In this document: positions 1-64,000 of the stretch, piece by piece
Position numbering within the stretch: the first letter of the stretch is position 1
How the letters are laid out: each line of letters opens with the position of its first letter
Source: Escherichia coli
Lineage (GTDB): Bacteria; Pseudomonadota; Gammaproteobacteria; Enterobacterales; Enterobacteriaceae
Strand: one strand, 5' to 3'
Length of the DNA: 64,000 nucleotides
Assembly (NCBI RefSeq): GCF_048403405.1
Contig: NZ_CP183129.1
Position numbers and translations under genes: made by a program
Notes under the pieces: generated by a model
Database searches by the model: none
What the model saw: only the letters and a program-made list of their open reading frames with translations
What the model was told of the DNA's origin: nothing

Positions 1-1919
1 CGCTCACGCTCCAGCAACTGTTGCAGATATTCAGTGACGTCCTGGCTGGAGGTGAACTCTTCGCCGCACTGTTCGCTCAACTGGTTGAGACTGTTTTGCG
101 CTGCCAGCCAAACCGGCGCACGCTGCATCAAACTCTGAATGCGAGACTGCAGCTGTTCCTGTTCCTGGCGCAGTGCCATGCGCTCTTCGCGGGCGTTAGA
201 CACGCTATCGGAAAGAGAGGCAATGCGTGCTTCCAGCTCCTGATGCAGAGCTTCCAGTTCATCAATATCAAAATTCTTGCCCTGACGTTTGCAGAAATCT
301 GCCAGCAGGCGTTCGGCTTCTTGCTGCTCGCGCAGACGCTGTTCCAGTTCGCTTAAGCGCATCCGCAACGGTTGAACCTGCTCTGCCAGGTGACGCTGAT
401 CGACCCCTTCGCGCAATAGTTCGCGAGCGACATCCCACGCCTCGTTACGCGCCAGCGGGCCATTAATTGCCACCACCAGCTGATAAGCCTGCTCAAACTG
501 GCTGTGTGCGGTTTGCGCCATGCTCATTTTCTGCTCAAGAGAGAGCATTTTTTCAGTCGCTTCCAGCTCTTTCGCCTGGAAGGTTTCCAGCCATTCGGCG
601 GCGCTGTCGGCGGTTAAGTCCGGCAGATGGCACAGTTCTTTGGCACGATTAAGCGCAGCAATCGCCTGGTTATACTGGATCGCGCGCGTTTGCTGGACGT
701 CCAGCGCCTGCTGATAGTCAGCAAGCTGGCTTTTCAGCTCGTCCACTTCCAGTTCGGCAGCTTCCGCACGAGCCTCGTTCTCTTCCTGGCGTTCGATGGC
801 TTCTGCCACCACTTCGTTTTGCTCTTCCAGACGGATCTGCAGCTCATCGAGATCCGCTTCGTAACGTTCGATCTTCTCCTGCTGACGCAGTGCGGTTTGC
901 ACCAGGTTCAGGTGATCGCTGGCCGCCTGATAATCCGCTTCCAGATCGCCTTCGGCACCGTTGTGCTCTGCCAGCTCACGCGCCATATCGACGTGTTTGT
1001 ACTGCTCAGCCGCCAGTTGCTGACGCGAAGTGTGTAGCTCGCGACGAAACTCCAGGGCTTTGTCGAGATGGACACGGCGCTCGTTGGCGTGACGCATGTA
1101 GTCCGCCGCCACGTAGTTGGTGGCTTCGCTGATCAGATGCTTAAACAGGTCACGGTCCGACTGGGTGACACGAATCGCTTCCAGCGTCATGCGGTTTTCG
1201 CGCAGCGCCGCTTCCATGTCCTGGAACGCTTTCCGCACGCCGCTGTTTTCCGGCAACAGGTAGTCGCGCAGAGAGCGCGTAATGGCGCTGGAGATCCCGC
1301 CGTACAGCGAAGCTTCGATCAGACGATAGAATTTGCTACGGTCAGACGCTGAGCGCAGACGACGCGCGATGATGCCCAGATCGAACATCAGCGAGTGGTA
1401 ATCGGTAATGGAGTTGAACTGCTTAAACTGCACGCCTTCCATCGCCTCGAGCTTGTCTTTCAGCTCGTTCAGCGGCAGTACACGCGCCTGGCGTTCGTTG
1501 AGGGTTTCGGTCACCAGCTGCGTCGGCAGCACCGACATCGGCAGGCCCTGAATGGCAAACGGTTTGATATCGACTTTACGATCGCGTCCGGCAACCTGTT
1601 GCAGACGCACACCGACCACCACACGCTGGTGGCGCGAGTTAATGGTGTCGAGCATCGAATAACAGACACCCGCTTTCAGCTTACCGTGCAGACCTTTATC
1701 GCGCGAACCGCTGGTGGCCCCGGCTTCCGTGGTGTTACGGAAATGCAGCAGGGTCAGGTCGGGGATCAGCGCCGTAACGAACGCCGCCATGGTGGTGGAT
1801 TTACCCGCCCCGTTACCGCCGGAGAGCGTCGTAACCAGCTCATCGAGGTCAAAAGTTCGGGCAAAAAAGCCGTTCCAGTTAATCAGCGTCAGTGAGCGAA
1901 ATTTACCGCGTTCAATCAT
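1..1919 (-). CDS. mukB: chromosome partition protein MukB, N-terminal portion (continues beyond window start)
   Basis: Minus-strand frame starts ATG ATT GAA CGC (MIER) at 1919-1917, overlapping the mukE stop (TAATG); Walker A GGNGAGKS encoded near 1797-1823; runs off the window. Confidence 0.85.
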
Positions 1920-2623
1920 TATTCTTCCTCTCCGCTATCTGGCTGACTCTCTTCGGTTTCATCGTTGAGTTGCAGATGATTTTCAATCGGCATTGCTTCG
2001 CCATCACGAATCAGGCGACGCTGTGCTTCACGGGGATCGTCGCCAGCACGCACATCGGCTCCGAAGCGGAACACCGATTCGGTAATGCGGAACTTGCTGC
2101 TGTCGTGGCCCATAAACCACACCATGCCCAAACGACGCAGACGGTTGAGCGAAGAACGTACTTTCTCCTGCAACTTCTGCCGGTCAACGTCTGAACCGGT
2201 TGAACGGTTGTTCACCAGTTTCAGCAGTTTCGCTTCATCGGCCAGGGTGAGCAGTTCGTCGTACAGTTCCTGTTGAGTAAAAATCCCCTCATTCGCCAGC
2301 CGTTCCGGGCTGAGATAGAGATAACAGAGGATTTTCCCGACCATCATATCCAGTTCCGACAAGACAGAACGAGGGATCAGCGTGGTGGAACGTGGGCGTA
2401 AATAGAAGAACCCTTCCGGTGCACGAATAAGCTCAACGTTATAACGCGCGTAAAACTCTTCCAGATATTCCTGAAAATCCATCAGGAATGCATGATTATC
2501 CAGTTCGTCGAGGCCAATATGGCGGCCTGAACGTAAGGCGCTATCCAGCGCCGGAAATAACGGATTCGCCAGCGCCTGCGCCAGCTTAACCGGCATCACT
2601 TGTTCAATATTTGTCGATGACAT
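1919..2623 (-). CDS. mukE: chromosome partition protein MukE
   Basis: ORF track 1919..2650; protein matches MukE; start placed at ATG 2623-2621 ([12 protein letters not shown]...), which is 234 aa as recalled. Confidence 0.9.
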
Positions 2624-3926
2624 GCGCCTGTACCTTGGCTCCGTAATCATTAATCGGCTGCCATTTCGCTGGCAGTCCGGTGAAATCTGCTTGCGCTACG
2701 CCAAGACGTACCGCCTGATCAATAACAATGCGCGCAACGTCAAAGTGACGTGCACGCGGATACTGTGACAGATATTCGCGTACCACCAGACCAAGATCCA
2801 GCGGCACTTGTCTGGTTTTGTACACGGCGAGTTGTTCTTCGATGATCGCCGCCAGCTGTTCGCGGATCTCGTTAAACTCTTCGTATTCCAGATCCTCAGG
2901 AAGTTCCCCAGTCACTTCTTCATCGCGCAGTGCCATCTCTTCGTCACGCATATCCAGCAGACGATCGGCATTGGCATAAGTTAGCGCCCACGGCTCATCA
3001 AAATAGGTTTGTACCGACTGACGTAACCGCTGAGCAAAGACACGGTTTTTATCCATATCGATAGCGGTACGGATAAATTTATGTACGTGGCGGTCGTAGC
3101 CAATCCACAAATCGATGGATTGCTGGCCCCAGCTGATAATACGGTCAAGTTTGCTCTGCAGATCGAATACCAGACGATCGACAAAATGCAGATCGTCATG
3201 GGTCATCGTCGCATCCTGAATGCGCAACAGATTAGCCTGCAATTTGTCGCCTGCCGCTTCCAGCGTATCCTGCAATTCACGCAGCGTTCCGGAAGTTTCC
3301 GAAAGCAACAATTCACAGCTGGAGATCGCCGCCCGCCAGTCTTTGTTCAGCAACTGGGCGATATCGTCCTTCACCTGCTGCTGCTGTTCGTCCATCAGAC
3401 GTTGCGTCAGGTCGATACTGTCGAAAATTTCTGCTACCGAATATTTCAGTGGCGCATAAACATTACGGTGCCAGTGAAATTCATCACCGCCCTCTTCGGC
3501 GGCATCTGCCGCGCGTTTGAGCTCACCCGCCACAATCGACAACTGCATAGAAAGGCGCAGCGTAGAAAACTCGCGCTGACGGATGTAATAGTCAGTAATG
3601 CCGATGCCGAGCGGCGTCAGACGGTAAATTGCGTTCCCTTCCGCCTGCTCGCTGGTAAAGCGGTTCAGCAGACGTTGACGCACCATGTCGTTGATCGCGT
3701 TGTTGGCGCGCACGCCGATGGTTTCGCTGGTTTGCTCAAACGCATCACTCACATGGCGGAATGCATCCACCAGCTCGCCTTCACTCATCTCACCATCCAG
3801 ACGCTCGCCGTTCAGCGTGGCAACCGCCAGCAGAAAAGAGAGTCGGTCTACCGGCAGCGAGATGGAGAAGTCATTTTTTCTGGCCCAGGCAACCAGTTCG
3901 GGGACTGTCTGGGAAAATTCACTCAT
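2604..3926 (-). CDS. mukF: chromosome partition protein MukF (kleisin)
   Basis: 440-aa ORF; sequence recognised as MukF; sits between mukE and smtA in the expected order. Confidence 0.93.
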
Positions 3927-4708
3927 ACTTTATCCTTGCTCTGCGGTTTGCGCGCGGTGACATGAATATAACGCCCCAGGGTAATATACGGTTCCTGACG
4001 GCAATAACGCGTTTCTAATTCAAGTAATGCTTCATAGCAGTCGCGCTGCTGGTGCTTCTCGCGCAGATAATCATGAAACACGCGAACGCCTGTCTTACCC
4101 ATAATTTGCCAACCAGCTTCTTCCAGCCACAGATAAACCTGCGCCGGGTCGCGTGGATAATCTGGCGAAAGCGTCCGTTTTTTCTTTTTCGGCATTCCCG
4201 CCTGCACGTAATCAAAATTCCCGGCGACCATGTTATGCATCAGCAAGCCGTGCGCATTGTAGAACATTAACGACAACACACCGCCTGGACGCAACACTGA
4301 CCACAGGGTCTGTAATACGCTGCGGGGATCGGCCACCCACTCGAGCACCGCATGGAACAATATCAGATCAACGGGCGTTTCCAAATGCGAAGCAACATCC
4401 TGAGCGGCGCAATGTATAAATTGCATGTTGTCGCTCACACCTTTTGCTTCTGCCGCCTGTTTTGCGCGGTCGATCATCTGCGCAGAAAGATCGCATAAAA
4501 TGACCTGATGCCCACGCTCGGCCATTTTGATTGCGGTCTGCCCTTCTCCACCGCCAGCATCCAGCACACGCAGTTTTTGCGGGCCCATTTCCGCCAGCAC
4601 GCGATCGAGATCCTGCCACAGAATAGCCTGTCGAAGCTGCCCTTTGGTGGTGCCGTAAATGTTACGGGAAAACTTTTCCGCAATATCATCAAAATTGCGA
4701 TCCTGCAT
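3923..4708 (-). CDS. smtA: SAM-dependent methyltransferase SmtA/CmoM
   Basis: ORF 3923..4720; methyltransferase motif VLDAGGGEG; start placed at ATG 4708-4706 (MQDRNFDD...), 261 aa. Confidence 0.9.
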
Positions 4709-4843
4709 TGCTTTCTCCACCGGTTGGCTAAGACGTTTTCTGATAAAGACGCTATTTTGTCACAGCCACGGCGAGAATGAACCCGTCTGGTGTAATATCG
4801 CTGGCGATCCCTTGCTATATGGTTAAAAAAGGAACCAGAAAGG

Positions 4844-5623
4844 ATGCTTTTTACACTGAAAAAAGTGATTGGCAATATGTTGCTGCCACTTCCGCTGATG
4901 TTGTTGATTATTGGCGCTGGCCTGGCGCTGCTGTGGTTTAGCCGTTTTCAAAAAACCGGGAAGATTTTTATTAGCATTGGGTGGCTGGCGCTCTTGTTAT
5001 TGAGTTTGCAACCGGTAGCCGACCGCCTGCTGCGTCCCATCGAAAGCACCTATCCGACATGGAATAATTCGCAAAAAGTGGACTATATCGTGGTGCTCGG
5101 AGGTGGTTATACCTGGAACCCGCAGTGGGCACCAAGCTCGAATTTAATCAATAACAGTCTGCCCCGCCTGAATGAAGGTATTCGCTTATGGCGCGAAAAT
5201 CCGGGATCAAAACTGATCTTCACGGGAGGCGTAGCAAAAACCAATACGGTGAGTACAGCCGAAGTAGGTGCCCGAGTTGCGCAATCGCTGGGCGTGCCGC
5301 GCGAGCAAATTATCACTCTGGATTTGCCAAAAGATACCGAAGAAGAAGCTGCGGCAGTGAAACAGGCGATTGGTGACGCCCCTTTCCTGCTGGTGACATC
5401 CGCGTCTCATTTGCCGCGGGCGATGATCTTTTTTCAGCAGGAAGGGTTAAATCCGCTGCCAGCCCCGGCGAATCAGTTGGCCATCGACTCGCCGCTTAAC
5501 CCGTGGGAACGGGCAATCCCTTCTCCGGTCTGGTTGATGCATAGCGATCGTGTTGGCTATGAAACGCTTGGCCGTATCTGGCAGTGGCTAAAAAGTTCGT
5601 CAGACGAGCCACGGCAAGAGTGA
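4844..5623 (+). CDS. elyC: envelope biogenesis factor ElyC (DUF218 membrane protein)
   Basis: 259-aa ORF with N-terminal TM helix; matches ElyC/YcbC as recalled; position next to smtA. Confidence 0.88.
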   Translation: MLFTLKKVIGNMLLPLPLMLLIIGAGLALLWFSRFQKTGKIFISIGWLALLLLSLQPVADRLLRPIESTYPTWNNSQKVDYIVVLGGGYTWNPQWAPSSNLINNSLPRLNEGIRLWRENPGSKLIFTGGVAKTNTVSTAEVGARVAQSLGVPREQIITLDLPKDTEEEAAAVKQAIGDAPFLLVTSASHLPRAMIFFQQEGLNPLPAPANQLAIDSPLNPWERAIPSPVWLMHSDRVGYETLGRIWQWLKSSSDEPRQE

Positions 5624-6493
5624 TTTTGATGCCAGATCGAAGTTGCGCCGACTAAATCGTCCGGTATTAACCAGTTGCGCAACTTCATCCCATAACACAT
5701 ACAACCAACGCCGCCAGATGAATGACTCCGCCACTGGCGCGCGTTGCAGGTAACTCCAGAGCAAATCTTCCGCCAGAGAATTATCCATTAGTCGGAACAG
5801 TTCGTATTCTCGCGGTGCCCAAAGCATTAGTCCCGGCCCGACCATCGCCAGTAACTGATCGCTGCGCGAATCTTTCAGCATGCTGCGTAAACAGAAGTTA
5901 CCGTGAATCAGCACACAATTGTCGTTAAAGCCTTCAAATAATGCCGGGAGACATTCGCGAGTACGAAACAGGATCCGCTTATCCTGCATCGTTAGCCCGG
6001 TGTTATTGAACTGATTGAGCGTAGTCCATAGCACTTCAACATGTTGCCGGTACCATGAGGGCCAGAAATTTTCCTGAGTATTGTCGACCGCGCCGACGCA
6101 ACCGCGACTGTCCTGACGGTGCCAGGCCAGTAAGGCTTCAACGATTTGATCTTTGAGTTGTTCCCAGCGTTCTGGTGTTCGGGCTGGTGCCTCCACCGAA
6201 ACACCACGCATCCGCTCCAGTAGCAGGACATCGGGGCCGGGGTGTTCTTCATGCGTCATCACACCATAAATAGTCGGCATACGGACAGTTCCACTTCTTG
6301 CCAGCATGGTGGTTTTCCATGCCAGTTGTCGGGCTTTTCCGGGCGTACTAAAGCTTCTTGCCATTAACGGCATTGGGTTTCCCTGGCTGTCATACAAAGC
6401 CCACAACGCCGTATCCGCTTTTTCATTGACGCACTCAATACGACTGAGTTTTTCGCCCAGTAAATGGCTTAATTCGGCACGCAGCTGTTCCAT
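5600..6493 (-). CDS. ycbJ: putative phosphotransferase/kinase-like protein YcbJ
   Basis: 297-aa ORF; synteny between elyC and kdsB. Confidence 0.85.
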   Translation of the reverse strand: MEQLRAELSHLLGEKLSRIECVNEKADTALWALYDSQGNPMPLMARSFSTPGKARQLAWKTTMLARSGTVRMPTIYGVMTHEEHPGPDVLLLERMRGVSVEAPARTPERWEQLKDQIVEALLAWHRQDSRGCVGAVDNTQENFWPSWYRQHVEVLWTTLNQFNNTGLTMQDKRILFRTRECLPALFEGFNDNCVLIHGNFCLRSMLKDSRSDQLLAMVGPGLMLWAPREYELFRLMDNSLAEDLLWSYLQRAPVAESFIWRRWLYVLWDEVAQLVNTGRFSRRNFDLASKSLLPWLV

Positions 6494-6646
6494 TCAGATT
6501 ACCCTCATAAAAGCTACTGCTTTCATAATGAGCGCCAATATAAAAGATGTCACCTGAATGAGATCAATTGTTGAAAAGAAAAATTGAGGAAAATCGTAAC
6601 GGTACGACACTCCTCCCAAAATTGGCTGGAGTGTCGTGAAGTGAAA

Positions 6647-7572
<926 letters not shown>

Positions 7573-7623
7573 AGTTCCTCCAGATGGATCGGGTTATGAA
7601 TGCATAAATCTTATCATAATCAT

Positions 7624-8856
7624 TTATGCGACGGGGTCTATTTCCCAGCCGGTGCGGCAATCAGTAAAGAGGCCTTGCGGGCAGCGTCCTAATGTCACCC
7701 GCGTTGCCTGCTGCCAGTTAGCGAAATCAGTAATCGCCTGACGTAACCCTTTTTGCAGCGTTGTCGTTGGTTTAATGCCTTCTTGTAACCACAGAGAGAT
7801 AACTTCAAGGATGCCTGTCTGGCGATGCATTTTGGCATCCATTCGCCCAACTAATTGCCCACGATGTAATAACGGCAGAACAAAATAGCCATACTGGCGT
7901 TTCGGCGCTGGGGTATAGCACTCCAGCCGGTAGCTAAAATCAAAAAGCTGCTCTGCGCGTTTGCGATCCCAGACAACAGGATCAAAAGGCGAAAGTACCG
8001 CGCTGTGCGTTGCAGTGAGCTTTCCGGCCAGCGCACGCTCGAGTAGCGGCAGCAAATCAGCATGCAGCCAAAGATTGCCCAATTTTTCAACATGCACAGC
8101 AATGATTTGCTGCTGTTCAGCCCTCGCTTCGCGCCAAACCGCCAGTGCCGGACGTTTCAGCCGATAGTAATCTGCCAGCCACTGTTCGCGGAATATGCCA
8201 AGGCTACGCGCACTGTTATCCAGCATGATGATTTCTGCTTCTGTTTGCGAAACGAGATCGCGCTCATCATCCCAGTCAGGCATGACACGATGGGTTAAAT
8301 CATAAACGCGCTGGAAGTTGCGCCGTTCAATCACCATCACTTTCCCGGCAGTAAATAAACCTTCCAGATGCCGTTTATGCGGCTTCCATTCCCACCAGCC
8401 GCTTGCACCTTTACGAGGATGCTCAAAATCGGCTGAACGTACCGGCCCCTTATCATGAATATGCTGAATTAACTGTGCAATTTCCGCCGCATGTTCCTGC
8501 ATCCAGGCGTCTTTGTATTTCCAGCCCATTTTTTCAGGTGCCAGCATGCGGTGGCGAATAAGACGAAAGTCGCTACGCGGCATAAAGCAGGCTTCATGCG
8601 CCCAGTATTCCATTAATTCGCCACGCGCCAGAGACTCATCCAGCCACTGGGCAGGATAATTTCCCAGACGACTGAAAAGCACCAGATATGGACTACGGGC
8701 AACAATATTAATGGTATCGATTTGCAGCAAGGACATTCGGGAGATCGTTGCCGGAATATCCTCCAACGACGCTCGACGGCGGGGTTTGTTTAACAGGCCT
8801 TGCGCGGCGAGGTGAAGATTACGCGCATCAGCAAGAGAGAGGTGCGGCAGCGACAT
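7624..8856 (-). CDS. ycaQ: winged-helix DNA-binding protein YcaQ
   Basis: 410-aa ORF; synteny between ycaR and lpxK. Confidence 0.87.
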   Translation of the reverse strand: MSLPHLSLADARNLHLAAQGLLNKPRRRASLEDIPATISRMSLLQIDTINIVARSPYLVLFSRLGNYPAQWLDESLARGELMEYWAHEACFMPRSDFRLIRHRMLAPEKMGWKYKDAWMQEHAAEIAQLIQHIHDKGPVRSADFEHPRKGASGWWEWKPHKRHLEGLFTAGKVMVIERRNFQRVYDLTHRVMPDWDDERDLVSQTEAEIIMLDNSARSLGIFREQWLADYYRLKRPALAVWREARAEQQQIIAVHVEKLGNLWLHADLLPLLERALAGKLTATHSAVLSPFDPVVWDRKRAEQLFDFSYRLECYTPAPKRQYGYFVLPLLHRGQLVGRMDAKMHRQTGILEVISLWLQEGIKPTTTLQKGLRQAITDFANWQQATRVTLGRCPQGLFTDCRTGWEIDPVA

Positions 8857-8892
8857 TCATGACTCCATCAATCGAACGCTGCCGCGGCGTAA

Positions 8893-9879
8893 CTAGTTGC
8901 CAGAAGCCAGCGAGGTTAGTTGCGCAAGCAGTTTCGCTGGTTCATCACCTGAAAGCTGTGCGTCTACAGGCAAATACCACCAATTTTCTTCTGCAAAGGC
9001 CCGGCATTTCACCGCATCTTTTTCAGTCATTACCAGCGTTTGCCCGGCGTTTACCAACGCACTAACATCCGCATGGTTCAAAGACTGATGATCGGCCAGT
9101 GGTACACATTTTTCCGGTTGTACGCCGCACATCTTCAGCGTGGCAAAAAAGCGCGGCGGATGCCCAATCCCTGCCATCGCCACCACATGTTCAAGCTGAG
9201 CAACGTCACAACGCATACCGGTACGCAAATTCACCGCCTGACCCGGCAGCAGATGCATGGGGATTTCACCGCTGCGTGGGACACCGCCGTTGACGATTAC
9301 CGCATCAACCGACTTTAAGCGCCCCGCTCGCTCACGCATTGGCCCCGCCGGCAACCACCAGCCATTGCCAAAGCGACGCACACCATCAATAACGACGATT
9401 TCCATATCACGCGCCAGACGATAATGCTGTAAACCGTCGTCGGTTACGATGATCTGCACATCAGGGTGTTGCGCCAGAATGGCTTTTACCGCATCAGAAC
9501 GCACGGGAGAAACCGCAACAGGCGCATCAGTGCGTTGATAAATCAACACAGGTTCATCACCCGCCTGTGCTGTGGTGGTATCTGCCGACAATAACAGCGG
9601 ATAAGATTCAGCCTTACCACCATATCCCCGCGATACGACCCCCACGCGAATACCGCGCTGTTGCAGCTGTTCCACCAGCCAGATAACGACCGGGGTTTTT
9701 CCGTTGCCGCCTGCGGTGAGATTACCAACCACGACAACCGGTACGGGGGCACGCCAGGCGCGCTTCAGTTTTAGTTTATAGCAAAGACGGATCGCGCCAC
9801 TCACCAGGCCATACAACCAGGAGAGTGGCAGCAATAGCCGCCACAAAGGGGATTCACCAGACCAGATTTTTTCGATCAT
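8893..9879 (-). CDS. lpxK: tetraacyldisaccharide 4'-kinase
   Basis: 328-aa ORF with P-loop [12 protein letters not shown]; overlaps msbA stop. Confidence 0.94.
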
Positions 9880-11624
9880 TGACCAAACTGCATTTTGTGA
9901 AGTTGCGCGTAAACGCCACGGTGCTCAAGCAAATCGTTATGCGTACCGCGTTCCACAATGACACCATCCTCGACGACCACGATTTCGTCTGCCTTTTCAA
10001 TGGTAGACAAGCGGTGGGCAATCACCAGAGAGGTACGGTTTTTCTGCAACTCATCCAGTGCCGCCTGAATCGCACGTTCGGATTCGGTATCCAACGCCGA
10101 GGTAGCTTCGTCCAGAATCAGAATCGGGCTATCACGCAACAAGGCTCGAGCGATAGCAATACGCTGACGCTGACCGCCAGAGAGCAGCACGCCGTTTTCA
10201 CCAATCACTGTATCGAGACCGTTATCCATCTTATTGATGAAGTCCATGGCGTAGGCCATACGCGCCGCTTCTTCAATTTGCTCACGGCTGTACTGTTCAG
10301 TCCGTGCGTAAGCAATGTTGTTAGCAACCGTATCGTTAAACAGATGGACATTCTGCGACACCAGAGCAACCTGGTTACGTAACGACGCCAGGGTATACTC
10401 GCGCAGATCGTGACCATCCATCAGAATTTCGCCTTCATCAATATCGTAAAAACGCGTGATCAGGCTGGCGATGGTTGATTTACCCGAACCAGAGCGTCCA
10501 ACCAGAGCAACCGTCTTCCCTGCCGGAATTTTCAGGTTGATGTTACGCAATGCGGGTACGTCACGTCCCGGATAAGTAAAGGTGACATTGCGGAATTCCA
10601 CGTCGCCAGTCGCACGCTCGATCACGCGCTTACCTTCGTCTTTCTCCTGCTCACTGTCCAGAATGGTAAACAGCGTCTGACAAGCCGCCATACCGCGCTG
10701 GAACTGGGCGTTAACGTTGGTCAGCGATTTCAGCGGACGCATCAGTGCAATCATTGAAGAGAAAACAACGGTAATCGTACCGGCAGTCAGGTTATCCATA
10801 ACACTTGGGAAGCTCGCCGCATACAGAACAAACGCCAGCGCCAAAGAGGCGATCAGCTGAATGATCGGATCAGAGATGGAAGAGGCTGAAACCATTTTCA
10901 TCCCCTGAAGACGCATTCGGTTACTGACTTTATCGAAGCGTTTCGTTTCCACTTCCTGACCACCGAAAATCAATACTTCTTTGTGGCCCTTCAGCATTTG
11001 TTCTGCGCTGGTGGTTACCTGCCCCATGGTGTTCTGCATGTTTTTACTGATATTGCGAAAACGCTTCGATACAACGCGAATCGCAATCGAAACAATCGGT
11101 GCCAGCACAATCAAAATGATCGACAGTTGCCAACTGTAATAGAACATCATGATGAACAGGCCGATGATCGACGCACCTTCACGCACAACAGTAATCAGTG
11201 CGCCGGAAGAGGAAGAAGCAACCTGTTCGGAATCGTAGGTGATACGTGACAACAGCGTACCCGTTGACTGTTTGTCAAAGAATGAAACCGGCATTCCCAT
11301 CATGTGACCAAACAGGCGGCGACGCATGGTCATTACCACCTTTCCTGATACCCAGGAGATACAGTAGCTGGAGACATAGCTGGTGATACCACGTAAAATC
11401 ATCAGCCCGATCACCACCAGCGGCATCCACACCAGCACGGAGCGATCTGTTTTACCAAAGCCATCATCAAGAAGTGGCTTAAGGAGCGATAACATGAAGG
11501 TATCGCTGGCTGCGTTGAGGATTAACGCTACGCCCGCCACGATCAGACCCGCTTTGAAAGGCGCAATGGTTGGCCACAGTCGGCGGAATGTCTGCCACGT
11601 AGAGAGATCTTTGTCGTTATGCAT
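9876..11624 (-). CDS. msbA: lipid A export ABC transporter ATP-binding/permease MsbA
   Basis: 582-aa ORF; Walker [13 protein letters not shown] signature LSGGQRQR, N-terminal TM domain. Confidence 0.96.
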
Positions 11625-11660
11625 TCAAAAAACCAGCATTTGTTGAAATAGCCGCATATT

Positions 11661-13925
11661 CTACCCGTTATCCACTGGCACGCCAAACCACTGATGATAC
11701 CAACGAGGTAAAATTTGCTCCCTGAAGCTGCTAATCCGCCAGCCTTGCGCTGAAAAATTGACCGTCATTTGCCCCTGATGAGGAGTATCAAGCCACTTAT
11801 AACCCTGTTGTTGATAGCGATGTTTAACTTTGCTTGAGGGCAGTCGCCATGCGTTATAGCGCGATGCCGATGCGAGTGCCACTTTTCCATTCACTCGCTG
11901 AATTAATGGCAACGATGATGAGGTATTACTGCCATGGTGAGGTACCTGAAGTAATGTTGCCTGCATTTGCTGCCAGTAACGGCTTAGCATCTTTTGTTCA
12001 GCGGGGGCTTCAATATCACCGGTTAGAAGAATGCTATTCGTCCCGTCATCAATCTTAACCACACAGGAATGGTTATTTCCTTTATCGTTGCTACCTTGTA
12101 AAGGCCAGTGCGCGCTGAAACTCAATCCTTGCCATTGCCACGCTTCGCCACGCACACAGGGCTGATGATGTTCCCAGTTTAACGGACTTCTGATCCATAA
12201 CATCGGCCATGTATGCAATATTGAGTCCAGCCCTCCCCGGTGATCCAGATGTTCATGACTCAGAATAACGCCTTCCGGTTCAAGATTATGCCAGTGGAGC
12301 CAGGGGATAATCAGTTGTTGCCCACTATCCCCTTCGGGCCAGGCCAGTCCCGTGTCATAGAGAATCGCTTTGCCGTTTCTGGCTATCACCATTGCCAGCC
12401 CTTGCCCGACATCAAGCATGTACACTTGCCACTCGTCAGGTCGAGGTTTTTGCCACAGCGGCCAGCACATCAGCAAGCCTACAGCCACACACATTGCTGG
12501 CAACGTTCGCCAGGCGTTTAATCGCCATACCACCAGTAAGAACCATGGGGAAAATGTTAGCCATTGCCAACGTTCAGCAATGTTGATCCACCCTTCCGGC
12601 AAACTCTTTAACCCCCAGAAAAGTAAAGCCAAAGACCGGTCGGCAAGAAACCATAATCCTTGTTCCAGAATAAGCGGCCCGCTTAAATGCACAACCATCG
12701 CGGCGAGGATCAACGGAACCGTGATAAATGTCACCAGGGGAATTGCAAAAAGATTTGCAATAAACGAGGTCAGACTAATGCCATGAAATATGACGATTTG
12801 CACGGGCATAAGCAGGAGGGTGATTCCCAGTTGCAGATGGATGAGGGAAACAACCGCACGCAATACCGGCGGCAGCTGCCACTCAGGACAGGGAAACCAC
12901 TGATACCAAAAAATCAGTGCCGCGACCGCAGCGGCAGAGAGCCATAAACTTTGCGAGAGAATGGCAACAGGATCCATCAACAAAATTGCCGCCAGACAAC
13001 ATATCCATACATCCCAGCCACTCCATTGTCGCCCACTTAACTTAAGCATTCCCCACATGGCAAGCGCCACCACGGTACGCAATGCAGGAGGTTGCATCCC
13101 AGTCAGCCAGGCATAAAAAGCAGCACAGCAGATTCCGCCAATTAATGGCATTTGCCATTGGATCCAGCGCCCGGGCAGAAAAACTTGCCCACCGCGAATG
13201 AGTCCGGCAGCCAGCAACGCCGCAAAAGCGATATGCAATCCCGATATCGCCATTAAATGCGCCGTTCCAGTATCGCGCATGATATTTTTGATTTCTTTGG
13301 GAACGGATAACCGTTCCCCCATACCTAAACCAAGAATAACCGCATTCCACATATAGGGTTGCAGCGTTGTTTGTAGTGACGCCAGATACTGTGCACGCAG
13401 GCTACAATTCGGTTCAATGACACTTGCCTGCAGAAATCGGCCGGTGAGCGGCTGATGCTGGGCAATGGCATAACGCTGGCTATCAAAGCCGCCATCATTA
13501 AGTTGGCCATGAACTGCACGAACTTTGAGTTTCATTGACCACAGTTGTCCAGCACAAACCGCTTGCGGAAGATATTCGCCATACAGCACGAGGCCTGGCG
13601 CAGGGAATATACGTCGACCTTGTAGATGAGTAATTTGACCGTAATGAGTGGTCATACCGTCAGTAGCAGTGATCTCAACAATTGCATCCTGCGTCGCGCC
13701 AGTTAACGTTTCTCCTGCCCACAAAATTTGCTTTGCTGCTAATATGCCCCAAACGAAAAACAGCAACGTCAGCGCGATATAACGGACAGTTTTAAAAGGG
13801 ATAAATACCAGTACGCAGGCGAAGACGGTCAGAGACGCAAGGGTTAATGTCCCAGGCAATTGTGGCAAAACCAGCAACGGAAAAATTCCGCAAATTATGC
13901 ATACGCCGACTGTCGTTATTTTCAT
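11661..13925 (-). CDS. ycaI: ComEC/Rec2-family inner membrane protein YcaI
   Basis: ORF 11661..14003; polytopic membrane N-terminus plus C-terminal metallo-beta-lactamase-like HxHxDH region; start placed at ATG 13925-13923 (MKITTVG...), 754 aa. Confidence 0.88.
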   Translation of the reverse strand: MKITTVGVCIICGIFPLLVLPQLPGTLTLASLTVFACVLVFIPFKTVRYIALTLLFFVWGILAAKQILWAGETLTGATQDAIVEITATDGMTTHYGQITHLQGRRIFPAPGLVLYGEYLPQAVCAGQLWSMKLKVRAVHGQLNDGGFDSQRYAIAQHQPLTGRFLQASVIEPNCSLRAQYLASLQTTLQPYMWNAVILGLGMGERLSVPKEIKNIMRDTGTAHLMAISGLHIAFAALLAAGLIRGGQVFLPGRWIQWQMPLIGGICCAAFYAWLTGMQPPALRTVVALAMWGMLKLSGRQWSGWDVWICCLAAILLMDPVAILSQSLWLSAAAVAALIFWYQWFPCPEWQLPPVLRAVVSLIHLQLGITLLLMPVQIVIFHGISLTSFIANLFAIPLVTFITVPLILAAMVVHLSGPLILEQGLWFLADRSLALLFWGLKSLPEGWINIAERWQWLTFSPWFLLVVWRLNAWRTLPAMCVAVGLLMCWPLWQKPRPDEWQVYMLDVGQGLAMVIARNGKAILYDTGLAWPEGDSGQQLIIPWLHWHNLEPEGVILSHEHLDHRGGLDSILHTWPMLWIRSPLNWEHHQPCVRGEAWQWQGLSFSAHWPLQGSNDKGNNHSCVVKIDDGTNSILLTGDIEAPAEQKMLSRYWQQMQATLLQVPHHGSNTSSSLPLIQRVNGKVALASASRYNAWRLPSSKVKHRYQQQGYKWLDTPHQGQMTVNFSAQGWRISSFREQILPRWYHQWFGVPVDNG

Positions 13926-14080
13926 GCACCCCTCCCTGTTTATGGAAAGTGTGCAACTTTGTTGAGCGGTTGTCTGGTGGGAGTTTTGCGTTCCCCGAGG
14001 CACGTTCAGAAGAATTTAACGAGAGGGTGAAAACTGTTCAAAACTCTGCGAGGCTGCTTCCAGTTCCAGATTAGAGAAAT

Positions 14081-14103
14081 GAAAAAAGCACCCGACAGGT
14101 GCT
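14081..14103 (-). terminator. intrinsic terminator hairpin downstream of ihfB
   Basis: Inverted repeat AGCACC / GGTGCT with U-run on the minus-strand transcript, 30 nt after the ihfB stop. Confidence 0.55.
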
Positions 14104-14131
14104 TTTCTCGCGTTCAAGTTTGAGTAAAAAC

Positions 14132-14416
14132 TTAACCGTAAATATTGGCGCGATCGCGCAGTTCTTTACCTGGTTTAAAGTGAGGAACGTATTTTCCTTC
14201 CAGTTCTACTTTATCGCCAGTCTTCGGATTACGTCCGGTACGTGGTGCGCGGTAGTGCAAAGAGAAACTGCCGAAACCGCGGATTTCAATACGCTCGCCC
14301 TGCGCAAGAGTCGAGGCCATATGCTCCAGCATCTCTTTTACTGCATCTTCAACCGTCTTGGCGGGAATGTGCGATTGCTGGGTGGCAAGTCTTTCTATCA
14401 ATTCTGACTTGGTCAT
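14132..14416 (-). CDS. ihfB: integration host factor subunit beta
   Basis: 94-aa [14 protein letters not shown]...; matches IHF-beta. Confidence 0.97.
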
Positions 14417-14470
14417 GATTCCTCCGGTTCCTTAAAGGCAAATTAAGCGGCTGCTGTTGCTGCATTGATT

Positions 14471-14492
14471 AAGGGCGGCCGTAGCCGCCCTT
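14471..14492 (-). terminator. hairpin in rpsA-ihfB intergenic region (candidate partial terminator)
   Basis: Perfect inverted repeat AAGGGCGGC-cgta-GCCGCCCTT downstream of rpsA stop; no strong U-run. Confidence 0.4.
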
Positions 14493-14575
14493 AGTGCTTG
14501 ATTACAGGACGAAACCTGCAATCTGTCAAGTAAACTCAACAAACTTCGGAATAAAAATCCCGAAGAGTCAGAGAA

Positions 14576-16249
14576 TTACTCGCCTTTAGCTGCTTTGAAA
14601 GCTTCAGCCATTGCGTTGTTGGAGAAGTTTGCATCTTCCTGTTTGTTAACAGTTGCGATTGCATCTTTCTCGTCAGCTTCGTCTTTCGCACGAACAGACA
14701 GGCTGATTGCGCGGTTTTTACGATCAACGCCGGTGAATTTAGCTTCAACTTCGTCGCCAACGCTCAGAACCAGGGTAGCGTCTTCAACGCGGTCACGGGA
14801 TGCTTCAGAAGCACGCAGGTAACCTTCAACGCCGTCAGCCAGTTCTACGGTTGCGCCTTTAGCGTCAACTGCAGTTACTTTACCGGTTACGATAGCGCCT
14901 TTCTTGTTCAGAGCAACCCAGTTGTTGAACGGATCTTCTGCGAGCTGTTTAACGCCCAGGGAGATACGTTCACGTTCTGCGTCAACCTGCAGAACAACTG
15001 CAGCGATTTCGTCGCCTTTTTTGTATTCACGAACTGCTTCTTCGCCTGCAACGTTCCAGGAGATGTCAGACAGGTGAACCAGGCCGTCGATGCCGCCGTC
15101 AAGGCCGATGAAGATACCGAAGTCAGTGATAGACTTGATTTTACCTTCAACACGGTCACCCTTGTTGTGGGTTTCCGCGAACTGCTGCCACGGGTTAGCT
15201 TTGCACTGTTTCAGACCCAGGGAGATACGACGACGTTCTTCGTCGATATCCAGAACCATAACTTCCACTACATCGCCAACGTTAACAACTTTGGACGGGT
15301 GGATGTTTTTGTTGGTCCAATCCATTTCGGAAACGTGTACCAGGCCTTCAACGCCTTCTTCGATTTCAACGAAGCAGCCGTAGTCGGTCAGGTTGGTCAC
15401 GCGACCAGTCAGTTTGGTACCTTCCGGATAACGTTTAGCGATAGCTACCCACGGATCTTCGCCCAGCTGTTTCAGGCCCAGGGATACACGGGTACGTTCG
15501 CGGTCGAACTTCAGCACTTTAACAGTGATTTCGTCGCCAACGTTGACGATTTCGCTCGGATGCTTAACGCGTTTCCAGGCCATGTCAGTGATGTGCAGCA
15601 GGCCGTCAACGCCGCCCAGATCAACGAATGCACCGTAGTCAGTGAGGTTCTTAACGATACCTTTAACTTCCATGCCTTCCTGCAGGTTTTCCAGCAGCTG
15701 ATCGCGCTCTGCGCTGTTTTCGGATTCGATAACGGCACGACGAGAAACAACAACGTTGTTGCGCTTCTGATCCAGCTTGATTACTTTGAATTCAAGCTCT
15801 TTGCCTTCCAGGTGCAGAGTGTCACGCACCGGACGAACGTCTACCAGAGAACCTGGCAGGAACGCACGAATACCGTTCAGCTCAACAGTGAAGCCGCCCT
15901 TAACTTTGCCGTTGATAACACCGGTAACAGTTTCAGCATCTTCGTAAGCTTTTTCCAGCGTGATCCAGGCTTCGTGACGTTTAGCTTTCTCACGGGACAG
16001 CAGAGTTTCACCGAAGCCGTCTTCTACTGCGTCCAGAGCAACGTCAACTTCGTCACCTACCTGGATTTCCAGCTCGCCCTGGGCGTTTTTGAACTGCTCA
16101 GCCGGGATGGCGGACTCAGATTTCAGACCAGCGTCAACCAGTACTACGTCTTTGTCGATAGCAACAACAACGCCACGAACGATAGAACCCGGGCGGGTTT
16201 CGATTTCTTTTAAGGACTCTTCAAAGAGTTGAGCAAAAGATTCAGTCAT
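14576..16249 (-). CDS. rpsA: 30S ribosomal protein S1
   Basis: 557-aa ORF with repeated S1 domains; [27 protein letters not shown]-terminus. Confidence 0.97.
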
Positions 16250-16359
16250 GTTTAATCTTCAGGTTTATATTTAACGTCCACCTGGCTCCATGCCGGATGG
16301 GGTTGTTTAACATACCCGCTGTCATTCCATTGCAACGGGGGTACTGCAAATTCGGTCGC

Positions 16360-17043
16360 TTATGCGAGAGCCAATTTCTGGCGCGCGTATTGTAGCGCTT
16401 TTTCAATCACTTGCTCAATGCTTAAGGTGGTGGAATCCAACACTAAAGCATCGGCTGCCGGAACCAGTGGCGCTACCGCTCGGTTACGATCGCGGTCGTC
16501 GCGTTCTTTGATCTCGGCCAAAAGGCGCTCAAAGTTAACACTAAAGCCCTTCTCCTGCAACTGTAGCATGCGGCGATGCGCACGTTCTTCCGAGGAGGCG
16601 TCAAGGAAAATTTTCACTGGCGCATCAGGGAATACCACCGTTCCCATATCGCGGCCATCGGCAATCAAGCCTGGTAATTCGCGAAACGCGCGTTGGCGAC
16701 GCAATAATGCTTCACGAACGCGTGGGAATGCCGCGACTTGTGAAGCAGCATTCGCCACTTCCTGAGTACGAATTTCGCCGCTGACATCTTCCCCTTCGAG
16801 GATCACTTCCAGATTGCCATTGGTCGACACAAAACGTACATCCAGATGGGATGCCAGCGGCACGAGCGCATCTTCCGATGCAACATCAACATGGTGATGT
16901 AATGCCGCCAGTGCCAGTACGCGATAAATTGCACCCGAGTCCAGCAGATGCCATTGCAACGCTTCCGCCATAGCCTTACACAAGGTGCCTTTCCCTGCAC
17001 CGCTTGGGCCATCAATGGTAATAACCGGGGCAATTGCCGTCAT
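16360..17043 (-). CDS. cmk: cytidylate kinase
   Basis: 227-aa ORF; P-loop GPSGAGKGT. Confidence 0.96.
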
Positions 17044-17215
17044 CTTTATCTCCTTAAAACAGGCGTACCGTTAACATAACCGCGCGCATTATACGCGCCG
17101 ACGCCCCAAATCGTTAACGTTGTGTGCAAAAACCAGTTTTGTCTGTATTCAGATGGGGATTTATTGCGCAATTATAGCGGGCTGGCAGAAGACCAGCCCG
17201 AAAGATGACAATGAT

Positions 17216-17980
17216 TTACTTACCAGAGGCGATACGATCACGGATGTGTTGCGCACGCTCTGTTGATGGTGGGTGAGAGTCAAACATGGACTGGGTACGA
17301 CCGCCATCCAGGCTGGCCAATTTTTCAAAGCTGCCAACCAGCCCCTGGGTGCTGATGCCACGTTTCTTCAACAGATCAAAGGAGAAATCATCTGCTTCGG
17401 ACTCTTTATCGCGGGAGTATTTAGCATTGATCGCGCCTTCTGCGATATCACCTAATTGTGAGCGAGAAAGCTGGGAAGCCACACCGCTGGTAGCGGAAAT
17501 CGCATCACGTGCGGCAACGATCGCATAAGAAGCTTTCATTTCAGCCAGCGAGTGACCCAACGCGACGTGGCCCAGTTCATGACCCAGAACGCCTTCAATT
17601 TCGTTGTCGTTCATCATGTCCATCAGGCCACTGTAGACACGAACACAGCCGTTCGCCATCGCCCATGCGTTGACGTCGCTGGTCATATAAACCTTATAGT
17701 TGACCGGCGTGCCATTAATATTGTTACCCAATGCTTTGGCGATTTTTGCCAGACGTTTACCGTACTTGCTGGATTTACTTGCGACTTTATTGCCGCTGTC
17801 CATTTCGACACAGCCCTGATTGGCAATCGCTTTTGCATCAGCATCGCTTAACGTTGCTGCTTTATAGGCATTTAAACCTGAGCTGATAGCCATATTGGTA
17901 TCAATACCGTGGGTATTTTGACACCCTGTCAGTAATGCTGCAGAGGCCGCAATCGCCAGCAGTAATTTAGTATTCTTCAT
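17216..17980 (-). CDS. ycaL: M48-family metalloprotease lipoprotein YcaL
   Basis: ORF 17216..18004; lipoprotein signal with LTGC lipobox, HELGH zinc motif; start placed at ATG 17980-17978. Confidence 0.88.
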   Translation of the reverse strand: MKNTKLLLAIAASAALLTGCQNTHGIDTNMAISSGLNAYKAATLSDADAKAIANQGCVEMDSGNKVASKSSKYGKRLAKIAKALGNNINGTPVNYKVYMTSDVNAWAMANGCVRVYSGLMDMMNDNEIEGVLGHELGHVALGHSLAEMKASYAIVAARDAISATSGVASQLSRSQLGDIAEGAINAKYSRDKESEADDFSFDLLKKRGISTQGLVGSFEKLASLDGGRTQSMFDSHPPSTERAQHIRDRIASGK

Positions 17981-18148
17981 GTGAATCATCCGTTGATTAA
18001 TCATATATAAATATTATGTATCAACAACTTACATTGACAAGCGACGCTACCATTAATCAAAATGACTCACAAGGTCCGAAAAAAAACGCCGACAATGTGC
18101 CGACGTTTTGATAAAGAAAGATTTGGCTATTTATTGCCCGTTGTTCAT

Positions 18149-19432
18149 TCAGGCTGCCTGGCTAATCCGCGCCAGCTGCTCGAAATAATCCGGAAATGTT
18201 TTGGCCGTACATTTGGGATCAAGAATCGTCACTGGTGTATCTGACAACGCCACCAGCGAGAAACACATCGCCATCCGGTGATCATTGTATGTCGCGATCT
18301 CGGCAAAGTTCAGTTTTTCCGGTGGAGTGATACGAATGTAATCGTGCCCCTCTTCTACTTCCGCACCAACTTTACGCAGTTCTGTTGCCATCGCAAACAG
18401 GCGATCGGTCTCTTTAACACGCCAGTTATAGATATTGCGCAGCGTGGTGGTGCCTTTTGCAAATAACGCCGCCGTGGCAATGGTCATCGCCGCATCGGGA
18501 ATATGGTTCATATCCATATCAATAGCGTTCAGTTCACCACGCGTGCAGGAAATATAATCGTCGCCCCAGCAAATAGTCGCGCCCATTTTTTCCAGCACAT
18601 CAGCAAAGCGAATATCACCCTGCATACTGTTGCGTCCAATGCCGGTCACTTTTACAGTGCCGCCTCTGATTGCTGCTGCTGCCAGGAAGTAAGAAGCCGA
18701 AGATGCATCGCCTTCGACCAAATAAGTACCCGGAGACTGATAAGACTGCCCGCCTTTTACGACAAATTGTTGATAGTGCTGATTTTCAATTTCAACACCA
18801 AACGTCTTCATCAGATTGAGTGTGATGTCGATATAAGGTTTAGAAACCAGATCGCCTTTAATACGAATAACCGTATCTTCCGGCGCAAGAGGCGCAGTCA
18901 TTAATAGTGCGGTGAGGAACTGGCTGGAAACGGAGCCATCAACGTCAACGTTGCCGCCAGTAAAGCCGCCCTGTAAACGCAATGGTGGATAATTTTCTTG
19001 TTCCAGGTAAGTGATCTTCGCTCCGCCCAGGCGCAGCGCATCCACCAGATGACCAATCGGGCGCTCTTTCATACGCGGCTCACCAGTCAGCACAATATCA
19101 TTGCTACCCAGACAAAGAGCTGCCGCCAGCGGGCGCATTGCCGTTCCGGCGTTTCCGAGGAACAACTCCAGGGCACCTTCTGCGTGTAATGGACCGCCGT
19201 TACCGATAATTTCGCAACGCGTACGATCAGCTGAAAGCGTATAGCTTACCCCTAACGCTGTTAATGCATTCAGCATATGGCGCACGTCATCGCTATCCAG
19301 CAGATTGGTTAATACTGTTTTGCCGTGTGCTAATGCCGCCAGCAATAAAGCGCGGTTAGAAACGCTCTTGGAACCGGGCAGATTAATAGTGCCATCGACA
19401 CGAGCGATGGGTTGTAACGTCAGGGATTCCAT
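18149..19432 (-). CDS. aroA: 3-phosphoshikimate 1-carboxyvinyltransferase (EPSP synthase)
   Basis: 427-aa [38 protein letters not shown]... Confidence 0.97.
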
Positions 19433-19454
19433 GAACTCAACTCTCTACAACAGA

Positions 19455-19483
19455 AATAAAAACCCCACAGGCTGGCTGTGGGG
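19455..19483 (-). terminator. intrinsic terminator/attenuator between serC and aroA
   Basis: Hairpin CCCCACAG-ccagc-CTGTGGGG followed by U-run on minus-strand transcript just after serC stop. Confidence 0.55.
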
Positions 19484-19502
19484 ATTATGCAAAATTTCGA
19501 CA

Positions 19503-20591
19503 TTAGCCGTGACGGCGTTCGAACTCAATCATGAAGTCTGTCAGCGCTTTAACGCCTTCCAGTGGCATGGCGTTATAAATGGACGCGCGCATTCCGCCGA
19601 CCACACGGTGACCTTTCAGTGCATGAAGGCCAGCAGCAAAAGACTCTTCAAGGAACAATTTGTCAAGCGCACTGTCCGCCAACTGGAACGGCACGTTCAT
19701 CCGCGAACGGTTAGCTTTCGCCACGTCATTGCGGTAGAAATCGCTGTTATCAATCACCCCATACAGCAGTTCTGCTTTTTGCTGATTGATTTTATCCATT
19801 GCAGCTACACCGCCGTTCGCTTTCAGCCATTTAAAGACCAGACCAGACAGATACCAGGCAAATGTCGGCGGCGTGTTAAACATGGAGTCGTTATCGTTGA
19901 GAATGGAATAATCCAGAATCGACGGACACGCGATATTCGCTTTGCCCAGCAAATCTTCACGAACGATGACGATTGTCAGGCCAGCCGGGCCGATATTTTT
20001 CTGCGCGCCAGCGTAAATTACACCATAACGGCTGACGTCAATCGGACGGGAAAGAATGGTTGAAGAGAAGTCGGCGGCGACCACCACATCTTTGCCGAAG
20101 TCTGGCGTTTCGTCGATAGCGATACCGTCGATGGTTTCATTCGGGCAGTAATGCATATAAGCAGCATTATCAGAGAGTTGCCATTCGCGCATTGGCTTAA
20201 CCGCGCGCAGACCATCAACAGTCACTTTGGCGTCGAAGACATTAGGCGTGCAATATTTTTTCGCTTCTTTAATGGCACTTGCCGCCCAGTAACCGGCATC
20301 AACATAATCTGCGGTGGTTTTATCACCGAGAATATTCAGCGGAACAGCAGCAAACTGACCGCGACCGCCGCCATGGCAGAACAATACCTTGTAGTTGGAG
20401 GGGACATTAAGAAGATCGCGAAAATCCTTCTCGGCTTCCTCTGCAACCTGAATGAACTCTTTGCCACGGTGACTCACTTCCATCACCGACGTACCAAGAC
20501 CGTTCCAGTCGCGCAGTTCCTGTTGAGCCTGTTTAAGCACCTCTGCCGGTAGCATTGCCGGACCAGAACTAAAATTGAAGATTTGAGCCAT
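19503..20591 (-). CDS. serC: phosphoserine aminotransferase
   Basis: 362-aa [22 protein letters not shown]... Confidence 0.97.
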
Positions 20592-20789
20592 TTCCCCTCA
20601 CCACGTTGCGTTGCTATTAACCCGCGGTCAATCGATTGCGACCACAGGTAATACATTATTCCTGTGGCTATCGGTTTTATCATTCAGTGACACACATCGC
20701 AATGAGTAAAACCGTTGAGGGCAAAAATGTGGCTTGCATCACACAAAAGAATCTCTTGGATTATTAGCAAAAAGCCGATGTTTTTACTG

Positions 20790-21482
20790 TCACGTCACCC
20801 GTTTTGCCCGACTTGCCTTCGTCCATTCTGGATTTGCACAGCGCGGACATAATTGTTTTTCCCCCGCGTTCATATGAATGATTTCACTGCAACGAATGCA
20901 GGCATAGTCCGCCGACTCGGGTACCACTTTGTAACGCTGAGTACAGTCACTGGGTAAAATAAGTAAGCCCGGTTTCACCTTGTCATCTTCAAAGAAATAG
21001 ACACTGATTTGCCCGTTGGTTTCGAGAATCGCCAGACGTACTTGCCCCAACTGCTCTACACCGCGCAATCGTAGCTCCATAAAGAACTCAAATTCCGTCA
21101 TGTTGGAGTTATTGAGTTTCGACCAGGCCAGCTCGCCATCTTCAATAATGACAACCGGCTTACCTTCCAGAAGATCTTCCAGTTTTTCACTGTGTGCCAT
21201 CAACCACATTACCAGGCGGTATAACAACGCCAGAGTAATAAAGACGATAAGTACCGGGACCATCGGCACATCATCATAAAACGCCACATCTCCCGCCGCT
21301 GATCCCAGCGTCAGAATGATTAACACTTCAAAAAGCGACATCTGCCGCACACCGCGTCTTCCGGTCATTTTGAGGAACAAAAAAACCAGTACAAAGGTAT
21401 AAAGACTACGTAGTGCCACTTCGCCAAGGAAATCAAAAGGCACTTTATCAAATGCCATACGGTGGAGATCAAACGCCTTCAT
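20790..21482 (-). CDS. ycaP: DUF421-family inner membrane protein YcaP
   Basis: 230-aa ORF with TM helices; synteny between serC and ycaO. Confidence 0.85.
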   Translation of the reverse strand: MKAFDLHRMAFDKVPFDFLGEVALRSLYTFVLVFLFLKMTGRRGVRQMSLFEVLIILTLGSAAGDVAFYDDVPMVPVLIVFITLALLYRLVMWLMAHSEKLEDLLEGKPVVIIEDGELAWSKLNNSNMTEFEFFMELRLRGVEQLGQVRLAILETNGQISVYFFEDDKVKPGLLILPSDCTQRYKVVPESADYACIRCSEIIHMNAGEKQLCPRCANPEWTKASRAKRVT

Positions 21483-21611
21483 TTTTATGCTCTTATCGTG
21501 GTTTATCCACTAAAAGCATAGTCAACAGTTCATCGGCATGGCGGCGGTGATAGCGCCTTTGAGATAAAACCCGTATTATTGCGCGCTTTCCGTACGACTA
21601 AAGTGATTTTC

Positions 21612-23372
21612 ATGACGCAAACATTTATCCCCGGCAAAGATGCCGCACTGGAAGATTCCATCGCTCGCTTCCAGCAAAAACTTTCAGACCTCGGCTTTCA
21701 GATTGAAGAGGCCTCCTGGCTGAATCCGGTGCCTAACGTCTGGTCTGTACATATTCGCGACAAAGAGTGCGCACTGTGTTTTACCAACGGTAAAGGCGCA
21801 ACCAAAAAAGCGGCGCTGGCTTCTGCACTCGGTGAATATTTCGAGCGTCTCTCAACCAACTACTTTTTTGCTGATTTCTGGCTGGGCGAAACCATCGCCA
21901 ACGGTCCGTTCGTGCATTATCCCAACGAAAAATGGTTCCCACTGAGCGAAAATGACGATGTGCCAGAAGGGCTGCTCGATGACCGTCTGCGCGCATTTTA
22001 CGATCCGGAGAATGAATTGACCGGCAGTATGCTGATTGACCTGCAATCCGGTAACGAAGATCGTGGTATTTGCGGTCTGCCGTTTACGCGCCAGTCCGAC
22101 AATCAGACCGTTTATATTCCGATGAATATCATTGGTAACCTGTACGTTTCTAACGGTATGTCCGCTGGCAATACCCGCAACGAAGCACGCGTTCAGGGGT
22201 TGTCCGAAGTTTTCGAACGCTACGTGAAAAACCGCATTATTGCTGAAAGCATCAGCTTGCCGGAAATCCCGGCAGACGTGCTGGCGCGTTACCCAGCGGT
22301 GGTTGAAGCCATCGAAACGCTGGAAGCAGAAGGTTTCCCAATCTTTGCTTATGATGGTTCGCTTGGCGGCCAGTATCCGGTGATTTGCGTGGTACTGTTT
22401 AATCCTGCTAACGGCACCTGCTTTGCCTCTTTCGGTGCGCATCCTGATTTTGGCGTAGCACTGGAACGTACCGTGACCGAGCTGCTGCAAGGTCGTGGCC
22501 TGAAAGATTTGGATGTGTTTACTCCGCCAACCTTCGATGATGAAGAAGTTGCTGAACATACCAACCTCGAAACGCACTTTATCGATTCCAGCGGTTTAAT
22601 CTCCTGGGACCTGTTCAAGCAGGATGCCGATTATCCGTTTGTGGACTGGAATTTCTCCGGCACCACGGAGGAAGAGTTTGCTACGCTGATGGCTATCTTC
22701 AACAAAGAAGATAAAGAAGTTTATATTGCCGATTACGAGCATCTGGGCGTTTATGCTTGCCGAATTATCGTGCCTGGCATGTCCGATATTTATCCGGCTG
22801 AAGATCTGTTGCTGGCGAATAACAGTATGGGCAGCCATTTACGTGAAACGATTCTTTCGTTACCAGGCAGCGAGTGGGAAAAAGAAGATTACCTGAACCT
22901 CATCGAGCAACTGGATGAAGAAGGTTTTGATGACTTTACCCGCGTGCGTGAGCTGTTGGGTCTGGCGACCGGGTCGGATAACGGTTGGTACACCCTGCGT
23001 ATCGGTGAATTAAAAGCCATGCTGGCGCTGGCTGGTGGCGATCTGGAACAGGCTCTGGTCTGGACCGAATGGACGATGGAGTTTAACTCATCAGTATTTA
23101 GTCCGGAACGCGCCAACTATTATCGCTGCCTGCAAACGTTGTTATTACTGGCGCAGGAAGAAGATCGCCAGCCGCTGCAATATTTGAATGCGTTTGTTCG
23201 CATGTACGGCGCAGATGCCGTGGAAGCCGCCAGTGCGGCAATGAGCGGCGAAGCGGCGTTTTATGGCTTGCAACCAGTAGATAGCGATCTGCACGCGTTT
23301 GCAGCACATCAGTCGTTGTTGAAGGCCTACGAAAAGCTGCAGCGCGCCAAAGCAGCATTCTGGGCAAAATAA
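21612..23372 (+). CDS. ycaO: YcaO-domain protein (ribosomal protein S12 methylthiotransferase accessory factor)
   Basis: ORF 21579..23372; start placed at ATG 21612 (MTQTFIPGKD...), 586 aa. Confidence 0.9.
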   Translation: MTQTFIPGKDAALEDSIARFQQKLSDLGFQIEEASWLNPVPNVWSVHIRDKECALCFTNGKGATKKAALASALGEYFERLSTNYFFADFWLGETIANGPFVHYPNEKWFPLSENDDVPEGLLDDRLRAFYDPENELTGSMLIDLQSGNEDRGICGLPFTRQSDNQTVYIPMNIIGNLYVSNGMSAGNTRNEARVQGLSEVFERYVKNRIIAESISLPEIPADVLARYPAVVEAIETLEAEGFPIFAYDGSLGGQYPVICVVLFNPANGTCFASFGAHPDFGVALERTVTELLQGRGLKDLDVFTPPTFDDEEVAEHTNLETHFIDSSGLISWDLFKQDADYPFVDWNFSGTTEEEFATLMAIFNKEDKEVYIADYEHLGVYACRIIVPGMSDIYPAEDLLLANNSMGSHLRETILSLPGSEWEKEDYLNLIEQLDEEGFDDFTRVRELLGLATGSDNGWYTLRIGELKAMLALAGGDLEQALVWTEWTMEFNSSVFSPERANYYRCLQTLLLLAQEEDRQPLQYLNAFVRMYGADAVEAASAAMSGEAAFYGLQPVDSDLHAFAAHQSLLKAYEKLQRAKAAFWAK

Positions 23373-23380
23373 AATCAAAT

Positions 23381-23399
23381 AGCCTACGCAATGTAGGCT
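23381..23399 (+). terminator. hairpin downstream of ycaO
   Basis: Inverted repeat AGCCTAC-gcaat-GTAGGCT 9 nt after ycaO stop; weak T-run. Confidence 0.4.
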
Positions 23400-23777
23400 T
23401 AATGATTCGTCTGAGTTATATTACGGGGCGTTTTTTTAATGCCCCGCTTTACATATATTTGCATTAATAAAATAATTGTAATTATAAAGTTAAATGTCGG
23501 TAATTTGTATTTAATAAATACGATCGATATTGTTACTTCATTCGCCTGGTGCTCCCTTTTAATTAACTGTTTTAGCGGAGGATGCGGAAAAAATTCAACT
23601 CATTTGTTAATTTTTAAAATTTATTTTTATTTGGATAATCAAATATTTACTCCGTATTTGCATAAAAGCCATGCGAATTACGGGCCTATAAGCCAGGCGA
23701 GATATGATCTATATCAATTTCTCATCTATAATGCTTTGTTAGTATCTCGTCGCCGACTTAATAAAGAGAGAGTTAGT
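23400..23777 (+). promoter_or_regulatory. focA-pflB multi-promoter regulatory region
   Basis: 378-bp AT-rich non-coding leader upstream of focA; FNR-like half-site pair ATGAT-ctat-ATCAA at 23704-23717 and TATAAT at 23725-23730; the pfl operon is known to be FNR/ArcA controlled. Confidence 0.5.
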
Positions 23778-24635
23778 GTGAAAGCTGACAACCCTTTTGA
23801 TCTTTTACTTCCTGCAGCAATGGCCAAAGTGGCCGAAGAGGCAGGTGTCTATAAAGCAACGAAACATCCGCTTAAGACTTTCTATCTGGCGATTACCGCC
23901 GGTGTTTTCATCTCAATCGCATTCGTCTTCTATATCACAGCAACCACTGGCACAGGAACAATGCCCTTCGGCATGGCAAAACTGGTTGGCGGCATTTGCT
24001 TCTCTCTGGGGCTGATTCTTTGTGTTGTCTGCGGAGCCGATCTCTTTACTTCCACAGTGTTGATTGTTGTTGCTAAGGCGAGTGGGCGAATCACCTGGGG
24101 TCAGTTGGCGAAAAACTGGCTAAATGTCTATTTTGGCAACCTGGTCGGCGCACTGCTGTTTGTACTTTTAATGTGGCTTTCCGGCGAGTATATGACCGCG
24201 AATGGTCAATGGGGACTAAACGTCCTACAAACCGCCGACCACAAAGTGCACCATACTTTTATTGAGGCCGTCTGCCTTGGTATCCTGGCAAACCTGATGG
24301 TATGTCTGGCAGTATGGATGAGTTATTCTGGCCGCAGCCTGATGGATAAAGCGTTCATTATGGTGCTGCCGGTCGCGATGTTTGTTGCCAGCGGTTTTGA
24401 GCACAGTATCGCAAACATGTTTATGATCCCGATGGGTATTGTAATCCGCGACTTCGCATCTCCGGAGTTCTGGACCGCTGTCGGTTCTGCACCGGAAAAT
24501 TTTTCTCACCTGACCGTGATGAACTTCATCACTGATAACCTGATTCCGGTTACGATCGGTAATATTATCGGCGGTGGTTTGTTGGTTGGGTTGACATACT
24601 GGGTCATTTACCTGCGTGAAAACGATCACCATTAA
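23778..24635 (+). CDS. focA: formate channel FocA
   Basis: ORF track frame 23439..24635; N-terminus VKADNPFDLLLPAAMAKVAEEAG; start placed at GTG 23778, 285 aa. Confidence 0.92.
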   Translation: MKADNPFDLLLPAAMAKVAEEAGVYKATKHPLKTFYLAITAGVFISIAFVFYITATTGTGTMPFGMAKLVGGICFSLGLILCVVCGADLFTSTVLIVVAKASGRITWGQLAKNWLNVYFGNLVGALLFVLLMWLSGEYMTANGQWGLNVLQTADHKVHHTFIEAVCLGILANLMVCLAVWMSYSGRSLMDKAFIMVLPVAMFVASGFEHSIANMFMIPMGIVIRDFASPEFWTAVGSAPENFSHLTVMNFITDNLIPVTIGNIIGGGLLVGLTYWVIYLRENDHH

Positions 24636-24689
24636 TGGTTGTCGAAGTACGCAGTAAATAAAAAATCCACTTAAGAAGGTAGGTGTTAC

Positions 24690-26972
24690 ATGTCCGAGCT
24701 TAATGAAAAGTTAGCCACAGCCTGGGAAGGTTTTACCAAAGGTGACTGGCAGAATGAAGTAAACGTCCGTGACTTCATTCAGAAAAACTACACTCCGTAC
24801 GAGGGTGACGAGTCCTTCCTGGCTGGCGCTACTGAAGCGACCACCACCCTGTGGGACAAAGTAATGGAAGGCGTTAAACTGGAAAACCGCACTCACGCGC
24901 CAGTTGACTTTGACACCGCTGTTGCTTCCACCATCACCTCTCACGACGCTGGCTACATCAACAAAGCGTTGGAAAAAGTTGTTGGTCTGCAGACTGAAGC
25001 TCCGCTGAAACGTGCTCTTATCCCGTTCGGTGGTATCAAAATGATCGAAGGTTCCTGCAAAGCGTACAACCGCGAACTGGACCCGATGATCAAAAAAATC
25101 TTCACTGAATACCGTAAAACTCACAACCAGGGCGTGTTCGACGTTTACACTCCGGACATCCTGCGTTGCCGTAAATCCGGTGTTCTGACCGGTCTGCCAG
25201 ATGCTTATGGCCGTGGTCGTATCATCGGTGACTACCGTCGCGTTGCGCTGTACGGTATCGACTACCTGATGAAAGATAAACTTGCACAGTTCACCTCTCT
25301 GCAGGCTGATCTGGAAAACGGCGTAAACCTGGAACAGACTATCCGTCTGCGCGAAGAAATCGCTGAACAGCACCGCGCTCTGGGTCAGATGAAAGAAATG
25401 GCTGCGAAATACGGCTACGACATCTCTGGTCCGGCTACCAACGCTCAGGAAGCTATCCAGTGGACTTACTTCGGCTACCTGGCTGCTGTTAAGTCTCAGA
25501 ACGGTGCTGCAATGTCCTTCGGTCGTACCTCCACCTTCCTGGATGTGTACATCGAACGTGACCTGAAAGCTGGCAAGATCACCGAACAAGAAGCGCAGGA
25601 AATGGTTGACCACCTGGTCATGAAACTGCGTATGGTTCGCTTCCTGCGTACTCCGGAATACGATGAACTGTTCTCTGGCGACCCGATCTGGGCAACCGAA
25701 TCTATCGGTGGTATGGGCCTCGACGGTCGTACCCTGGTTACCAAAAACAGCTTCCGTTTCCTGAACACCCTGTACACCATGGGTCCGTCTCCGGAACCGA
25801 ACATGACCATTCTGTGGTCCGAAAAACTGCCGCTGAACTTCAAGAAATTCGCTGCTAAAGTGTCCATCGACACCTCTTCTCTGCAGTATGAGAACGATGA
25901 CCTGATGCGTCCGGACTTCAACAACGATGACTACGCTATCGCTTGCTGCGTAAGCCCGATGATCGTTGGTAAACAAATGCAGTTCTTCGGTGCGCGTGCA
26001 AACCTGGCGAAAACCATGCTGTACGCAATCAACGGTGGCGTTGACGAAAAACTGAAAATGCAGGTTGGTCCGAAGTCTGAGCCGATCAAAGGCGATCTCC
26101 TGAACTACGATGAAGTGATGGAGCGCATGGATCACTTCATGGACTGGCTGGCTAAACAGTACATCACTGCACTGAACATCATCCACTACATGCACGACAA
26201 GTACAGCTACGAAGCCTCTCTGATGGCGCTGCACGACCGTGACGTTATCCGCACCATGGCGTGTGGTATCGCTGGTCTGTCCGTTGCTGCTGACTCCCTG
26301 TCTGCAATCAAATATGCGAAAGTTAAACCGATTCGTGACGAAGACGGTCTGGCTATCGACTTCGAAATCGAAGGCGAATACCCGCAGTTTGGTAACAACG
26401 ATCCGCGTGTAGATGACCTGGCTGTTGACCTGGTAGAACGTTTCATGAAGAAAATTCAGAAACTGCACACCTACCGTGACGCTATCCCGACTCAGTCTGT
26501 TCTGACCATCACTTCTAACGTTGTGTATGGTAAGAAAACTGGTAACACCCCAGACGGTCGTCGTGCTGGCGCGCCGTTCGGACCGGGTGCTAACCCGATG
26601 CACGGTCGTGACCAGAAAGGTGCAGTAGCCTCTCTGACTTCCGTTGCTAAACTGCCGTTTGCTTACGCTAAAGATGGTATCTCCTACACCTTCTCTATCG
26701 TTCCGAACGCACTGGGTAAAGACGACGAAGTTCGTAAGACCAACCTGGCTGGTCTGATGGATGGTTACTTCCACCACGAAGCATCCATCGAAGGTGGTCA
26801 GCACCTGAACGTTAACGTGATGAACCGTGAAATGCTGCTCGACGCGATGGAAAACCCGGAAAAATATCCGCAGCTGACCATCCGTGTATCTGGCTACGCA
26901 GTACGTTTCAACTCGCTGACTAAAGAACAGCAGCAGGACGTTATTACTCGTACCTTCACTCAATCTATGTAA
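24690..26972 (+). CDS. pflB: pyruvate formate-lyase (formate C-acetyltransferase 1)
   Basis: 760-aa [18 protein letters not shown]...; glycyl-radical motif RVSGYAVRF near C-terminus. Confidence 0.97.
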
Positions 26973-27012
26973 TTAGATTTGACTGAAATCGTACAGTAAA
27001 AAGCGTACAATA

Positions 27013-27040
27013 AAGGCTCCACGAAAGTGGGGCCTTTTTT
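27013..27040 (+). terminator. pflB intrinsic terminator
   Basis: GC hairpin GGCTCCAC-gaaa-GTGGGGCC followed by TTTTTT, 40 nt after pflB stop. Confidence 0.6.
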
Positions 27041-27165
27041 AGCACGAGAGCCTTTTTTGTCAGCTATCTATACTTTAAGGTGACTGCCAAAACAGACTCG
27101 ACGTAGCCTTCGAGCTGCGCACCAACACGGCCTCAGATGGGCCACATCTGGAGAAACACCGCAAT

Positions 27166-27178
27166 GTCAGTTATTGGT
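27166..27178. repeat. prophage attachment-site core, left copy (attL)
   Basis: GTCAGTTATTGGT identical to 62788-62800; preceded here by the native pflA ATG (27164-27166). Confidence 0.75.
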
Positions 27179-27253
27179 GACATTTTTTGATATCTAATTA
27201 CATGAAATAAAAGGATTTATTTCTTGTCACGTCCACACATTGACCACATCGAC

Positions 27254-27282
27254 AAAAAAGCCCCTCGACTGAGGGGCTTTCT
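27254..27282 (-). terminator. bidirectional hairpin terminator downstream of ogr
   Basis: AGCCCCTC-gact-GAGGGGCT flanked by A-run/T-run. Confidence 0.5.
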
Positions 27283-27290
27283 GTTTGTAA

Positions 27291-27509
27291 TTACATCCAC
27301 ATAATTTGCTGTCCTGATGGCAACGGGTGCGGCCTTACGGCGTGGACTTCTCCCGGCTTCACGATGTATCGCTGTACCGACTCATAAGTGATGAACGTGG
27401 CGCTGCAATTCACGTTCTGGCACTGATGATAACGCTCTTTTGTCGTGTCAGTGATATAGCGACTTGTACGCGCATGTGCGGCATGCTGGCATAAAGGACA
27501 ATGAAACAT
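27291..27509 (-). CDS. ogr: late-gene transcriptional activator Ogr (zinc finger)
   Basis: ORF 27291..27572; MFHCPLCQHAAHARTSRYITDTTKERYHQCQNVNC matches P2 Ogr; start placed at ATG 27509. Confidence 0.9.
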   Translation of the reverse strand: MFHCPLCQHAAHARTSRYITDTTKERYHQCQNVNCSATFITYESVQRYIVKPGEVHAVRPHPLPSGQQIMWM

Positions 27510-27590
27510 CGCGAGCACCTCTTCCGGTTTTGTTGATGGTGCCATTTTAGTTAATTTATCCTTACAAAACAAACAGATAAAACAAAAACA

Positions 27591-28754
27591 TCACTCATCA
27601 TCTTCTGTTTCGTACTCCACATCAGAAAGCCTGACCTCAAGCTCTAAGGACGTCGTGAAGCCGCTATTATTCAGAAAATGTGTCACCTTAGTGATTGTCC
27701 AGTCCTGCTCGTCTATGACGCGCTTAAAGCCAGACACTTTGACCGGTGTTTCCGTGTAAATATCTGCCCGACCGGTAGCCAGGCTGATGGAGAACTCCGC
27801 AACGCCCCGTTGCAGTTTATCCCACTTCGCCTGAGCGGCGCGCATGGCCTGCGCTTTCGTGGCATATACCGTGGTCAGGGCAAAAACGTTGTCAGCCTCA
27901 CCGGCCATGTATTCACCTTCACGCGCTTCCGGTACTTTAGGCGCTTTCTTCTGCCTGACCGGTTTCGCTTTCGGGTGCTCCAGTGCGCGCAGGTGTTTCT
28001 CTTTCTTTTTGCGTTTCAGTTTTACCTTCTGCTTTTGAGGCTTCGGGTCTTTGGTGTGTAGCCATTTTGCCGTTACACCGGTGTAGGCTCCACGGTCAGC
28101 AATCGCAAAATGATGGCGGTCGCCGTCGCTGCGGGTTATGGTGACCTGCGGGATTTTTTTACCGCTGGCCGTCACTCCCTGCCCCGCTTTGAGAAACAAC
28201 AGTTTTCCCATTTTTACCGACACCTCCCCGCCGTTGCGTTCAGCAAGGCGGGTCAGGAATTTTGCATCAGACTCCTGCGACTGGTCGATGTGCGGGATTT
28301 TAATTCCGGCCAGTGACGGCGCGACACTGGCTTCCAGCCTGTTACGGGAGGCTATCACCTCAACAATCGCACCGAGCGTGGTGTCATGCCAGGAGCCTTC
28401 ACTGCGGGAATTGAGCGTCCCGCGAAAATCTGCACTCCGGGCGCGGATGGTAACCACATCCGGCGCGCCCCGGTGTTCAACCTCATCAACGGTAAATTTC
28501 CCTTTGCATACCAGGGCAAAACCTTTCCAGCCGATATACACCGTCAGGACAGCGCCACGAACCGGCAGCCCGACCTGCCCGTCGGCATCGTTCAGTTCAA
28601 TATCAAGCTGGTCAGCCTCAAAGCCCCGGTTATCCGTCAGGGTCATGCTCATCAGACGGTCGCTGATATTGCCGGTAATATCCCTGCTGTCGAGCATCAG
28701 CATGTAATCCGGCGTCAGCGTACTGCCTGCATCAAATGTCAGCGCATCCAGCAT
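27591..28754 (-). CDS. D: tail protein D (late control D)
   Basis: 387-aa ORF; P2 gene order and size. Confidence 0.85.
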   Translation of the reverse strand: MLDALTFDAGSTLTPDYMLMLDSRDITGNISDRLMSMTLTDNRGFEADQLDIELNDADGQVGLPVRGAVLTVYIGWKGFALVCKGKFTVDEVEHRGAPDVVTIRARSADFRGTLNSRSEGSWHDTTLGAIVEVIASRNRLEASVAPSLAGIKIPHIDQSQESDAKFLTRLAERNGGEVSVKMGKLLFLKAGQGVTASGKKIPQVTITRSDGDRHHFAIADRGAYTGVTAKWLHTKDPKPQKQKVKLKRKKKEKHLRALEHPKAKPVRQKKAPKVPEAREGEYMAGEADNVFALTTVYATKAQAMRAAQAKWDKLQRGVAEFSISLATGRADIYTETPVKVSGFKRVIDEQDWTITKVTHFLNNSGFTTSLELEVRLSDVEYETEDDE

Positions 28755-29233
28755 TATCCCGCCCCCGTCATACCCGTGAATCTGGTCGCCATACTGCCAG
28801 CCTTACCGATGAGCGATTCCGCCTGTTTACCGATATCGCCATAAAGCGCGGCCAGTGATTCATCAACGCGGGTGAGCGACAGCGTAAAATCAATTTTCCG
28901 GGGTGTGCCGTCTGCAAAGAAAATACTCCCTGTTTCACTCACCCTGCTGATGACATACATGCCGTAAATCATGCCGGTGCCATCCAGCAACGGCCACGCC
29001 CGACCTTCCTCTGCCATCAGCCTGAGCGTGGTCATCGTCAGCTTTCCGCCTGTCAGTTCGGGATAAAGCACACCGGCAAGCGTAATGTTTTCCTCACCCA
29101 CACCGAGAAACTGAAAGGCATCCCGTTTACCGATACGGGAATTTGACGGCCAGCGATAATCTGATTCACGCTGCATGGTCTGGTGTGGCAGCGTCTGGCG
29201 CATAAAAACAAACATACCTAACGCGAGCATCAT
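28754..29233 (-). CDS. U: tail protein U
   Basis: 159-aa ORF; position between T and D. Confidence 0.85.
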   Translation of the reverse strand: MMLALGMFVFMRQTLPHQTMQRESDYRWPSNSRIGKRDAFQFLGVGEENITLAGVLYPELTGGKLTMTTLRLMAEEGRAWPLLDGTGMIYGMYVISRVSETGSIFFADGTPRKIDFTLSLTRVDESLAALYGDIGKQAESLIGKAGSMATRFTGMTGAG

Positions 29234-29247
29234 TTTTCGTCACCTCC

Positions 29248-31695
29248 TTAACCGTCATGCATCATGCTGGCACGGGCGCGCGCACGTTTATCCCGCTCGT
29301 ATTTTTCGAGCGCATCCTGTAACTGGCGGTCGAGCTGAGTCCCCGGTGCAGTACCGCCCGTCAGACTGATGTGATATTCGTTTTTACTCTGGTCCACATA
29401 AGAGCGGCCAGCCGGTGCCGTAACCGGCTGATAAGCCTGATAGCCTGCATAAGAGCTGGTCGCCGGAATATAACCACCGCTGCCATACGTGGCGGCTTGA
29501 GTTCTGGCGGCGGTCTGGTCAAGTGCGTCAGACTCTTTGTTGATGACCCCGAGCTTTTCCAGTACCCAGTCAATACCGCTGCGCAGTTTGTTGAACGCAT
29601 TAAGCGGCAGCATCAGCGCGTCAGCCAGTGCCTGCCCGAACATGACGCCCGTGTCACGGCAACGATTCAGGGTGTCCTGGGTGGCTTTAACCGGGGCAAT
29701 CAGGTTTTTAAACCACTGCCACGCGGCCTGTAACTTTTCGCCCAGCCAGTCAAACACCGGTTTCAGTGGCGTGAACAGCTCCCCCACCGGCGCAAATGCC
29801 GCTTTCAGCCCTTCAACCACACCGCCAAAGAATGCGCTGACAGGCTCCCAGTATTTACGGATAAGCAACGCCCCGGCGACAATGGCAGCCACCACGGCCA
29901 CAACCGGCCAGCTAATCGCCCCGATGGCCGTCATAATGGCACTACCAACCGTCGTGAAGATTGCACCCATTGCGCCTGCTGCCGCGATGATGGCATTGAT
30001 GCCGGTGATAACCGGCCAGGCTACGAGGCCAATGGCACCGATGACACCAGTCAGCGCCAGTGCACCACCGACAATGATGCCGATGGTTGACGCCAGTGAT
30101 TTGTTTTTCTGTATCCAGCCGTCGAGTTTTAACACATACTTTGTGGCCGTCTGCGTGAGCTTACGCAGCGCGCCTTCCTGCTGGTCAAACAGGTCAGTCC
30201 CCACCGCCTCATAAGCGGACTGAAACTCCTTAAAGTCACCGCCGAGGTTGTCCTGCATGATATTTACCAGCTCCGCGGTCTTCCCGTCTGAGGCTTTAAA
30301 CGCAGCGGTCAGTTTGTCCAGCTTTCCGGTTGAGGCGGCAGTCATCAGCACGGCGGCGGCTGAGCTGGCCTCCTCCCCGAAAATGGTTTTCATGTATTCA
30401 GCCTGCTGGGCAGTACCGAGCCGGTTTTTCTCAAAACTGGCCTGCATTTCTTTCAGAATTGTAAATACTGGTCGGGTGTTTCCCTTGCTATCTGAGGTTT
30501 TCACTCCAAGCTCTTTGAGTGCATCCCATGCTTTTCCCGTCGGTGCCTGCAGGCGACTTAACACGGCACGGCTTCCCGTCCCCGCCATTGAACCGGTAAT
30601 TTTTGCATCATGCAGCGCCCCGACCATTGCGGCGGTTTCTTCAATGCTGACACCGGCATTTTTTGCCACAGGTGCGGCATAGGTCAGCGCATCGCTCATA
30701 CCGTCAAAATCGGCGGCGGTTTTGTTCATCGTCATGGAGAGAACATCCCCGATATGAGCGACCTTATCGTTTGAAAGCTGAAAGGCGGATTTCATCCCCA
30801 TCAGCAGGGCGGCGTTTTCTTCCATCGTGCGACGGTTCGCCAGCGCCATATTCAGCGTGACCGGCGTTGCCGCCTGAATGGCATCAACATCCCCACCGGC
30901 TTTCGCAATAATAATCTGAGCACCGGCTGCATCATCTGCCGAGGCTGCGGTATTGTCGCCGAGCTGGCGCGCCTGCTTGCGGAGCGCGGCCATTTCGGCG
31001 GAGTCTTTTGCCACACCGAGCACGGCCTGCAATTCTGAGTTTTTCTGCGCAAACTCATAACCGGGCATCAGCAACTTAACTCCGGCCATCGTTCCCGCAG
31101 CAGCAATCCCCACACCGGCAGCGCCCACTGAGGCCATATTTCCGGCCAGTTCCTTTCCGGCCTGATAACGCTGTTTGACTGCGTTAAGTTTTGCCTGTTG
31201 CGCACTGACACGCGCCAGCGCGTCACGCTGCCGGTTAAGCTGGGCGGTGGTTTCACTGATACGGTTTTTCAGTCCCTGCTCATCATGTGCAAGATTGCGG
31301 GTATTAATTCCCACAACGGCCAGTTCCCGCTGCTGGCGTTTAACGGAATCCGTCAGGCGGTAATATTTCGCCTGTAAGTCCTCCGCCGCACGCTTCGCGG
31401 ATTCCAGCACTTTCGCCTTAGCACGTGTCGGACGTTCGGTGTTTTTAAACTGTGTTGCAAGGGCTTCGGCCTCCTGCCGTGCCTTTTCAAGTGCATGACC
31501 AGTCACGGCGAGCTGTGCACTGGTCTTGCGAAATCCCTCAATACGGGATGCGTGACCGTTCAGCTCGCGCAGTGATTTTTGTGTTTCCCGGATATCCCCC
31601 GACAGCGATTTGCTCGCTGTGCGGATGGATTTAAACGGGCGGGATGCCTGGTCAACAGCCCTGAGCAATACCTGTAATTTTACATTGTTACTCAT
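29248..31695 (-). CDS. T: tail tape-measure protein T
   Basis: 815-aa Ala/Gly-rich coiled-coil protein with TM stretch; P2 T size. Confidence 0.88.
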   Translation of the reverse strand: MSNNVKLQVLLRAVDQASRPFKSIRTASKSLSGDIRETQKSLRELNGHASRIEGFRKTSAQLAVTGHALEKARQEAEALATQFKNTERPTRAKAKVLESAKRAAEDLQAKYYRLTDSVKRQQRELAVVGINTRNLAHDEQGLKNRISETTAQLNRQRDALARVSAQQAKLNAVKQRYQAGKELAGNMASVGAAGVGIAAAGTMAGVKLLMPGYEFAQKNSELQAVLGVAKDSAEMAALRKQARQLGDNTAASADDAAGAQIIIAKAGGDVDAIQAATPVTLNMALANRRTMEENAALLMGMKSAFQLSNDKVAHIGDVLSMTMNKTAADFDGMSDALTYAAPVAKNAGVSIEETAAMVGALHDAKITGSMAGTGSRAVLSRLQAPTGKAWDALKELGVKTSDSKGNTRPVFTILKEMQASFEKNRLGTAQQAEYMKTIFGEEASSAAAVLMTAASTGKLDKLTAAFKASDGKTAELVNIMQDNLGGDFKEFQSAYEAVGTDLFDQQEGALRKLTQTATKYVLKLDGWIQKNKSLASTIGIIVGGALALTGVIGAIGLVAWPVITGINAIIAAAGAMGAIFTTVGSAIMTAIGAISWPVVAVVAAIVAGALLIRKYWEPVSAFFGGVVEGLKAAFAPVGELFTPLKPVFDWLGEKLQAAWQWFKNLIAPVKATQDTLNRCRDTGVMFGQALADALMLPLNAFNKLRSGIDWVLEKLGVINKESDALDQTAARTQAATYGSGGYIPATSSYAGYQAYQPVTAPAGRSYVDQSKNEYHISLTGGTAPGTQLDRQLQDALEKYERDKRARARASMMHDG

Positions 31696-32115
31696 TCGTG
31701 TTTCCGCTTCGCCGGAGCGCCTTTTCGCGCCATGTGATGAGTTCGGTCAGGCTCATGGGATACAGTTCTGATGGCGGCCAGTGAAATATCACTGCCACAT
31801 CCGCCATCAGGTCATCGACCGAGAGATTTTTCGGAAACGTCACTGCACCGAGTTCGGTGACAAAAAACCGACCACCTTACCGGCCAGCGCCACAAGGTCA
31901 GGCAGTTCCAGTGCGGCGACTTCCTGCTCGGTCAGCATCGGTGCCGTCATGCGCGGCAACACCTTAATCAGTGCATCGACTTCGGAGTTTGCGACCGCTG
32001 CCAGACTGACACCGCGCAGCGTCCCGGCACTGGGTTTCATCAGCGTGACCTGTTCGATAACCTGCTCACCACGTTTGACCGGATTGTCCAGGGTAATCAC
32101 ATTTTCTTTGTTCAT
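31688..32115 (-). CDS. E: tail assembly chaperone E and frameshift product E+E'
   Basis: E = 31840..32115 (91 aa). Slippery heptamer T_TTT_TTG on the minus strand at 31867-31861; the -1 frame continues to TAA at 31690-31688, overlapping the T start. Confidence 0.8.
31861..31867 (-). other. programmed -1 ribosomal frameshift site (E/E')
   Basis: mRNA heptamer UUUUUUG about 20 nt before the E stop; the -1 frame stays open for 59 codons. Confidence 0.7.
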
Positions 32116-32171
32116 GGTTTTCTCACTTATGAATCGGGGTTAACCGGTCAGCCAGGCTGACCGGATGAAAA

Positions 32172-32690
32172 TCACAGGCCGATATTGCGGCGGTGTTGCT
32201 CCAGCCGGTCGACGCCGTTCACCTTCTCAATCATGTTGATGGTGTCGATTTCGACCAGCTCCTTACCGTCCATCGTCAGCCGGAAATAGGTGCAGACCAC
32301 GGAGATTTTCGACTCGGTGTCTTCTCCCTGTTTACCCTCGCCGGTGTCGATTTCTTTCTGACGTCCACGCATGACCACCTCGACGGCCACCGTTTCGCCG
32401 GTATCGTCACGCTGGTAAGAGCCTGCAAAACGAATCGGCACAGCATCCACACCGGTTGCGGCGTAAAGCTCCCAGATAACCGAATCCGGGAAGCCACCCA
32501 GCGACCACTCCATTGACAGCGCATCGTCATCAAGGCCGAGGTCTACCGGTGCGCTGCCGTTCATTCCCGCACCGCGATAGTTTTCGAGCTTACGGGTCAG
32601 TTTTGGCAGCGTGACGGACTTTGCAACGCCCTGATAGCTGTAGCCGTTCAGAAAGACGTTCATTAATTTGAGTTTGCGCGGCATTGCCAT
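32172..32690 (-). CDS. FII: tail tube protein FII
   Basis: 172-aa ORF; matches P2 FII. Confidence 0.9.
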   Translation of the reverse strand: MAMPRKLKLMNVFLNGYSYQGVAKSVTLPKLTRKLENYRGAGMNGSAPVDLGLDDDALSMEWSLGGFPDSVIWELYAATGVDAVPIRFAGSYQRDDTGETVAVEVVMRGRQKEIDTGEGKQGEDTESKISVVCTYFRLTMDGKELVEIDTINMIEKVNGVDRLEQHRRNIGL

Positions 32691-32702
32691 CGGTCAGGCT
32701 CC

Positions 32703-33893
32703 TTAATTGCTGTTAACCGAGGTGACCAGATTTGCCAGGTATTTATCGGTAATACGCTGGCGCAGGGTCAGGTTTTCGAGAGGAGGCACCGGTGTATAGT
32801 CGTAGTCGATATACAGTTTTCCGGCCTTGAGGGTTTCCGCATCGTTGGATTCTTCGCTGAACCAGCAGGTCGCATCCACGATATAGCCGTTTGTTTTCAG
32901 CTCACGGAATTTGGCATTGATACCGTCAACGATGTCGCGAATCAGCGTTGCGGTGATGGGCTTGTCCACCGCCCACATGTGCGCCTCAGCCATCGTGTCG
33001 GCCAGCACCTGCGCGGTGCGGGTGTAGTTTTCAAAGAGGAACAGCGGGTCATCAGAGCAGGTACGGTTACCCCAGAAGCGGAAACCGTCGCGGCGAATCA
33101 GCGTAGTGACGCCTGACTCGTTAAGCAGGTCAGCATCGGTGCCGGACTCCTGCAAATCCCAGAATACAGATGCACTGATGCCGGTAACACCGTTCACCCC
33201 AACGTTGGACAGCGTTTTATGCCAGCCCTGCTCCTGGTCGATTTTAGCGCGCAGCCCCAGCGCACGGGCAGTGGCATACGCGGTGGCGGTGGTACTGGTG
33301 ACCGTATCCCATGCGAGGAAATCCGGCCAGATGACCATCAGCTCACGCTGGCTGAAATTCTGGCGGTAGGCTTTCACCTCAGAAATGGTTTTACAGCCCC
33401 ATGCGCTGATATACCCGAAAGCGCGCAGCTTCTGACAGACTGATGCCAGTGCAACAGCCACCTCTTTGGTATCCAGTCCCGGCACGCCGAGAATACGCGG
33501 TTTAACACCGGTTACCGACTCCGCCGCCAGCAGGGCTTTCAGTCCGGTGTACTGACCGTTTTCGTCGGTGGTACCGATGATATTGGAAACGGTCTGCGCA
33601 AGTTTCGTTTCTTCGTCGTCGCCGGTGCCGTCTTCCACGCGCACAACAACGGTGACCGGTTTTGACTGGTCAGCGATGGCCTGTAACGACGCCGCCAGCG
33701 TGCCTTTTTTACCGGCCTTTGCAATTGCGCTCTGCACATTGGTAATCAGCACCGGTTTATTGAGGGGGAAGGTTTCCGCATCTGCATCGCTGGCCGTGCA
33801 GACCATGCCGACAATGGCAGTGGATACGGTGGAAATGACGCGGGTGCCGTCGTTAATCTCCAGCACCTGCACGCCGTGATGATAGTCACTCAT
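32703..33893 (-). CDS. FI: contractile tail sheath protein FI
   Basis: ORF 32703..34007; start placed at ATG 33893 (MSDYHHGVQVLEINDGTR...), 396 aa. Confidence 0.9.
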   Translation of the reverse strand: MSDYHHGVQVLEINDGTRVISTVSTAIVGMVCTASDADAETFPLNKPVLITNVQSAIAKAGKKGTLAASLQAIADQSKPVTVVVRVEDGTGDDEETKLAQTVSNIIGTTDENGQYTGLKALLAAESVTGVKPRILGVPGLDTKEVAVALASVCQKLRAFGYISAWGCKTISEVKAYRQNFSQRELMVIWPDFLAWDTVTSTTATAYATARALGLRAKIDQEQGWHKTLSNVGVNGVTGISASVFWDLQESGTDADLLNESGVTTLIRRDGFRFWGNRTCSDDPLFLFENYTRTAQVLADTMAEAHMWAVDKPITATLIRDIVDGINAKFRELKTNGYIVDATCWFSEESNDAETLKAGKLYIDYDYTPVPPLENLTLRQRITDKYLANLVTSVNSN

Positions 33894-34353
33894 CCGTCTA
33901 ACTCCGTGGTTAATGGGTGAGTGGTATTTTCTGTTGTGCAGAGCATGAGACGCTATTTGACCTGGCTGGTCAGTGGATGAAACAACAGATAAAGAAAAGG
34001 CGGACAATCCGCCCGCCTGTCATGATTTGTACTCACTTATTTCCCGACTGACAATTTACATAGCCAAAACGCTATCAAATCTGACAGTCTGCTTTGAGCG
34101 AGGAGCGGAAGTTAAGGGGCGGTTTAGTATCTAACATGATCTATATGAAATAGTGATTCTTGGCGTATTGCTAATACAACCCCGATTTGATGTAACTCTT
34201 GTCCACTTTCATCTAACTTCCTCTTGTTCAGGTTCATTTTTAACTGCTAATATGCAGTATATAAAGGAACATGGGTTTACCGTTGTAAGATGCTGCTGAA
34301 AGGTAAGCATAATTATATTGTTAGGTGTCTTTTTATTTTTAAAGGCTTTAAAC

Positions 34354-35460
34354 ATGTCTAAAACACGCGATGATTTCAGCTCAAAAACTGTAAGAGCTCT
34401 AGCACTACGGGCTGGTTATAGGTGCTCATTCCCCGGTTGTAATCAGCTTACAGTTGGCCCCAGTGATGAATCCTTAACATCTATCACAAATATTGGGGTA
34501 GCTGCGCACATTCATGCCGCAGCTCCTGGGCCATTAGCAAGACGATATGATCCTAATCAAACACCAGATGAAAGGAAAGATATAAATAATGGCATCTGGA
34601 TGTGTGTTAATCACAGCGTTGAAATTGATAGAGATGAAATTAGATATACAGCAGAAATTCTTAAAGAAATGAAGAAAGCCCACGAAGAAGAGATTAAAAA
34701 AGAGGTGAGCAATGGTTCTTCATCAACCAAACATAATGATTTCATTGCAATAGGTATAGACATTATCGTTTTCGGAGAGCTTACCGGAATCTCAACCAAT
34801 GAGTGGACTATAAAATTTGCAAACTTCTTTACTGGCGATTTATCTAAGTTAATATCTTTCAACGAAAGATTCCACTCCATCCCTACCGAAGAAAAATTTA
34901 TTCTAGTTAATCAACTTGGTGAGGGGCGTTTGTTATCAGCACCAATAAAATTAAATAAATTACCAGATAGCTATGAAGTAATCGTCCCTGTTGAAATAGA
35001 CACTCCGCGCATCAATTGCAATAGCCTCCCAATGGATTTAGATATTTTCACGACAGGCGATTTATTTGTAAATAGTTCTGGTGATATAGCTACGATATCG
35101 GGGTTTGAAGCTTTACCACAAAAAATATATACTTCCCTTTCCACCATTAGAGGTGAGATTTATTCCCATCCAACATTGGGTTCCAGAATAAGACAGTTCT
35201 TCCATGACTTTGAAGGAACAATGTGGCTAGACAAATTAGTTAAATTAGAAGTTATACGCTTATCTTGTATACCAATTTTTGATTCAATCACAAAAAACAA
35301 ATACACTCCATTACATTGTGTAAAAAATGTCAAAAATATTCGGGTGATACCAACTGAATATAAAGATAGCAAATTACCTATTGAGTTCACCCTTGATATT
35401 GAAGGTTTCGGCATCTGGTCCAAAGAAATAAGTGTTTTCTCACCTAAATACGATGAATAA
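34354..35460 (+). CDS. accessory (moron) protein with N-terminal HNH-nuclease-like motif; function unknown
   Basis: ORF 34318..35460 (TTG); probable ATG start 34354 with AAAGG SD. Motif RCSFPGC...AAHIHAAAPG...NNGIWMCVNHSVEID fits the HNH pattern; AT-rich; at the P2 Z/fun variable position. Confidence 0.6.
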   Translation: MSKTRDDFSSKTVRALALRAGYRCSFPGCNQLTVGPSDESLTSITNIGVAAHIHAAAPGPLARRYDPNQTPDERKDINNGIWMCVNHSVEIDRDEIRYTAEILKEMKKAHEEEIKKEVSNGSSSTKHNDFIAIGIDIIVFGELTGISTNEWTIKFANFFTGDLSKLISFNERFHSIPTEEKFILVNQLGEGRLLSAPIKLNKLPDSYEVIVPVEIDTPRINCNSLPMDLDIFTTGDLFVNSSGDIATISGFEALPQKIYTSLSTIRGEIYSHPTLGSRIRQFFHDFEGTMWLDKLVKLEVIRLSCIPIFDSITKNKYTPLHCVKNVKNIRVIPTEYKDSKLPIEFTLDIEGFGIWSKEISVFSPKYDE

Positions 35461-35932
35461 AATTGAAGTTCTTGAACCGCTATATTTGGCTCCGGTATTT
35501 ACTCCGTGAGTGGTATCCTAGGGCCCTGTGCGGAGGATTTCATTGTAATGCTCATACGCTGTAGCCAGGTTCATGTTTCTTCAGCAAGGCCATTTGGGCT
35601 AGTGGCCTGCTCCCCATTGCTCCACACAAAAAATTATTCGTTACGTCCGCTCCTGGCACACAGTAGACATCGAGAGACAGCTTCGAGCGATAATCAGAAG
35701 TTCGCAATTGTCATCACCCAAAAGTTGTTTATAACTTGTAGCAAGGTGCATTGTTCAACGTTGAGTTGGTCAAGTTCAGTTAATGATCGGACGATATCTC
35801 ACTCTGCCCAATAGCACATCTGTTTTACGGGAAGTGAGTTTCAACATCACGAGCTTTGTTAGTAAACATCACTTATTTATTAAGAATATGTTTCATAGAA
35901 CAGGGCCGGAGAACTTAATTTCATATTCTAAA

Positions 35933-35954
35933 AAGTGATGCGCAGACATCACTT
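35933..35954 (-). terminator. hairpin downstream of the 353-aa cargo gene
   Basis: AAGTGATG-cgcaga-CATCACTT about 30 nt after the stop at 35984. Confidence 0.35.
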
Positions 35955-35983
35955 TAAACTTTTTAAAGCGCGAAAACCCTACG

Positions 35984-37045
35984 TCAGAATTTGACAGTAG
36001 GAACGGTTGGCCAGATTCTAGCAATAGACTTAAACATAGTCTCCACAATATATTCGAGAACCTCATCATCAGGCTCTTTCATTAATGCTTTTACTTTATT
36101 TATTCTATCCTGAAGTGAAGGGTGAGATTTTGAAAAACCCCAGTTGTTTTTACCTAACATAGTAACGCTGAATAATGCACAGTATATAGAAAGTCTTCTT
36201 TTCCTGCTCACCAACACACGGTCATACATAGACTCTTCACAGTAATTATCTATATGGTCAAGGATGAATTTATTTGCAAACTCATCACATGAGAACTCTT
36301 CATTATGAGCTTGTTCTTGTGTGAATTCATTCATATCATAACTGGTACCTTCCTGCTGATGAATGATATGTCGGACTTCATGCAAAAATGCCCAAGCAGC
36401 AGCAATAATTGCTAATTCAGCTGTTGCTCTTTTAACTGGTTCGATTTTACTGTCAGGCATGGTGCCAGGTTCAGGAATTCCTATTGGTAGTGGTTTTTCA
36501 TCCGGTACCTCATCTTTAGCCGTGTTTTCAAAAGCGCAGATTAACTGTTCAAAGTTTACGAAGTCTGCCGAACTGAAATCAGCAAGTTCTTCCTGTAGCT
36601 CCTCGAGTAAAACATGTAATTCTGACTCGGTTGAGACTAATGATATTTTCTTTGAGTCAAAAAGATCTAAAATAGAATCCCTTTTATCGATAATGTCTTC
36701 AATTTTTTTATTTTGCTCAGTGTTTATTGCTTCGTAGCCCGCCATTGCAGCAAATGTTCCTATCCAGAACGTGCGCAAAACACGATGATTGAAGCGGATA
36801 AATCGATACATCCCCGCATCAAAAATAAATTTACCGTCTGTATGATTATCGCTATGATTTTGGAAGGTCATGTTAAATTTAGACCAGAACTCATCCAGTT
36901 CATTCTGACGCTCTGGAATAGAGGCTAAAAACATTTTTCTTACGCTGTCCTGAACTGTTTTATCTTCATTATGCTCTTCAAACATTTGCTCACCTATATT
37001 GCTGTTAATTTTATCTAATGATGAACCGAGTGGGTTGTTTACCAA
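35984..37045 (-). CDS. accessory (moron) protein with HEXXH motif (putative zinc metallopeptidase-like); function unknown
   Basis: ORF starts at TTG 37045; more likely ATG 36985 with AGGTGA SD. Motif FLHEVRHIIH; AT-rich; convergent with the HNH gene. Confidence 0.5.
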   Translation of the reverse strand: MVNNPLGSSLDKINSNIGEQMFEEHNEDKTVQDSVRKMFLASIPERQNELDEFWSKFNMTFQNHSDNHTDGKFIFDAGMYRFIRFNHRVLRTFWIGTFAAMAGYEAINTEQNKKIEDIIDKRDSILDLFDSKKISLVSTESELHVLLEELQEELADFSSADFVNFEQLICAFENTAKDEVPDEKPLPIGIPEPGTMPDSKIEPVKRATAELAIIAAAWAFLHEVRHIIHQQEGTSYDMNEFTQEQAHNEEFSCDEFANKFILDHIDNYCEESMYDRVLVSRKRRLSIYCALFSVTMLGKNNWGFSKSHPSLQDRINKVKALMKEPDDEVLEYIVETMFKSIARIWPTVPTVKF

Positions 37046-37248
37046 GCCTCATGTTACATGTTTTTTGCTTTCCGAATATTTAAGCGTTAGAAGCAAGTAG
37101 GAAAAACGTAGAGCAGTTAACCAAGGCTTTCTACAGGCAGATTAACATAACTTGGTCAGGAATGTCCGCTCTTGGCACATAGCGGACTGTCAGATTAGGC
37201 TTTACTCTGTGCTATAGATATGTAAGCTCACACCAGAGATCATACAAC

Positions 37249-37776
37249 TTATTGCGGCATTTCCGGCCATTCGGGATTTGCAGGATCCACACGACTGACC
37301 AGAACGCTGTAGCGTTCCCATGCTTCCAGTCGGCTGCGTTCCTCATCCGTCGCCATATTCAGCCTGACAGCGCGTTCCAGCGGCAAAATCACGGATTCAG
37401 CTTCGGAAAGTAAAGCTGCCTTTTGTGATTCTGCCTGTTGCTCCTGTTCATCTGCCGTATAAATCCGCTTAATCACGGCACCATCCTTAAACATCCATTT
37501 ACCTGAGTCATCAGCACGTCGGTTGGAGGTAATATCAGGAACCTCGACAACGCTGAAACCTTCAGGGTTAAGCGTTGAAGCATCTCTGGTGATGCCGACA
37601 ATTATATTATTCTCGTCGTAAACAATCTTTATCGTGTCTTCCTGAAAATTACTTACTTCCTCATACCAGTTTTTTCCCTCTTCGGACCATAACCAGATAA
37701 CATCAAAATTTTTTGTCAGTTGATATTGGGCAACAGTTTTTGGATTACCCGCAGTAATATTTTTTAAATGCTGCAT
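37249..37776 (-). CDS. G: tail fiber assembly protein G
   Basis: 175-aa ORF; matches P2 G. Confidence 0.88.
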
Positions 37777-37779
37777 AAA

Positions 37780-39825
37780 TTACACCTGTGCGACGTTATA
37801 CCATGTGCCATTGATGTATTTTTGTATTGGCCTGAATACTGCGGGGTCATCACCATCGACTTCACCGACAATACCAAGCCCGGTAATTACGTGCCCTGCT
37901 TTCTCATACATCACCCCTTTCTGCATGGTCTGGACAACACGTGTGCCAAGTCTGATATCTCTCACATAGCGGGAATCAAAGTTACCGTAATCCGAGGGAT
38001 TAACACGCCCCGTAATATTTATGGTCTTATTACTTTGAATGCTTCCGGAAACAAAGCGCATAACATGGACGTTATTAGCATAAACATCCAGATTACCATC
38101 GCCATTTTGTTTAAATCCGGTGTCGTTATCACCAAGAACAATAGAGTTCCCACCCAACGCGTTATTCGTGCCAAGTGCCAGCCCGCCATCAATCCTGGCA
38201 CCATTACCAACAGACACAACTCCTGTTCTTAAGTTGATGCCGAATGGCCTTAATGGCCCAATATCTCCATTTTCACCCTCATTTTCTCGTGTAGGAATGA
38301 TATACAGGTTTTCTTCAGAACGGCGAAAAATAGCACCAAAAGATGAATTAAATATCCTCAGCGCATTGACTGTAGATATTTTTACTTCACTGCTGAAAAG
38401 GGCTTTAACAAGAACATACAGAGCATCCCATTTAAGATTCATCAGGTCTTTTGTTGTGGTGCTCTGGCGACTTCTCCATTTGAAATATTCATTGCCGTTA
38501 TCCCCCGTTTCAAACCACATGTATGAATCAGTGTCACCATCGGCATCATTTTTAAATCCAATCTTCGCCCAGTCAGTATTTCGAATCCAGGCAAGGATTG
38601 AGTCGTTTTCAAAAGTAAGTCCACCGGACAAGGTATCGCCATTTTTTTGCACGGCGTTCCCGGCTCGGTTTACCGTTTCCTGTAAACCGAGATATTCGAT
38701 AACGGCGGCAACGGTCGATTTAGCCAGAATATCCCGCCCGACTTTTGTCAGGGTCGCCAGGCTGGCAACATCATTCCCCGTAAAATACGGAAACCTGTCT
38801 GCCGCAGTAGCAAGCCCCGCCAGCGCCGTCAAAGTGGCATCTTTCGGTTGCTTACCCGCAAGCGCATTAGTCATGGTGGTAGCAAAATTCGGGTCATTGC
38901 CCAGCGCCGCCGCCAGCTCGTTCAGCGTATTCAGTGCGTCAGGCGACGAGTCTACAAGGGCGGCAATCGCGGCCATAACGAAAGCCGTGTTTGCGATCTG
39001 AGTATTATTCGTTCCCTGTCGCGCAGTTGGCGTCGTTGGCGTTCCGGTCAGTGCAGGGCTGTTTAATGGCGCTTTCTTGTTCGTTTCATCCATTACCGTC
39101 TTAACGGCTTTTGGTGTTGCGGCGAGCGTTTCAGACGTGCTGTTGGTCGCACTACTGAGCTGGACAAGGCCTTTTCGCGCTATGGTGGCGTCCTGTGCGG
39201 TATATTTCCCGTTAGCAAGGTCATACGCGGCCTTTACCGCTTTCGGCGTTGCGGCCAGTGTTTCAGACGTGCTGTTGGTCGCACTGCTTAACTGAGTAAA
39301 ACCTTTTGCGGTCAGCGAGGCGTCAGGGTGACGTCGTGACTGTTCATGTTCTGCAATTTTGTCATCAACGTAATCCTGCGTTGCCATCACCGTTGTGGTG
39401 TCAATGGTCAGCTCCACTGAGGCCACACTGCTGACGATGATGACCATGCGGCAGGTCTGCGAACGCCCTGAGCCTTCGGCAAGGGCTGGCTTATAACTTT
39501 CGGCCATGTTCGCCACGGCAATTAGCGTTCCCGCATCATCGTACAGGCCAAGTTCACGCATCCAGAAACCGCCCACCTCCGGCGGAATAACCAGCTCTGC
39601 GATAATATAATTACTGTTTCGTTTGTCCTGGCTGATTTTGTTCAGCGCATGTCGCCAGACTTCGTGGATAAGCCCGGTCTGTCCGGCATCCGGGACAGGC
39701 AATTTACCACCGCCATCCCCGACGGCCATCGTGGTAATGTTGACCTTCCGCCCTCCCGGTGCGGTTGCCGCTGCCAGCTTTGCTGCACCGGCAGTGGTGA
39801 TAACGGTTTTGAATTTTGTGCTCAT
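37780..39825 (-). CDS. H: tail fiber protein H
   Basis: 681-aa ORF; conserved N-terminus MSTKFKTVITTAGAAKLAAA; internal repeat QLSSATNSTSETLAATPKAVK. Confidence 0.9.
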   Translation of the reverse strand: MSTKFKTVITTAGAAKLAAATAPGGRKVNITTMAVGDGGGKLPVPDAGQTGLIHEVWRHALNKISQDKRNSNYIIAELVIPPEVGGFWMRELGLYDDAGTLIAVANMAESYKPALAEGSGRSQTCRMVIIVSSVASVELTIDTTTVMATQDYVDDKIAEHEQSRRHPDASLTAKGFTQLSSATNSTSETLAATPKAVKAAYDLANGKYTAQDATIARKGLVQLSSATNSTSETLAATPKAVKTVMDETNKKAPLNSPALTGTPTTPTARQGTNNTQIANTAFVMAAIAALVDSSPDALNTLNELAAALGNDPNFATTMTNALAGKQPKDATLTALAGLATAADRFPYFTGNDVASLATLTKVGRDILAKSTVAAVIEYLGLQETVNRAGNAVQKNGDTLSGGLTFENDSILAWIRNTDWAKIGFKNDADGDTDSYMWFETGDNGNEYFKWRSRQSTTTKDLMNLKWDALYVLVKALFSSEVKISTVNALRIFNSSFGAIFRRSEENLYIIPTRENEGENGDIGPLRPFGINLRTGVVSVGNGARIDGGLALGTNNALGGNSIVLGDNDTGFKQNGDGNLDVYANNVHVMRFVSGSIQSNKTINITGRVNPSDYGNFDSRYVRDIRLGTRVVQTMQKGVMYEKAGHVITGLGIVGEVDGDDPAVFRPIQKYINGTWYNVAQV
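39101..39311. repeat. imperfect direct repeat (about 80 bp, two copies) inside tail fiber gene H
   Basis: Copies at 39101-39179 and 39233-39311 share an identical 26-nt core GTTTCAGACGTGCTGTTGGTCGCACT. Confidence 0.8.
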
Positions 39826-39835
39826 TATTCCTCAC

Positions 39836-40366
39836 TTATCCGGGGTAAACCGTAATTACATCGCCGTCATAAGCCACACCACCGACGAACAGGTAGCCGG
39901 GAATGTCCCGGGTAATGTTCAGGCCAATAAGGTGGCGGCTTGCAGGTTTGGCATCAGCAATCAGCCGTTCCATTTCCTGATACATTGCCTCTGTGATACC
40001 GCTTTCCAGTACACCAATATCAAGCCGGAAGGTGCCGGGCGGGTCACTGGTTTCCCACCACTCCGTCACGTTGATGAGATAGCCCAGCGGCTCCACCACA
40101 CGCCGGATTGCACCTATAGTGCCTTTATGACAGTGGATGAAATAGGCATCGCGAATAACGGCGCGTTTGGTCGCTTCCGGCCACTTTTCATCCCATCTGT
40201 CGACCGAAAACGCCCACGCCAGCCACGGCAGCAGATTTGCCGGGCAGGTGTCCGGGTTCCACAGCTCACGAATACTGACCGGCGTTTTTTCAATTTCCGC
40301 ACAGGCTTTTGCAGCGGCGACTTCAAGCGGTGATGAGCCGGTCGGCAGCAGGCGCGAATCACTCAT
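39836..40366 (-). CDS. I: baseplate assembly protein I
   Basis: 176-aa ORF; P2 order. Confidence 0.85.
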   Translation of the reverse strand: MSDSRLLPTGSSPLEVAAAKACAEIEKTPVSIRELWNPDTCPANLLPWLAWAFSVDRWDEKWPEATKRAVIRDAYFIHCHKGTIGAIRRVVEPLGYLINVTEWWETSDPPGTFRLDIGVLESGITEAMYQEMERLIADAKPASRHLIGLNITRDIPGYLFVGGVAYDGDVITVYPG

Positions 40367-41267
40367 CCGAGCCTCCGGTCACGACGCGGTATTCGGTACA
40401 GAAAGACGCCTGCGTACTGTTGAGCACGATGTCGGCCAGCGGTGCAGCCAGTTCGACACGCTGCACGCCTTCCACATGCAAAGCGGCATAAATGGCAGAC
40501 AGTCGGATGTCGCGCCCCAGCCGGTGCTGTGCCGTGATATACGCTTCCAGTTTTTTCACGGCGGCAGCGCGAATGGGTTCGCTTTTGGGGCCAGGGTAAA
40601 GGTAAAGCATGGCATTTATCTGGTATTCAACGATGGCGGCAGACTGCACGGTCACACGGTCGGCCACCGGTCTGACGTCCTCGCCATTCAGGGCGTTGCG
40701 CACCACAGCCAGCAGGTCTTCAGATGCCACACCGTTATTTTCACGTGACAGCACAGAGATGGTGACACAGGCCGGAGACGGACTGGTGACAGAGATATCC
40801 GCGACACGCCCGTCGGCACTGCGACCATGATACTGATAGGCTCCCACCGACCCGGCGACGCTTAAGCCTTCAAACGCCTGCTGAATACGCAGACGATAAT
40901 CGGTGTCAGACTCCATCACTGCCGGTGTCGGCGGGATAGTCGAATCATCTGCCGGGGTGATAGTCAGGCGCGTGGTGTTGTAATTGGCACCAATCACATC
41001 AAGGTCATTACCGGCTGCACAGGCCAGCATCACCGCCCGTGCAGCCTCATTCACACGCTGACGCCAGATAAGCTCGCGATACGCATTTTCCTCCAGCAGT
41101 TTGACGAGAGGCTCGGATTCCAGCGTCAGGGTACGGGCGACCGCCTCCTGCTGGTCTTCCGGGTAAAGGGAAATCAGTGTCGCCTTGCGTTCGGCAAGAA
41201 TGGTTTCAAAGTCCAGCTCCTCGACCACATCCGGTGCGGGTAGCTGGTTCAGGTCGATAATCGGCAT
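40359..41267 (-). CDS. J: baseplate protein J
   Basis: 302-aa ORF; P2 order. Confidence 0.87.
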   Translation of the reverse strand: MPIIDLNQLPAPDVVEELDFETILAERKATLISLYPEDQQEAVARTLTLESEPLVKLLEENAYRELIWRQRVNEAARAVMLACAAGNDLDVIGANYNTTRLTITPADDSTIPPTPAVMESDTDYRLRIQQAFEGLSVAGSVGAYQYHGRSADGRVADISVTSPSPACVTISVLSRENNGVASEDLLAVVRNALNGEDVRPVADRVTVQSAAIVEYQINAMLYLYPGPKSEPIRAAAVKKLEAYITAQHRLGRDIRLSAIYAALHVEGVQRVELAAPLADIVLNSTQASFCTEYRVVTGGSDE

Positions 41268-41271
41268 GGTT

Positions 41272-41619
41272 TCAACTCACAGGGATGGTTAATGAAAGTG
41301 GCTGGCCGGTGTCGTTGTGCTGGCCGGTTAACGTGACCGTCATTCGCCCGTCAAAGCTGCGCGCCGTGGTAACGGATGACAGGGTGACGCGGGGTTCCCA
41401 TTTCAGCACCGCCATGTAACAGGCGACCTTAATCTGCAACTCAAGCGCCGGGGTCTGCGGCTGGTCAATCATTGACGCCAGCAACGAGCCGTAATCACGA
41501 CGCATCACCCGTGAGCCGACCGGCGTGCGCAGGATATCGCCGATACTCTGGCTGATATGCTCAAGGTCAGTGACAGTCAGGCCATCACTGCGATTCATTC
41601 CGAGATAACGCGCTGTCAT
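41272..41619 (-). CDS. W: baseplate wedge protein W
   Basis: 115-aa ORF; P2 order. Confidence 0.85.
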   Translation of the reverse strand: MTARYLGMNRSDGLTVTDLEHISQSIGDILRTPVGSRVMRRDYGSLLASMIDQPQTPALELQIKVACYMAVLKWEPRVTLSSVTTARSFDGRMTVTLTGQHNDTGQPLSLTIPVS

Positions 41620-42257
41620 TTTGTCCCCTGCGTCCAGTTGTCACCTGACTTAACACCACCGTGACCGTGGTCATCCACCTGAACGCCGTTAGAAGTGAAT
41701 TTCCCGTCGGTATGCTCGATGTTGCCGTGCATCTTCCCGCCCTTCTGCACTTCCAGCGTGCCGGTAATCAGCCTGTTGGTGCAGACCACCTCCGGTGTGT
41801 CCAGGGTGACGCGGGTTGATGCTTTCACCATGACCACCGGCACCGTGGCAGTAACAGAATCAGAAGCCGTCACGCTGGCTGTTTTAATTCCGCTTACCGT
41901 GAGTGCACTGGTTTCGGGTTCATATTCAATCACCGCCCCGTCAGGGAAACGGATATGCAGGGCATCCGCCGACGCAGACGGCGCGGGGTTATCGCCGGAA
42001 TAAATCCCCGGCAGAACGAACGCCGTGTCGAGTTCACCGCCCACGGCCAGAATCAGCACCTGCTCCCCCACGGAAGGTGCCCACCATGTGCGCGAACGAC
42101 CGGCACGATGGGTCAGCCACTGAAGCCAGTCAGTGCACATGCCGCCGGTCTGCACACGGCAGCGACCGGCGTTAAGGTCGGTTTCGACGATAATGCCGGT
42201 GCGAATCATGTTGCGCAGTGCGCGCGCGAGTTCCTGAATATTTGCGAGAGTGTTCAT
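41616..42257 (-). CDS. V: baseplate spike protein V
   Basis: ORF 41616..42275; start placed at ATG 42257 (MNTLANIQELARAL...). Confidence 0.87.
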   Translation of the reverse strand: MNTLANIQELARALRNMIRTGIIVETDLNAGRCRVQTGGMCTDWLQWLTHRAGRSRTWWAPSVGEQVLILAVGGELDTAFVLPGIYSGDNPAPSASADALHIRFPDGAVIEYEPETSALTVSGIKTASVTASDSVTATVPVVMVKASTRVTLDTPEVVCTNRLITGTLEVQKGGKMHGNIEHTDGKFTSNGVQVDDHGHGGVKSGDNWTQGTK

Positions 42258-42340
42258 GCATGTGAGATTGCACAATATATAAAAGTTATGCTATCTGGAT
42301 TCATTTGTAGAACTACCAGACAACATTCAAGGAGAGCGTA

Positions 42341-43126
42341 ATGGTCAGCTATAATGTGACTAATGTGTGGGGGCTAATCGTTTTTTTCCTTTGTAGCTTT
42401 GCAGTATTAGCATTTTTTAGCTTTGGTAAAAGTAACCTTATGAGGCTTATTGCACATTATTTCAATTTTGGATATTCAGACAAAAAATTAAAAAGACTTG
42501 ACCGCGAGTGGCGCGACATTCAACTATTTAAAATAATTAATGGAATCAATGTATCAGGCATTGAAAATGTGAGAATGATACAGCAGGGACTGATTGATGG
42601 AAAACTAAAAACATCGTATTTTTTCCTTACTCGCATCTGGGGTGACATAACAAAACCACCACACATAATTAAAACAATAATTGTAATTCTGGCCAGTATT
42701 TTTTACATTCTCCTCGCATGTTACATACACAACGAACAATCCGTTATAGTAAGGGATGCCATAGGCATACCATATAAAAACATGATGTACTATGTTTATA
42801 GTGACAAAGTTCTTTTATCCTTCAAAAATAAAGCAGTTGAATTTAATAAAACTTATAGCCTTGCCGATTGCAAGAGACTGCAAAACGTATTTATAAAAGA
42901 CACACTTCCTGAGATCGCCTGCAATAAGCTCTTACAGCTAAACGAGGAGGACTCCGAATGGTTAAGCCAGGAGATTAAAGATAATAACAGTCACAAAAAA
43001 GCATTATTAATACTATCCCTCGTCTATTTCACTTCAGGTCTGGTTATATTCCTGTCATATACAAAATTCTTTTACGCCAATAAGAAGGTTTTAGAATACA
43101 AAGCATCAAATAAAAATCACTCATAA
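42341..43126 (+). CDS. accessory membrane protein (3 predicted TM helices), function unknown
   Basis: 261-aa ORF with strong SD AAGGAGAG; very AT-rich; opposite strand to flanking V and S; at the P2 orf30 position. Confidence 0.6.
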   Translation: MVSYNVTNVWGLIVFFLCSFAVLAFFSFGKSNLMRLIAHYFNFGYSDKKLKRLDREWRDIQLFKIINGINVSGIENVRMIQQGLIDGKLKTSYFFLTRIWGDITKPPHIIKTIIVILASIFYILLACYIHNEQSVIVRDAIGIPYKNMMYYVYSDKVLLSFKNKAVEFNKTYSLADCKRLQNVFIKDTLPEIACNKLLQLNEEDSEWLSQEIKDNNSHKKALLILSLVYFTSGLVIFLSYTKFFYANKKVLEYKASNKNHS

Positions 43127-43197
43127 ACCTCTAAACATTGAGCGACCAGCATGGCCGCTCAATGTTTAATTGCGCATCAGCCTCTGCCTGGATAAAA

Positions 43198-43650
43198 CTA
43201 ACGCTCAAGGTGAGTCAGGATAATCTCTTCAATCATCTGCACATCCTCACCGGTAAAGCTGAGCAGAGGACGCGCCGGATAATCAATTTTCTTACCGTCT
43301 TTCCGGGTTTCTTCCGACAGACCGAACTGATGCACACTGGCGATTTTCGGCGACTTCCCGCCGTAAAATTCCATTGATGCCTGTTCCGGGCTGGCGCGGA
43401 TATGCAAAAAACGACTGGTGATAAGTTTCGCAAACATTTTTCGCTTAACACGACCGGTCTTTTTTCTGGCGCTCTGCTGCTGGCGTGGCGCGTAGGGTGT
43501 GCCGTCCGGGGCTTTCTGTGCCATCACCCGACGCTGCTGACTCTGCCGCAGACGCTTCGCCAGCTCTGCACTCAGCCGCCGACGCCCTGACGGTGACAGC
43601 GACTCAATCAGTCCGGTCAGCCGGTCTTCAAAACGCTTAAACTCATTCAT
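43198..43650 (-). CDS. S: tail completion protein S
   Basis: 150-aa ORF; P2 order. Confidence 0.85.
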   Translation of the reverse strand: MNEFKRFEDRLTGLIESLSPSGRRRLSAELAKRLRQSQQRRVMAQKAPDGTPYAPRQQQSARKKTGRVKRKMFAKLITSRFLHIRASPEQASMEFYGGKSPKIASVHQFGLSEETRKDGKKIDYPARPLLSFTGEDVQMIEEIILTHLER

Positions 43651-44110
43651 CCCACTTGCTCACCAGTTCGCCATTGATATAAAGCTCCATCGGGCGGGTG
43701 ACCGGCTCCGGCGGCGGGGGTTCCGGGATATTCTTCACATGCAGTGCGCCGTCCACCTCACTGACCAGCGTTCGCTCGGTCAGCATCAGGCTGATGCTGA
43801 TATCAAAGCTGCTGTCATTGTTGATGTCCGCATAAAACGTGAAGCCCTTTTTCTGGCCTGCGTCGGTGGTCATGATGTCGGGCTGATTTTCCCGCAGCCA
43901 CGCCAGCACCGGCACAATGAGCAGGTCAAAATCACCGGTAAAGTCGGTCACAATCACATTGAGCGTGTAACGCTTTTCGAATGACAGCGACGTCGCCAGT
44001 GTGGAGGCAATACTCCCGTTATCCACGAATATCCGCAGCATATCGGGGTTAGTTTTCAGCACCGTGACGGCATCAGTCAGCGCCCTGCGCAGGCTGTCGG
44101 GTTTGAGCAT
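43643..44110 (-). CDS. R: tail completion protein R
   Basis: 155-aa ORF; P2 order. Confidence 0.85.
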   Translation of the reverse strand: MLKPDSLRRALTDAVTVLKTNPDMLRIFVDNGSIASTLATSLSFEKRYTLNVIVTDFTGDFDLLIVPVLAWLRENQPDIMTTDAGQKKGFTFYADINNDSSFDISISLMLTERTLVSEVDGALHVKNIPEPPPPEPVTRPMELYINGELVSKWDE

Positions 44111-44363
44111 CGTTTTCGTCCTGACAGTGTTTAATCATTTTTACCTGGCTGGCACAGCGTGCCAGCGCGTTCTCAAGCTGCCGGATATCGGCACTTAAAT
44201 CGCCGTTCGTCTCCGGGTCACTGCCCGGCATCGGGCAAAGACTCACTTTCGGGCAGGCGTTGTGGACAATCACTGGCGTCAGTGCAGGCCGGACGCTGGT
44301 GCAACCGGCGCACAGCATCAGGCAGGTCAGCGCCATACCAGCGGCGAAAATCTTCGTTTTCAT
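44073..44363 (-). CDS. lysC: LysC (Rz1-like outer-membrane spanin lipoprotein), nested in lysB
   Basis: Frame inside lysB; MKTKIFAAGMALTCLMLCAGC lipobox; start placed at ATG 44363. Confidence 0.7.
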   Translation of the reverse strand: MKTKIFAAGMALTCLMLCAGCTSVRPALTPVIVHNACPKVSLCPMPGSDPETNGDLSADIRQLENALARCASQVKMIKHCQDENDAQTRQPAQGAD

Positions 44364-44652
44364 TGAGTAACCTCGTGATGGTTTTCTCGCGCTGTGCTTC
44401 ACGCTTCGCGGCGTTCTCCAGTTCCTGACGCAGTGCCACCTGCGCCAGCTCGTTTTTGTCTGCCCTGGTGAGCGCAACATGAAGCTGATTTTTCAGCATG
44501 GTGATGGTCGTCTGCTGCCCGCTGGCGACGTTGTTCGCCCTGTCCAGCGAGGCGCGCAGGCTGGCATTTTTGTGTTTCACCAGAAACAGACCGGCCACCG
44601 CCAGTGATAACAACACAACCAGCACAGTCATCAGCCTTGACATGGTTCCCAC
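44218..44652 (-). CDS. lysB: LysB (Rz-like inner-membrane spanin)
   Basis: 144-aa ORF, N-terminal TM then coiled coil. Confidence 0.8.
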   Translation of the reverse strand: MGTMSRLMTVLVVLLSLAVAGLFLVKHKNASLRASLDRANNVASGQQTTITMLKNQLHVALTRADKNELAQVALRQELENAAKREAQREKTITRLLNENEDFRRWYGADLPDAVRRLHQRPACTDASDCPQRLPESESLPDAGQ

Positions 44653-45056
44653 CCCTCAAAACGCTGACAGCAGGCCGTACGTATCAACCGGAAGAACACC
44701 GATGCCACAAGATAAATCAGCGCGGTAAAAATCCACCCGGCAGCGACCAGCGAGATAAACGTCGCCACCACCACTACCAGAGCCACTGCCCGTCTGCGCC
44801 ACGGCACCGGCTGCAAAAACAGCGACGTGACAATCTTCACGGCCAGCGATTCCGGCGGCAGCTCCCGTCCGTAGCGTTCCAGTACATACTCAGTGGCATA
44901 CATGCCGACACCACCGGCAACCACACAGATAACCGTCGCCAGAATCGCCCAGGTGGCGACAAAACTGACGGCCACGCTCTGCGGGTAAATCAGGGACAGT
45001 GCCAGCATCAGCGCCAGCGACACGTTCAGCATCAGTGAAAGGGATAATTTCTTCAT
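44631..45056 (-). CDS. lysA: LysA lysis-timing membrane protein
   Basis: 141-aa polytopic membrane ORF between K and lysB. Confidence 0.8.
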   Translation of the reverse strand: MKKLSLSLMLNVSLALMLALSLIYPQSVAVSFVATWAILATVICVVAGGVGMYATEYVLERYGRELPPESLAVKIVTSLFLQPVPWRRRAVALVVVVATFISLVAAGWIFTALIYLVASVFFRLIRTACCQRFEGWEPCQG

Positions 45057-45070
45057 GGTGTTTACTCCGT

Positions 45071-45568
45071 TTAAGCCGGTACGCCGCCAGCGGTACGCCA
45101 GACGGTGACCAGTTTTTCCAGTGAATGCTCACGCTGACCGTAACCGGCACCCGGCAGGGACGCCCAGATATTGCGACAGCGTGAAATGGCGCGTTCAATG
45201 CGTCCCGCCCGGATGTCATCCAGTGCACCGCGTTCGCGGATCAACTGAATGGCGAGTCTGTCCTGTGACAACGGACTGAAATCCGGCAGGGCAAGCTGTT
45301 TGCGGTAATGCGGCCAGAACAGGTAAAGCTGCTGATAGCGACCGGAGGCCGTTGATTTTTCACCGCGACGGTTAAACACCTTCGCCGGTCGGCCATGTGC
45401 GAACGGGTGGTCACTGTAGTCGGTGAAAATTTCCGGCTTTCCGTCCAGTCCGGTGACTATCACGTCATAGCCCCGGTTTTTCGTCAGCGGATGATTCGCC
45501 GTCCCTTCGGACACGGCCAGCATGTCGAGAAAGGCGGCGATATTCTGATGCGTGTTAATTACCGGCAT
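45071..45568 (-). CDS. K: endolysin K (lysozyme)
   Basis: 165-aa ORF MPVINTHQNIAAFLDMLAVSEGT...; matches P2 K. Confidence 0.9.
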   Translation of the reverse strand: MPVINTHQNIAAFLDMLAVSEGTANHPLTKNRGYDVIVTGLDGKPEIFTDYSDHPFAHGRPAKVFNRRGEKSTASGRYQQLYLFWPHYRKQLALPDFSPLSQDRLAIQLIRERGALDDIRAGRIERAISRCRNIWASLPGAGYGQREHSLEKLVTVWRTAGGVPA

Positions 45569-45849
45569 TACGGTTTCCCCCTGCCCTTAAAGCGGCGCTG
45601 AATGGCAATCTCAATCACCTGATAACCGGCGATACCCAGCATGGAGCCGATGCCGCACACCGCAGGCAGTGACAGGTCAGGAAACTGCACCAGAACAACA
45701 CCGGCAACCATCGAGACAAAACCACCGAGTAACATGCGCCCGATAAACAGACGCGGGGTGATGGGTTCACCACCGGCAAGCACCTTGCCGACAACAATCA
45801 GCACCCCAATCATGAAAAGCGACAGGACGCTTTTTTCTTCTGCTGTCAT
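45568..45849 (-). CDS. Y: holin Y
   Basis: 93-aa membrane ORF directly upstream of K. Confidence 0.85.
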   Translation of the reverse strand: MTAEEKSVLSLFMIGVLIVVGKVLAGGEPITPRLFIGRMLLGGFVSMVAGVVLVQFPDLSLPAVCGIGSMLGIAGYQVIEIAIQRRFKGRGKP

Positions 45850-45852
45850 GCG

Positions 45853-46056
45853 TTACTCCCACAGATTGACAGTTTCAGCCACGGGCGCGGTCTGAACGTC
45901 GGGCAGTTCGACGGCGGTGCCGTGCGGCAGCACCGCACCCAGTTCAGCCAGTCCCGGATTTGCGGCGAGCACGGCCTCGACCACGCCCTCAGTGCGCCCG
46001 TAATACCGGACACAGATGGCGTCGAGCGTGTCGCCCTGTAGCGCAAAGGTCTTCAT
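45853..46056 (-). CDS. X: tail protein X
   Basis: ORF 45853..46125; start placed at ATG 46056 (MKTFALQGDTLDAICVRYYG...), 67 aa. Confidence 0.85.
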   Translation of the reverse strand: MKTFALQGDTLDAICVRYYGRTEGVVEAVLAANPGLAELGAVLPHGTAVELPDVQTAPVAETVNLWE

Positions 46057-46565
46057 CAGATTTGACTCACAATGCAGCGCGGCTTGTCCTGGATTCGCGC
46101 CACTGCCCAGCGCATATCCCGCCACAGCTCATCAATGGTGCTGTCAATGCTGTCGGCCTTCTTGTCGCCTTTGGCACTGGCATCCACGCCGCGATAACGC
46201 TCATAAAGCGACGCGGTCGCCATCGCACACACGGCGCGCTCGTAGTAAAAAACTTTGATGCTTTCACCGTCGATGTCGTCCGCCGGGACTTCCGCCAGAC
46301 ACGTAAAACCGGCGGCAATTTTCTGTTCGCGGTACTCGTACAGCTCCGCATTCGTCTCCGCCATGCCTGACTTGATGGCCTCACGCAGACGGGCGGGGGC
46401 GACGGTCTGCTCAAGGCGCATACGTTCCCGGACGCGCTTCGGGTCGATATCGGGAAAAAAGAACGTGTTTTTAATCACCGGCTCGTCGCCTGCCGGTTGC
46501 GGGATGACCACCGTACCCTCACCGGACACGGGAGCCTCCTTTCGCGGAATAATCAGCGTCATCAT
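46056..46565 (-). CDS. L: head completion/stabilisation protein L
   Basis: ORF 46056..46625; start placed at ATG 46565 (MMTLIIPRKEAP...), 169 aa. Confidence 0.85.
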   Translation of the reverse strand: MMTLIIPRKEAPVSGEGTVVIPQPAGDEPVIKNTFFFPDIDPKRVRERMRLEQTVAPARLREAIKSGMAETNAELYEYREQKIAAGFTCLAEVPADDIDGESIKVFYYERAVCAMATASLYERYRGVDASAKGDKKADSIDSTIDELWRDMRWAVARIQDKPRCIVSQI

Positions 46566-46664
46566 GACTACCTCTGAAAAGTCGGGCGGTGGACGCCGGT
46601 GCAGTGTCAGGTGATTCACCCTCACTGACCGGCGTGCCGCCCTGGCGCGGGGCGCATTCGGTTG

Positions 46665-47408
46665 TTAACTGGCTTTCTTTTTCGGGCGTCCACGTTTTGC
46701 CGGTGTCACGCTCCGGGTCTTACGCGGGGCGCGGGTGGCCGCTTTGGGCTGCGGCTCCGGCTTCGGTTTCAGCTCCCGCTCCAGTCGTTCAATCTCTTTT
46801 TTGACGCCTGCCTGACAGTCGAGCTGTGTCGCACGTTGCAGGTGCGCCAGCGCGCCGGCGGCATCACCAGCGTCACGCAGAAACAGACCGGTGATTTTGT
46901 GCAGCTTTGCGCGCACTTCATCAGGCATGTCAGCCGTGGCGGTCAGTTCAAGGGTGTCCGTCAGCAGGCGGGGATCCACAGACTCACCGGCAGCGTGAGC
47001 GCGCATGGCCGCAAGCGCCACCTCCTCGGTGAACATGTACGGCGGGGTGCGGCGGTGTTTCCCCGGCATGGTCAGACCATACTTCAGGGCATAACGGGCA
47101 ATCTCCAGCGCACCGGCAATATCGCCGGTATCCAGACGCCACAGCATGACCGTCATCAGAATGTCATCCTGTGCACCTTTGCCCTGCTCCAGCACGCCGT
47201 TCACCCACGGCAACCAGAACGGCAGCAGTTCGCGTTTTTTCGCGGCCTTCAGCTCTTTTGAATAAATCGCTTTCAGTGTGCGCTGGTCTGCGGCCAGCTT
47301 GACCAGCATCTGCTCATAGACAGTTGCATGTCGCAGCGGGGCGGCTTCCCGCTGCGCGGTCATCGCTGCCGAGACCCGCATCATGTGGCGCTGTGCGGGA
47401 CTCGTCAT
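46665..47408 (-). CDS. M: terminase endonuclease subunit M
   Basis: 247-aa ORF; P2 order. Confidence 0.87.
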   Translation of the reverse strand: MTSPAQRHMMRVSAAMTAQREAAPLRHATVYEQMLVKLAADQRTLKAIYSKELKAAKKRELLPFWLPWVNGVLEQGKGAQDDILMTVMLWRLDTGDIAGALEIARYALKYGLTMPGKHRRTPPYMFTEEVALAAMRAHAAGESVDPRLLTDTLELTATADMPDEVRAKLHKITGLFLRDAGDAAGALAHLQRATQLDCQAGVKKEIERLERELKPKPEPQPKAATRAPRKTRSVTPAKRGRPKKKAS

Positions 47409-47411
47409 CGG

Positions 47412-48485
47412 TTACGCTCCCGGCTCTGCGGTCGCTTTAGCCGGTGTGGAGAAATCACCGACCTTAATTTTTTCCACCAGACAACCGGCGGCGTAGTCTT
47501 CCACCACGTAATCAATGTTCATTGACTCGTAGTTCTCCACGCGGTCGAGTTTCGGGTTTTCCACAATCACGCGGCGATGGCTGTCATCCATGTAGTAGAT
47601 GGACAGGTTTTCCAGCTTCGTGATGAGCATCGCATCCGCCGGGAAGTACGGGACGCGTACCGCCGGCAGGTTGCCGATGCGTTTCTGGCTGATGATGACG
47701 TCAGCGGCCAGCATCTCGCTGTTGTCCTGCTCCTTGTTAACGATGGGGAAATACTTGTCCGCCAGTAGCTGACGCCCCACAATCACCACAAGGTCAGGGT
47801 CTTCCTGATACCACGGCTCAATCAGGTTGTTGGTCGCATCCATCACCAGTGCATCGAGGCTGGCATAATCACCACCCTTACCCACGCGGATGACCTCAGA
47901 GGTGGTGTGACCTTCCTCGTCAGTAACCTTGCTCATCACGCGCGCCGGGGCTTCATTGCGGTATTTCTGCAGCCAGCCGACCGCCACATCCTGCAGCATC
48001 GGATTGCTGCTGCGGTCAGAGGTTTCGGCACGCTTCACGCCGTTAAAACCGGCCATGATGAAATCAAGGGACTGGCGTTTGATAATGGCGTTACGGATAC
48101 GGAGCTGGAAATCCTGATAACGCGCCCACAGGTCCAGCGTTTTGTAGCGGATATAAAAATCGAAGTTAATCTGGTCGCATTCGTACTTGTTTGACGCCAG
48201 CTTCGAGAAGTCCTTCGGCTGACGCTCGGTGCCACCGGCGGTGTCGGTGGTGCTGGCGATGGAGCCGGTGACACCAATACCAATTTTTTCCCCTTTCATT
48301 TCGCTGACCGGCACAATGTTGATGCGGGTCAGAAAATCAGAGGACTCCTGCATGGTGTTCATCAGGATCTGGGTGACCGACGGTTCAACGGTGAATTTTT
48401 TCGACACATCACCGGCGTCGATGCCGTTCAGTTCGGCAACACGGGACAGGTAGGCATTAAATTTAAAGCGGGTTTCCTGGCGCAT
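47412..48485 (-). CDS. N: major capsid protein N
   Basis: 357-aa ORF; P2 order. Confidence 0.9.
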   Translation of the reverse strand: MRQETRFKFNAYLSRVAELNGIDAGDVSKKFTVEPSVTQILMNTMQESSDFLTRINIVPVSEMKGEKIGIGVTGSIASTTDTAGGTERQPKDFSKLASNKYECDQINFDFYIRYKTLDLWARYQDFQLRIRNAIIKRQSLDFIMAGFNGVKRAETSDRSSNPMLQDVAVGWLQKYRNEAPARVMSKVTDEEGHTTSEVIRVGKGGDYASLDALVMDATNNLIEPWYQEDPDLVVIVGRQLLADKYFPIVNKEQDNSEMLAADVIISQKRIGNLPAVRVPYFPADAMLITKLENLSIYYMDDSHRRVIVENPKLDRVENYESMNIDYVVEDYAAGCLVEKIKVGDFSTPAKATAEPGA

Positions 48486-48543
48486 AGTTTTTCCTGAAAT
48501 TAAGGGTTAATCGTGAAGGTTTTCCCGGACTGACTGACGCCGG

Positions 48544-49398
48544 TCAGCAGTTCGTCATCAGGGCGTCACCGCCACCGCCGGTGGCCTTGCTGCGGCGCTG
48601 CTGGGTCAGACTTTCGGTGTGGTCGAGGCTGTTTTTCAGGCGGGTGAATGCCTGGCTGGTTTCATCCGCCCTGTCAGTCACCTCCTGCTTAAGTGCGGAA
48701 AAGGCGGTTTCCATCTCAGCGAGGCGCTGCTCAGTGGCGCTCAGTTTTTCCTGCACATGTTCAGCAACAGCGGTCACCGCTTCATGCACGTCATTCAGAC
48801 GGGCGTCATCGCTGGCCTGTTTGCGGCCAAAAATGGATTTCACCTTTTCGGTCAGGGCGGTGAACACGGTTTCAGGCAGGTCTTCAAATTCCAGCTCAAC
48901 AGGCGTTGCCACTGAAATCAGGTTTTCAGGGCTTAATTTGAAGCGGTTCAGGGGGTTGTGTTTTGCCGTGCGGCAGAATTCCAGGTATTCCGTGCCGAGG
49001 CTTGCCGGGTCATCGGTGACGGCCAGACCCACCAGATAACATTTGCCGGTATTGGCAAAGTTCGGCTGAATTTCCATTGAGGTATAGACCTTCTGCGCGG
49101 CCTTGTTCATCGCGATAAGGTCATCGGTCGGGGTGATTTTCGCAAACAGCGCCCATTTGCCTTTCAGCGCCGAATCATCGTCAATCTTTTCGGCCTTCAG
49201 TTCGACCACATCGCCATAACGCTTAAAAATGCCGTCAGGCAGGATGCCGCGCAGATGTTCCAGGTTAATGCGGCAACCATAGACTCGCGGGTCAAAGGTT
49301 TCGGCCATTTCCTGAATATCCTGCGCACTGATGACACGCCCGTCACAGGTGTCACCCTCAACGCCGATACGAAAGAATTTTGAGACTTTTTTTGCCAT
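48544..49398 (-). CDS. O: capsid scaffolding protein O
   Basis: ORF 48544..49464; start placed at ATG 49398 (MAKKVSKFFRIGVEGDT...), 284 aa. Confidence 0.88.
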   Translation of the reverse strand: MAKKVSKFFRIGVEGDTCDGRVISAQDIQEMAETFDPRVYGCRINLEHLRGILPDGIFKRYGDVVELKAEKIDDDSALKGKWALFAKITPTDDLIAMNKAAQKVYTSMEIQPNFANTGKCYLVGLAVTDDPASLGTEYLEFCRTAKHNPLNRFKLSPENLISVATPVELEFEDLPETVFTALTEKVKSIFGRKQASDDARLNDVHEAVTAVAEHVQEKLSATEQRLAEMETAFSALKQEVTDRADETSQAFTRLKNSLDHTESLTQQRRSKATGGGGDALMTNC

Positions 49399-49571
49399 TG
49401 TCAGGAGTCCTGAATAGTGATTAGAGGAGTCACATGTCGGCATCAGTTTCCCGACGATGCGCATCCTCCGCCATCAGTCCCGGATGGCTTATCACTGACA
49501 CAACAGCACCTTAGCGAATCGCAGGGCGCGACTCAGTAGCCTTGCCGTGTATTCATCACGGCGAGGTATTC
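49399..49571. promoter_or_regulatory. divergent late promoter region between O and P
   Basis: 173-bp gap between divergent late operons; dyad GCCGTG-tattcat-CACGGC at about 49533-49553; P2 late promoters are Ogr-dependent. Confidence 0.4.
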
Positions 49572-51344
49572 ATGACCATCACCACAGACACCACTCTTTT
49601 ACACGACCCGCGTCGTCAGGCGGCGCTGCTGTACTGGCAGGGGTTTTCCGTGCCGCAGATTGCCGCCATGTTGCAGATGAAACGCCCGACGGTGCAGAGC
49701 TGGAAACAGCGCGACGGCTGGGACAGCGTTGCCCCCATCAGCCGTGTCGAAATGAGTCTGGAAGCGCGGCTGACCCAGCTCATCATCAAACCGCAGAAAA
49801 CCGGCGGTGACTTCAAGGAAATTGACCTGCTGGGACGCCAGATTGAACGACTGGCACGGGTCAACCGCTACAGCCAGACCGGCAACGAGGCAGACCTTAA
49901 TCCGAACGTCGCTAACCGCAACAAAGGCGGGCGGCGCAAACCGAAAAAGAATTTTTTCAGTGACGAGGCCATCGAAAAGCTGGAGCAGATTTTCTTTGAG
50001 CAGTCTTTCGAATATCAGTTGCACTGGTATCGCGCCGGGCTTGAGCACCGCATCCGCGATATCCTGAAATCCCGCCAGATTGGCGCGACGTTTTATTTTT
50101 CCCGCGAGGCGCTGCTGCGCGCCCTGAAAACCGGTCATAACCAGATTTTTCTGTCGGCCAGTAAAACGCAGGCGTATGTGTTCCGCGAATACATCATCGC
50201 CTTTGCCCGTCTGGTTGACGTTGACCTGACCGGTGACCCGATTGTCCTGGGCAATAACGGCGCAAAACTGATTTTTCTCGGCACCAACTCCAACACCGCG
50301 CAGAGCCATAACGGCGACCTGTACGTCGACGAGATTTTCTGGATCCCGAATTTTCAGGTACTGCGTAAGGTGGCATCAGGTATGGCCTCACAGAGTCACC
50401 TGCGCTCGACCTATTTCTCCACCCCGTCCACGCTGGCACACGACGCCTACCCGTTCTGGTCGGGTGAACTGTTCAACCGGGGACGCGCCAGCGCCGCCGA
50501 ACGCGTGGAAATCGACGTCAGTCATAACGCCCTTGCCGGTGGGCTTCTCTGTGCGGACGGCCAGTGGCGACAGATTGTCACCATTGAGGACGCCCTGAAA
50601 GGCGGCTGCACGCTGTTCGACATTGAGCAGCTCAAACGCGAAAACAGCGCCGACGATTTTAAAAACCTGTTCATGTGTGAATTTGTTGACGACAAGGCGT
50701 CGGTGTTCCCGTTTGAGGAGCTGCAACGCTGCATGGTCGACACGCTGGAAGAATGGGAAGACTATGCGCCGTTTGCCGCAAATCCGTTCGGCTCCCGACC
50801 GGTATGGATTGGTTACGACCCGTCACACCGTGGCGACAGCGCAGGATGCGTGGTACTGGCACCGCCGGTGGTGGCCGGTGGCAAATTCAGGATCCTTGAG
50901 CGTCACCAGTGGAAAGGCATGGACTTTGCCACTCAGGCTGAATCCATCCGCAAACTCACCGAAAAATACAACGTCGAATACATCGGTATTGATGCCACCG
51001 GCCTCGGTGTCGGCGTGTTCCAGCTCGTGCGCTCGTTCTATCCCGCCGCGCGCGACATCCGCTACACGCCGGAAATGAAAACCGCAATGGTGCTCAAGGC
51101 AAAAGACGTCATCCGCCGTGGCTGTCTGGAATATGACGTCAGCGCCACCGACATCACCAGCTCGTTTATGGCTATCCGCAAGACCATGACCAGCAGCGGA
51201 CGCAGCGCCACCTATGAGGCCAGCCGCAGCGAGGAAGCCAGCCACGCCGACCTCGCCTGGGCGACCATGCACGCCCTGTTAAATGAGCCACTCACCGCCG
51301 GTATCAGCACCCCGCTGACATCCACCATTCTGGAGTTTTACTGA
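49572..51344 (+). CDS. P: terminase ATPase (large) subunit P
   Basis: ORF 49542..51344; start placed at ATG 49572 with GAGGT SD (MTITTDTTLLHDPRRQAALLYWQ...), 590 aa. Confidence 0.9.
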   Translation: MTITTDTTLLHDPRRQAALLYWQGFSVPQIAAMLQMKRPTVQSWKQRDGWDSVAPISRVEMSLEARLTQLIIKPQKTGGDFKEIDLLGRQIERLARVNRYSQTGNEADLNPNVANRNKGGRRKPKKNFFSDEAIEKLEQIFFEQSFEYQLHWYRAGLEHRIRDILKSRQIGATFYFSREALLRALKTGHNQIFLSASKTQAYVFREYIIAFARLVDVDLTGDPIVLGNNGAKLIFLGTNSNTAQSHNGDLYVDEIFWIPNFQVLRKVASGMASQSHLRSTYFSTPSTLAHDAYPFWSGELFNRGRASAAERVEIDVSHNALAGGLLCADGQWRQIVTIEDALKGGCTLFDIEQLKRENSADDFKNLFMCEFVDDKASVFPFEELQRCMVDTLEEWEDYAPFAANPFGSRPVWIGYDPSHRGDSAGCVVLAPPVVAGGKFRILERHQWKGMDFATQAESIRKLTEKYNVEYIGIDATGLGVGVFQLVRSFYPAARDIRYTPEMKTAMVLKAKDVIRRGCLEYDVSATDITSSFMAIRKTMTSSGRSATYEASRSEEASHADLAWATMHALLNEPLTAGISTPLTSTILEFY

Positions 51345-52363
51345 TGAGCAAGAAAAAAGGGAAAACACCGCAACCTGCGGCAAAAAAAATGACCGCCAGC
51401 GCCCCGAAAATGGAGGCATTCACCTTTGGCGAGCCGGTGCCGGTACTCGACCGCCGTGACATTCTGGATTACGTCGAGTGCATCAGTAACGGCAGATGGT
51501 ATGAGCCGCCGGTCAGCTTTACCGGTCTGGCGAAAAGCCTGCGTGCTGCCGTGCATCACAGCTCGCCGATTTACGTCAAACGCAATATTCTGGCCTCGAC
51601 ATTTATCCCGCATCCGTGGCTTTCCCAGCAGGATTTCAGCCGCTTTGTGCTGGATTTTCTGGTGTTCGGTAATGCGTTTCTGGAAAAGCGTTACAGCACC
51701 ACCGGTAAGGTCATCAGACTGGAAACCTCACCGGCAAAATATACCCGCCGTGGCGTGGAGGAGGATGTTTACTGGTGGGTGCCGTCCTTCAACGAGCCGA
51801 CAGCCTTCGCGCCCGGCTCCGTGTTTCACCTGCTGGAGCCGGATATCAATCAGGAGCTGTACGGCCTGCCGGAATATCTCAGCGCCCTTAACTCTGCCTG
51901 GCTGAATGAGTCGGCCACGCTGTTCCGCCGCAAGTATTACGAAAACGGCGCTCATGCCGGATACATCATGTATGTCACCGATGCCGTGCAGGATCGCAAC
52001 GATATCGAAATGCTTCGCGAAAACATGGTGAAGTCGAAAGGCCGCAACAACTTTAAAAACCTGTTTCTCTATGCCCCACAGGGGAAAGCCGACGGCATTA
52101 AAATTATCCCCCTCAGTGAAGTGGCGACGAAGGACGATTTTTTTAATATCAAAAAAGTCAGCGCCGCAGATCTCCTGGACGCACACCGCATCCCCTTTCA
52201 GTTGATGGGCGGTAAGCCGGAGAATGTCGGGTCACTAGGAGATATTGAAAAAGTGGCAAAGGTCTTTGTCCGCAATGAACTCACTCCATTACAGGAGAGA
52301 ATAAAGTCAATAAATGAATGGTTAGATATGGAAGTCATAAAATCCCTTGATTATAACTTATAA
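51344..52363 (+). CDS. Q: portal protein Q
   Basis: 339-aa ORF overlapping the P stop; P2 order. Confidence 0.88.
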   Translation: MSKKKGKTPQPAAKKMTASAPKMEAFTFGEPVPVLDRRDILDYVECISNGRWYEPPVSFTGLAKSLRAAVHHSSPIYVKRNILASTFIPHPWLSQQDFSRFVLDFLVFGNAFLEKRYSTTGKVIRLETSPAKYTRRGVEEDVYWWVPSFNEPTAFAPGSVFHLLEPDINQELYGLPEYLSALNSAWLNESATLFRRKYYENGAHAGYIMYVTDAVQDRNDIEMLRENMVKSKGRNNFKNLFLYAPQGKADGIKIIPLSEVATKDDFFNIKKVSAADLLDAHRIPFQLMGGKPENVGSLGDIEKVAKVFVRNELTPLQERIKSINEWLDMEVIKSLDYNL

Positions 52364-52375
52364 GTAAATATATAA

Positions 52376-52402
52376 AGTTGGCGGAATGCAATCCCGCCAA
52401 CT
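52376..52402. terminator. bidirectional terminator hairpin between Q and the convergent RT-module
   Basis: AGTTGGCGG-(loop)-CCGCCAACT between convergent genes. Confidence 0.5.
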
Positions 52403-52405
52403 TAA

Positions 52406-53113
52406 CTATATATACTTCCTTTTTACTCTACTTAATTCTATCACTGATGAGGAGTGACAAAATGACAAATTAATAGTATCGATATAATCCAAAATTTGAC
52501 TCTCAACCTCAATAAAAATATTTTTGGGCCCATTACTAATCGATATACCGATTTCATCCAAAACAGCCATCATTTTTCTCTGATGAGTTTTATATTTATA
52601 GTCTTTATTTTCCTCTGTAATATGTGCATTGGCTTCCTCAATAACACATTTGATTCTAGATATTATTTCTAGATAATCTCTCGAAACAGATATATCACCG
52701 CCTTGCGCTTCAGGGAACATAACCCTATACCATCTAAAAAAATTAACTTTCTCTGGATAGATGCTACTTCTTTTAGTTAACTCAGCACTTGCAAATTCTC
52801 TAAACATCGTCAGATGACTAGTGTAATTACTATTATTATTATTTTTAACTCCAGCGTTATATGTCATCAAAGCAATCATAACACCAAAAACGGTAACAAA
52901 AGTTGTTATAAGCCATCCAAACGCCTGAAAATACATTACTATACCAGATGTTTTTTCCGCAAAAAATTTTAAGCACTGGCTATCGAAGCATATATCACGC
53001 TCATATAGCTTTTCATTCTGAATAGTTTCAAAAAGAGAAATTAGCGAAAAAATCAAAAAAAGAGCTGACGACACACCGACAATATATTTGAGAAGTCTAA
53101 TATTTGCATTCAT
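52406..53113 (-). CDS. 2-TM membrane protein, translationally coupled to the upstream reverse transcriptase (candidate effector)
   Basis: 235 aa; start ATG overlaps the RT stop (ATGA at 53113-53110); two N-terminal hydrophobic helices; AT-rich. Confidence 0.6.
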   Translation of the reverse strand: MNANIRLLKYIVGVSSALFLIFSLISLFETIQNEKLYERDICFDSQCLKFFAEKTSGIVMYFQAFGWLITTFVTVFGVMIALMTYNAGVKNNNNSNYTSHLTMFREFASAELTKRSSIYPEKVNFFRWYRVMFPEAQGGDISVSRDYLEIISRIKCVIEEANAHITEENKDYKYKTHQRKMMAVLDEIGISISNGPKNIFIEVESQILDYIDTINLSFCHSSSVIELSRVKRKYI

Positions 53114-54384
53114 AATGGTTTTAAAGATGCCAATCTAGATTTAAAACACTCCAGTTTTTCTTTAAATGATTCAGAGCGAGTAAGAATAATCATCTTATAT
53201 CTCGTCAAATCATATTTTCTTTTATACCAATGTTTATTTTGATTACCTTTCGAATACGACAACTCTAAACTTTTTATAGCTGCATCAATCACAGCAACAT
53301 CTCTTTTAGATGGCATCGGTTTTATTGCCTGCAACTGTTTCTTGAATGATTCATATTTTTCATGCCCAACACGGCCAAGCTTATTCACTCTCCCCATACA
53401 TCTATTGAATTCTTTTCTGTATGCAACACTTGTTTTTGTGTTATTTTTTGCCGCCAGTAATTTCAAATTATGTATAGATGCCCTGATTCTTTTGACTTCA
53501 TCGGATGGTAGTCGAGGTGAGTCATAGTCAACTCTTAAACCATGTACTTTTATAGGTTCAGATGAACAGTGAAATATTTTTGTTTTGTGCTTATTTATCG
53601 GCAAGTCATGCTCAGAAAGCATCCTCTCTATATGGCTTTGCATTTGAGAAAAATCATAATTACTTATTTTAGATGACACGGTAATATCATCTACCAAACG
53701 CGTATAAACAAGTCCTTTCCTCTGCGCACGTCTTACCACATCCCCTTCAACAGCGAATAAACACAAAGTTGCTATATAGCTTGATGTTAAGGCCCCCTGT
53801 ACGACAAAATCATCCTTAGTACATATATCCACCAAGTATTCAAGAGCCTCATCCTTAATATGCAATATCTCCTCAAACACGCTCCTAACCAGATCTCTAT
53901 GGATATTATCGAAAAAATTACTTATATCCACCTTGAGAACTGTTTTTGCTCCACAATGAGCCTTTGCACATGAAACATAGTCACGTTTGACATTAGAATT
54001 TAAAACATCATTTTTACTGGGAACTGAACCAAACAAAAATGAAGGAAAAACAACCAATTCCTTAAAAATACGTTTATTAATTCTACTCTGTAATAATCTC
54101 ATTTTAGGATGTAGGGAGTAGACAATCCGTTTGCTTCCGTCAATTTTGGGAATTTCTTTTAGAGTATATTTCTCATCTAATGATAATTCTGCAATAGCTT
54201 TAAGCTCTTCAACAGAAATCGATAAAGCCTTTGACAACTTTTCAAGTGTTGTGATAGGAGCATTGGATTTGCTGTATGGTTTAAATTTATCCATAAACAT
54301 ACCATTCAAATTCAAAGTTACGTACGGTCTTCCCATACTCAAGGGTGGAACAGCAGAGATGCTTACATCAACAATTGTCAGCAA
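53110..54384 (-). CDS. retron-type reverse transcriptase with about 100-aa C-terminal extension
   Basis: RT motifs IPKIDGSKRIVY, CAKAHCGAKTVLKVDISNFFDNI, QGALTSSYIATLCL, YTRLVDDITV (YxDD), IKVHGL. Track start is TTG 54384; in-frame ATGs at 54336, 54300, 54294. Confidence 0.75.
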   Translation of the reverse strand: MLTIVDVSISAVPPLSMGRPYVTLNLNGMFMDKFKPYSKSNAPITTLEKLSKALSISVEELKAIAELSLDEKYTLKEIPKIDGSKRIVYSLHPKMRLLQSRINKRIFKELVVFPSFLFGSVPSKNDVLNSNVKRDYVSCAKAHCGAKTVLKVDISNFFDNIHRDLVRSVFEEILHIKDEALEYLVDICTKDDFVVQGALTSSYIATLCLFAVEGDVVRRAQRKGLVYTRLVDDITVSSKISNYDFSQMQSHIERMLSEHDLPINKHKTKIFHCSSEPIKVHGLRVDYDSPRLPSDEVKRIRASIHNLKLLAAKNNTKTSVAYRKEFNRCMGRVNKLGRVGHEKYESFKKQLQAIKPMPSKRDVAVIDAAIKSLELSYSKGNQNKHWYKRKYDLTRYKMIILTRSESFKEKLECFKSRLASLKPL

Positions 54385-54625
54385 CAGCCTCTGCTATCTT
54401 TCGACCGTACGTAATGTCGTCGGCTACGGCACCATCGTAGTTGACGACGGTGGGGCCTCGCTGATAGGTCCATAGTGGACGCTTTTTTGTAAAAGCAAAA
54501 ACTGACAATTTAATGTTGTTGACTGCCGCATACCAAGCGAATCGCTGGTGCGCTAAGAATAATGCAACAAAAAAATAAGAATTTCAACCGGGTAACTGCA
54601 AGCCAGCGACATCGTTTAGCGCGCA

Positions 54626-54644
54626 GTGCTTTCCCCGCCTCGCC
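54626..54644. other. phage cos site (19-nt cohesive-end sequence)
   Basis: GTGCTTTCCCCGCCTCGCC is the reverse complement of the P2 cohesive end GGCGAGGCGGGGAAAGCAC as I recall it; located between Q and the A-side genes as in P2. Confidence 0.7.
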
Positions 54645-54805
54645 CGCCCGCTTCGTGGGGCGGTTTTAATGCAGGTGCAATACCGCTTTTGAGCCACGCC
54701 CGTCCTGGCGGACGCACGGCCGGAACATGCAACTCCGGCACATGCAAAACCATGCACATATTGCACGCAGAAAGATAAATGCCAAAATACCTAAATCAAC
54801 TTCCA

Positions 54806-56644
54806 TTAATCAGCCAGATAAGGTTCAACTTTATCTTCCCATACACTAAATAAAGGCAAACAAGTTAAATAAAAGATAAAGACACAGGCAAAAACTGAAG
54901 TTGGTTGATAACAATGATTTACAGTATACCTGCCATGAGCCATCGTGTGTCTAATTGCAGCACCACCTTTCATATTGAACAATAAATCCATAGTCAATAC
55001 ATGATCACTATCAAAAACACCTTCCATTTCACTCCTATAATTTGCAAGCATTTGAGATAGGCTAGTAGCCTCCTCAAAAAGCGACACATCTATTTTCGTT
55101 GTTTCTTTTCTTCTTAATTCTAAAATCCATCTAATTGAATTCTCCAATTGCGGCAATAACAAATAACAGGCAGACACATAATCTCCCTGCCAAAGCTTAT
55201 AAAACCCCAAAGAAAATATTTCTGCATACCCAGGTGGAACAAATGCACTTTGTTGTGAGATTGGGTCAAATGTATTTTCATTTAATGAATACCTAGCCAA
55301 CACACTTTGCCTAACGACTTCAAACTCACCACAAACATAGACCTGATGCTCAATGTTACTAGTTCTTAAATAATTTGCACAAGCATCATTTAAACTTATA
55401 TCCCCCGCAGGATCCAAAGGTGAACGACTTGCTACAACGCGCCCTCTATCATCATAAACAACCGTTTCACTCATATTAAGAAAAAAATGTTTTTTAGCAT
55501 CGGAACGAGCTCTTTCCATAATTTCACTGGCACTTACAATCTTAAATCTAGCAATTAAAGTTTTAATTACCCTTGAGAAATCCAATTGATTATAAACATG
55601 CTCTTTCTGAGCGATAACATCACTAAGATCCATTGGTATTGCAAAGAAGTGCATTTCATCATTGATTTGATCTCGAATAGAATTCAATTCCTCTCTAATC
55701 TTTTTAATTTCTTCATTCATTCCACCAATTGCTCTAAATTCGCCAAGAGCAACTCTTAACCAATGAGCCTTCAATATTGAAGATGAAGACTGTTCAAATT
55801 GAGCCAATGTTATTTCTGACGCTTTAATTCTGCACCGTCTTCCTTGCTCTTCCATATCGTTTTTAACATATAATTCAGACGCAAAATAAAACAATTTTTT
55901 CACTGCATCAAAATAAGACGCTCCACAATGCTCATCAGCTATCTTTTCTGCATTCTCAGCCAATTGCAAGGGACACAATAAATTATTCTTATAAAGAATT
56001 TCAGAAACTCTTAATACACCGGTGAATATACCAGAGTCTATTAATACATGATATAACCTTAATGTCGAATCAACTATCCCCCCTTGTAGTTGTTTTTTCC
56101 TGCCAATAAGCATGCGCGATATTGCGATACCTCTATCCAAGCAGTCAACAACATCAAAAATATGGATATCACCTGACTCTTGTTTTTCTATTAAAGTATC
56201 GCAAGCATCATTAACCATTAGAGAATATGACTCTATTGCTTTATTGGCAGAGTCTATATCCTTACGGTTATTTATCCATAAAACATCACACACCCTAGAT
56301 ATAATATAAGGATTATCGGAGTTTTCTTTAATACAAGTTAATATTGTTGAAAAACTCTCCTTATAATCTGAAGGCCTATAGCCCCTCTCAGGATAGAGAA
56401 TGATTTTTGGCTCAAAACCGATAATATCACCAGACCTAGAAAATTTAAAATTAAACAACGCACGTAATAAATAGCAAAGCCGCCAAGAACTTACATCGTT
56501 TTTTAGCTTGTAAGATGACAACAACTGAACAAAATAAGACTCCATATCAAAATGAGAATAACTTCTTGGCGATGATAATATACTGGCGTATTCACTTTTT
56601 TTAAAATCATCAACTGAAATAGAAAAAACATCAAACTCGCTCAT
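54806..56644 (-). CDS. large accessory protein of unknown function (612 aa) at the P2 tin/old position
   Basis: ATG 56644 with strong SD AGGTGAGGA; no Walker A or other recognised motif except a possible Rx4H (IRHTMAHGRY) near the C-terminus; AT-rich. Confidence 0.6.
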   Translation of the reverse strand: MSEFDVFSISVDDFKKSEYASILSSPRSYSHFDMESYFVQLLSSYKLKNDVSSWRLCYLLRALFNFKFSRSGDIIGFEPKIILYPERGYRPSDYKESFSTILTCIKENSDNPYIISRVCDVLWINNRKDIDSANKAIESYSLMVNDACDTLIEKQESGDIHIFDVVDCLDRGIAISRMLIGRKKQLQGGIVDSTLRLYHVLIDSGIFTGVLRVSEILYKNNLLCPLQLAENAEKIADEHCGASYFDAVKKLFYFASELYVKNDMEEQGRRCRIKASEITLAQFEQSSSSILKAHWLRVALGEFRAIGGMNEEIKKIREELNSIRDQINDEMHFFAIPMDLSDVIAQKEHVYNQLDFSRVIKTLIARFKIVSASEIMERARSDAKKHFFLNMSETVVYDDRGRVVASRSPLDPAGDISLNDACANYLRTSNIEHQVYVCGEFEVVRQSVLARYSLNENTFDPISQQSAFVPPGYAEIFSLGFYKLWQGDYVSACYLLLPQLENSIRWILELRRKETTKIDVSLFEEATSLSQMLANYRSEMEGVFDSDHVLTMDLLFNMKGGAAIRHTMAHGRYTVNHCYQPTSVFACVFIFYLTCLPLFSVWEDKVEPYLAD

Positions 56645-56798
56645 TCCTCACCTTTAAAGCACTTAACAAACAATCATGGTAAACAATACCAAACTGCAAG
56701 CAACGATTAAATACAGAAAACTCTTTCTGTCGAGATTTTTCAATAACACTAAATATATACAGTACGAAATTATCTAATATTGCGTGAATTTTTGCCAT
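56631..56798 (-). CDS. small hypothetical protein (55 aa) coupling gene A to the 612-aa gene
   Basis: ATG 56798-56796 overlaps the A stop (TAATG); its 3' end overlaps the 612-aa gene start by 14 nt. Confidence 0.35.
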   Translation of the reverse strand: MAKIHAILDNFVLYIFSVIEKSRQKEFSVFNRCLQFGIVYHDCLLSALKVRNERV

Positions 56799-59083
56799 TA
56801 TGTCCACTCCATTACTGTTGAGAATCCCGGCCACTCATCAATGACCGGATACGTGAATTTTTTCCCGCCATAATTTATGGTCGCTCCCCGAGCCAGCGCC
56901 TCAAGCTCCCATCGCTGTGGCCTGATACCGTTCTGAGCAAGGTCAACGCGGATACGGGTAATTTGCATTCGTTCCGACCGGGTCAGTCTGGCCGATGGCG
57001 CTATTTCATGCGGTTTTAACGGGCTTCCGTTTCTTTGCTGACGGTTTGGTCTTCTCAGACCGTGTTTTAATGCACCTCTGAGCGCCCTCACGACCTCCTG
57101 GTCATTCCATTCGATAACACCGTCATCTACCAGATTAAGCACTGCTACGGCGTGTTCAGAAGGCGTGGGAGCCGGTGACGAAGTATCACCACCGGTGAGC
57201 TTTCCACAGTTATTGACAGGACTCCGAGGCGCGGCGATGCCGCTTTTTAAAGTCAACGGCTCAACGACCGGAACTTTCGGCACAATGCGCCAGTCCGTCG
57301 TTCTGGTGATATGAATATGACGCGTGCCGAGATGCGGCGCGTAAATGCCGACCACTCTCTCGACTTCTTCCTCGTACTCGTTAACGTCATCCGACGGGCT
57401 ACGGGCGACCCTGACAGTCTGACAATCGCGCGGGACATTTGCCCCGCCCTGCGCGCTGATATACAACGCAAAATCACCACTGTCTGCGGCGGCGCGTGCA
57501 GCCTCGACGCGTTCGTCAAACTCATCAGCAATGCTGACGCCGCGAGGCAATTTGCGTAGTTCACGGTAAGCCCCCATTGTCGGCAGGCCAACCGTTTTAA
57601 ATTGCGGGATACGCCACGTTGACGCCCATGCGGTAACAGCCGCTGCAGTGTCTTTCAGCGGCCTGCCGGTATCGTTATCGAGCTGACCATCCAGTGCATA
57701 GCCGTCGATATTTTTTGAGATGTATTTCGCGATATATCCCGCAGCACCGCCCCGGTTAAGGTGTTTCGCCTGAAAACGGTTTCGCGCGGCTCCTCTTTCG
57801 TCGCCATCCTCTTTGAGCGCATAGCGACGCATGATTTCGATAATCTGGTTACGCTGGCGTGGATTACAAAAAAGCATCATATGCCAGTGCGGCGTTCCGT
57901 CGTGGTGTGGCTCGACGACTCGCAAACCGTAGACCTGTAAATCATTATCCTTGAATGCCGTGCGCATCAGGCTCCAGATACGGCAGAGATAACGCTGCGC
58001 ATCCTTCGGATTAAATGCCTCATCATTCCAGCCGTGATTAAGCTGCACGGTTTTACTTTCTCCTTTTCCGACCTGACGTGTCGGGTGATACTTTGACGGC
58101 GCGGTCAGCGTGATAAACATCCCCACATCACCCTCTGCGGCGGCGTAACGCTCAATACCGGCGATGGTGTTCATCAGCTCCATCCGGCGAATTTCAGGAT
58201 TAGAAATACTGCCCATCACCTTACTGATAAGGTCGATGCGCTCGCCGGTTTCCCTGTTTTCGAGGTCACACGATTTAAGAAATTCCAGATTTGCCTGGCG
58301 GCGTGCACGCACATCACGAATGGCGTGTTTACTGGCATAAGGAGAACGATCTTTATTGACCTCCCCGACAGCAATCAGTAACGCCTCATGCCAGCGCATA
58401 CGCTGGCCTTTAAGCTGATGAGTCCACCACTCATCGTTAAACAGGCGGGCAATGGCAGAATATGCCTGCCTCGTGGTCATCTGTCCTTTACGGTATTTTT
58501 TCCAGTAGAGCGGGGAAATATTGAAAGCACGTGCAGCGCCAGCAACATGACTATACAGGTGAGCCTGCGCCTCATCCGTAAACAGCGATTCTTTTTCGCC
58601 ATGCGCATCCACCCAGGCATCGCTGAGTTCCTCATACATCATGAAAAGCTGCGATGAGATACGGGCGGCAAACTTTTTCAGCTCCTTGTCATTCATTCCA
58701 GGCAGGCGCGCATAGTGGTCACGCTCTGCCAGAAACAGCAACGACGCGTCGGTGTTCATTTCATGGCGCTGATTCACGCGCTCAATGCGCGGCCATAAAC
58801 GACGCTGAAAAGTGGATGTGAGGAAATAAAACCCGTGTACCGGGCTTTTATTGCGCCGGATGTAGTCATAGCGTGAAGTAAACAGCGAGCGCAAAAAGTA
58901 AGGCAGGCGGTTAATCGTGGATAAAACCCCTTGCACCTGACGCATCTCGTCACGTGTAAGGGGTCTTTCGCGCCCGACGGCCTCGCGTGGCGCGTTCCAT
59001 GCATAAGCACCGGTAAACGTCTTACCGGTGCCTGCGGCAAATGCTGACGGAGGGACAAAACGCCCGGAGGCTTTAACGGCCAT
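56798..59083 (-). CDS. A: replication initiation protein A (rolling-circle nickase)
   Basis: ORF 56798..59125; start placed at ATG 59083 (MAVKASGRFVPP...), 761 aa; catalytic region YIAKYISKNIDGYALDG. Confidence 0.9.
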   Translation of the reverse strand: MAVKASGRFVPPSAFAAGTGKTFTGAYAWNAPREAVGRERPLTRDEMRQVQGVLSTINRLPYFLRSLFTSRYDYIRRNKSPVHGFYFLTSTFQRRLWPRIERVNQRHEMNTDASLLFLAERDHYARLPGMNDKELKKFAARISSQLFMMYEELSDAWVDAHGEKESLFTDEAQAHLYSHVAGAARAFNISPLYWKKYRKGQMTTRQAYSAIARLFNDEWWTHQLKGQRMRWHEALLIAVGEVNKDRSPYASKHAIRDVRARRQANLEFLKSCDLENRETGERIDLISKVMGSISNPEIRRMELMNTIAGIERYAAAEGDVGMFITLTAPSKYHPTRQVGKGESKTVQLNHGWNDEAFNPKDAQRYLCRIWSLMRTAFKDNDLQVYGLRVVEPHHDGTPHWHMMLFCNPRQRNQIIEIMRRYALKEDGDERGAARNRFQAKHLNRGGAAGYIAKYISKNIDGYALDGQLDNDTGRPLKDTAAAVTAWASTWRIPQFKTVGLPTMGAYRELRKLPRGVSIADEFDERVEAARAAADSGDFALYISAQGGANVPRDCQTVRVARSPSDDVNEYEEEVERVVGIYAPHLGTRHIHITRTTDWRIVPKVPVVEPLTLKSGIAAPRSPVNNCGKLTGGDTSSPAPTPSEHAVAVLNLVDDGVIEWNDQEVVRALRGALKHGLRRPNRQQRNGSPLKPHEIAPSARLTRSERMQITRIRVDLAQNGIRPQRWELEALARGATINYGGKKFTYPVIDEWPGFSTVMEWT

Positions 59084-59348
59084 ATGAGCCAAAAGCCTCT
59101 GAACAACGCTTGCTGAGTTGCTCAACCTGCGCGTTTAAATCAGCAAAAGACTTTGCGCTTCCGGTCAGAATATCGTGATGCATCAGGCCGGAAACGAGCT
59201 GGCTTAATTTCGGGTAATAACCAACCACCGCCAGCCATTCCTGACCGGCGTTTTTACCGCTTTCCGCTCTCTTTTTCTCGTGGAGAATAAACTGAAAGCT
59301 GTCACTGGTAACGACATAACGTTCGCCAATTTCAATACGAATGCTCAT
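59073..59348 (-). CDS. hypothetical early protein (P2 orf83 position)
   Basis: 91-aa ORF in early operon upstream of A. Confidence 0.6.
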   Translation of the reverse strand: MSIRIEIGERYVVTSDSFQFILHEKKRAESGKNAGQEWLAVVGYYPKLSQLVSGLMHHDILTGSAKSFADLNAQVEQLSKRCSEAFGSYGR

Positions 59349-59569
59349 GCCATTCTCCGGTAATGTTTGTTTTTTGCTTCAAAGACTGACTGACAGGAAA
59401 CACAACGCGTGGCTGACGGATAAGCCGCACGACGGGCAGCAGGTATTGGCGCGTCACACTCTTCGCAAACCAGCGCAGAAGCACCGCAATGTTTTACCCT
59501 TGCCGCGTTAATCTGGCGCTCCAGTAATTCAGCCTGTTGTTCCTGAATAAAATCTACGTTGTCCGGCAT
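59345..59569 (-). CDS. DksA/TraR-type C4 zinc-finger protein (P2 orf82 position)
   Basis: 74 aa with CEECDAPIP...CVSC four-cysteine motif. Confidence 0.7.
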   Translation of the reverse strand: MPDNVDFIQEQQAELLERQINAARVKHCGASALVCEECDAPIPAARRAAYPSATRCVSCQSVFEAKNKHYRRMA

Positions 59570-59571
59570 TA

Positions 59572-59874
59572 TCAGCTCCTTTTATCGTTAAGTTTCCTGG
59601 ATACATCAGCGCAATAACTGGCAAGTTCTGTCGTTAATTTTGTCAGTTCATCCACTGAGGAAATTTGCTTGTGGAATACAGCGCGTTTAACAAGTAAATT
59701 GACCACATCAGACAGGAGGTTTAATTCATTCTGATAAATCGCGATAACAGATTCAGTGATGTCGCGTTTTTCTTTATCAAGACAAAGTTGAATAAGAGAC
59801 AAATCGCCATTTTTCATAACGGCGATTTTTAAGGCGTTATTCAGTAATACAACTGAATGAGAACAGGACATCAA
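59572..59874 (-). CDS. hypothetical early protein (P2 orf81 position)
   Basis: 100-aa ORF, abutting neighbours. Confidence 0.55.
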
Positions 59875-60095
59875 AGTACCTCCCCGCGAGACAATCCGAT
59901 ATTGTGAAATTTTTCCGACTCCTGACTGAGCAGCTCGACTATCTCCACGCGGGATAACTCCGCCTTTGTGATATGGCGAATCATGGCGTCAAGATGAGAA
60001 GAAAAGCGCGTCGCAGCGTCGGCCTGTGCTTCGGTTCTGGCCTGTTGCAGCAGTAATGCGTATTTACCGCACTGATTTTCAGAAACTGTATGCAT
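59871..60095 (-). CDS. hypothetical early protein (P2 orf80 position)
   Basis: 74-aa ORF, abutting neighbours. Confidence 0.55.
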
Positions 60096-60158
60096 GACTT
60101 TCTCCAGGCAAAAAGAAGCCCCGCACGATTAAGTGCGTTAAAAACTCTGGTTAATTAC

Positions 60159-60659
60159 TTAATGCAGATATTGCTCTGGTTTTACCGACGTCAGAATTGT
60201 CGGTGCATACTCAAACAGACTGAATAATTCACGTAATGCACGGAATAAAGCATCACGCCAGTAACATGATTCTTCATTAATTCGCCAGTATGGCTGGTTA
60301 AATTCTTTTTCTGTCAGTCGTGCGTGCATAAATAAAGTGCGACGCTGACTGACTGTTAAAAAACTAATATATGCATACTCACTTGCGCCAACCTGACGGC
60401 GTTTTGAGAATGCCCCACGCAATTCATCAATTGCACAAACCAGCCGTTCACGTTCGACGTCGTTCATTTCTTCAAAACGCATCGTTGCGTGACGCTGTTT
60501 TAACTGCGCATGGAAGCAAACCGTTAGCCGTTCACGTTCCATCATCTGATTATAATAATCGCATGTCTCCTGCCAGCGAGGGACGGCCAGATGCTTACCA
60601 ATTATCCGGCGCATAGCTGCTGGCTGTTTTTCAACAAGATTGAGCGTCATCACTGTCAT
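60159..60659 (-). CDS. B: replication protein B (helicase loader)
   Basis: 166-aa ORF; size and position match P2 B. Confidence 0.8.
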   Translation of the reverse strand: MTVMTLNLVEKQPAAMRRIIGKHLAVPRWQETCDYYNQMMERERLTVCFHAQLKQRHATMRFEEMNDVERERLVCAIDELRGAFSKRRQVGASEYAYISFLTVSQRRTLFMHARLTEKEFNQPYWRINEESCYWRDALFRALRELFSLFEYAPTILTSVKPEQYLH

Positions 60660-60916
60660 TTCCAGACCCTCCGGCTTTTCAGAAAGGTCAGAGCCTTCTT
60701 TAACGGACTCTGTTTTTTGGTGCGGATAATGATTCCCTTACGCCCCTTACCGTGGGTAATGGTGAAGTCAATCGCCCTTGGGCTTTCGTTACGCAATAAC
60801 TGAGCAATACAACGAGGCTCGTTCATCCTTTCCACCTTAAGCCGCACGGCCATGTCTTGATTTGCTGTAACTAATGCGATTTTTCCAGTCATGCCATTAT
60901 GTCGGAGCTTCATCAA
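60656..60916 (-). CDS. hypothetical early protein (P2 orf78 position)
   Basis: 86-aa ORF between cox-like gene and B. Confidence 0.55.
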   Translation of the reverse strand: MMKLRHNGMTGKIALVTANQDMAVRLKVERMNEPRCIAQLLRNESPRAIDFTITHGKGRKGIIIRTKKQSPLKKALTFLKSRRVWK

Positions 60917-61175
60917 CTAGCTGGGCTGCGTACTTGTCCCACTCACGGCGATTAATCCATAACTCAGCATGACCGCCCGGCTTTAATGGGTCCGTCATAT
61001 AAAAGGCTGGTAACTTGCCTGCTTTCGCCATTTCAGCAACAGCGCGAGGCGTCTTACCGATGTAAAGAGCAAAACCCTCTTTCGAGAGCAAATCCGACGG
61101 TGCGGCTGCAAGTTTGATGTCACATTTTTTACTTTTTGTGAGATCAGATACTTTTTCTCCAACATCGTTATTCAT
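60897..61175 (-). CDS. cox: Cox-like excisionase/transcriptional regulator
   Basis: ORF 60897..61223; HTH-like segment ALYIGKTPRAVAEMAKAGKLPAFYMTDP resembles P2 Cox; start probably ATG 61175 (about 92 aa), uncertain. Confidence 0.65.
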   Translation of the reverse strand: MNNDVGEKVSDLTKSKKCDIKLAAAPSDLLSKEGFALYIGKTPRAVAEMAKAGKLPAFYMTDPLKPGGHAELWINRREWDKYAAQLVDEAPT

Positions 61176-61297
61176 TTCTGATCCAATACTCATTTTGATA
61201 TCCTCAACTTTGGTGCCATTCAACCAGAGCTATTTGAAGCCGCTCTGCGTTGTTCTGGCGTGTCGCATACAACATAAATTACGAGATACGACAATTC
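61176..61297. promoter_or_regulatory. lysogeny/lysis switch region (divergent Pe/Pc promoters and operators)
   Basis: Intergenic region between divergent cox-like and C genes, as in P2. Confidence 0.5.
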
Positions 61298-61609
61298 ATG
61301 TCAAATACACAAATCACATCTCAAGCAGAGAAACTCGCACTTATTCGGGAATCAGAAAGAATGACAAGGAAGCAAGTTGCTGAATTAACTGGAATTAACT
61401 ACAACACCTATGCTGGATATGAGCAGGGAAAAGTAAAGATGTCTTTTGACGCAGGTATGAAATTTTTCAAGCCAGAAAGATTTCGCAAGTACCGTGACTG
61501 GTTCATGTTTGATGAAACTGATCCCGCTGGCGGACAAATAGCCCCGGCGCTCGCGCACATTGGGCAAGACTCAACAACCTTGCACCACTCAGACCAAAAG
61601 ACTGGCTGA
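61298..61609 (+). CDS. C: immunity repressor C (HTH)
   Basis: ORF 61250..61609; start placed at ATG 61298 (MSNTQITSQAEKLALIRESERMTRKQVAELTGINY...); C-terminus GQIAPALAH...SDQKTG resembles P2 C. Confidence 0.8.
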   Translation: MSNTQITSQAEKLALIRESERMTRKQVAELTGINYNTYAGYEQGKVKMSFDAGMKFFKPERFRKYRDWFMFDETDPAGGQIAPALAHIGQDSTTLHHSDQKTG

Positions 61610-61702
61610 CGATTTATTCAGCATATGTGTGCAGTAAATGTACGAAAGAAAATTGCATTAATTTTCAAGTAGTAGAAGTAAACAGCGTCATCGGAGGGCT
61701 TT

Positions 61703-62698
61703 ATGTCTATTAAAAAGCTCGATGATGGTCGTTATGAAGTGGACGTCAGACCGCAGGGTGCAGATGGAAAACGTATCAGGCGGAAATTTAAAACTAAAGG
61801 TGAAGCTCAAGCATTCGAACGTCATGTGCTGGTTAACTACCACAACAAAGAGTGGCTGGAGAAGCCAGCCGACCGCCGAACTCTTACAGAGTTGTTAGGC
61901 AGATGGTGGATATATCACGGAAAATCACATGAGCGTGGAAATATTGAACGGGGGCGTTTGACGACAATAATCGCCAAATTTGCAGAAATGGGGGTGTCCA
62001 GAGCTGACCAGTTAACAAAGAAAACGATAACTGATTATCGAGTTGTAATGATGAACGATGGTCTAAAACCAGCCAGCGTAAATCGGCATCTGGCAATAAT
62101 GAGCGGGATGTTCACCAAGTTAATTGACGCCGGTGAATACCACTCTCACAACCCGTTCCGTGAGGTTAAGCGGTTACGTGAAGCTGTTACAGAAATGGCT
62201 TTTTTGTCCAGTGAAGAGATTACGCGGCTGTTATCCATGCTTGATGGTGATGAGTTAAATGCAACTCTGGTCTGCCTTTCTACTGGTGGACGCTGGAGTG
62301 AAGTGTCTAATTTGAAAGCTGAACACATCATTAACCAGATGGTTACGTTTATGAAAACTAAAAACGGAAAGCGCAGGACAATTCCCGTTTCGCAGGACCT
62401 GATTAAAAGGATCAAGACCAAAAATTCAGGCAGGCTTTTTAATGCCAGTTACTACAAAGTGCGTAACGCTCTCAGGGAAGTAAAACCCGATTTACCTGAC
62501 GGACAAGCAGTACATGTTTTGAGGCATACATTTGCCACACATTTTATAATGAATGGAGGTAACATAATCACATTGCAGCGCATCCTGGGTCATTCTAACA
62601 TTCAGCAAACTATGACCTACGCACACTTTGCACCGGATTTCTTACAAGATGCTGTGACTCTTAACCCGGTGTCAGGAATGTCCATAATGCGTCCATAA
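61703..62698 (+). CDS. int: tyrosine integrase
   Basis: 331 aa; MSIKKLDDGRY N-terminus; catalytic HVLRHTFATH and TYAHF; adjacent to attR. Confidence 0.9.
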   Translation: MSIKKLDDGRYEVDVRPQGADGKRIRRKFKTKGEAQAFERHVLVNYHNKEWLEKPADRRTLTELLGRWWIYHGKSHERGNIERGRLTTIIAKFAEMGVSRADQLTKKTITDYRVVMMNDGLKPASVNRHLAIMSGMFTKLIDAGEYHSHNPFREVKRLREAVTEMAFLSSEEITRLLSMLDGDELNATLVCLSTGGRWSEVSNLKAEHIINQMVTFMKTKNGKRRTIPVSQDLIKRIKTKNSGRLFNASYYKVRNALREVKPDLPDGQAVHVLRHTFATHFIMNGGNIITLQRILGHSNIQQTMTYAHFAPDFLQDAVTLNPVSGMSIMRP

Positions 62699-62729
62699 AC
62701 CAGAGTTAACTAGAGCCAATTGAAGCGAT

Positions 62730-63527
62730 ATGAGTAATTTAACTAATTGTAATACAACAGAAAATACCGCTACGGCGGGGGCTACCAAGTCAGTTATTGG
62801 TCGCATTCACTCCTTTGAATCCTGTGGAACCGTAGACGGCCCGGGTATTCGCTTTATCACCTTTTTCCAGGGCTGCCTGATGCGCTGCCTGTATTGTCAT
62901 AACCGCGACACCTGGGACACGCATGGCGGTAAAGAAGTTACCGTTGAAGATTTAATGAAAGAGGTGGTGACCTATCGCCACTTTATGAACGCTTCCGGCG
63001 GCGGCGTTACCGCATCCGGCGGTGAAGCAATCCTGCAAGCTGAGTTTGTTCGTGACTGGTTCCGCGCCTGCAAAAAAGAAGGCATTCATACCTGTCTGGA
63101 CACCAACGGTTTTGTTCGTCGTTACGATCCGGTGATTGATGAACTGCTGGAAGTAACCGACCTGGTAATGCTCGATCTCAAACAGATGAACGACGAGATC
63201 CACCAAAATCTGGTTGGAGTTTCAAACCACCGCACGCTGGAGTTCGCCAAATATCTGGCGAACAAAAATGTGAAGGTGTGGATCCGCTACGTTGTTGTCC
63301 CAGGCTGGTCTGACGATGACGATTCAGCGCATCGCCTCGGTGAATTTACCCGTGATATGGGCAACGTTGAGAAAATCGAGCTTCTCCCCTACCACGAACT
63401 TGGCAAACACAAATGGGTGGCGATGGGTGAAGAATACAAACTTGATGGTGTTAAACCACCGAAGAAAGAGACCATGGAACGCGTGAAAGGCATTCTTGAG
63501 CAGTACGGTCATAAGGTAATGTTCTAA
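62730..63527 (+). CDS. pflA: pyruvate formate-lyase activating enzyme with phage-derived N-terminal extension
   Basis: Radical-SAM motif CLMRCLYC; matches PflA from [11 protein letters not shown] onward; the native ATG is absent here (AAG TCA GTT) and the only in-frame start is ATG 62730, adding about 19 residues. Confidence 0.85.
62788..62800. repeat. prophage attachment-site core, right copy (attR), inside pflA 5' coding sequence
   Basis: GTCAGTTATTGGT identical to 27166-27178; continues into pflA codons (CGC ATT CAC ...). Confidence 0.75.
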
Positions 63528-63538
63528 TTTCCCCGTAA

Positions 63539-63570
63539 AGCGGCAACTTTTTTGAGTTGCCGCTTTTTTA
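63539..63570 (+). terminator. pflA intrinsic terminator
   Basis: AGCGGCAAC-(loop)-GTTGCCGCT followed by TTTTTT, 12 nt after pflA stop. Confidence 0.65.
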
Positions 63571-63736
63571 TTCCGCTCTGCATAAATAATTCAGAGCTCT
63601 ATTTCTAACGCCCTTACAGCACAGCTTCCAAATGTATTACCCAAACCGCCAGTATATGTCCTGCGGCTTACGCGCATTTCTCGATTATGTAAAAACGGGT
63701 CAGATCTGCCAGAGTCAGCGTCACCGACCACAATAA

Positions 63737-64000
63737 TTATTTACCATTCGCTTTACGCGCCAGCAGCGGGAATATCAGTCCTAATCCTACCAACACAAAC
63801 GGCGTTGCAACATTCAGCGCCAACTGGAAGGTCCACTCTGCAGTGAAGGCTTCCATTTTCGGGAAAATACCAGTCAAACAGGCAAAGGCGGTAAAGGCAA
63901 AACACCAAATCCCGACGGTCATTGCCAGAGGCTTATTACGAATAAAGACATATTCTGGTTTATATTTCTGCGCCAGGCGAACGACTGCAATAAATGCAAC
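63737..64000 (-). CDS. membrane (transporter-like) protein, C-terminal portion; gene start lies beyond window end
   Basis: Minus-strand frame open from the window end to the stop at 63737; hydrophobic helices; convergent with pflA. Confidence 0.5.
   Translation of the reverse strand, partial: VAFIAVVRLAQKYKPEYVFIRNKPLAMTVGIWCFAFTAFACLTGIFPKMEAFTAEWTFQLALNVATPFVLVGLGLIFPLLARKANGK

Follow-up and report, generated by a model that had tools for sequence, protein, structure and literature searches.

The window analysed here, a 64,000-nucleotide stretch of Escherichia coli DNA, contains at 54385-54625 a leader that lies between a phage cos site and a reverse transcriptase (RT) gene, and in which several hairpins can be drawn. 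A sequence-only reading had proposed that this leader encodes the msr/msd RNA of a retron. The locus raises the questions of whether this is so, which retron is present, how far its RNA extends and how DNA synthesis is primed on it.

Identity of the retron and its prophage setting

The RT gene lies on the minus strand in an open reading frame at 53110-54384, with an ATG at 54336 and an annotated extent of 53110-54336. Its product matches the PADLOC profile RT_IV over residues 20-407 (9.3e-177) and Pfam RVT_1 (2.5e-31), and is identical to the 'Ec48-RT' published in the supplement of Doman et al. (2023) along the entire 399-residue sequence given there. The protein contains the motif YVDD, and its catalytic DD falls at residues 216/217 of the long form, the same residues as were changed in the Ec48 catalytic mutant D216A/D217A of Millman et al. 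The sequence identity, together with the positions of the catalytic residues, therefore indicates that the locus is retron Ec48 (Retron-Eco6) itself. Other defence RTs were excluded by score, the NCBIfam models for Drt2, Drt3a, AbiA and Drt4 giving 34.7, 39.8, 24.1 and 16.7 bits against cut-offs of 390, 200, 250 and 450 respectively. The gene at 52406-53113 (minus strand), whose start overlaps the RT stop by 4 nt, encodes the two-transmembrane effector of the Ec48 family (PADLOC 2TM_IV, 4.1e-85; NCBIfam retron_Ec48_2TM, 226.7 bits against a cut-off of 65).

The published ncRNA (msr-msd) of Retron-Eco6 (Khan et al. 2024, supplement, PMC10849725) aligned to the minus strand at 54573-54388 with 184 of its 186 bases matching, and the two mismatching bases look like errors in machine reading of the PDF. 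Three features of type IV retrons were found: an RT of clade 3/type IV, a two-transmembrane effector overlapping the RT stop, and a structured ncRNA adjacent on the same strand. We regard it as nearly certain that what lies at 54385-54625 is the msr-msd gene of a type IV retron, Ec48 (Retron-Eco6), transcribed from the minus strand and carried as P2-like prophage cargo in the cos-proximal variable locus. As both leader and RT match Ec48, the proposal of a retron ncRNA ahead of the RT gene was right, borne out by the RT, the effector and the mapping of the published Eco6 ncRNA and RT-DNA, and the element is not new. It is already characterised, and analysis of the leader re-identifies it: RT, effector family, ncRNA and RT-DNA are all the same as those of Retron-Eco6 (Mao et al. 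1997; Millman et al. 2020; Mestre et al. 2020). There is no substantive difference. From comparison, neither the RT start as annotated (MGRPYV...) nor the annotated ends of the ncRNA seem to be natural. An Rfam scan of 52000-57000, at E values up to 10, gave four chance-level hits only (E 1.6-8.4), all of them to eukaryotic miRNA or snoRNA models.

The P2-type cos 19-mer, GGCGAGGCGGGGAAAGCAC, is located on the minus strand at 54644-54626, and position 54625, which had been taken as the cos boundary, is thus truly that boundary; the P2 backbone begins at about 54618. The hairpins lie 10-230 bp from this 19-mer, and P2 cos function is known to depend on flanking sequence (Ziermann and Calendar 1990). 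The sequence-only reading had itself raised the alternative that they are recognition or bending elements for the P2 terminase and do not belong to a retron RNA. P2 homology, however, stops at 54618: the whole leader is found in 56 complete E. coli genomes of the 2,136 that match, the further genomes (about 2,080 of the 2,136) match only the 43 cos-side bases, and the records of P2-family phages match only from 54618 upward. From 54587 downward, moreover, the leader recurs with compensatory changes beside type IV RTs outside P2 prophages, at a chromosomal locus of Enterobacter asburiae, in integrase islands, and in Pseudomonas and Marinobacter. The part specific to the P2 junction comprises only the 30-40 bases between cos and the -35 box (54588-54625), which show no conservation in relatives. 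With the hairpins recurring together with the RT elsewhere, the packaging explanation fails, and we consider it very improbable.

Peduovirus pro147 carries identical cargo between its portal gene and cos, and the same cargo is present on seven IMG/VR contigs. In P2-like phages the cos-proximal locus is known as a hotspot, with retrons among the systems found there, and Ec86 (Retron-Eco1) and Ec67 (Retron-Eco2) sit at the equivalent site of P2/186-like prophages. Like Ec48, both are cargo between the phage cohesive end and a DNA-packaging gene, and they resemble it in the overall order msr-msd-RT and in having a priming G within (T)AGC, but they belong to other RT clades and have other effectors. 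Close type IV retrons with 57-77% RT identity (L080 of Enterobacter asburiae, L083, L085 and L086) occupy other contexts, namely a chromosomal site between chemoreceptor and sigma-70 genes, sites beside phage-type integrases, and sites beside Ogr/Delta and primase genes (P4-like). This variety of contexts indicates that RT, ncRNA and effector move between mobile elements as a unit, promoter included.

Several other features surround the leader. Across cos, between it and a gpA-like replication gene, the minus strand carries a 612-aa ORF (54806-56644) that matches the PADLOC candidate defence family PDC-S39 (2e-68) and no NCBIfam model; it looks like a second cargo of the same cos-proximal hotspot. 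A terminator-like hairpin with a T-run follows this gene at 54751-54767 (minus strand), which argues against read-through into the retron from upstream. On the plus strand, a GC-rich terminator-like hairpin at 54644-54663 abuts the high-coordinate end of the cos 19-mer, sharing one base with it. Two ORFs run antisense over the leader, one of 114 aa in the window (54131-54475, plus strand) and one annotated in pro147 as the 'hypothetical protein' ORF32 (L096, 3560-3676); they are most likely spurious calls over the ncRNA gene.

Conserved helices and the msDNA

The hairpins described in the leader were all located again in the sequence. The 13-bp stem-loop is present as an inverted repeat of 13 nt, GTCGTCGGCTACG / CGTAGTTGACGAC, at 54416-54428 / 54436-54448, with 85% complementarity and a 7-nt loop; its true start is 54416, one base from the 54417 first given. 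The second hairpin, GCTTTT-ttgt-AAAAGC, was found at 54481-54496, and the palindrome noted around 54533-54548 corresponds to the minus-strand hairpin ACCAGCG-att-CGCtTGGT at 54532-54549. The folding energy of the 289-nt leader gave a z of only -1.54, with 14 of 200 shuffles folding at least as well, and single-sequence folding was therefore dropped as evidence in favour of covariation. The hairpins are held to be real on account of covariation in related loci and of identity with a published, experimentally studied ncRNA.

The comparison covered 35 type IV loci taken from species-representative genomes, with RTs 40-55% identical, together with six closer assembly loci (RT 57-77%) and two viral-contig variants. 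Three msr stem-loops on the minus strand were identified by covariation in nine close variants. In SL1, ACCAGCG-att-CGCtTGGT (54549-54532), 95% of cells are paired and 4 of 7 pairs have changed on both sides; its position is kept in about 40 loci. The corresponding figures are 87% and 3 of 6 pairs for SL2, GCUUUU-ACAA-AAAAGC (54496-54481), and 91% and 2 of 5 pairs for SL3, GUCCA-CUA-UGGAC (54480-54468). SL1 and SL2, the palindrome and the second hairpin of the earlier reading, show covariation in about 40 related loci.

A long-range closing helix was identified from duplex energies and compensation. Its 5′ strand (a2-like; 54531-54502, minus strand) comprises AUGC (54531-54528), UCAACA (54522-54517) and AUUGUCAG (54509-54502), and ends in G in most relatives. 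The 3′ strand (a1-like; 54381-54359, minus strand) comprises CUGACAAU (54381-54374), UGUUGA (54373-54368) and GCAU (54362-54359). Cognate strands form duplexes with a mean of -23.8 kcal/mol, as against -14.0 (sd 4.5) for non-cognate strands, and the cognate partner ranks between first and fifth among 32 loci. Compensation is seen in pairs such as UUGUCAG/CUGACAA, UCGUCAG/CUGACGA, UUGCCAG/CUGGCAA and UUGUUAG/CUAACAA. The sequence-only reading had found no a1/a2 repeats; a covarying helix of this kind does exist, with its 3′ strand just outside the stretch then considered.

There is also a conserved 3′ domain (54414-54318, minus strand), which was delimited with a covariance model, R1, built from eight close sequences. 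R1 matched 32 type IV loci, along with two weak spurious hits. The domain consists of three covarying elements on the minus strand: helix P6, formed by UUACGUACGGUC (54414-54403) and GACCGUACGUAA (54329-54318); helix P5, formed by AUAGCAGAG (54397-54389) and CUCUGCUGU (54358-54350); and hairpin P7, CCC-UUGAGUAU-GGG (54345-54332). In an alignment of the 32 loci that was itself fitted to R1, 95.7% of cells are paired, compared with 67% in shuffles and about 40% with slid partners, and 23 of the 24 pairs change on both sides. The first eight bases of the domain double as msd template. P5 and P6 each cross the closing helix, the 3′ strand of which is contained in the loop of P5, and the two sets of helices must therefore form either a pseudoknot or a switch. 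The region 54385-54625 is indeed non-coding in the sense in which the earlier reading had called it so; the conserved RNA, however, continues below 54385 to about 54318.

The 3′ domain bears on the start of the RT. Homologues of the RT are mostly 394-396 aa in length, the RefSeq annotation of the pro147 RT is 396 aa, and the RT_IV profile match starts at residue 20. Annotated codons 1-7 (MGRPYVT) coincide with P7 and the 3′ strand of P6, and the 'ATG' within the UAUGGG motif belongs, in distant relatives, to a helix in which it covaries (CUC/GAG, UCC/GGA). From homologue lengths, the pro147 annotation, the profile start and the overlap of codons with the covarying P7/P6, the natural start is probably the ATG at 54300 or 54294 (M13 or M15 of the long form). 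The published N-terminus of the Ec48 RT, MGRPYVTLNLNGMF (54294-54336, minus strand), overlaps P7/P6, and relatives, with the RefSeq entry for pro147, start at the equivalent of M13/M15. The first 12-14 residues in engineered Ec48 RT constructs may thus not belong to the natural protein.

The sequenced Eco6 RT-DNA in the supplement of Khan et al. (PMC10849725) begins GTACGTAATGTCG..., which corresponds to the plus strand from 54407. The Eco1 RT-DNA in the same table is the 85-base molecule reported by sequencing (Palka et al.; Khan et al.), and the Eco6 5′ end was therefore taken as empirical. The length of msDNA-Ec48, 48 nt, is known from the name of the retron and from the literature, Palka et al. 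having found a 3′ end three bases shorter (45). A start at 54407 combined with a length of 48 nt places the msDNA most likely at 54407-54454, with the plus-strand sequence GTACGTAATGTCGTCGGCTACGGCACCATCGTAGTTGACGACGGTGGG, and the msd that templates it at 54454-54407 on the minus strand, the 3′ end being deduced from the reported length. An msDNA of about 48 (45) nt has been reported for the same sequence both on gels and by sequencing. Full-text literature searches with msd sequence strings returned no match.

The minimum-energy DNA fold of this 48-mer (-11.1 kcal/mol) is the 13-bp hairpin, flanked by a 5′ tail of 9 nt and a 3′ tail of 6 nt; the hairpin at 54416-54448, with its template on the minus strand, is interpreted as the msDNA stem-loop. 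In the window and five relatives, 12-13 of the 13 positions pair as DNA as against 8-11 as RNA, the substitutions being transitions that give A-C mismatches in RNA and G-T wobbles in DNA. The stem is kept in relatives mainly at the DNA level, a pattern that fits a stem that matters in the msDNA. The 13-bp repeat overlaps an alternative RNA hairpin, SL4, CACCGUCGU-CAACU-ACGAUGGUG (54452-54430, minus strand), which is comparably kept as RNA, with 8-9 of 9 pairs in most variants. Two groups (Kong 2021; Khan et al., PMC10849725) have used the SL4 loop for insertion of editing donors: the Ec48 ncRNA primers of Kong 2021 match 54463 downward (minus strand) and 54419-54441, and the Khan donor positions 130;136 correspond to 54444/54438. 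Just 3′ of the msd loop, a block CCGUAGCC(G)ACG(A)C (54423-54429) is nearly invariant in loci L080-L086, L001 and L088, and its pairing partner varies; one-sided conservation of this CCGUAGCC block might reflect an RT contact or a function of the msDNA.

Promoter, priming geometry and extent of the RNA

Promoter scanning of 54200-54850 gave a single promoter-like site, a sigma-70-type promoter on the minus strand (54587-54559) with the -35 box TTGAAA (54587-54582), a 17-nt spacer and the -10 box CATTAT (54564-54559). Conservation with seven close relatives starts exactly at the -35 box, and distant relatives have a -10-like box at the same position. The predicted transcription start lies at about 54551-54554.

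The candidate priming (branching) guanosine lies close to this predicted start, at 54553-54551 on the minus strand. A review (PMC6868368) places retron priming Gs in the context TAGC, apart from a list of exceptions that does not include Ec48, and counts Ec48 among the retrons with a priming G. The sequence TTAGC (54556-54552) contains the only TAGC upstream of the msd, which makes G54553 one candidate. The other is G54551, the G of the GC dinucleotide directly 5′ of SL1 (window context TTAGCGC). Of the 12 relatives shown in the alignment, 10 have a G at this position, the 5′ ends of L085 and L086 being poorly aligned. From context and alignment, either G54553 or G54551 is thus a candidate priming G.

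The path from this guanosine to the start of the RT-DNA departs from the canonical retron picture. In Ec86, a long and clear a1/a2 duplex abuts both the priming G and the template start; such a duplex is not evident in Ec48. The a2/a1 pair that would follow from the ends of the published ncRNA (54573-54555 with 54406-54388) has an energy of -6.3 kcal/mol, weaker than the shuffle mean of -9.7, and shows no preference for the cognate partner among 42 loci (-7.5 versus -7.6); its a2 arm lies in the promoter spacer. It was rejected as no better than shuffles and not conserved. The closing helix, for its part, ends at 54382, 25 nt from the RT-DNA start at 54407, and 54407 itself lies inside P6. It is these two features that set the geometry apart from the canonical one.

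A 12-nt inverted repeat, ATGTCGCTGGCT (54612-54601) / AGCCGACGACAT (54425-54414), offers a different solution, in which these arms are the true a2/a1 and the msDNA starts at 54426 ('Model A'). This is the longest long-range repeat in the leader; its duplex, at -19 kcal/mol, is matched by only 1.8% of shuffles, and an unconstrained fold of 54612-54414 closes on it. The 5′ arm, however, lies upstream of the conserved promoter, in the only part of the leader that is not conserved; in close relatives whose 3′ arm is identical, nothing complementary to it lies upstream; and the first base is 54573 in the published ncRNA and 54407, not 54426, in the sequenced RT-DNA. Attractive as it is within the window, this pairing is missing in relatives and contradicted by published sequences, and we give it very little credence. 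The repeat joins the cos-proximal junction to the conserved msd block CCGUAGCCGACGAC in the P2-borne copy only, and is either a chance or a junction-specific feature.

Other solutions were also rejected. An msDNA running from the closing helix to the base of SL4 (54382-54429, 'Model B') would be exactly 48 nt long; we regard this as a coincidence of length, because the sequenced RT-DNA starts at 54407 and both donor designs place the msd further upstream. Self-priming from the 3′ strand of a cleaved P6 fits the 5′ end of the RT-DNA only, and conflicts with the counting of Ec48 among the branched msDNAs. Among the local pairings tried, no conserved pairing was found that brings G54551/G54553 to C54407: a 2-bp GC/GG contact, a bulged CGCACC/GGUCG pairing and a CGAC/GUCG mini-hairpin with opposing Gs were too short, unconserved or topologically impossible. 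Two readings of the priming remain. Either the G is positioned through tertiary organisation by the RT, or priming takes place at the closing helix and yields a longer primary RT-DNA, which is subsequently trimmed. Priming also departs from the canonical scheme in Retron-Sen1 (Se72, type V), which like Ec48 has an RT of clade 3 and is triggered by Gam. Retron-Sen1 differs in having a cold-shock-like effector, no observed 2′-5′ branch and no apparent priming G, whereas Ec48 is counted as having one.

The second of these readings is connected with the extent of the RNA. The functional RNA may be longer than published, running for about 235 nt (about 54553-54318) with the P5/P6/P7 domain pairing with part of the msd template, and may tie reverse transcription, or else the condition of the msDNA 5′ end, to how the RT-effector message is processed or translated; we give this a fairly low probability. 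In one version, the primary RT-DNA starts at 54382 and is 73 nt long, and the first 25 nt are normally removed to leave the 48-mer. Strong covariation of P5, P6 and P7 is seen in 32 loci, and these elements cross a closing helix that is equally well supported, although their pairs were counted in an alignment that had itself been fitted to the covariance model. P6 includes the first eight template bases, and the 25-nt interval from the closing helix to the RT-DNA start is taken up by P5 and P6 together. The published ncRNA end at 54388 severs P5 from its partner and leaves out the 3′ strand of the closing helix, and for another type IV retron in the supplement of Khan et al. (PMC10849725) the predicted ncRNA extends through the equivalent 3′ region.

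The closest analogue is the 'hybrid RNA' riboregulator of the sister type VI retrons. The msDNA of Retron-Vpa2 has a 23-nt 5′ segment that is seen only under inhibition of RecBCD, and it derepresses translation (bioRxiv 10.1101/2025.10.22.683967); Ec48 is likewise triggered by inhibition of RecBCD. The Vpa2 'hybrid RNA' (Zhang et al., bioRxiv 10.1101/2025.10.22.683967) belongs with an RT of the same clade 3 as Ec48, continues as structured RNA 3′ of the msr-msd with inverted repeats that wrap back on the first arm, as in Ec48, and is linked to RecBCD and Red triggers, the 23-nt 5′ segment of its msDNA behaving separately. The type VI system differs in encoding a small toxic peptide inside the RNA, in having an HTH protein and in making almost no resting msDNA, whereas Ec48 has abundant msDNA, a separate two-transmembrane effector and no evident small ORF of the type VI kind.

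Other observations count against such coupling. P6 ends 18-24 nt before the likely RT start, and the ribosome binding site is therefore not obviously hidden. Removal of the 2′-5′ linked form has not been reported for Eco6, unlike Eco4 and Eco9 (Palka et al.), which argues against trimming at the 5′ end. A conserved direct repeat of the type VI kind was not found in a check by eye. The full proposal, which goes beyond the longer RNA as such, is that natural Ec48 RNA is a pseudoknotted or switching molecule of about 235 nt (about 54553-54318) in place of the 186-nt ncRNA, that its P5/P6/P7 domain pairs with the 3′-most portion of the template, and that synthesis or RecBCD-dependent trimming of a 25-nt 5′ msDNA segment would refold it and so alter processing or translation of the RT-effector message. 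We consider this unlikely as a whole, and less probable than the longer RNA.

Proposed mechanism and significance

The identity of the locus, its coordinates, the promoter candidate and the conservation of the helices were computed here; production of the msDNA, its length and its 5′ end, and the function in defence, are taken from the literature. Transcription would most likely proceed from the retron's own promoter (54587-54559), starting at about 54552. The RNA is predicted to fold into the msr hairpins SL1, SL2 and SL3 and the long-range closing helix (54531-54502/54381-54359), with the msd segment at 54454-54407. The Ec48 RT, encoded directly downstream, would prime on the candidate msr guanosine (G54553 or G54551) and copy the msd into a single-stranded DNA of 45-48 nt, whose stem-loop would be the 13-bp hairpin, and host RNase H would trim the template. 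Published work on this same sequence has the RT copying the msd into msDNA, with the 3′ end of the product shaped by RNase H1 (Palka et al.). In published experiments, RT, msDNA and the two-transmembrane effector form an abortive-infection system, which fires when RecBCD is inhibited by the phage proteins lambda Gam or T7 gp5.9, or on loss of RecB, and leads to cell death; defence needs RT activity and the transmembrane helices of the effector (Millman et al.). To these steps, a regulatory role of the 3′ domain (54414-54318) may be added by inference.

The 'guardian of RecBCD' logic of defence was first shown with Ec48, from whose RT the compact prime editor PE6a is derived. What comparison of the loci adds to the published annotation is a conserved promoter, an invariant G beside SL1, a covarying closing helix and a covarying 3′ domain. 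The residual interest of the locus is modest, and lies in this RNA architecture, conserved outside the bounds of the published ncRNA, and in a priming geometry that departs from the canonical scheme. Engineering constructs use an ncRNA that is not the RNA conserved in about 40 type IV retrons: the conserved RNA has a different 5′ start, a closing-helix 3′ strand that the constructs omit, and a 3′ domain that extends over the annotated first RT codons; this mismatch could bear on the modest editing by Eco6 in bacteria, 0.2x that of Eco1 in the census of Khan et al. (PMC10849725). If the proposal of a switching RNA of about 235 nt is true, this RNA would stand to type IV as the 'hybrid RNA' riboregulator stands to type VI, and would physically link inhibition of RecBCD to activation of the retron. 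With a structural connection from the 5′ region of the msDNA to the RNA downstream, the sensing of RecBCD status by Ec48 would become testable.

Follow-up and report, generated by a model that had tools for sequence, protein, structure and literature searches.

What is the GC-rich block that surrounds position 54626 in this stretch of Escherichia coli chromosome (64 kb, hereafter the window), with its hairpin-capable sequence and its cluster of ATGCA repeats? The GC content at 54600-54749 is 60-62%, versus 30-38% in the flanking genes, which form AT-rich cargo on both sides, so that the GC-rich block described around cos in an earlier note on this DNA is real. The site is an ordinary one of an already known kind, and both the GC-rich block and the ATGCA repeats are conserved parts of cos, not an RNA gene. 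By sequence comparison, a full-length P2-like (Peduovirus) prophage very probably has its cos packaging site at 54618-54769, because the P2 19-mer is found here together with a P2-like gene context and a near-identical terminase.

The 19-nt cohesive-end sequence GGCGAGGCGGGGAAAGCAC has one exact match in the 64 kb, at 54626-54644 on the minus strand, which corresponds to the P2 orientation. The same sequence is annotated as cosL/cosR in P2 (NC_001895) and is found at the end of P4; the cohesive end previously proposed at these positions is, thus, an exact and unique copy of the P2/P4 19-mer. A 55-bp core common to P2 and P4 has been described (Ziermann and Calendar, 1990, as cited in PMC9594776, PMC5694545 and PMC3931495). 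By our own count this core consists of 7 + 19 + 19 + 10 bp, and its equivalent in the window, at 54619-54673, is identical to P2 at 53 of 55 positions and to P4 at 52 of 55. The whole conserved module is 152 bp long (54618-54769), with cargo sequence beyond both edges: BLAST matches in about 100 phage records cover positions 169/170-320 of the query, equivalent to 54618/9-54769, and the alignments diverge outside these limits. Regions related to the cos region of the window are present in 2127 of 5426 complete genomes, and at least five complete E. coli genomes share the 601-base segment around cos with 100% identity.

The prophage occupies about 35.5 kb (~27,170-62,700), and its late region, from ~27,170 onwards, is ~97% identical to P2. 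The genes are arranged in the order M, N, O, P, Q, cargo, cos, cargo, A and, further on, int, the plus strand of the window corresponding to the minus strand of P2. The terminase small subunit, gpM (46665-47408, minus strand; Pfam Phage_term_smal, E = 1e-47), is identical to P2 gpM at 243 of 247 residues (98%), and the large subunit, gpP (49572-51344, plus strand; Pfam Terminase_6N, Terminase_6C and Terminase_5), is identical to its P2 counterpart at 589 of 590 (99.8%) and carries a helix-turn-helix (Terminase_5) domain at its N-terminus. Capsid and scaffold genes lie between gpM and gpP. The portal protein gpQ is encoded at 51344-52363 on the plus strand (Pfam Phage_portal; RefSeq annotation of the identical locus), the replication gene A lies at 56798-59125 and the integrase gene at 61703-62698; the radical-SAM gene next to it probably belongs to the host. 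The genes int, A, P, Q, O, N and M are all intact. The cos site lies between the portal/terminase genes (Q, P) and the gene A region, as in P2, and it is internal in the prophage because attP is located elsewhere on the phage circle. No solved structure for gpM or gpP was found in a search by sequence.

The conservation of the site was studied in 120 IMG/VR loci fetched with the pattern GGCGWGGCGGGGAAAGCAY, to which P2, 186 and P4 were added, yielding 121 distinct cos regions; these represent 79 lineages, any two of which share less than 80% identity in the right flank. Conservation of the 19-mer in this set is circular, because the loci were fetched with that very pattern, and it was not counted. 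Outside the 19-mer, positions 54619-54625 (GCGCGCA) and 54645-54680 are near-invariant in the ungapped comparison of the 121 loci. Mean pairwise identity is 0.91 at positions -8 to -1 relative to the nicks and 0.84 at +1 to +36; it is 0.38 in the spacer (+37 to +95), 0.51 at +96 to +124 and 0.29 beyond +125.

The left, portal-side nick flank, AGCGCGCA (54618-54625), is the sole P2-type sequence to the left of the 19-mer: it is identical to P2 at all eight positions, identity further left is 28%, and the retron cargo starts at 54617. The GCGCGCA motif within it is invariant or nearly so in the 121 loci, including 67 in which the sequence further left is unrelated to P2 or 186. The right nick flank, CGCCCGCT (54645-54652), also consists of columns that are nearly invariant in the 121 loci. 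Its reverse complement, AGCGGGCG, reads as an imperfect mirror of the left flank, and the two flanks may, therefore, form an imperfect twofold-symmetric frame for both nicks. The constraint on either side is asymmetric, extending over only 7-8 bp on the portal side, while similarity to other phages persists up to ~54769 on the other.

The ATGCA repeats all lie on this second side. In the window, ATGCA starts at 54669, 54727, 54742 and 54752, and TGCA at 54670, 54676, 54728, 54743, 54753 and 54762. The segment 54645-54780 contains six copies of TGCA, versus 1.4 ± 1.0 expected, and four copies of ATGCA, versus 0.5 expected, numbers reached in none of 2000 dinucleotide shuffles, and it is the densest 136-nt stretch for TGCA in the entire 64 kb. 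The clustering of ATGCA/TGCAC repeats at about 54669-54770, pointed out in the earlier note, is thus a true enrichment over dinucleotide composition.

The positions of these boxes relative to the nick recur throughout the family. A proximal pair, ATGCA-GG-TGCA (54669-54679; family consensus ATGCAgTTGCAT, a near-palindrome), lies 25 and 32 bp from the nick; at these positions ATGCA is present in 119 and TGCA in 104 of the 121 loci, and, counted by lineage, ATGCA is found at 25 bp in all 79 and TGCA at 32 bp in ~94%. Two distal ATGCA boxes, ATGCAAAACCATGCA (54742-54756), are exactly 10 bp apart, at 98 and 108 bp from the nick. Of the 79 lineages, 65 have ATGCA at 96-98 bp and 62 have it at 106-108 bp, against a background of 0.4% per equivalent position, and boxes with at least four of the five bases matching are found in 75 and 78 lineages, respectively. 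The exact 10-bp spacing between the first two distal boxes is observed in 53 of 68 lineages. A third distal box is degenerate in the window (TTGCA, 54761-54765, 117 bp from the nick), and an ATGCA at 115-121 bp is found in 41 of the 79 lineages. The window boxes at 25, 32, 98 and 108 bp compare with a family mode of 25, 32, 97 and 107 bp. An additional ATGCA box, 83 bp from the nick (54727-54731) and part of a direct repeat (CCGGAACATGCAA / CCGGCACATGCAA), is found only in the window's own sub-lineage (e.g. loci L019 and L088). The phased ATGCA boxes are a family feature in the sense that they are defined by this comparison.

The sequence between the box sets behaves differently. The spacer of the window is only 24% identical to that of P2, despite an essentially shared terminase, and 36% identical to that of P4. 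In the 39 lineages with a spacer less than 35% identical to that of the window, which is the level expected by chance, the two distal boxes are retained in 31 and 28 cases. Boxes held in place in 79 diverged lineages, with a spacer that drifts to random-level identity, are what a protein recognition array predicts. This pattern, together with the P2-type terminase, supports the suggestion made earlier that the block is probably the terminase recognition region, and the ATGCA boxes are probably the recognition elements themselves.

The window and P2/P4 have in common the 19-mer, the hairpin-capable sequence, the boxes at 25, ~97 and ~107 bp, the position in the genome and a cognate terminase. 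The window differs from them in its extra ATGCA at 83 bp, a spacer 1 bp longer and the degenerate third box. Phage 186 (Eganvirus) has the same overall architecture, and the spacer of the window is 186-like, with 46% identity and a weak copy of the palindrome GCGCCAG..CTGGCG; the distal boxes of 186, ATGCAAAAC(A/C)ATGCAC, are almost identical to those of the window. However, the cohesive end of 186 differs at two positions (GGCGTGGCGGGGAAAGCAT), its nick flank has a T at +1, and the terminase of the window is P2-type. The alignment with the P2 and 186 cos regions that had been put forward as a check thus gives a match to the P2 cohesive end and to 53 of the 55 positions of the P2/P4 core, with ATGCA boxes that align with those of P2, 186 and P4; the refuting outcome named in the note, a lack of any match to the P2 cos sequence, did not arise.

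The palindrome in the middle of the spacer, GCGCCAGnnCTGGCGC, is represented in the window by a weak copy (54697-54710, five of six pairs). Its family position is 52-67 bp from the nick. Roughly half of the 79 lineages show register-specific pairing, whereas P2 lacks the palindrome. It is, thus, an optional rather than a universal element, and may be an optional terminator or protein site. A few compensatory variants (e.g. loci L099 and L109), sometimes with flanking A/T runs, have been observed in this palindrome.

The distal ATGCA repeats might instead be promoter or operator elements of the cargo adjacent to cos, as for old/tin in P2, rather than packaging signals. In P2, the start of the old-tin transcript (33424/33426) places, in our own reading of the sequence, a TTGAAT -35 element over the third ATGCA box; with the likely old/tin -35 at this place, an additional function of some boxes is conceivable. 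No gene starts at cos in the window, because the neighbouring gene (54806-56644) converges on it, and no promoter-like site was called on the plus strand at 54645-54800. The boxes persist under any orientation of the cargo, which is convergent in the window but divergent in P2 and in the phage pro147, and across the 79 lineages, with their differing cargo, their distance is maintained from the nick and not from gene starts. Moreover, the same boxes are present in P4, whose similarity to P2 is confined to cos. A regulatory function as the sole explanation of the repeats is, therefore, very unlikely, and a packaging function remains the preferred reading.

The neighbouring cargo is relevant to two further alternatives. 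The entire gap between Q and cos is filled by a retron of the Ec48 family (type IV, reverse transcriptase plus 2TM effector), with its genes at 52406-54294 on the minus strand: a reverse transcriptase (53110-54294; PADLOC RT_IV, E = 1e-176; Pfam RVT_1) and a 2TM effector with an intact 235-aa open reading frame (52406-53113; PADLOC 2TM_IV, E = 4e-85; RefSeq 'retron Ec48 family effector membrane protein'). By comparison with P2, the retron stands in place of the DNA between cos and the Q terminator and stops only 8 bp short of the nick. The Ec67 and Ec86 retrons of 186-related prophages likewise lie between cos and the packaging-gene terminator, at the end of the portal gene (for the position between cos and terminator: Dodd and Egan, 1996, as cited in PMC6868368 and PMC5694545), whereas the retron of the window belongs to a P2-type and not to a 186-type prophage. 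On the other side of cos, a gene on the minus strand (54806-56644) encodes a 612-aa protein with a DUF7380 domain (Pfam E = 2e-24), assigned to the candidate defence family PDC-S39 (PADLOC E = 2e-68). It occupies the position of old/tin in P2, and the same cargo is found in the P2-EC46 record (AM157366). Together, the retron and the DUF7380/PDC-S39 gene constitute the known cos-proximal defence hotspot of P2-like phages (Rousset et al., 2022).

Several features of the sequence on the retron side may be recorded here. A promoter-like site for the retron lies at 54587-54559 on the minus strand. Many loci of the family have an AT-rich tract (AAAATAAA-like) 20-35 bp to the left of cos, even where the remaining flank differs; the similar tract of the window, at 54572-54584, is ~20 bp further out, within the retron promoter region, and contains no IHF consensus. 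Two 7-mer inverted pairs are also found to the left of cos (54542-54548/54603-54609 and 54550-54556/54616-54622); they cannot nest as one hairpin, and are probably chance matches or part of the retron-promoter context. In E. coli strain 4621 (NZ_CP103479.1; 4106-4814 in locus L126), a frameshift splits the 2TM effector, and the annotation gives two CDS.

The conserved flank could also be mainly a homology anchor or recombination signal for the exchange of defence cargo, the boxes binding a recombination or architectural factor, and cos has indeed been proposed as the driver of cargo exchange at this hotspot (Rousset et al., 2022). The region is clearly mosaic: pro147 (locus L127) shares 54450-54687 with the window (97.5%) and differs in its right flank and cargo, and P2-EC46 shares 54672-54850 (99.4%). 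As these shared parts overlap, exchange points lie inside the conserved core (54672-54687). However, homology alone requires neither a 10-bp phasing nor a fixed distance from the nick, and the satellite P4, which is obliged to use the P2 terminase for packaging, keeps the same boxes. There is no IHF consensus in 54500-54800, and any conserved block can be expected to recombine as a side effect. Exchange at the conserved core is real, but it more plausibly results from the conservation than explains it, and we consider this alternative most improbable as an account of the boxes. It is equally improbable that cos survives here only as the remnant of a cryptic prophage, with a P2 cos sequence that is no longer functional. 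Decay does occur in this lineage, given that the retron effector is frameshifted in a genome that is 100% identical across 54300-54900. However, the prophage is full length, with all seven of the genes listed above intact, its terminase subunits are 98-99.8% identical to those of P2, the core and boxes are intact, and the same left junction is found in pro147, which is a plaque-forming phage. A cos site recognized by its own terminase is the reading that accounts best for these observations.

The hairpin noticed in the earlier note is present in the sequence as it was given: the arms CCGCCC (54644-54649) and GGGCGG (54658-54663) are separated by the loop gcttcgtg, and the hairpin-capable sequence (54644-54663, plus strand; terminator-like scan and fold) is followed by TTTT at 54664-54667. 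It does not appear to be conserved as a structure and is not exceptional for its composition. Folded as DNA, it has an energy of -7.1 kcal/mol (z = -0.37), and 67 of 200 shuffled sequences fold equally well; for 54640-54780, the z-score is -1.37. The left arm, which resembles the symmetric partner of GCGCGCA across the nick pair, is invariant, whereas the right arm is variable, with C-T in place of C-G at 54647/54660 in 52 of the 121 loci (43%). No compensatory change was found in the 121 loci in two pairing registers, many pairs being broken, and a selected structure was rejected on these grounds. The absence of compensation and a fold no better than that of shuffled sequences indicate that the hairpin is probably conserved as double-stranded sequence and not as a structure.

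The earlier note had taken the block for a non-coding RNA before dropping the idea, rightly for this block: an Rfam scan of 54300-55000 at E ≤ 1 yielded only a chance match of 19.9 bits, versus a gathering score of 67.9, and, with the unremarkable fold scores, this led us to reject an RNA gene. The least probable explanation of all is that the block encodes a structured RNA, or that the hairpin and T-run are conserved because they act as an intrinsic terminator (for example, one that catches read-through from the P-Q operon across cos): a terminator-like scan of the plus strand does find a 6-bp all-GC stem and an 8-nt loop followed by TTTTAATGCA, in the direction of P-Q transcription, and some family members have a spacer hairpin followed by T-runs, but the right-arm changes break the central pair, nothing is transcribed towards cos on the plus strand after Q in the window, because the retron genes are on the minus strand, and P2 already has an annotated terminator, tQ. 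The nearest real candidate for a non-coding RNA is the putative msr-msd of the retron (54319-54411, minus strand), which lies just upstream of the reverse transcriptase gene and ~215 bp to the left of cos. A 12-nt inverted repeat, TTACGTACGGTC (54411-54400) / GACCGTACGTAA (54330-54319), closes a 73-nt stem-loop region in this candidate, and the RNA fold of 54300-54560 has a z-score of -3.9, with extra hairpins at 54412-54500; the candidate has no match in Rfam.

How might the terminase make use of this site? After excision and circularisation of the prophage, the terminase (gpM as the small and gpP as the large subunit, with proheads) would recognize the module at 54618-54769 and nick the DNA twice, 19 nt apart, at the borders of 54626-54644, producing linear virion DNA with 5' single-stranded ends GGCGAGGCGGGGAAAGCAC. 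The nicking centre would lie at about 54618-54652, where the 19-mer is contained in an imperfect 8-bp inverted repeat (AGCGCGCA / CGCCCGCT) that would suit two symmetric nuclease subunits. A one-sided recognition array would follow, in the DNA that will form the right end of the mature genome, with boxes at 25 and 32 bp and then at ~97, ~107 and ~117-120 bp from the nick. The spacer of ~60 bp between the two sets of boxes would be free in sequence but fixed in length, with the distal array ~72 bp from the proximal pair. The boxes, being in 10-bp phase, would lie on one face of the helix, and would most likely be contacts for a terminase oligomer, either gpM or the N-terminal helix-turn-helix of gpP, wrapping or looping the DNA. 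The assignment of a protein to the boxes, the wrapping or looping of the DNA and the activity of the site in this strain are, at present, what the sequence leads us to infer. Functional support is indirect: the plaque-forming phage pro147 has the same junction between retron and cos on the left, with only 8 bp of P2-type left flank, and transduction of P2 cosmids is raised more than 1000-fold by longer flanks around the core. Two observations go against this mechanism: in contrast to lambda cosB, the recognition array and the packaging genes are on opposite sides of the nicking site, and the third box of P2 coincides with the likely old/tin promoter.

In phage lambda, a partly twofold-symmetric nicking site adjoins one-sided terminase-binding repeats, and staggered nicks give 5' cohesive ends. 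The cos site of the window seems to work in a similar way to the cosQ-cosN-cosB arrangement of lambda, with partial twofold symmetry at the nicking site and repeats on one side, although the parallel for P2 is drawn by analogy. P2 reportedly packages its DNA from monomeric circles. The two sites have no sequence relationship, the overhang is 12 nt in lambda versus 19 nt in the window, and the array of the window lies away from the terminase genes. The 12-nt end of lambda, GGGCGGCGACCT, has only one match with a single mismatch in the window, at 3323, which is the chance level, and none near cos. A lambda-type cos with an IHF site was consequently rejected, both the 12-mer and the IHF consensus being absent near cos.

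The array may be a general feature of packaging in the P2/186/P4 family. We give an even chance to the proposal that the ATGCA boxes form the terminase-binding array of the whole family: a palindromic pair at 25-36 bp and two or three direct boxes at 97-120 bp from the nick, the two parts keeping a 10-bp phase across a spacer whose length is constrained while its sequence is free. A gpM oligomer, or else the helix-turn-helix at the N-terminus of gpP, would read the array and wrap or loop ~100 bp of DNA, at the genome end that is remote from the packaging genes. In the literature searched, which comprised later papers that cite Ziermann and Calendar (1990), no experiment on the binding of gpM or gpP to ATGCA boxes and no cleavage data for the boxes were found. 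Papers on P4 satellites and P2 diversity do not dissect cos, a review of small terminases covers, among the relevant matches, only P22, and the papers that cite the 1990 study give, on cos, only the 55-bp core. The map of box phasing refines this picture modestly, and the deletion analysis of 1990 may already imply it.

For annotation, the GC-rich block is settled as the cos of a P2-like prophage. The GC-rich island is the conserved core of the phage, hemmed in on both sides by AT-rich defence cargo. The comparative map, with 8 bp on one side, ~125 bp on the other and phased ATGCA boxes, could be of use when minimal P2/P4 cosmids are designed for gene delivery. If the boxes are indeed a terminase-binding array, the geometry of packaging in these phages would differ from that of lambda, and the array would set the minimum that a satellite has to copy for its own DNA to be packaged.

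Follow-up and report, generated by a model that had tools for sequence, protein, structure and literature searches.

The window analysed here, a 64,000-nucleotide stretch of an Escherichia coli genome (contig NZ_CP183129.1), includes P2-like prophage DNA, and all of its genes, domains and motifs described below are on the minus strand. Downstream of replication gene A (56798-59125) lies an ORF for a 612-amino-acid protein (ORF612; 54806-56644, ATG start), which is a member of the DUF7380/DUF4209 family (PADLOC PDC-S39; RefSeq WP_001288417.1; phrog_5183). The ORF is preceded by the Shine-Dalgarno sequence AAGGTGAGG (56646-56654), which is evident in the sequence and is annotated as a ribosome-binding site in AM157366.1. 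A 55-aa ORF (56631-56798; phrog_37811) occupies the space between gene A and ORF612. A first-pass annotation of this DNA had described both ORFs, their overlaps, the Shine-Dalgarno sequence, the low G+C content and an Rx4H motif, and all of these features are present.

ORF612 resides in a low-G+C cassette of ~2.0 kb (54770-56782) that, judging from alignments to P2 and from the G+C profile, stands in place of the orf91-tin-old genes of P2. When 54600-56900 (minus strand) served as the query, matches to P2-like genomes ended at query positions 118 and 2132, and DNA identity to P2 stops at the cassette borders. The G+C content is 0.32-0.36 across 54750-56750, compared with 0.51-0.57 in gene A and the P/Q genes. 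On the far side of the cassette there is an exact copy of the P2 cos cohesive-end 19-mer GGCGAGGCGGGGAAAGCAC (54626-54644), for which zero matches are expected by chance and which aligns to cosR of NC_001895.1. Given this exact match, ORF612 can be assigned to the A-cos slot, which in P2 is occupied by orf91, tin and old; this agrees with the earlier proposal that the gene sits at the tin/old position.

A terminator-like hairpin located ~40 nt past the ORF612 stop codon (54751-54767) was predicted by a consensus scan only. A 46-aa ORF (54666-54806) starts on the ORF612 stop codon (TAATG) and extends into the conserved cos-flanking DNA of P2-like genomes, and we consider it probably spurious. 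A search of 52000-57200 against Rfam gave no match at E ≤ 0.1.

Between cos and the portal gene, the prophage carries an Ec48-type retron composed of a reverse transcriptase and a 2TM effector (52406-54384). The reverse transcriptase matches PADLOC RT_IV at 1e-176, and the effector matches NCBIfam retron_Ec48_2TM with 226.7 bits (cutoff 65). Perfect inverted repeats (54318-54329/54403-54414 and 54373-54381/54502-54510) lie around the untranslated stretch at ~54295-54520 and may bound the msr-msd RNA of the retron; the retron region has no match in Rfam. The A-to-Q hotspot of this prophage comprises two cargo slots split by cos: the slot towards A is taken by ORF612 and the one towards Q by the retron, and the combination of ORF612 with retron Ec48 proteins has also been tabulated previously (Rousset et al. 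2022, PMC9122126). A functional linkage between ORF612 and the retron was rejected, given that cos separates them and that ORF612 occurs without a retron elsewhere (loci L003 and L005), and on the latter ground we treat the two as independent modules.

Between lineages, ORF612 exhibits a dN/dS of ~0.23, which indicates that it is under purifying selection. Together with the existence of full-length homologues ranging from 88% to ~16% identity, this ratio confirms, at the level of sequence comparison, that ORF612 is a real gene and not a chance ORF.

Previous records and relatives of ORF612

The protein had been presented in the first-pass annotation as novel, of unrecognised fold and lacking homology, and these descriptions must be withdrawn. 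ORF612 is 100% identical to the RefSeq protein WP_001288417.1 (cluster P0001), a "DUF7380 domain-containing protein" that is found with exactly the same neighbourhood in E. coli GN02461. At the DNA level, it is 99.9% identical to AM157366.1, which is named "Bacteriophage P2-EC46 proviral ORF612" and derives from ECOR46. The first description of ORF612 is probably that of Odegrip et al. in 2006.

The same sequence is the one given for P2-hotspot system #55 (Pfam "DUF4209"), which has 76 occurrences among 18,150 P2 loci of E. coli, and the related DUF4209 system #13 has 193, for a combined 269 occurrences (Rousset et al. 2022, PMC9122126, Table S5B). ORF612 is absent, by both Pfam name and protein sequence, from the table of evaluated systems in that study. 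In PADLOC-DB v2, profile PDLC05011 of PDC-S39 matches ORF612 at 2e-68 (229.5 bits; residues 8-599, profile positions 7-583 of 595), and profile PDLC05012 matches it at 1e-67. A near full-length match to a profile of a single-gene system makes ORF612 a member of PDC-S39. The PDC systems are 145 untested bioinformatic candidates; according to their authors, they were picked because the genes concerned occur inside BREX, DISARM or type I R-M systems (Payne et al., bioRxiv 10.1101/2024.01.29.577857). PHROGs holds families of unknown function for both ORFs (phrog_5183 and phrog_37811), NCBIfam has no family for either, and the cassette is present in 20 of 5,426 complete E. coli genomes. Our literature search found no phenotype or functional study for ORF612 or for any member of DUF4209 or PDC-S39. 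Given that several resources already flag this gene, we make no claim of discovery: its sequence, hotspot location, DUF4209/HEPN assignment and status as a defence candidate are already known.

A profile search of 1.84 billion representatives recovered 5,870 family representatives (50% identity) at E ≤ 1e-3 and 2,073 at E ≤ 1e-30. The best 150 of the 5,870 are nearly all ~590-660 aa in length and align with ORF612 from end to end. Six relatives with 88, 77, 53, 52, 35 and 32.5% identity to ORF612, carried by prophages, viral contigs and one isolated phage, are all found in the interval from gpA to portal gene Q of P2-like elements, and for this reason we regard the family as recurrent cargo of the P2 hotspot. 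A locus search with a 12-sequence alignment returned P2-like viral contigs only. The P2 locus is an experimentally supported anti-phage hotspot, although some of its cargo, including partition systems and toxins, does not serve defence (Rousset et al. 2022, PMC9122126). Our analyses support the view that ORF612 is a stand-alone accessory cargo gene of the A-cos slot.

More distant members of the family (~16-17% identity) adjoin either KwaA/KwaB and an IS110 element or a SLATT_5 gene, and one distant member, which has no significant pairwise match to ORF612, was found only by the profile search. At loci L015 (9997-11589) and L013 (10028-10363), distant members whose similarity to ORF612 ranges from no significant match to 22% local identity are located directly upstream of kwaA/kwaB or SLATT_5 and beside IS elements. 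We consider the adjacency of distant members to Kiwa and SLATT_5 genes to be anecdotal as evidence of defence. In a separate case, a degraded P2-like prophage with a 52%-identical ORF612 homologue (L008) carries a GmrSD_N-domain gene among its tail genes (13579-14628), and this position may represent a second cargo site.

Predicted architecture of the protein

Remote-homology searches and structure prediction, which the first-pass annotation had suggested as checks, yielded the DUF7380 and PDC-S39 assignments and a predicted HEPN fold. An alignment of 78 sequences, whose members are about 15-88% identical to ORF612, reveals seven invariant residues: R171, G401, P498, E501, R565, H570 and G571. 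AlphaFold2 with this alignment produced a confident, almost all-helical model (pLDDT 93.7, pTM 0.79). The model shows a soluble protein that is predicted to consist of a DUF7380 domain at the N terminus, a SNAP/TPR-like solenoid and, at the C terminus, a domain with the HEPN fold.

The DUF7380 domain (residues 8-184; 56093-56623) matches Pfam PF24098 at E=3.5e-24, and this model is matched by all 78 aligned relatives. In addition to the invariant R171, residues R117, D120, W123, A136 and Y140 of this domain are nearly invariant. DUF7380 is the only Pfam match of ORF612; ATPase and TOPRIM domains are not among its matches, in keeping with the earlier remark that the protein lacks a Walker A or TOPRIM motif. 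An alpha-helical solenoid resembling SNAP, TPR and Rap proteins spans ~residues 97-390 (55475-56356), and we propose that it serves as a sensor or scaffold. It is followed by a conserved beta-hairpin (residues 394-407; 55424-55465) formed by strands E394-397 and E403-407 of the model. Neither the HEPN nor the DUF7380 Pfam model covers the hairpin, yet with G401 it contributes one of the family's few invariant sites; the invariance of the neighbouring R402 holds only for the 12-sequence alignment.

The C-terminal HEPN-fold domain comprises residues 470-612 (54809-55237), of which 500-591 are the equivalent of DUF4209 (PF13910, which appears as 'EMARD_N' in the precomputed Pfam table). Near its end is the sequence IRHTMAHGRY, which includes an Rx4-6H motif of the catalytic HEPN type, R565-x4-H570 (RHTMAH; 54935-54952), followed by G571. 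The codon for R565 is at 54950-54952 and that for H570 is at 54935-54937. A second conserved segment, PQLENSIR (residues 498-505; 55130-55153), was recognized from the alignments and the AlphaFold2 model and is located on a long helix (489-510) opposite the Rx4H motif. In this segment, P498 and E501 are invariant, and Q499 and R505 are nearly so.

ORF612 itself has no PF13910 match at E ≤ 10. Among the 78 aligned relatives, 69 match this model at E ≤ 1e-3; PF13910 is also carried by relatives with 51% identity to ORF612, and the PF13910 domain at positions 505-594 of relative P0011 maps to residues 500-591. Membership of ORF612 in DUF4209 is established through full-length homology and the aligned motif columns, and not through a direct Pfam match. 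DUF4209, the C6orf70 family, is classed as a member of the HEPN superfamily with predicted catalytic activity, and its bacterial members occur in R-M-related operons (Anantharaman et al. 2013, PMC3710099).

When the predicted C-terminal domain was compared with known structures, the highest scores were obtained with the HEPN toxin of a HEPN-MNT pair (7.7), Csm6 (7.7 and 7.6), a chain of AbiA (7.4), SO_3166 (7.2) and the HEPN domain of sacsin (7.2), with lower matches to Csx1, Las1, LsoA/RnlA, MtlR, AbiV and HepS. The matches to soluble HEPN folds extend over 100-117 residues. Profile searches of PDB sequences gave only weak hits to SNAP/TPR proteins with the whole protein and no hit with the C-terminal domain, and solved HEPN structures were not found by sequence profile. 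ORF612 has the two features that characterize the HEPN superfamily, namely an alpha-helical fold (as judged from the predicted structure) and a conserved Rx4-6H motif, and the model has one HEPN domain per chain. The first-pass annotation had offered the Rx4H motif as a tentative hint of a HEPN-like protein, and this hint is confirmed by the predicted-fold matches and by the invariance of the R-x4-H residues and the glutamate. The evidence therefore supports a genuine, invariant HEPN-type motif within a domain that has a predicted HEPN fold.

Possible functions of ORF612

Our preferred reading, to which we assign a probability of roughly 55%, is that ORF612 provides lysogen-expressed exclusion by one protein, in which the DUF7380/solenoid portion would sense a phage and paired HEPN domains would cleave RNA to stop the infection. 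According to this hypothesis, a promoter of its own within the 153-nt leader would drive ORF612 in the lysogen, and the DUF7380 and solenoid part would keep the nuclease inactive while monitoring for a phage-made component. Sensing of this component would cause the HEPN domains of at least two chains to pair their Rx4H motifs and create a composite RNase site. This site would then cleave host or phage RNA, perhaps a tRNA anticodon loop or mRNA, such that the infecting phage would be stopped by growth arrest or abortive infection. The single, prophage-encoded HEPN protein HepS recognizes the tail-tip protein of a phage and cuts tRNAs in their anticodon loops (Sargen et al. 2026, PMC13043305), and mutation of the Rx4-6H histidine of HEC-08 abolishes defence (Payne et al., 10.1101/2024.01.29.577857). 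Of the two parts of the original suggestion that this is a new defence or exclusion protein, a defence or exclusion role is plausible on account of the P2 A-cos-Q hotspot, the PDC-S39 membership and the HEPN motif, and it is the newness that fails, the protein being already catalogued.

One alternative is that ORF612 is a real HEPN-fold accessory protein that serves for something other than the exclusion of other phages. It might, for example, process or regulate RNA on behalf of the prophage or host, interfere with P4-type satellites, or bind a partner without catalysis in the manner of MtlR. Some of the HEPN-fold structural matches, MtlR included, are indeed non-nucleases, which counts against an RNase. 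Regardless, the invariant R-x4-H and glutamate favour catalysis, relatives turn up repeatedly both at defence loci and next to Kiwa or SLATT genes, the family was picked from genes embedded in R-M, BREX or DISARM systems, and the turnover at this hotspot is typical of defence cargo. With these points in mind, we judge a role outside exclusion to be rather unlikely.

A further proposal is that residues 583-603 form a transmembrane helix, by which ORF612 would be anchored in the inner membrane and would act there, either alone or in addition to RNase activity. The 19-residue Kyte-Doolittle mean reaches 2.17 at residues 583-601, a remark of '1 TM' accompanies the system in the tables of Rousset et al. 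(PMC9122126), and C6orf70 has been described with a TM segment (PMC3710099). However, the same alignment columns hold Arg or Lys in distant relatives (IYAWWMILRMVIRS), the hydrophobicity threshold is passed by only 29 of the 78 members, and in the model the segment is the last core helix of a HEPN domain (pLDDT >94) that matches soluble folds as noted above. The distribution of hydrophobicity and of these charged residues led us to reject a family-wide TM segment, and we find it improbable that ORF612 is a membrane-anchored effector.

The preferred reading, exclusion by a sensor-regulated HEPN nuclease, can be extended to the family as a whole, although we do so tentatively and would sooner doubt the extension than rely on it. 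The DUF7380-solenoid-DUF4209 proteins might constitute a very widespread class of one-protein sensor-RNase immunity systems (at least 5,870 clusters at 50% identity), in which the solenoid would bind a phage protein and license HEPN pairing, and which would be the prokaryotic counterpart of the HEPN domain of C6orf70/ERMARD. If this is true, the human disease-linked ERMARD gains a testable RNase mechanism. A positive result that depends on R565 and H570 would add a single-protein HEPN abortive-infection system to HepS and HEC-08, validate a PADLOC candidate, and give biochemists a first entry point to the DUF4209 domain that human ERMARD shares. The interest of ORF612 lies in its membership in a very large HEPN family that has a human homologue and for which no published phenotype was found.

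In the remaining alternative, the small ORF upstream would be translationally coupled to gene A and to ORF612, and its product would regulate a toxic 612-aa protein or act as its antitoxin. The coupling noted in the first-pass annotation reflects real overlaps: the ATG of the 55-aa ORF shares one base with the TAA stop codon of gene A (TAATG), and its TGA stop codon is located 11 nt past the ORF612 ATG, which results in a 14-nt overlap. Phage records also list the small ORF as a gene (phrog_37811). What does not stand is its status as a partner gene. The 16 nt with which it begins (ATGGCAAAAATTCACG, 56783-56798) match the beginning of P2 orf91 (DUF3850) exactly; orf91, too, is coupled to the stop codon of A, and P2 identity ends near 56783. 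In the lineage with the 88%-identical large protein, the small ORF has a 42-nt (14-codon) deletion and has lost its stop codon, and in the 77%-identical Citrobacter lineage the frame has an in-frame stop codon and no start. In L008 and in phage vB_EcoM-569R9, A is separated from the large gene by just 60 and 17 nt, respectively, which leaves no room for a small ORF. Furthermore, its dN/dS is ~0.73 (41 codons), compared with ~0.23 for ORF612, and RefSeq does not annotate it. A toxin-antitoxin pair is expected to have a conserved cognate partner gene adjoining the toxin, and the 55-aa ORF is not such a gene. We therefore reject the toxin-antitoxin or coupled-operon reading as very improbable, because the small ORF is derived from orf91, is disrupted or absent in relatives and has a high dN/dS.

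From these sequence comparisons, the 55-aa ORF is probably a recombination scar in the ORF612 leader, a chimeric remnant in which the start of orf91 is fused to cassette DNA, and not a functional partner. The retained 5′ end of orf91 (56783-56798) marks the left recombination border of the cassette. Note that cassette replacement at the P2 hotspot can leave a spurious small ORF that appears to be translationally coupled, which calls for caution in future scans. A single block of the leader is invariant in all lineages compared, and it contains an extended -10-like element, TGgTATTGT (56683-56691), that was read by eye and might be part of ORF612's own promoter; given that the consensus scan did not list it, we treat this weak candidate only as a lead.

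Comparison with known systems

The P2 exclusion genes tin and old, both of which act in lysogenic conversion, occupy the same A-cos slot as ORF612. Old is an AAA ATPase/exonuclease whose gene is transcribed towards A, whereas ORF612 points in the same direction as A and lacks both ATPase and TOPRIM domains. Homology of ORF612 to Old or Tin was not found, as PADLOC returned only PDC-S39 and Pfam only DUF7380. The HEPN toxins of HEPN-MNT modules and the Csm6/Csx1 proteins (PDB 7ae2, 5yep, 8jbc and 6tug) are 5-19% identical to ORF612, which differs from the former in lacking an MNT antitoxin gene and from the latter in lacking a CARF domain.

With the DUF4209 proteins, including C6orf70 (ERMARD), ORF612 has the conserved Rx4H motif in common, and most of its full-length relatives match PF13910. 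The differences are that ORF612 itself falls below the Pfam model and that eukaryotic members are built differently, for example with TPR, WD40 or a TM segment (PMC3710099). Closer still are systems #55 and #13 of Rousset et al. and ORF612 of P2-EC46, which have been catalogued only; the entry for #55 starts with the identical sequence. PDC-S39 of PADLOC is, like ORF612, a single-gene system, and with a full-length HMM match we see no difference from it at the family level. HepS of the Salmonella Gifsy-1 prophage (PDB 9oik) is a prophage-encoded, single-protein HEPN system of the kind proposed here for ORF612, and by this analogy it may be the best working model for how ORF612 acts.
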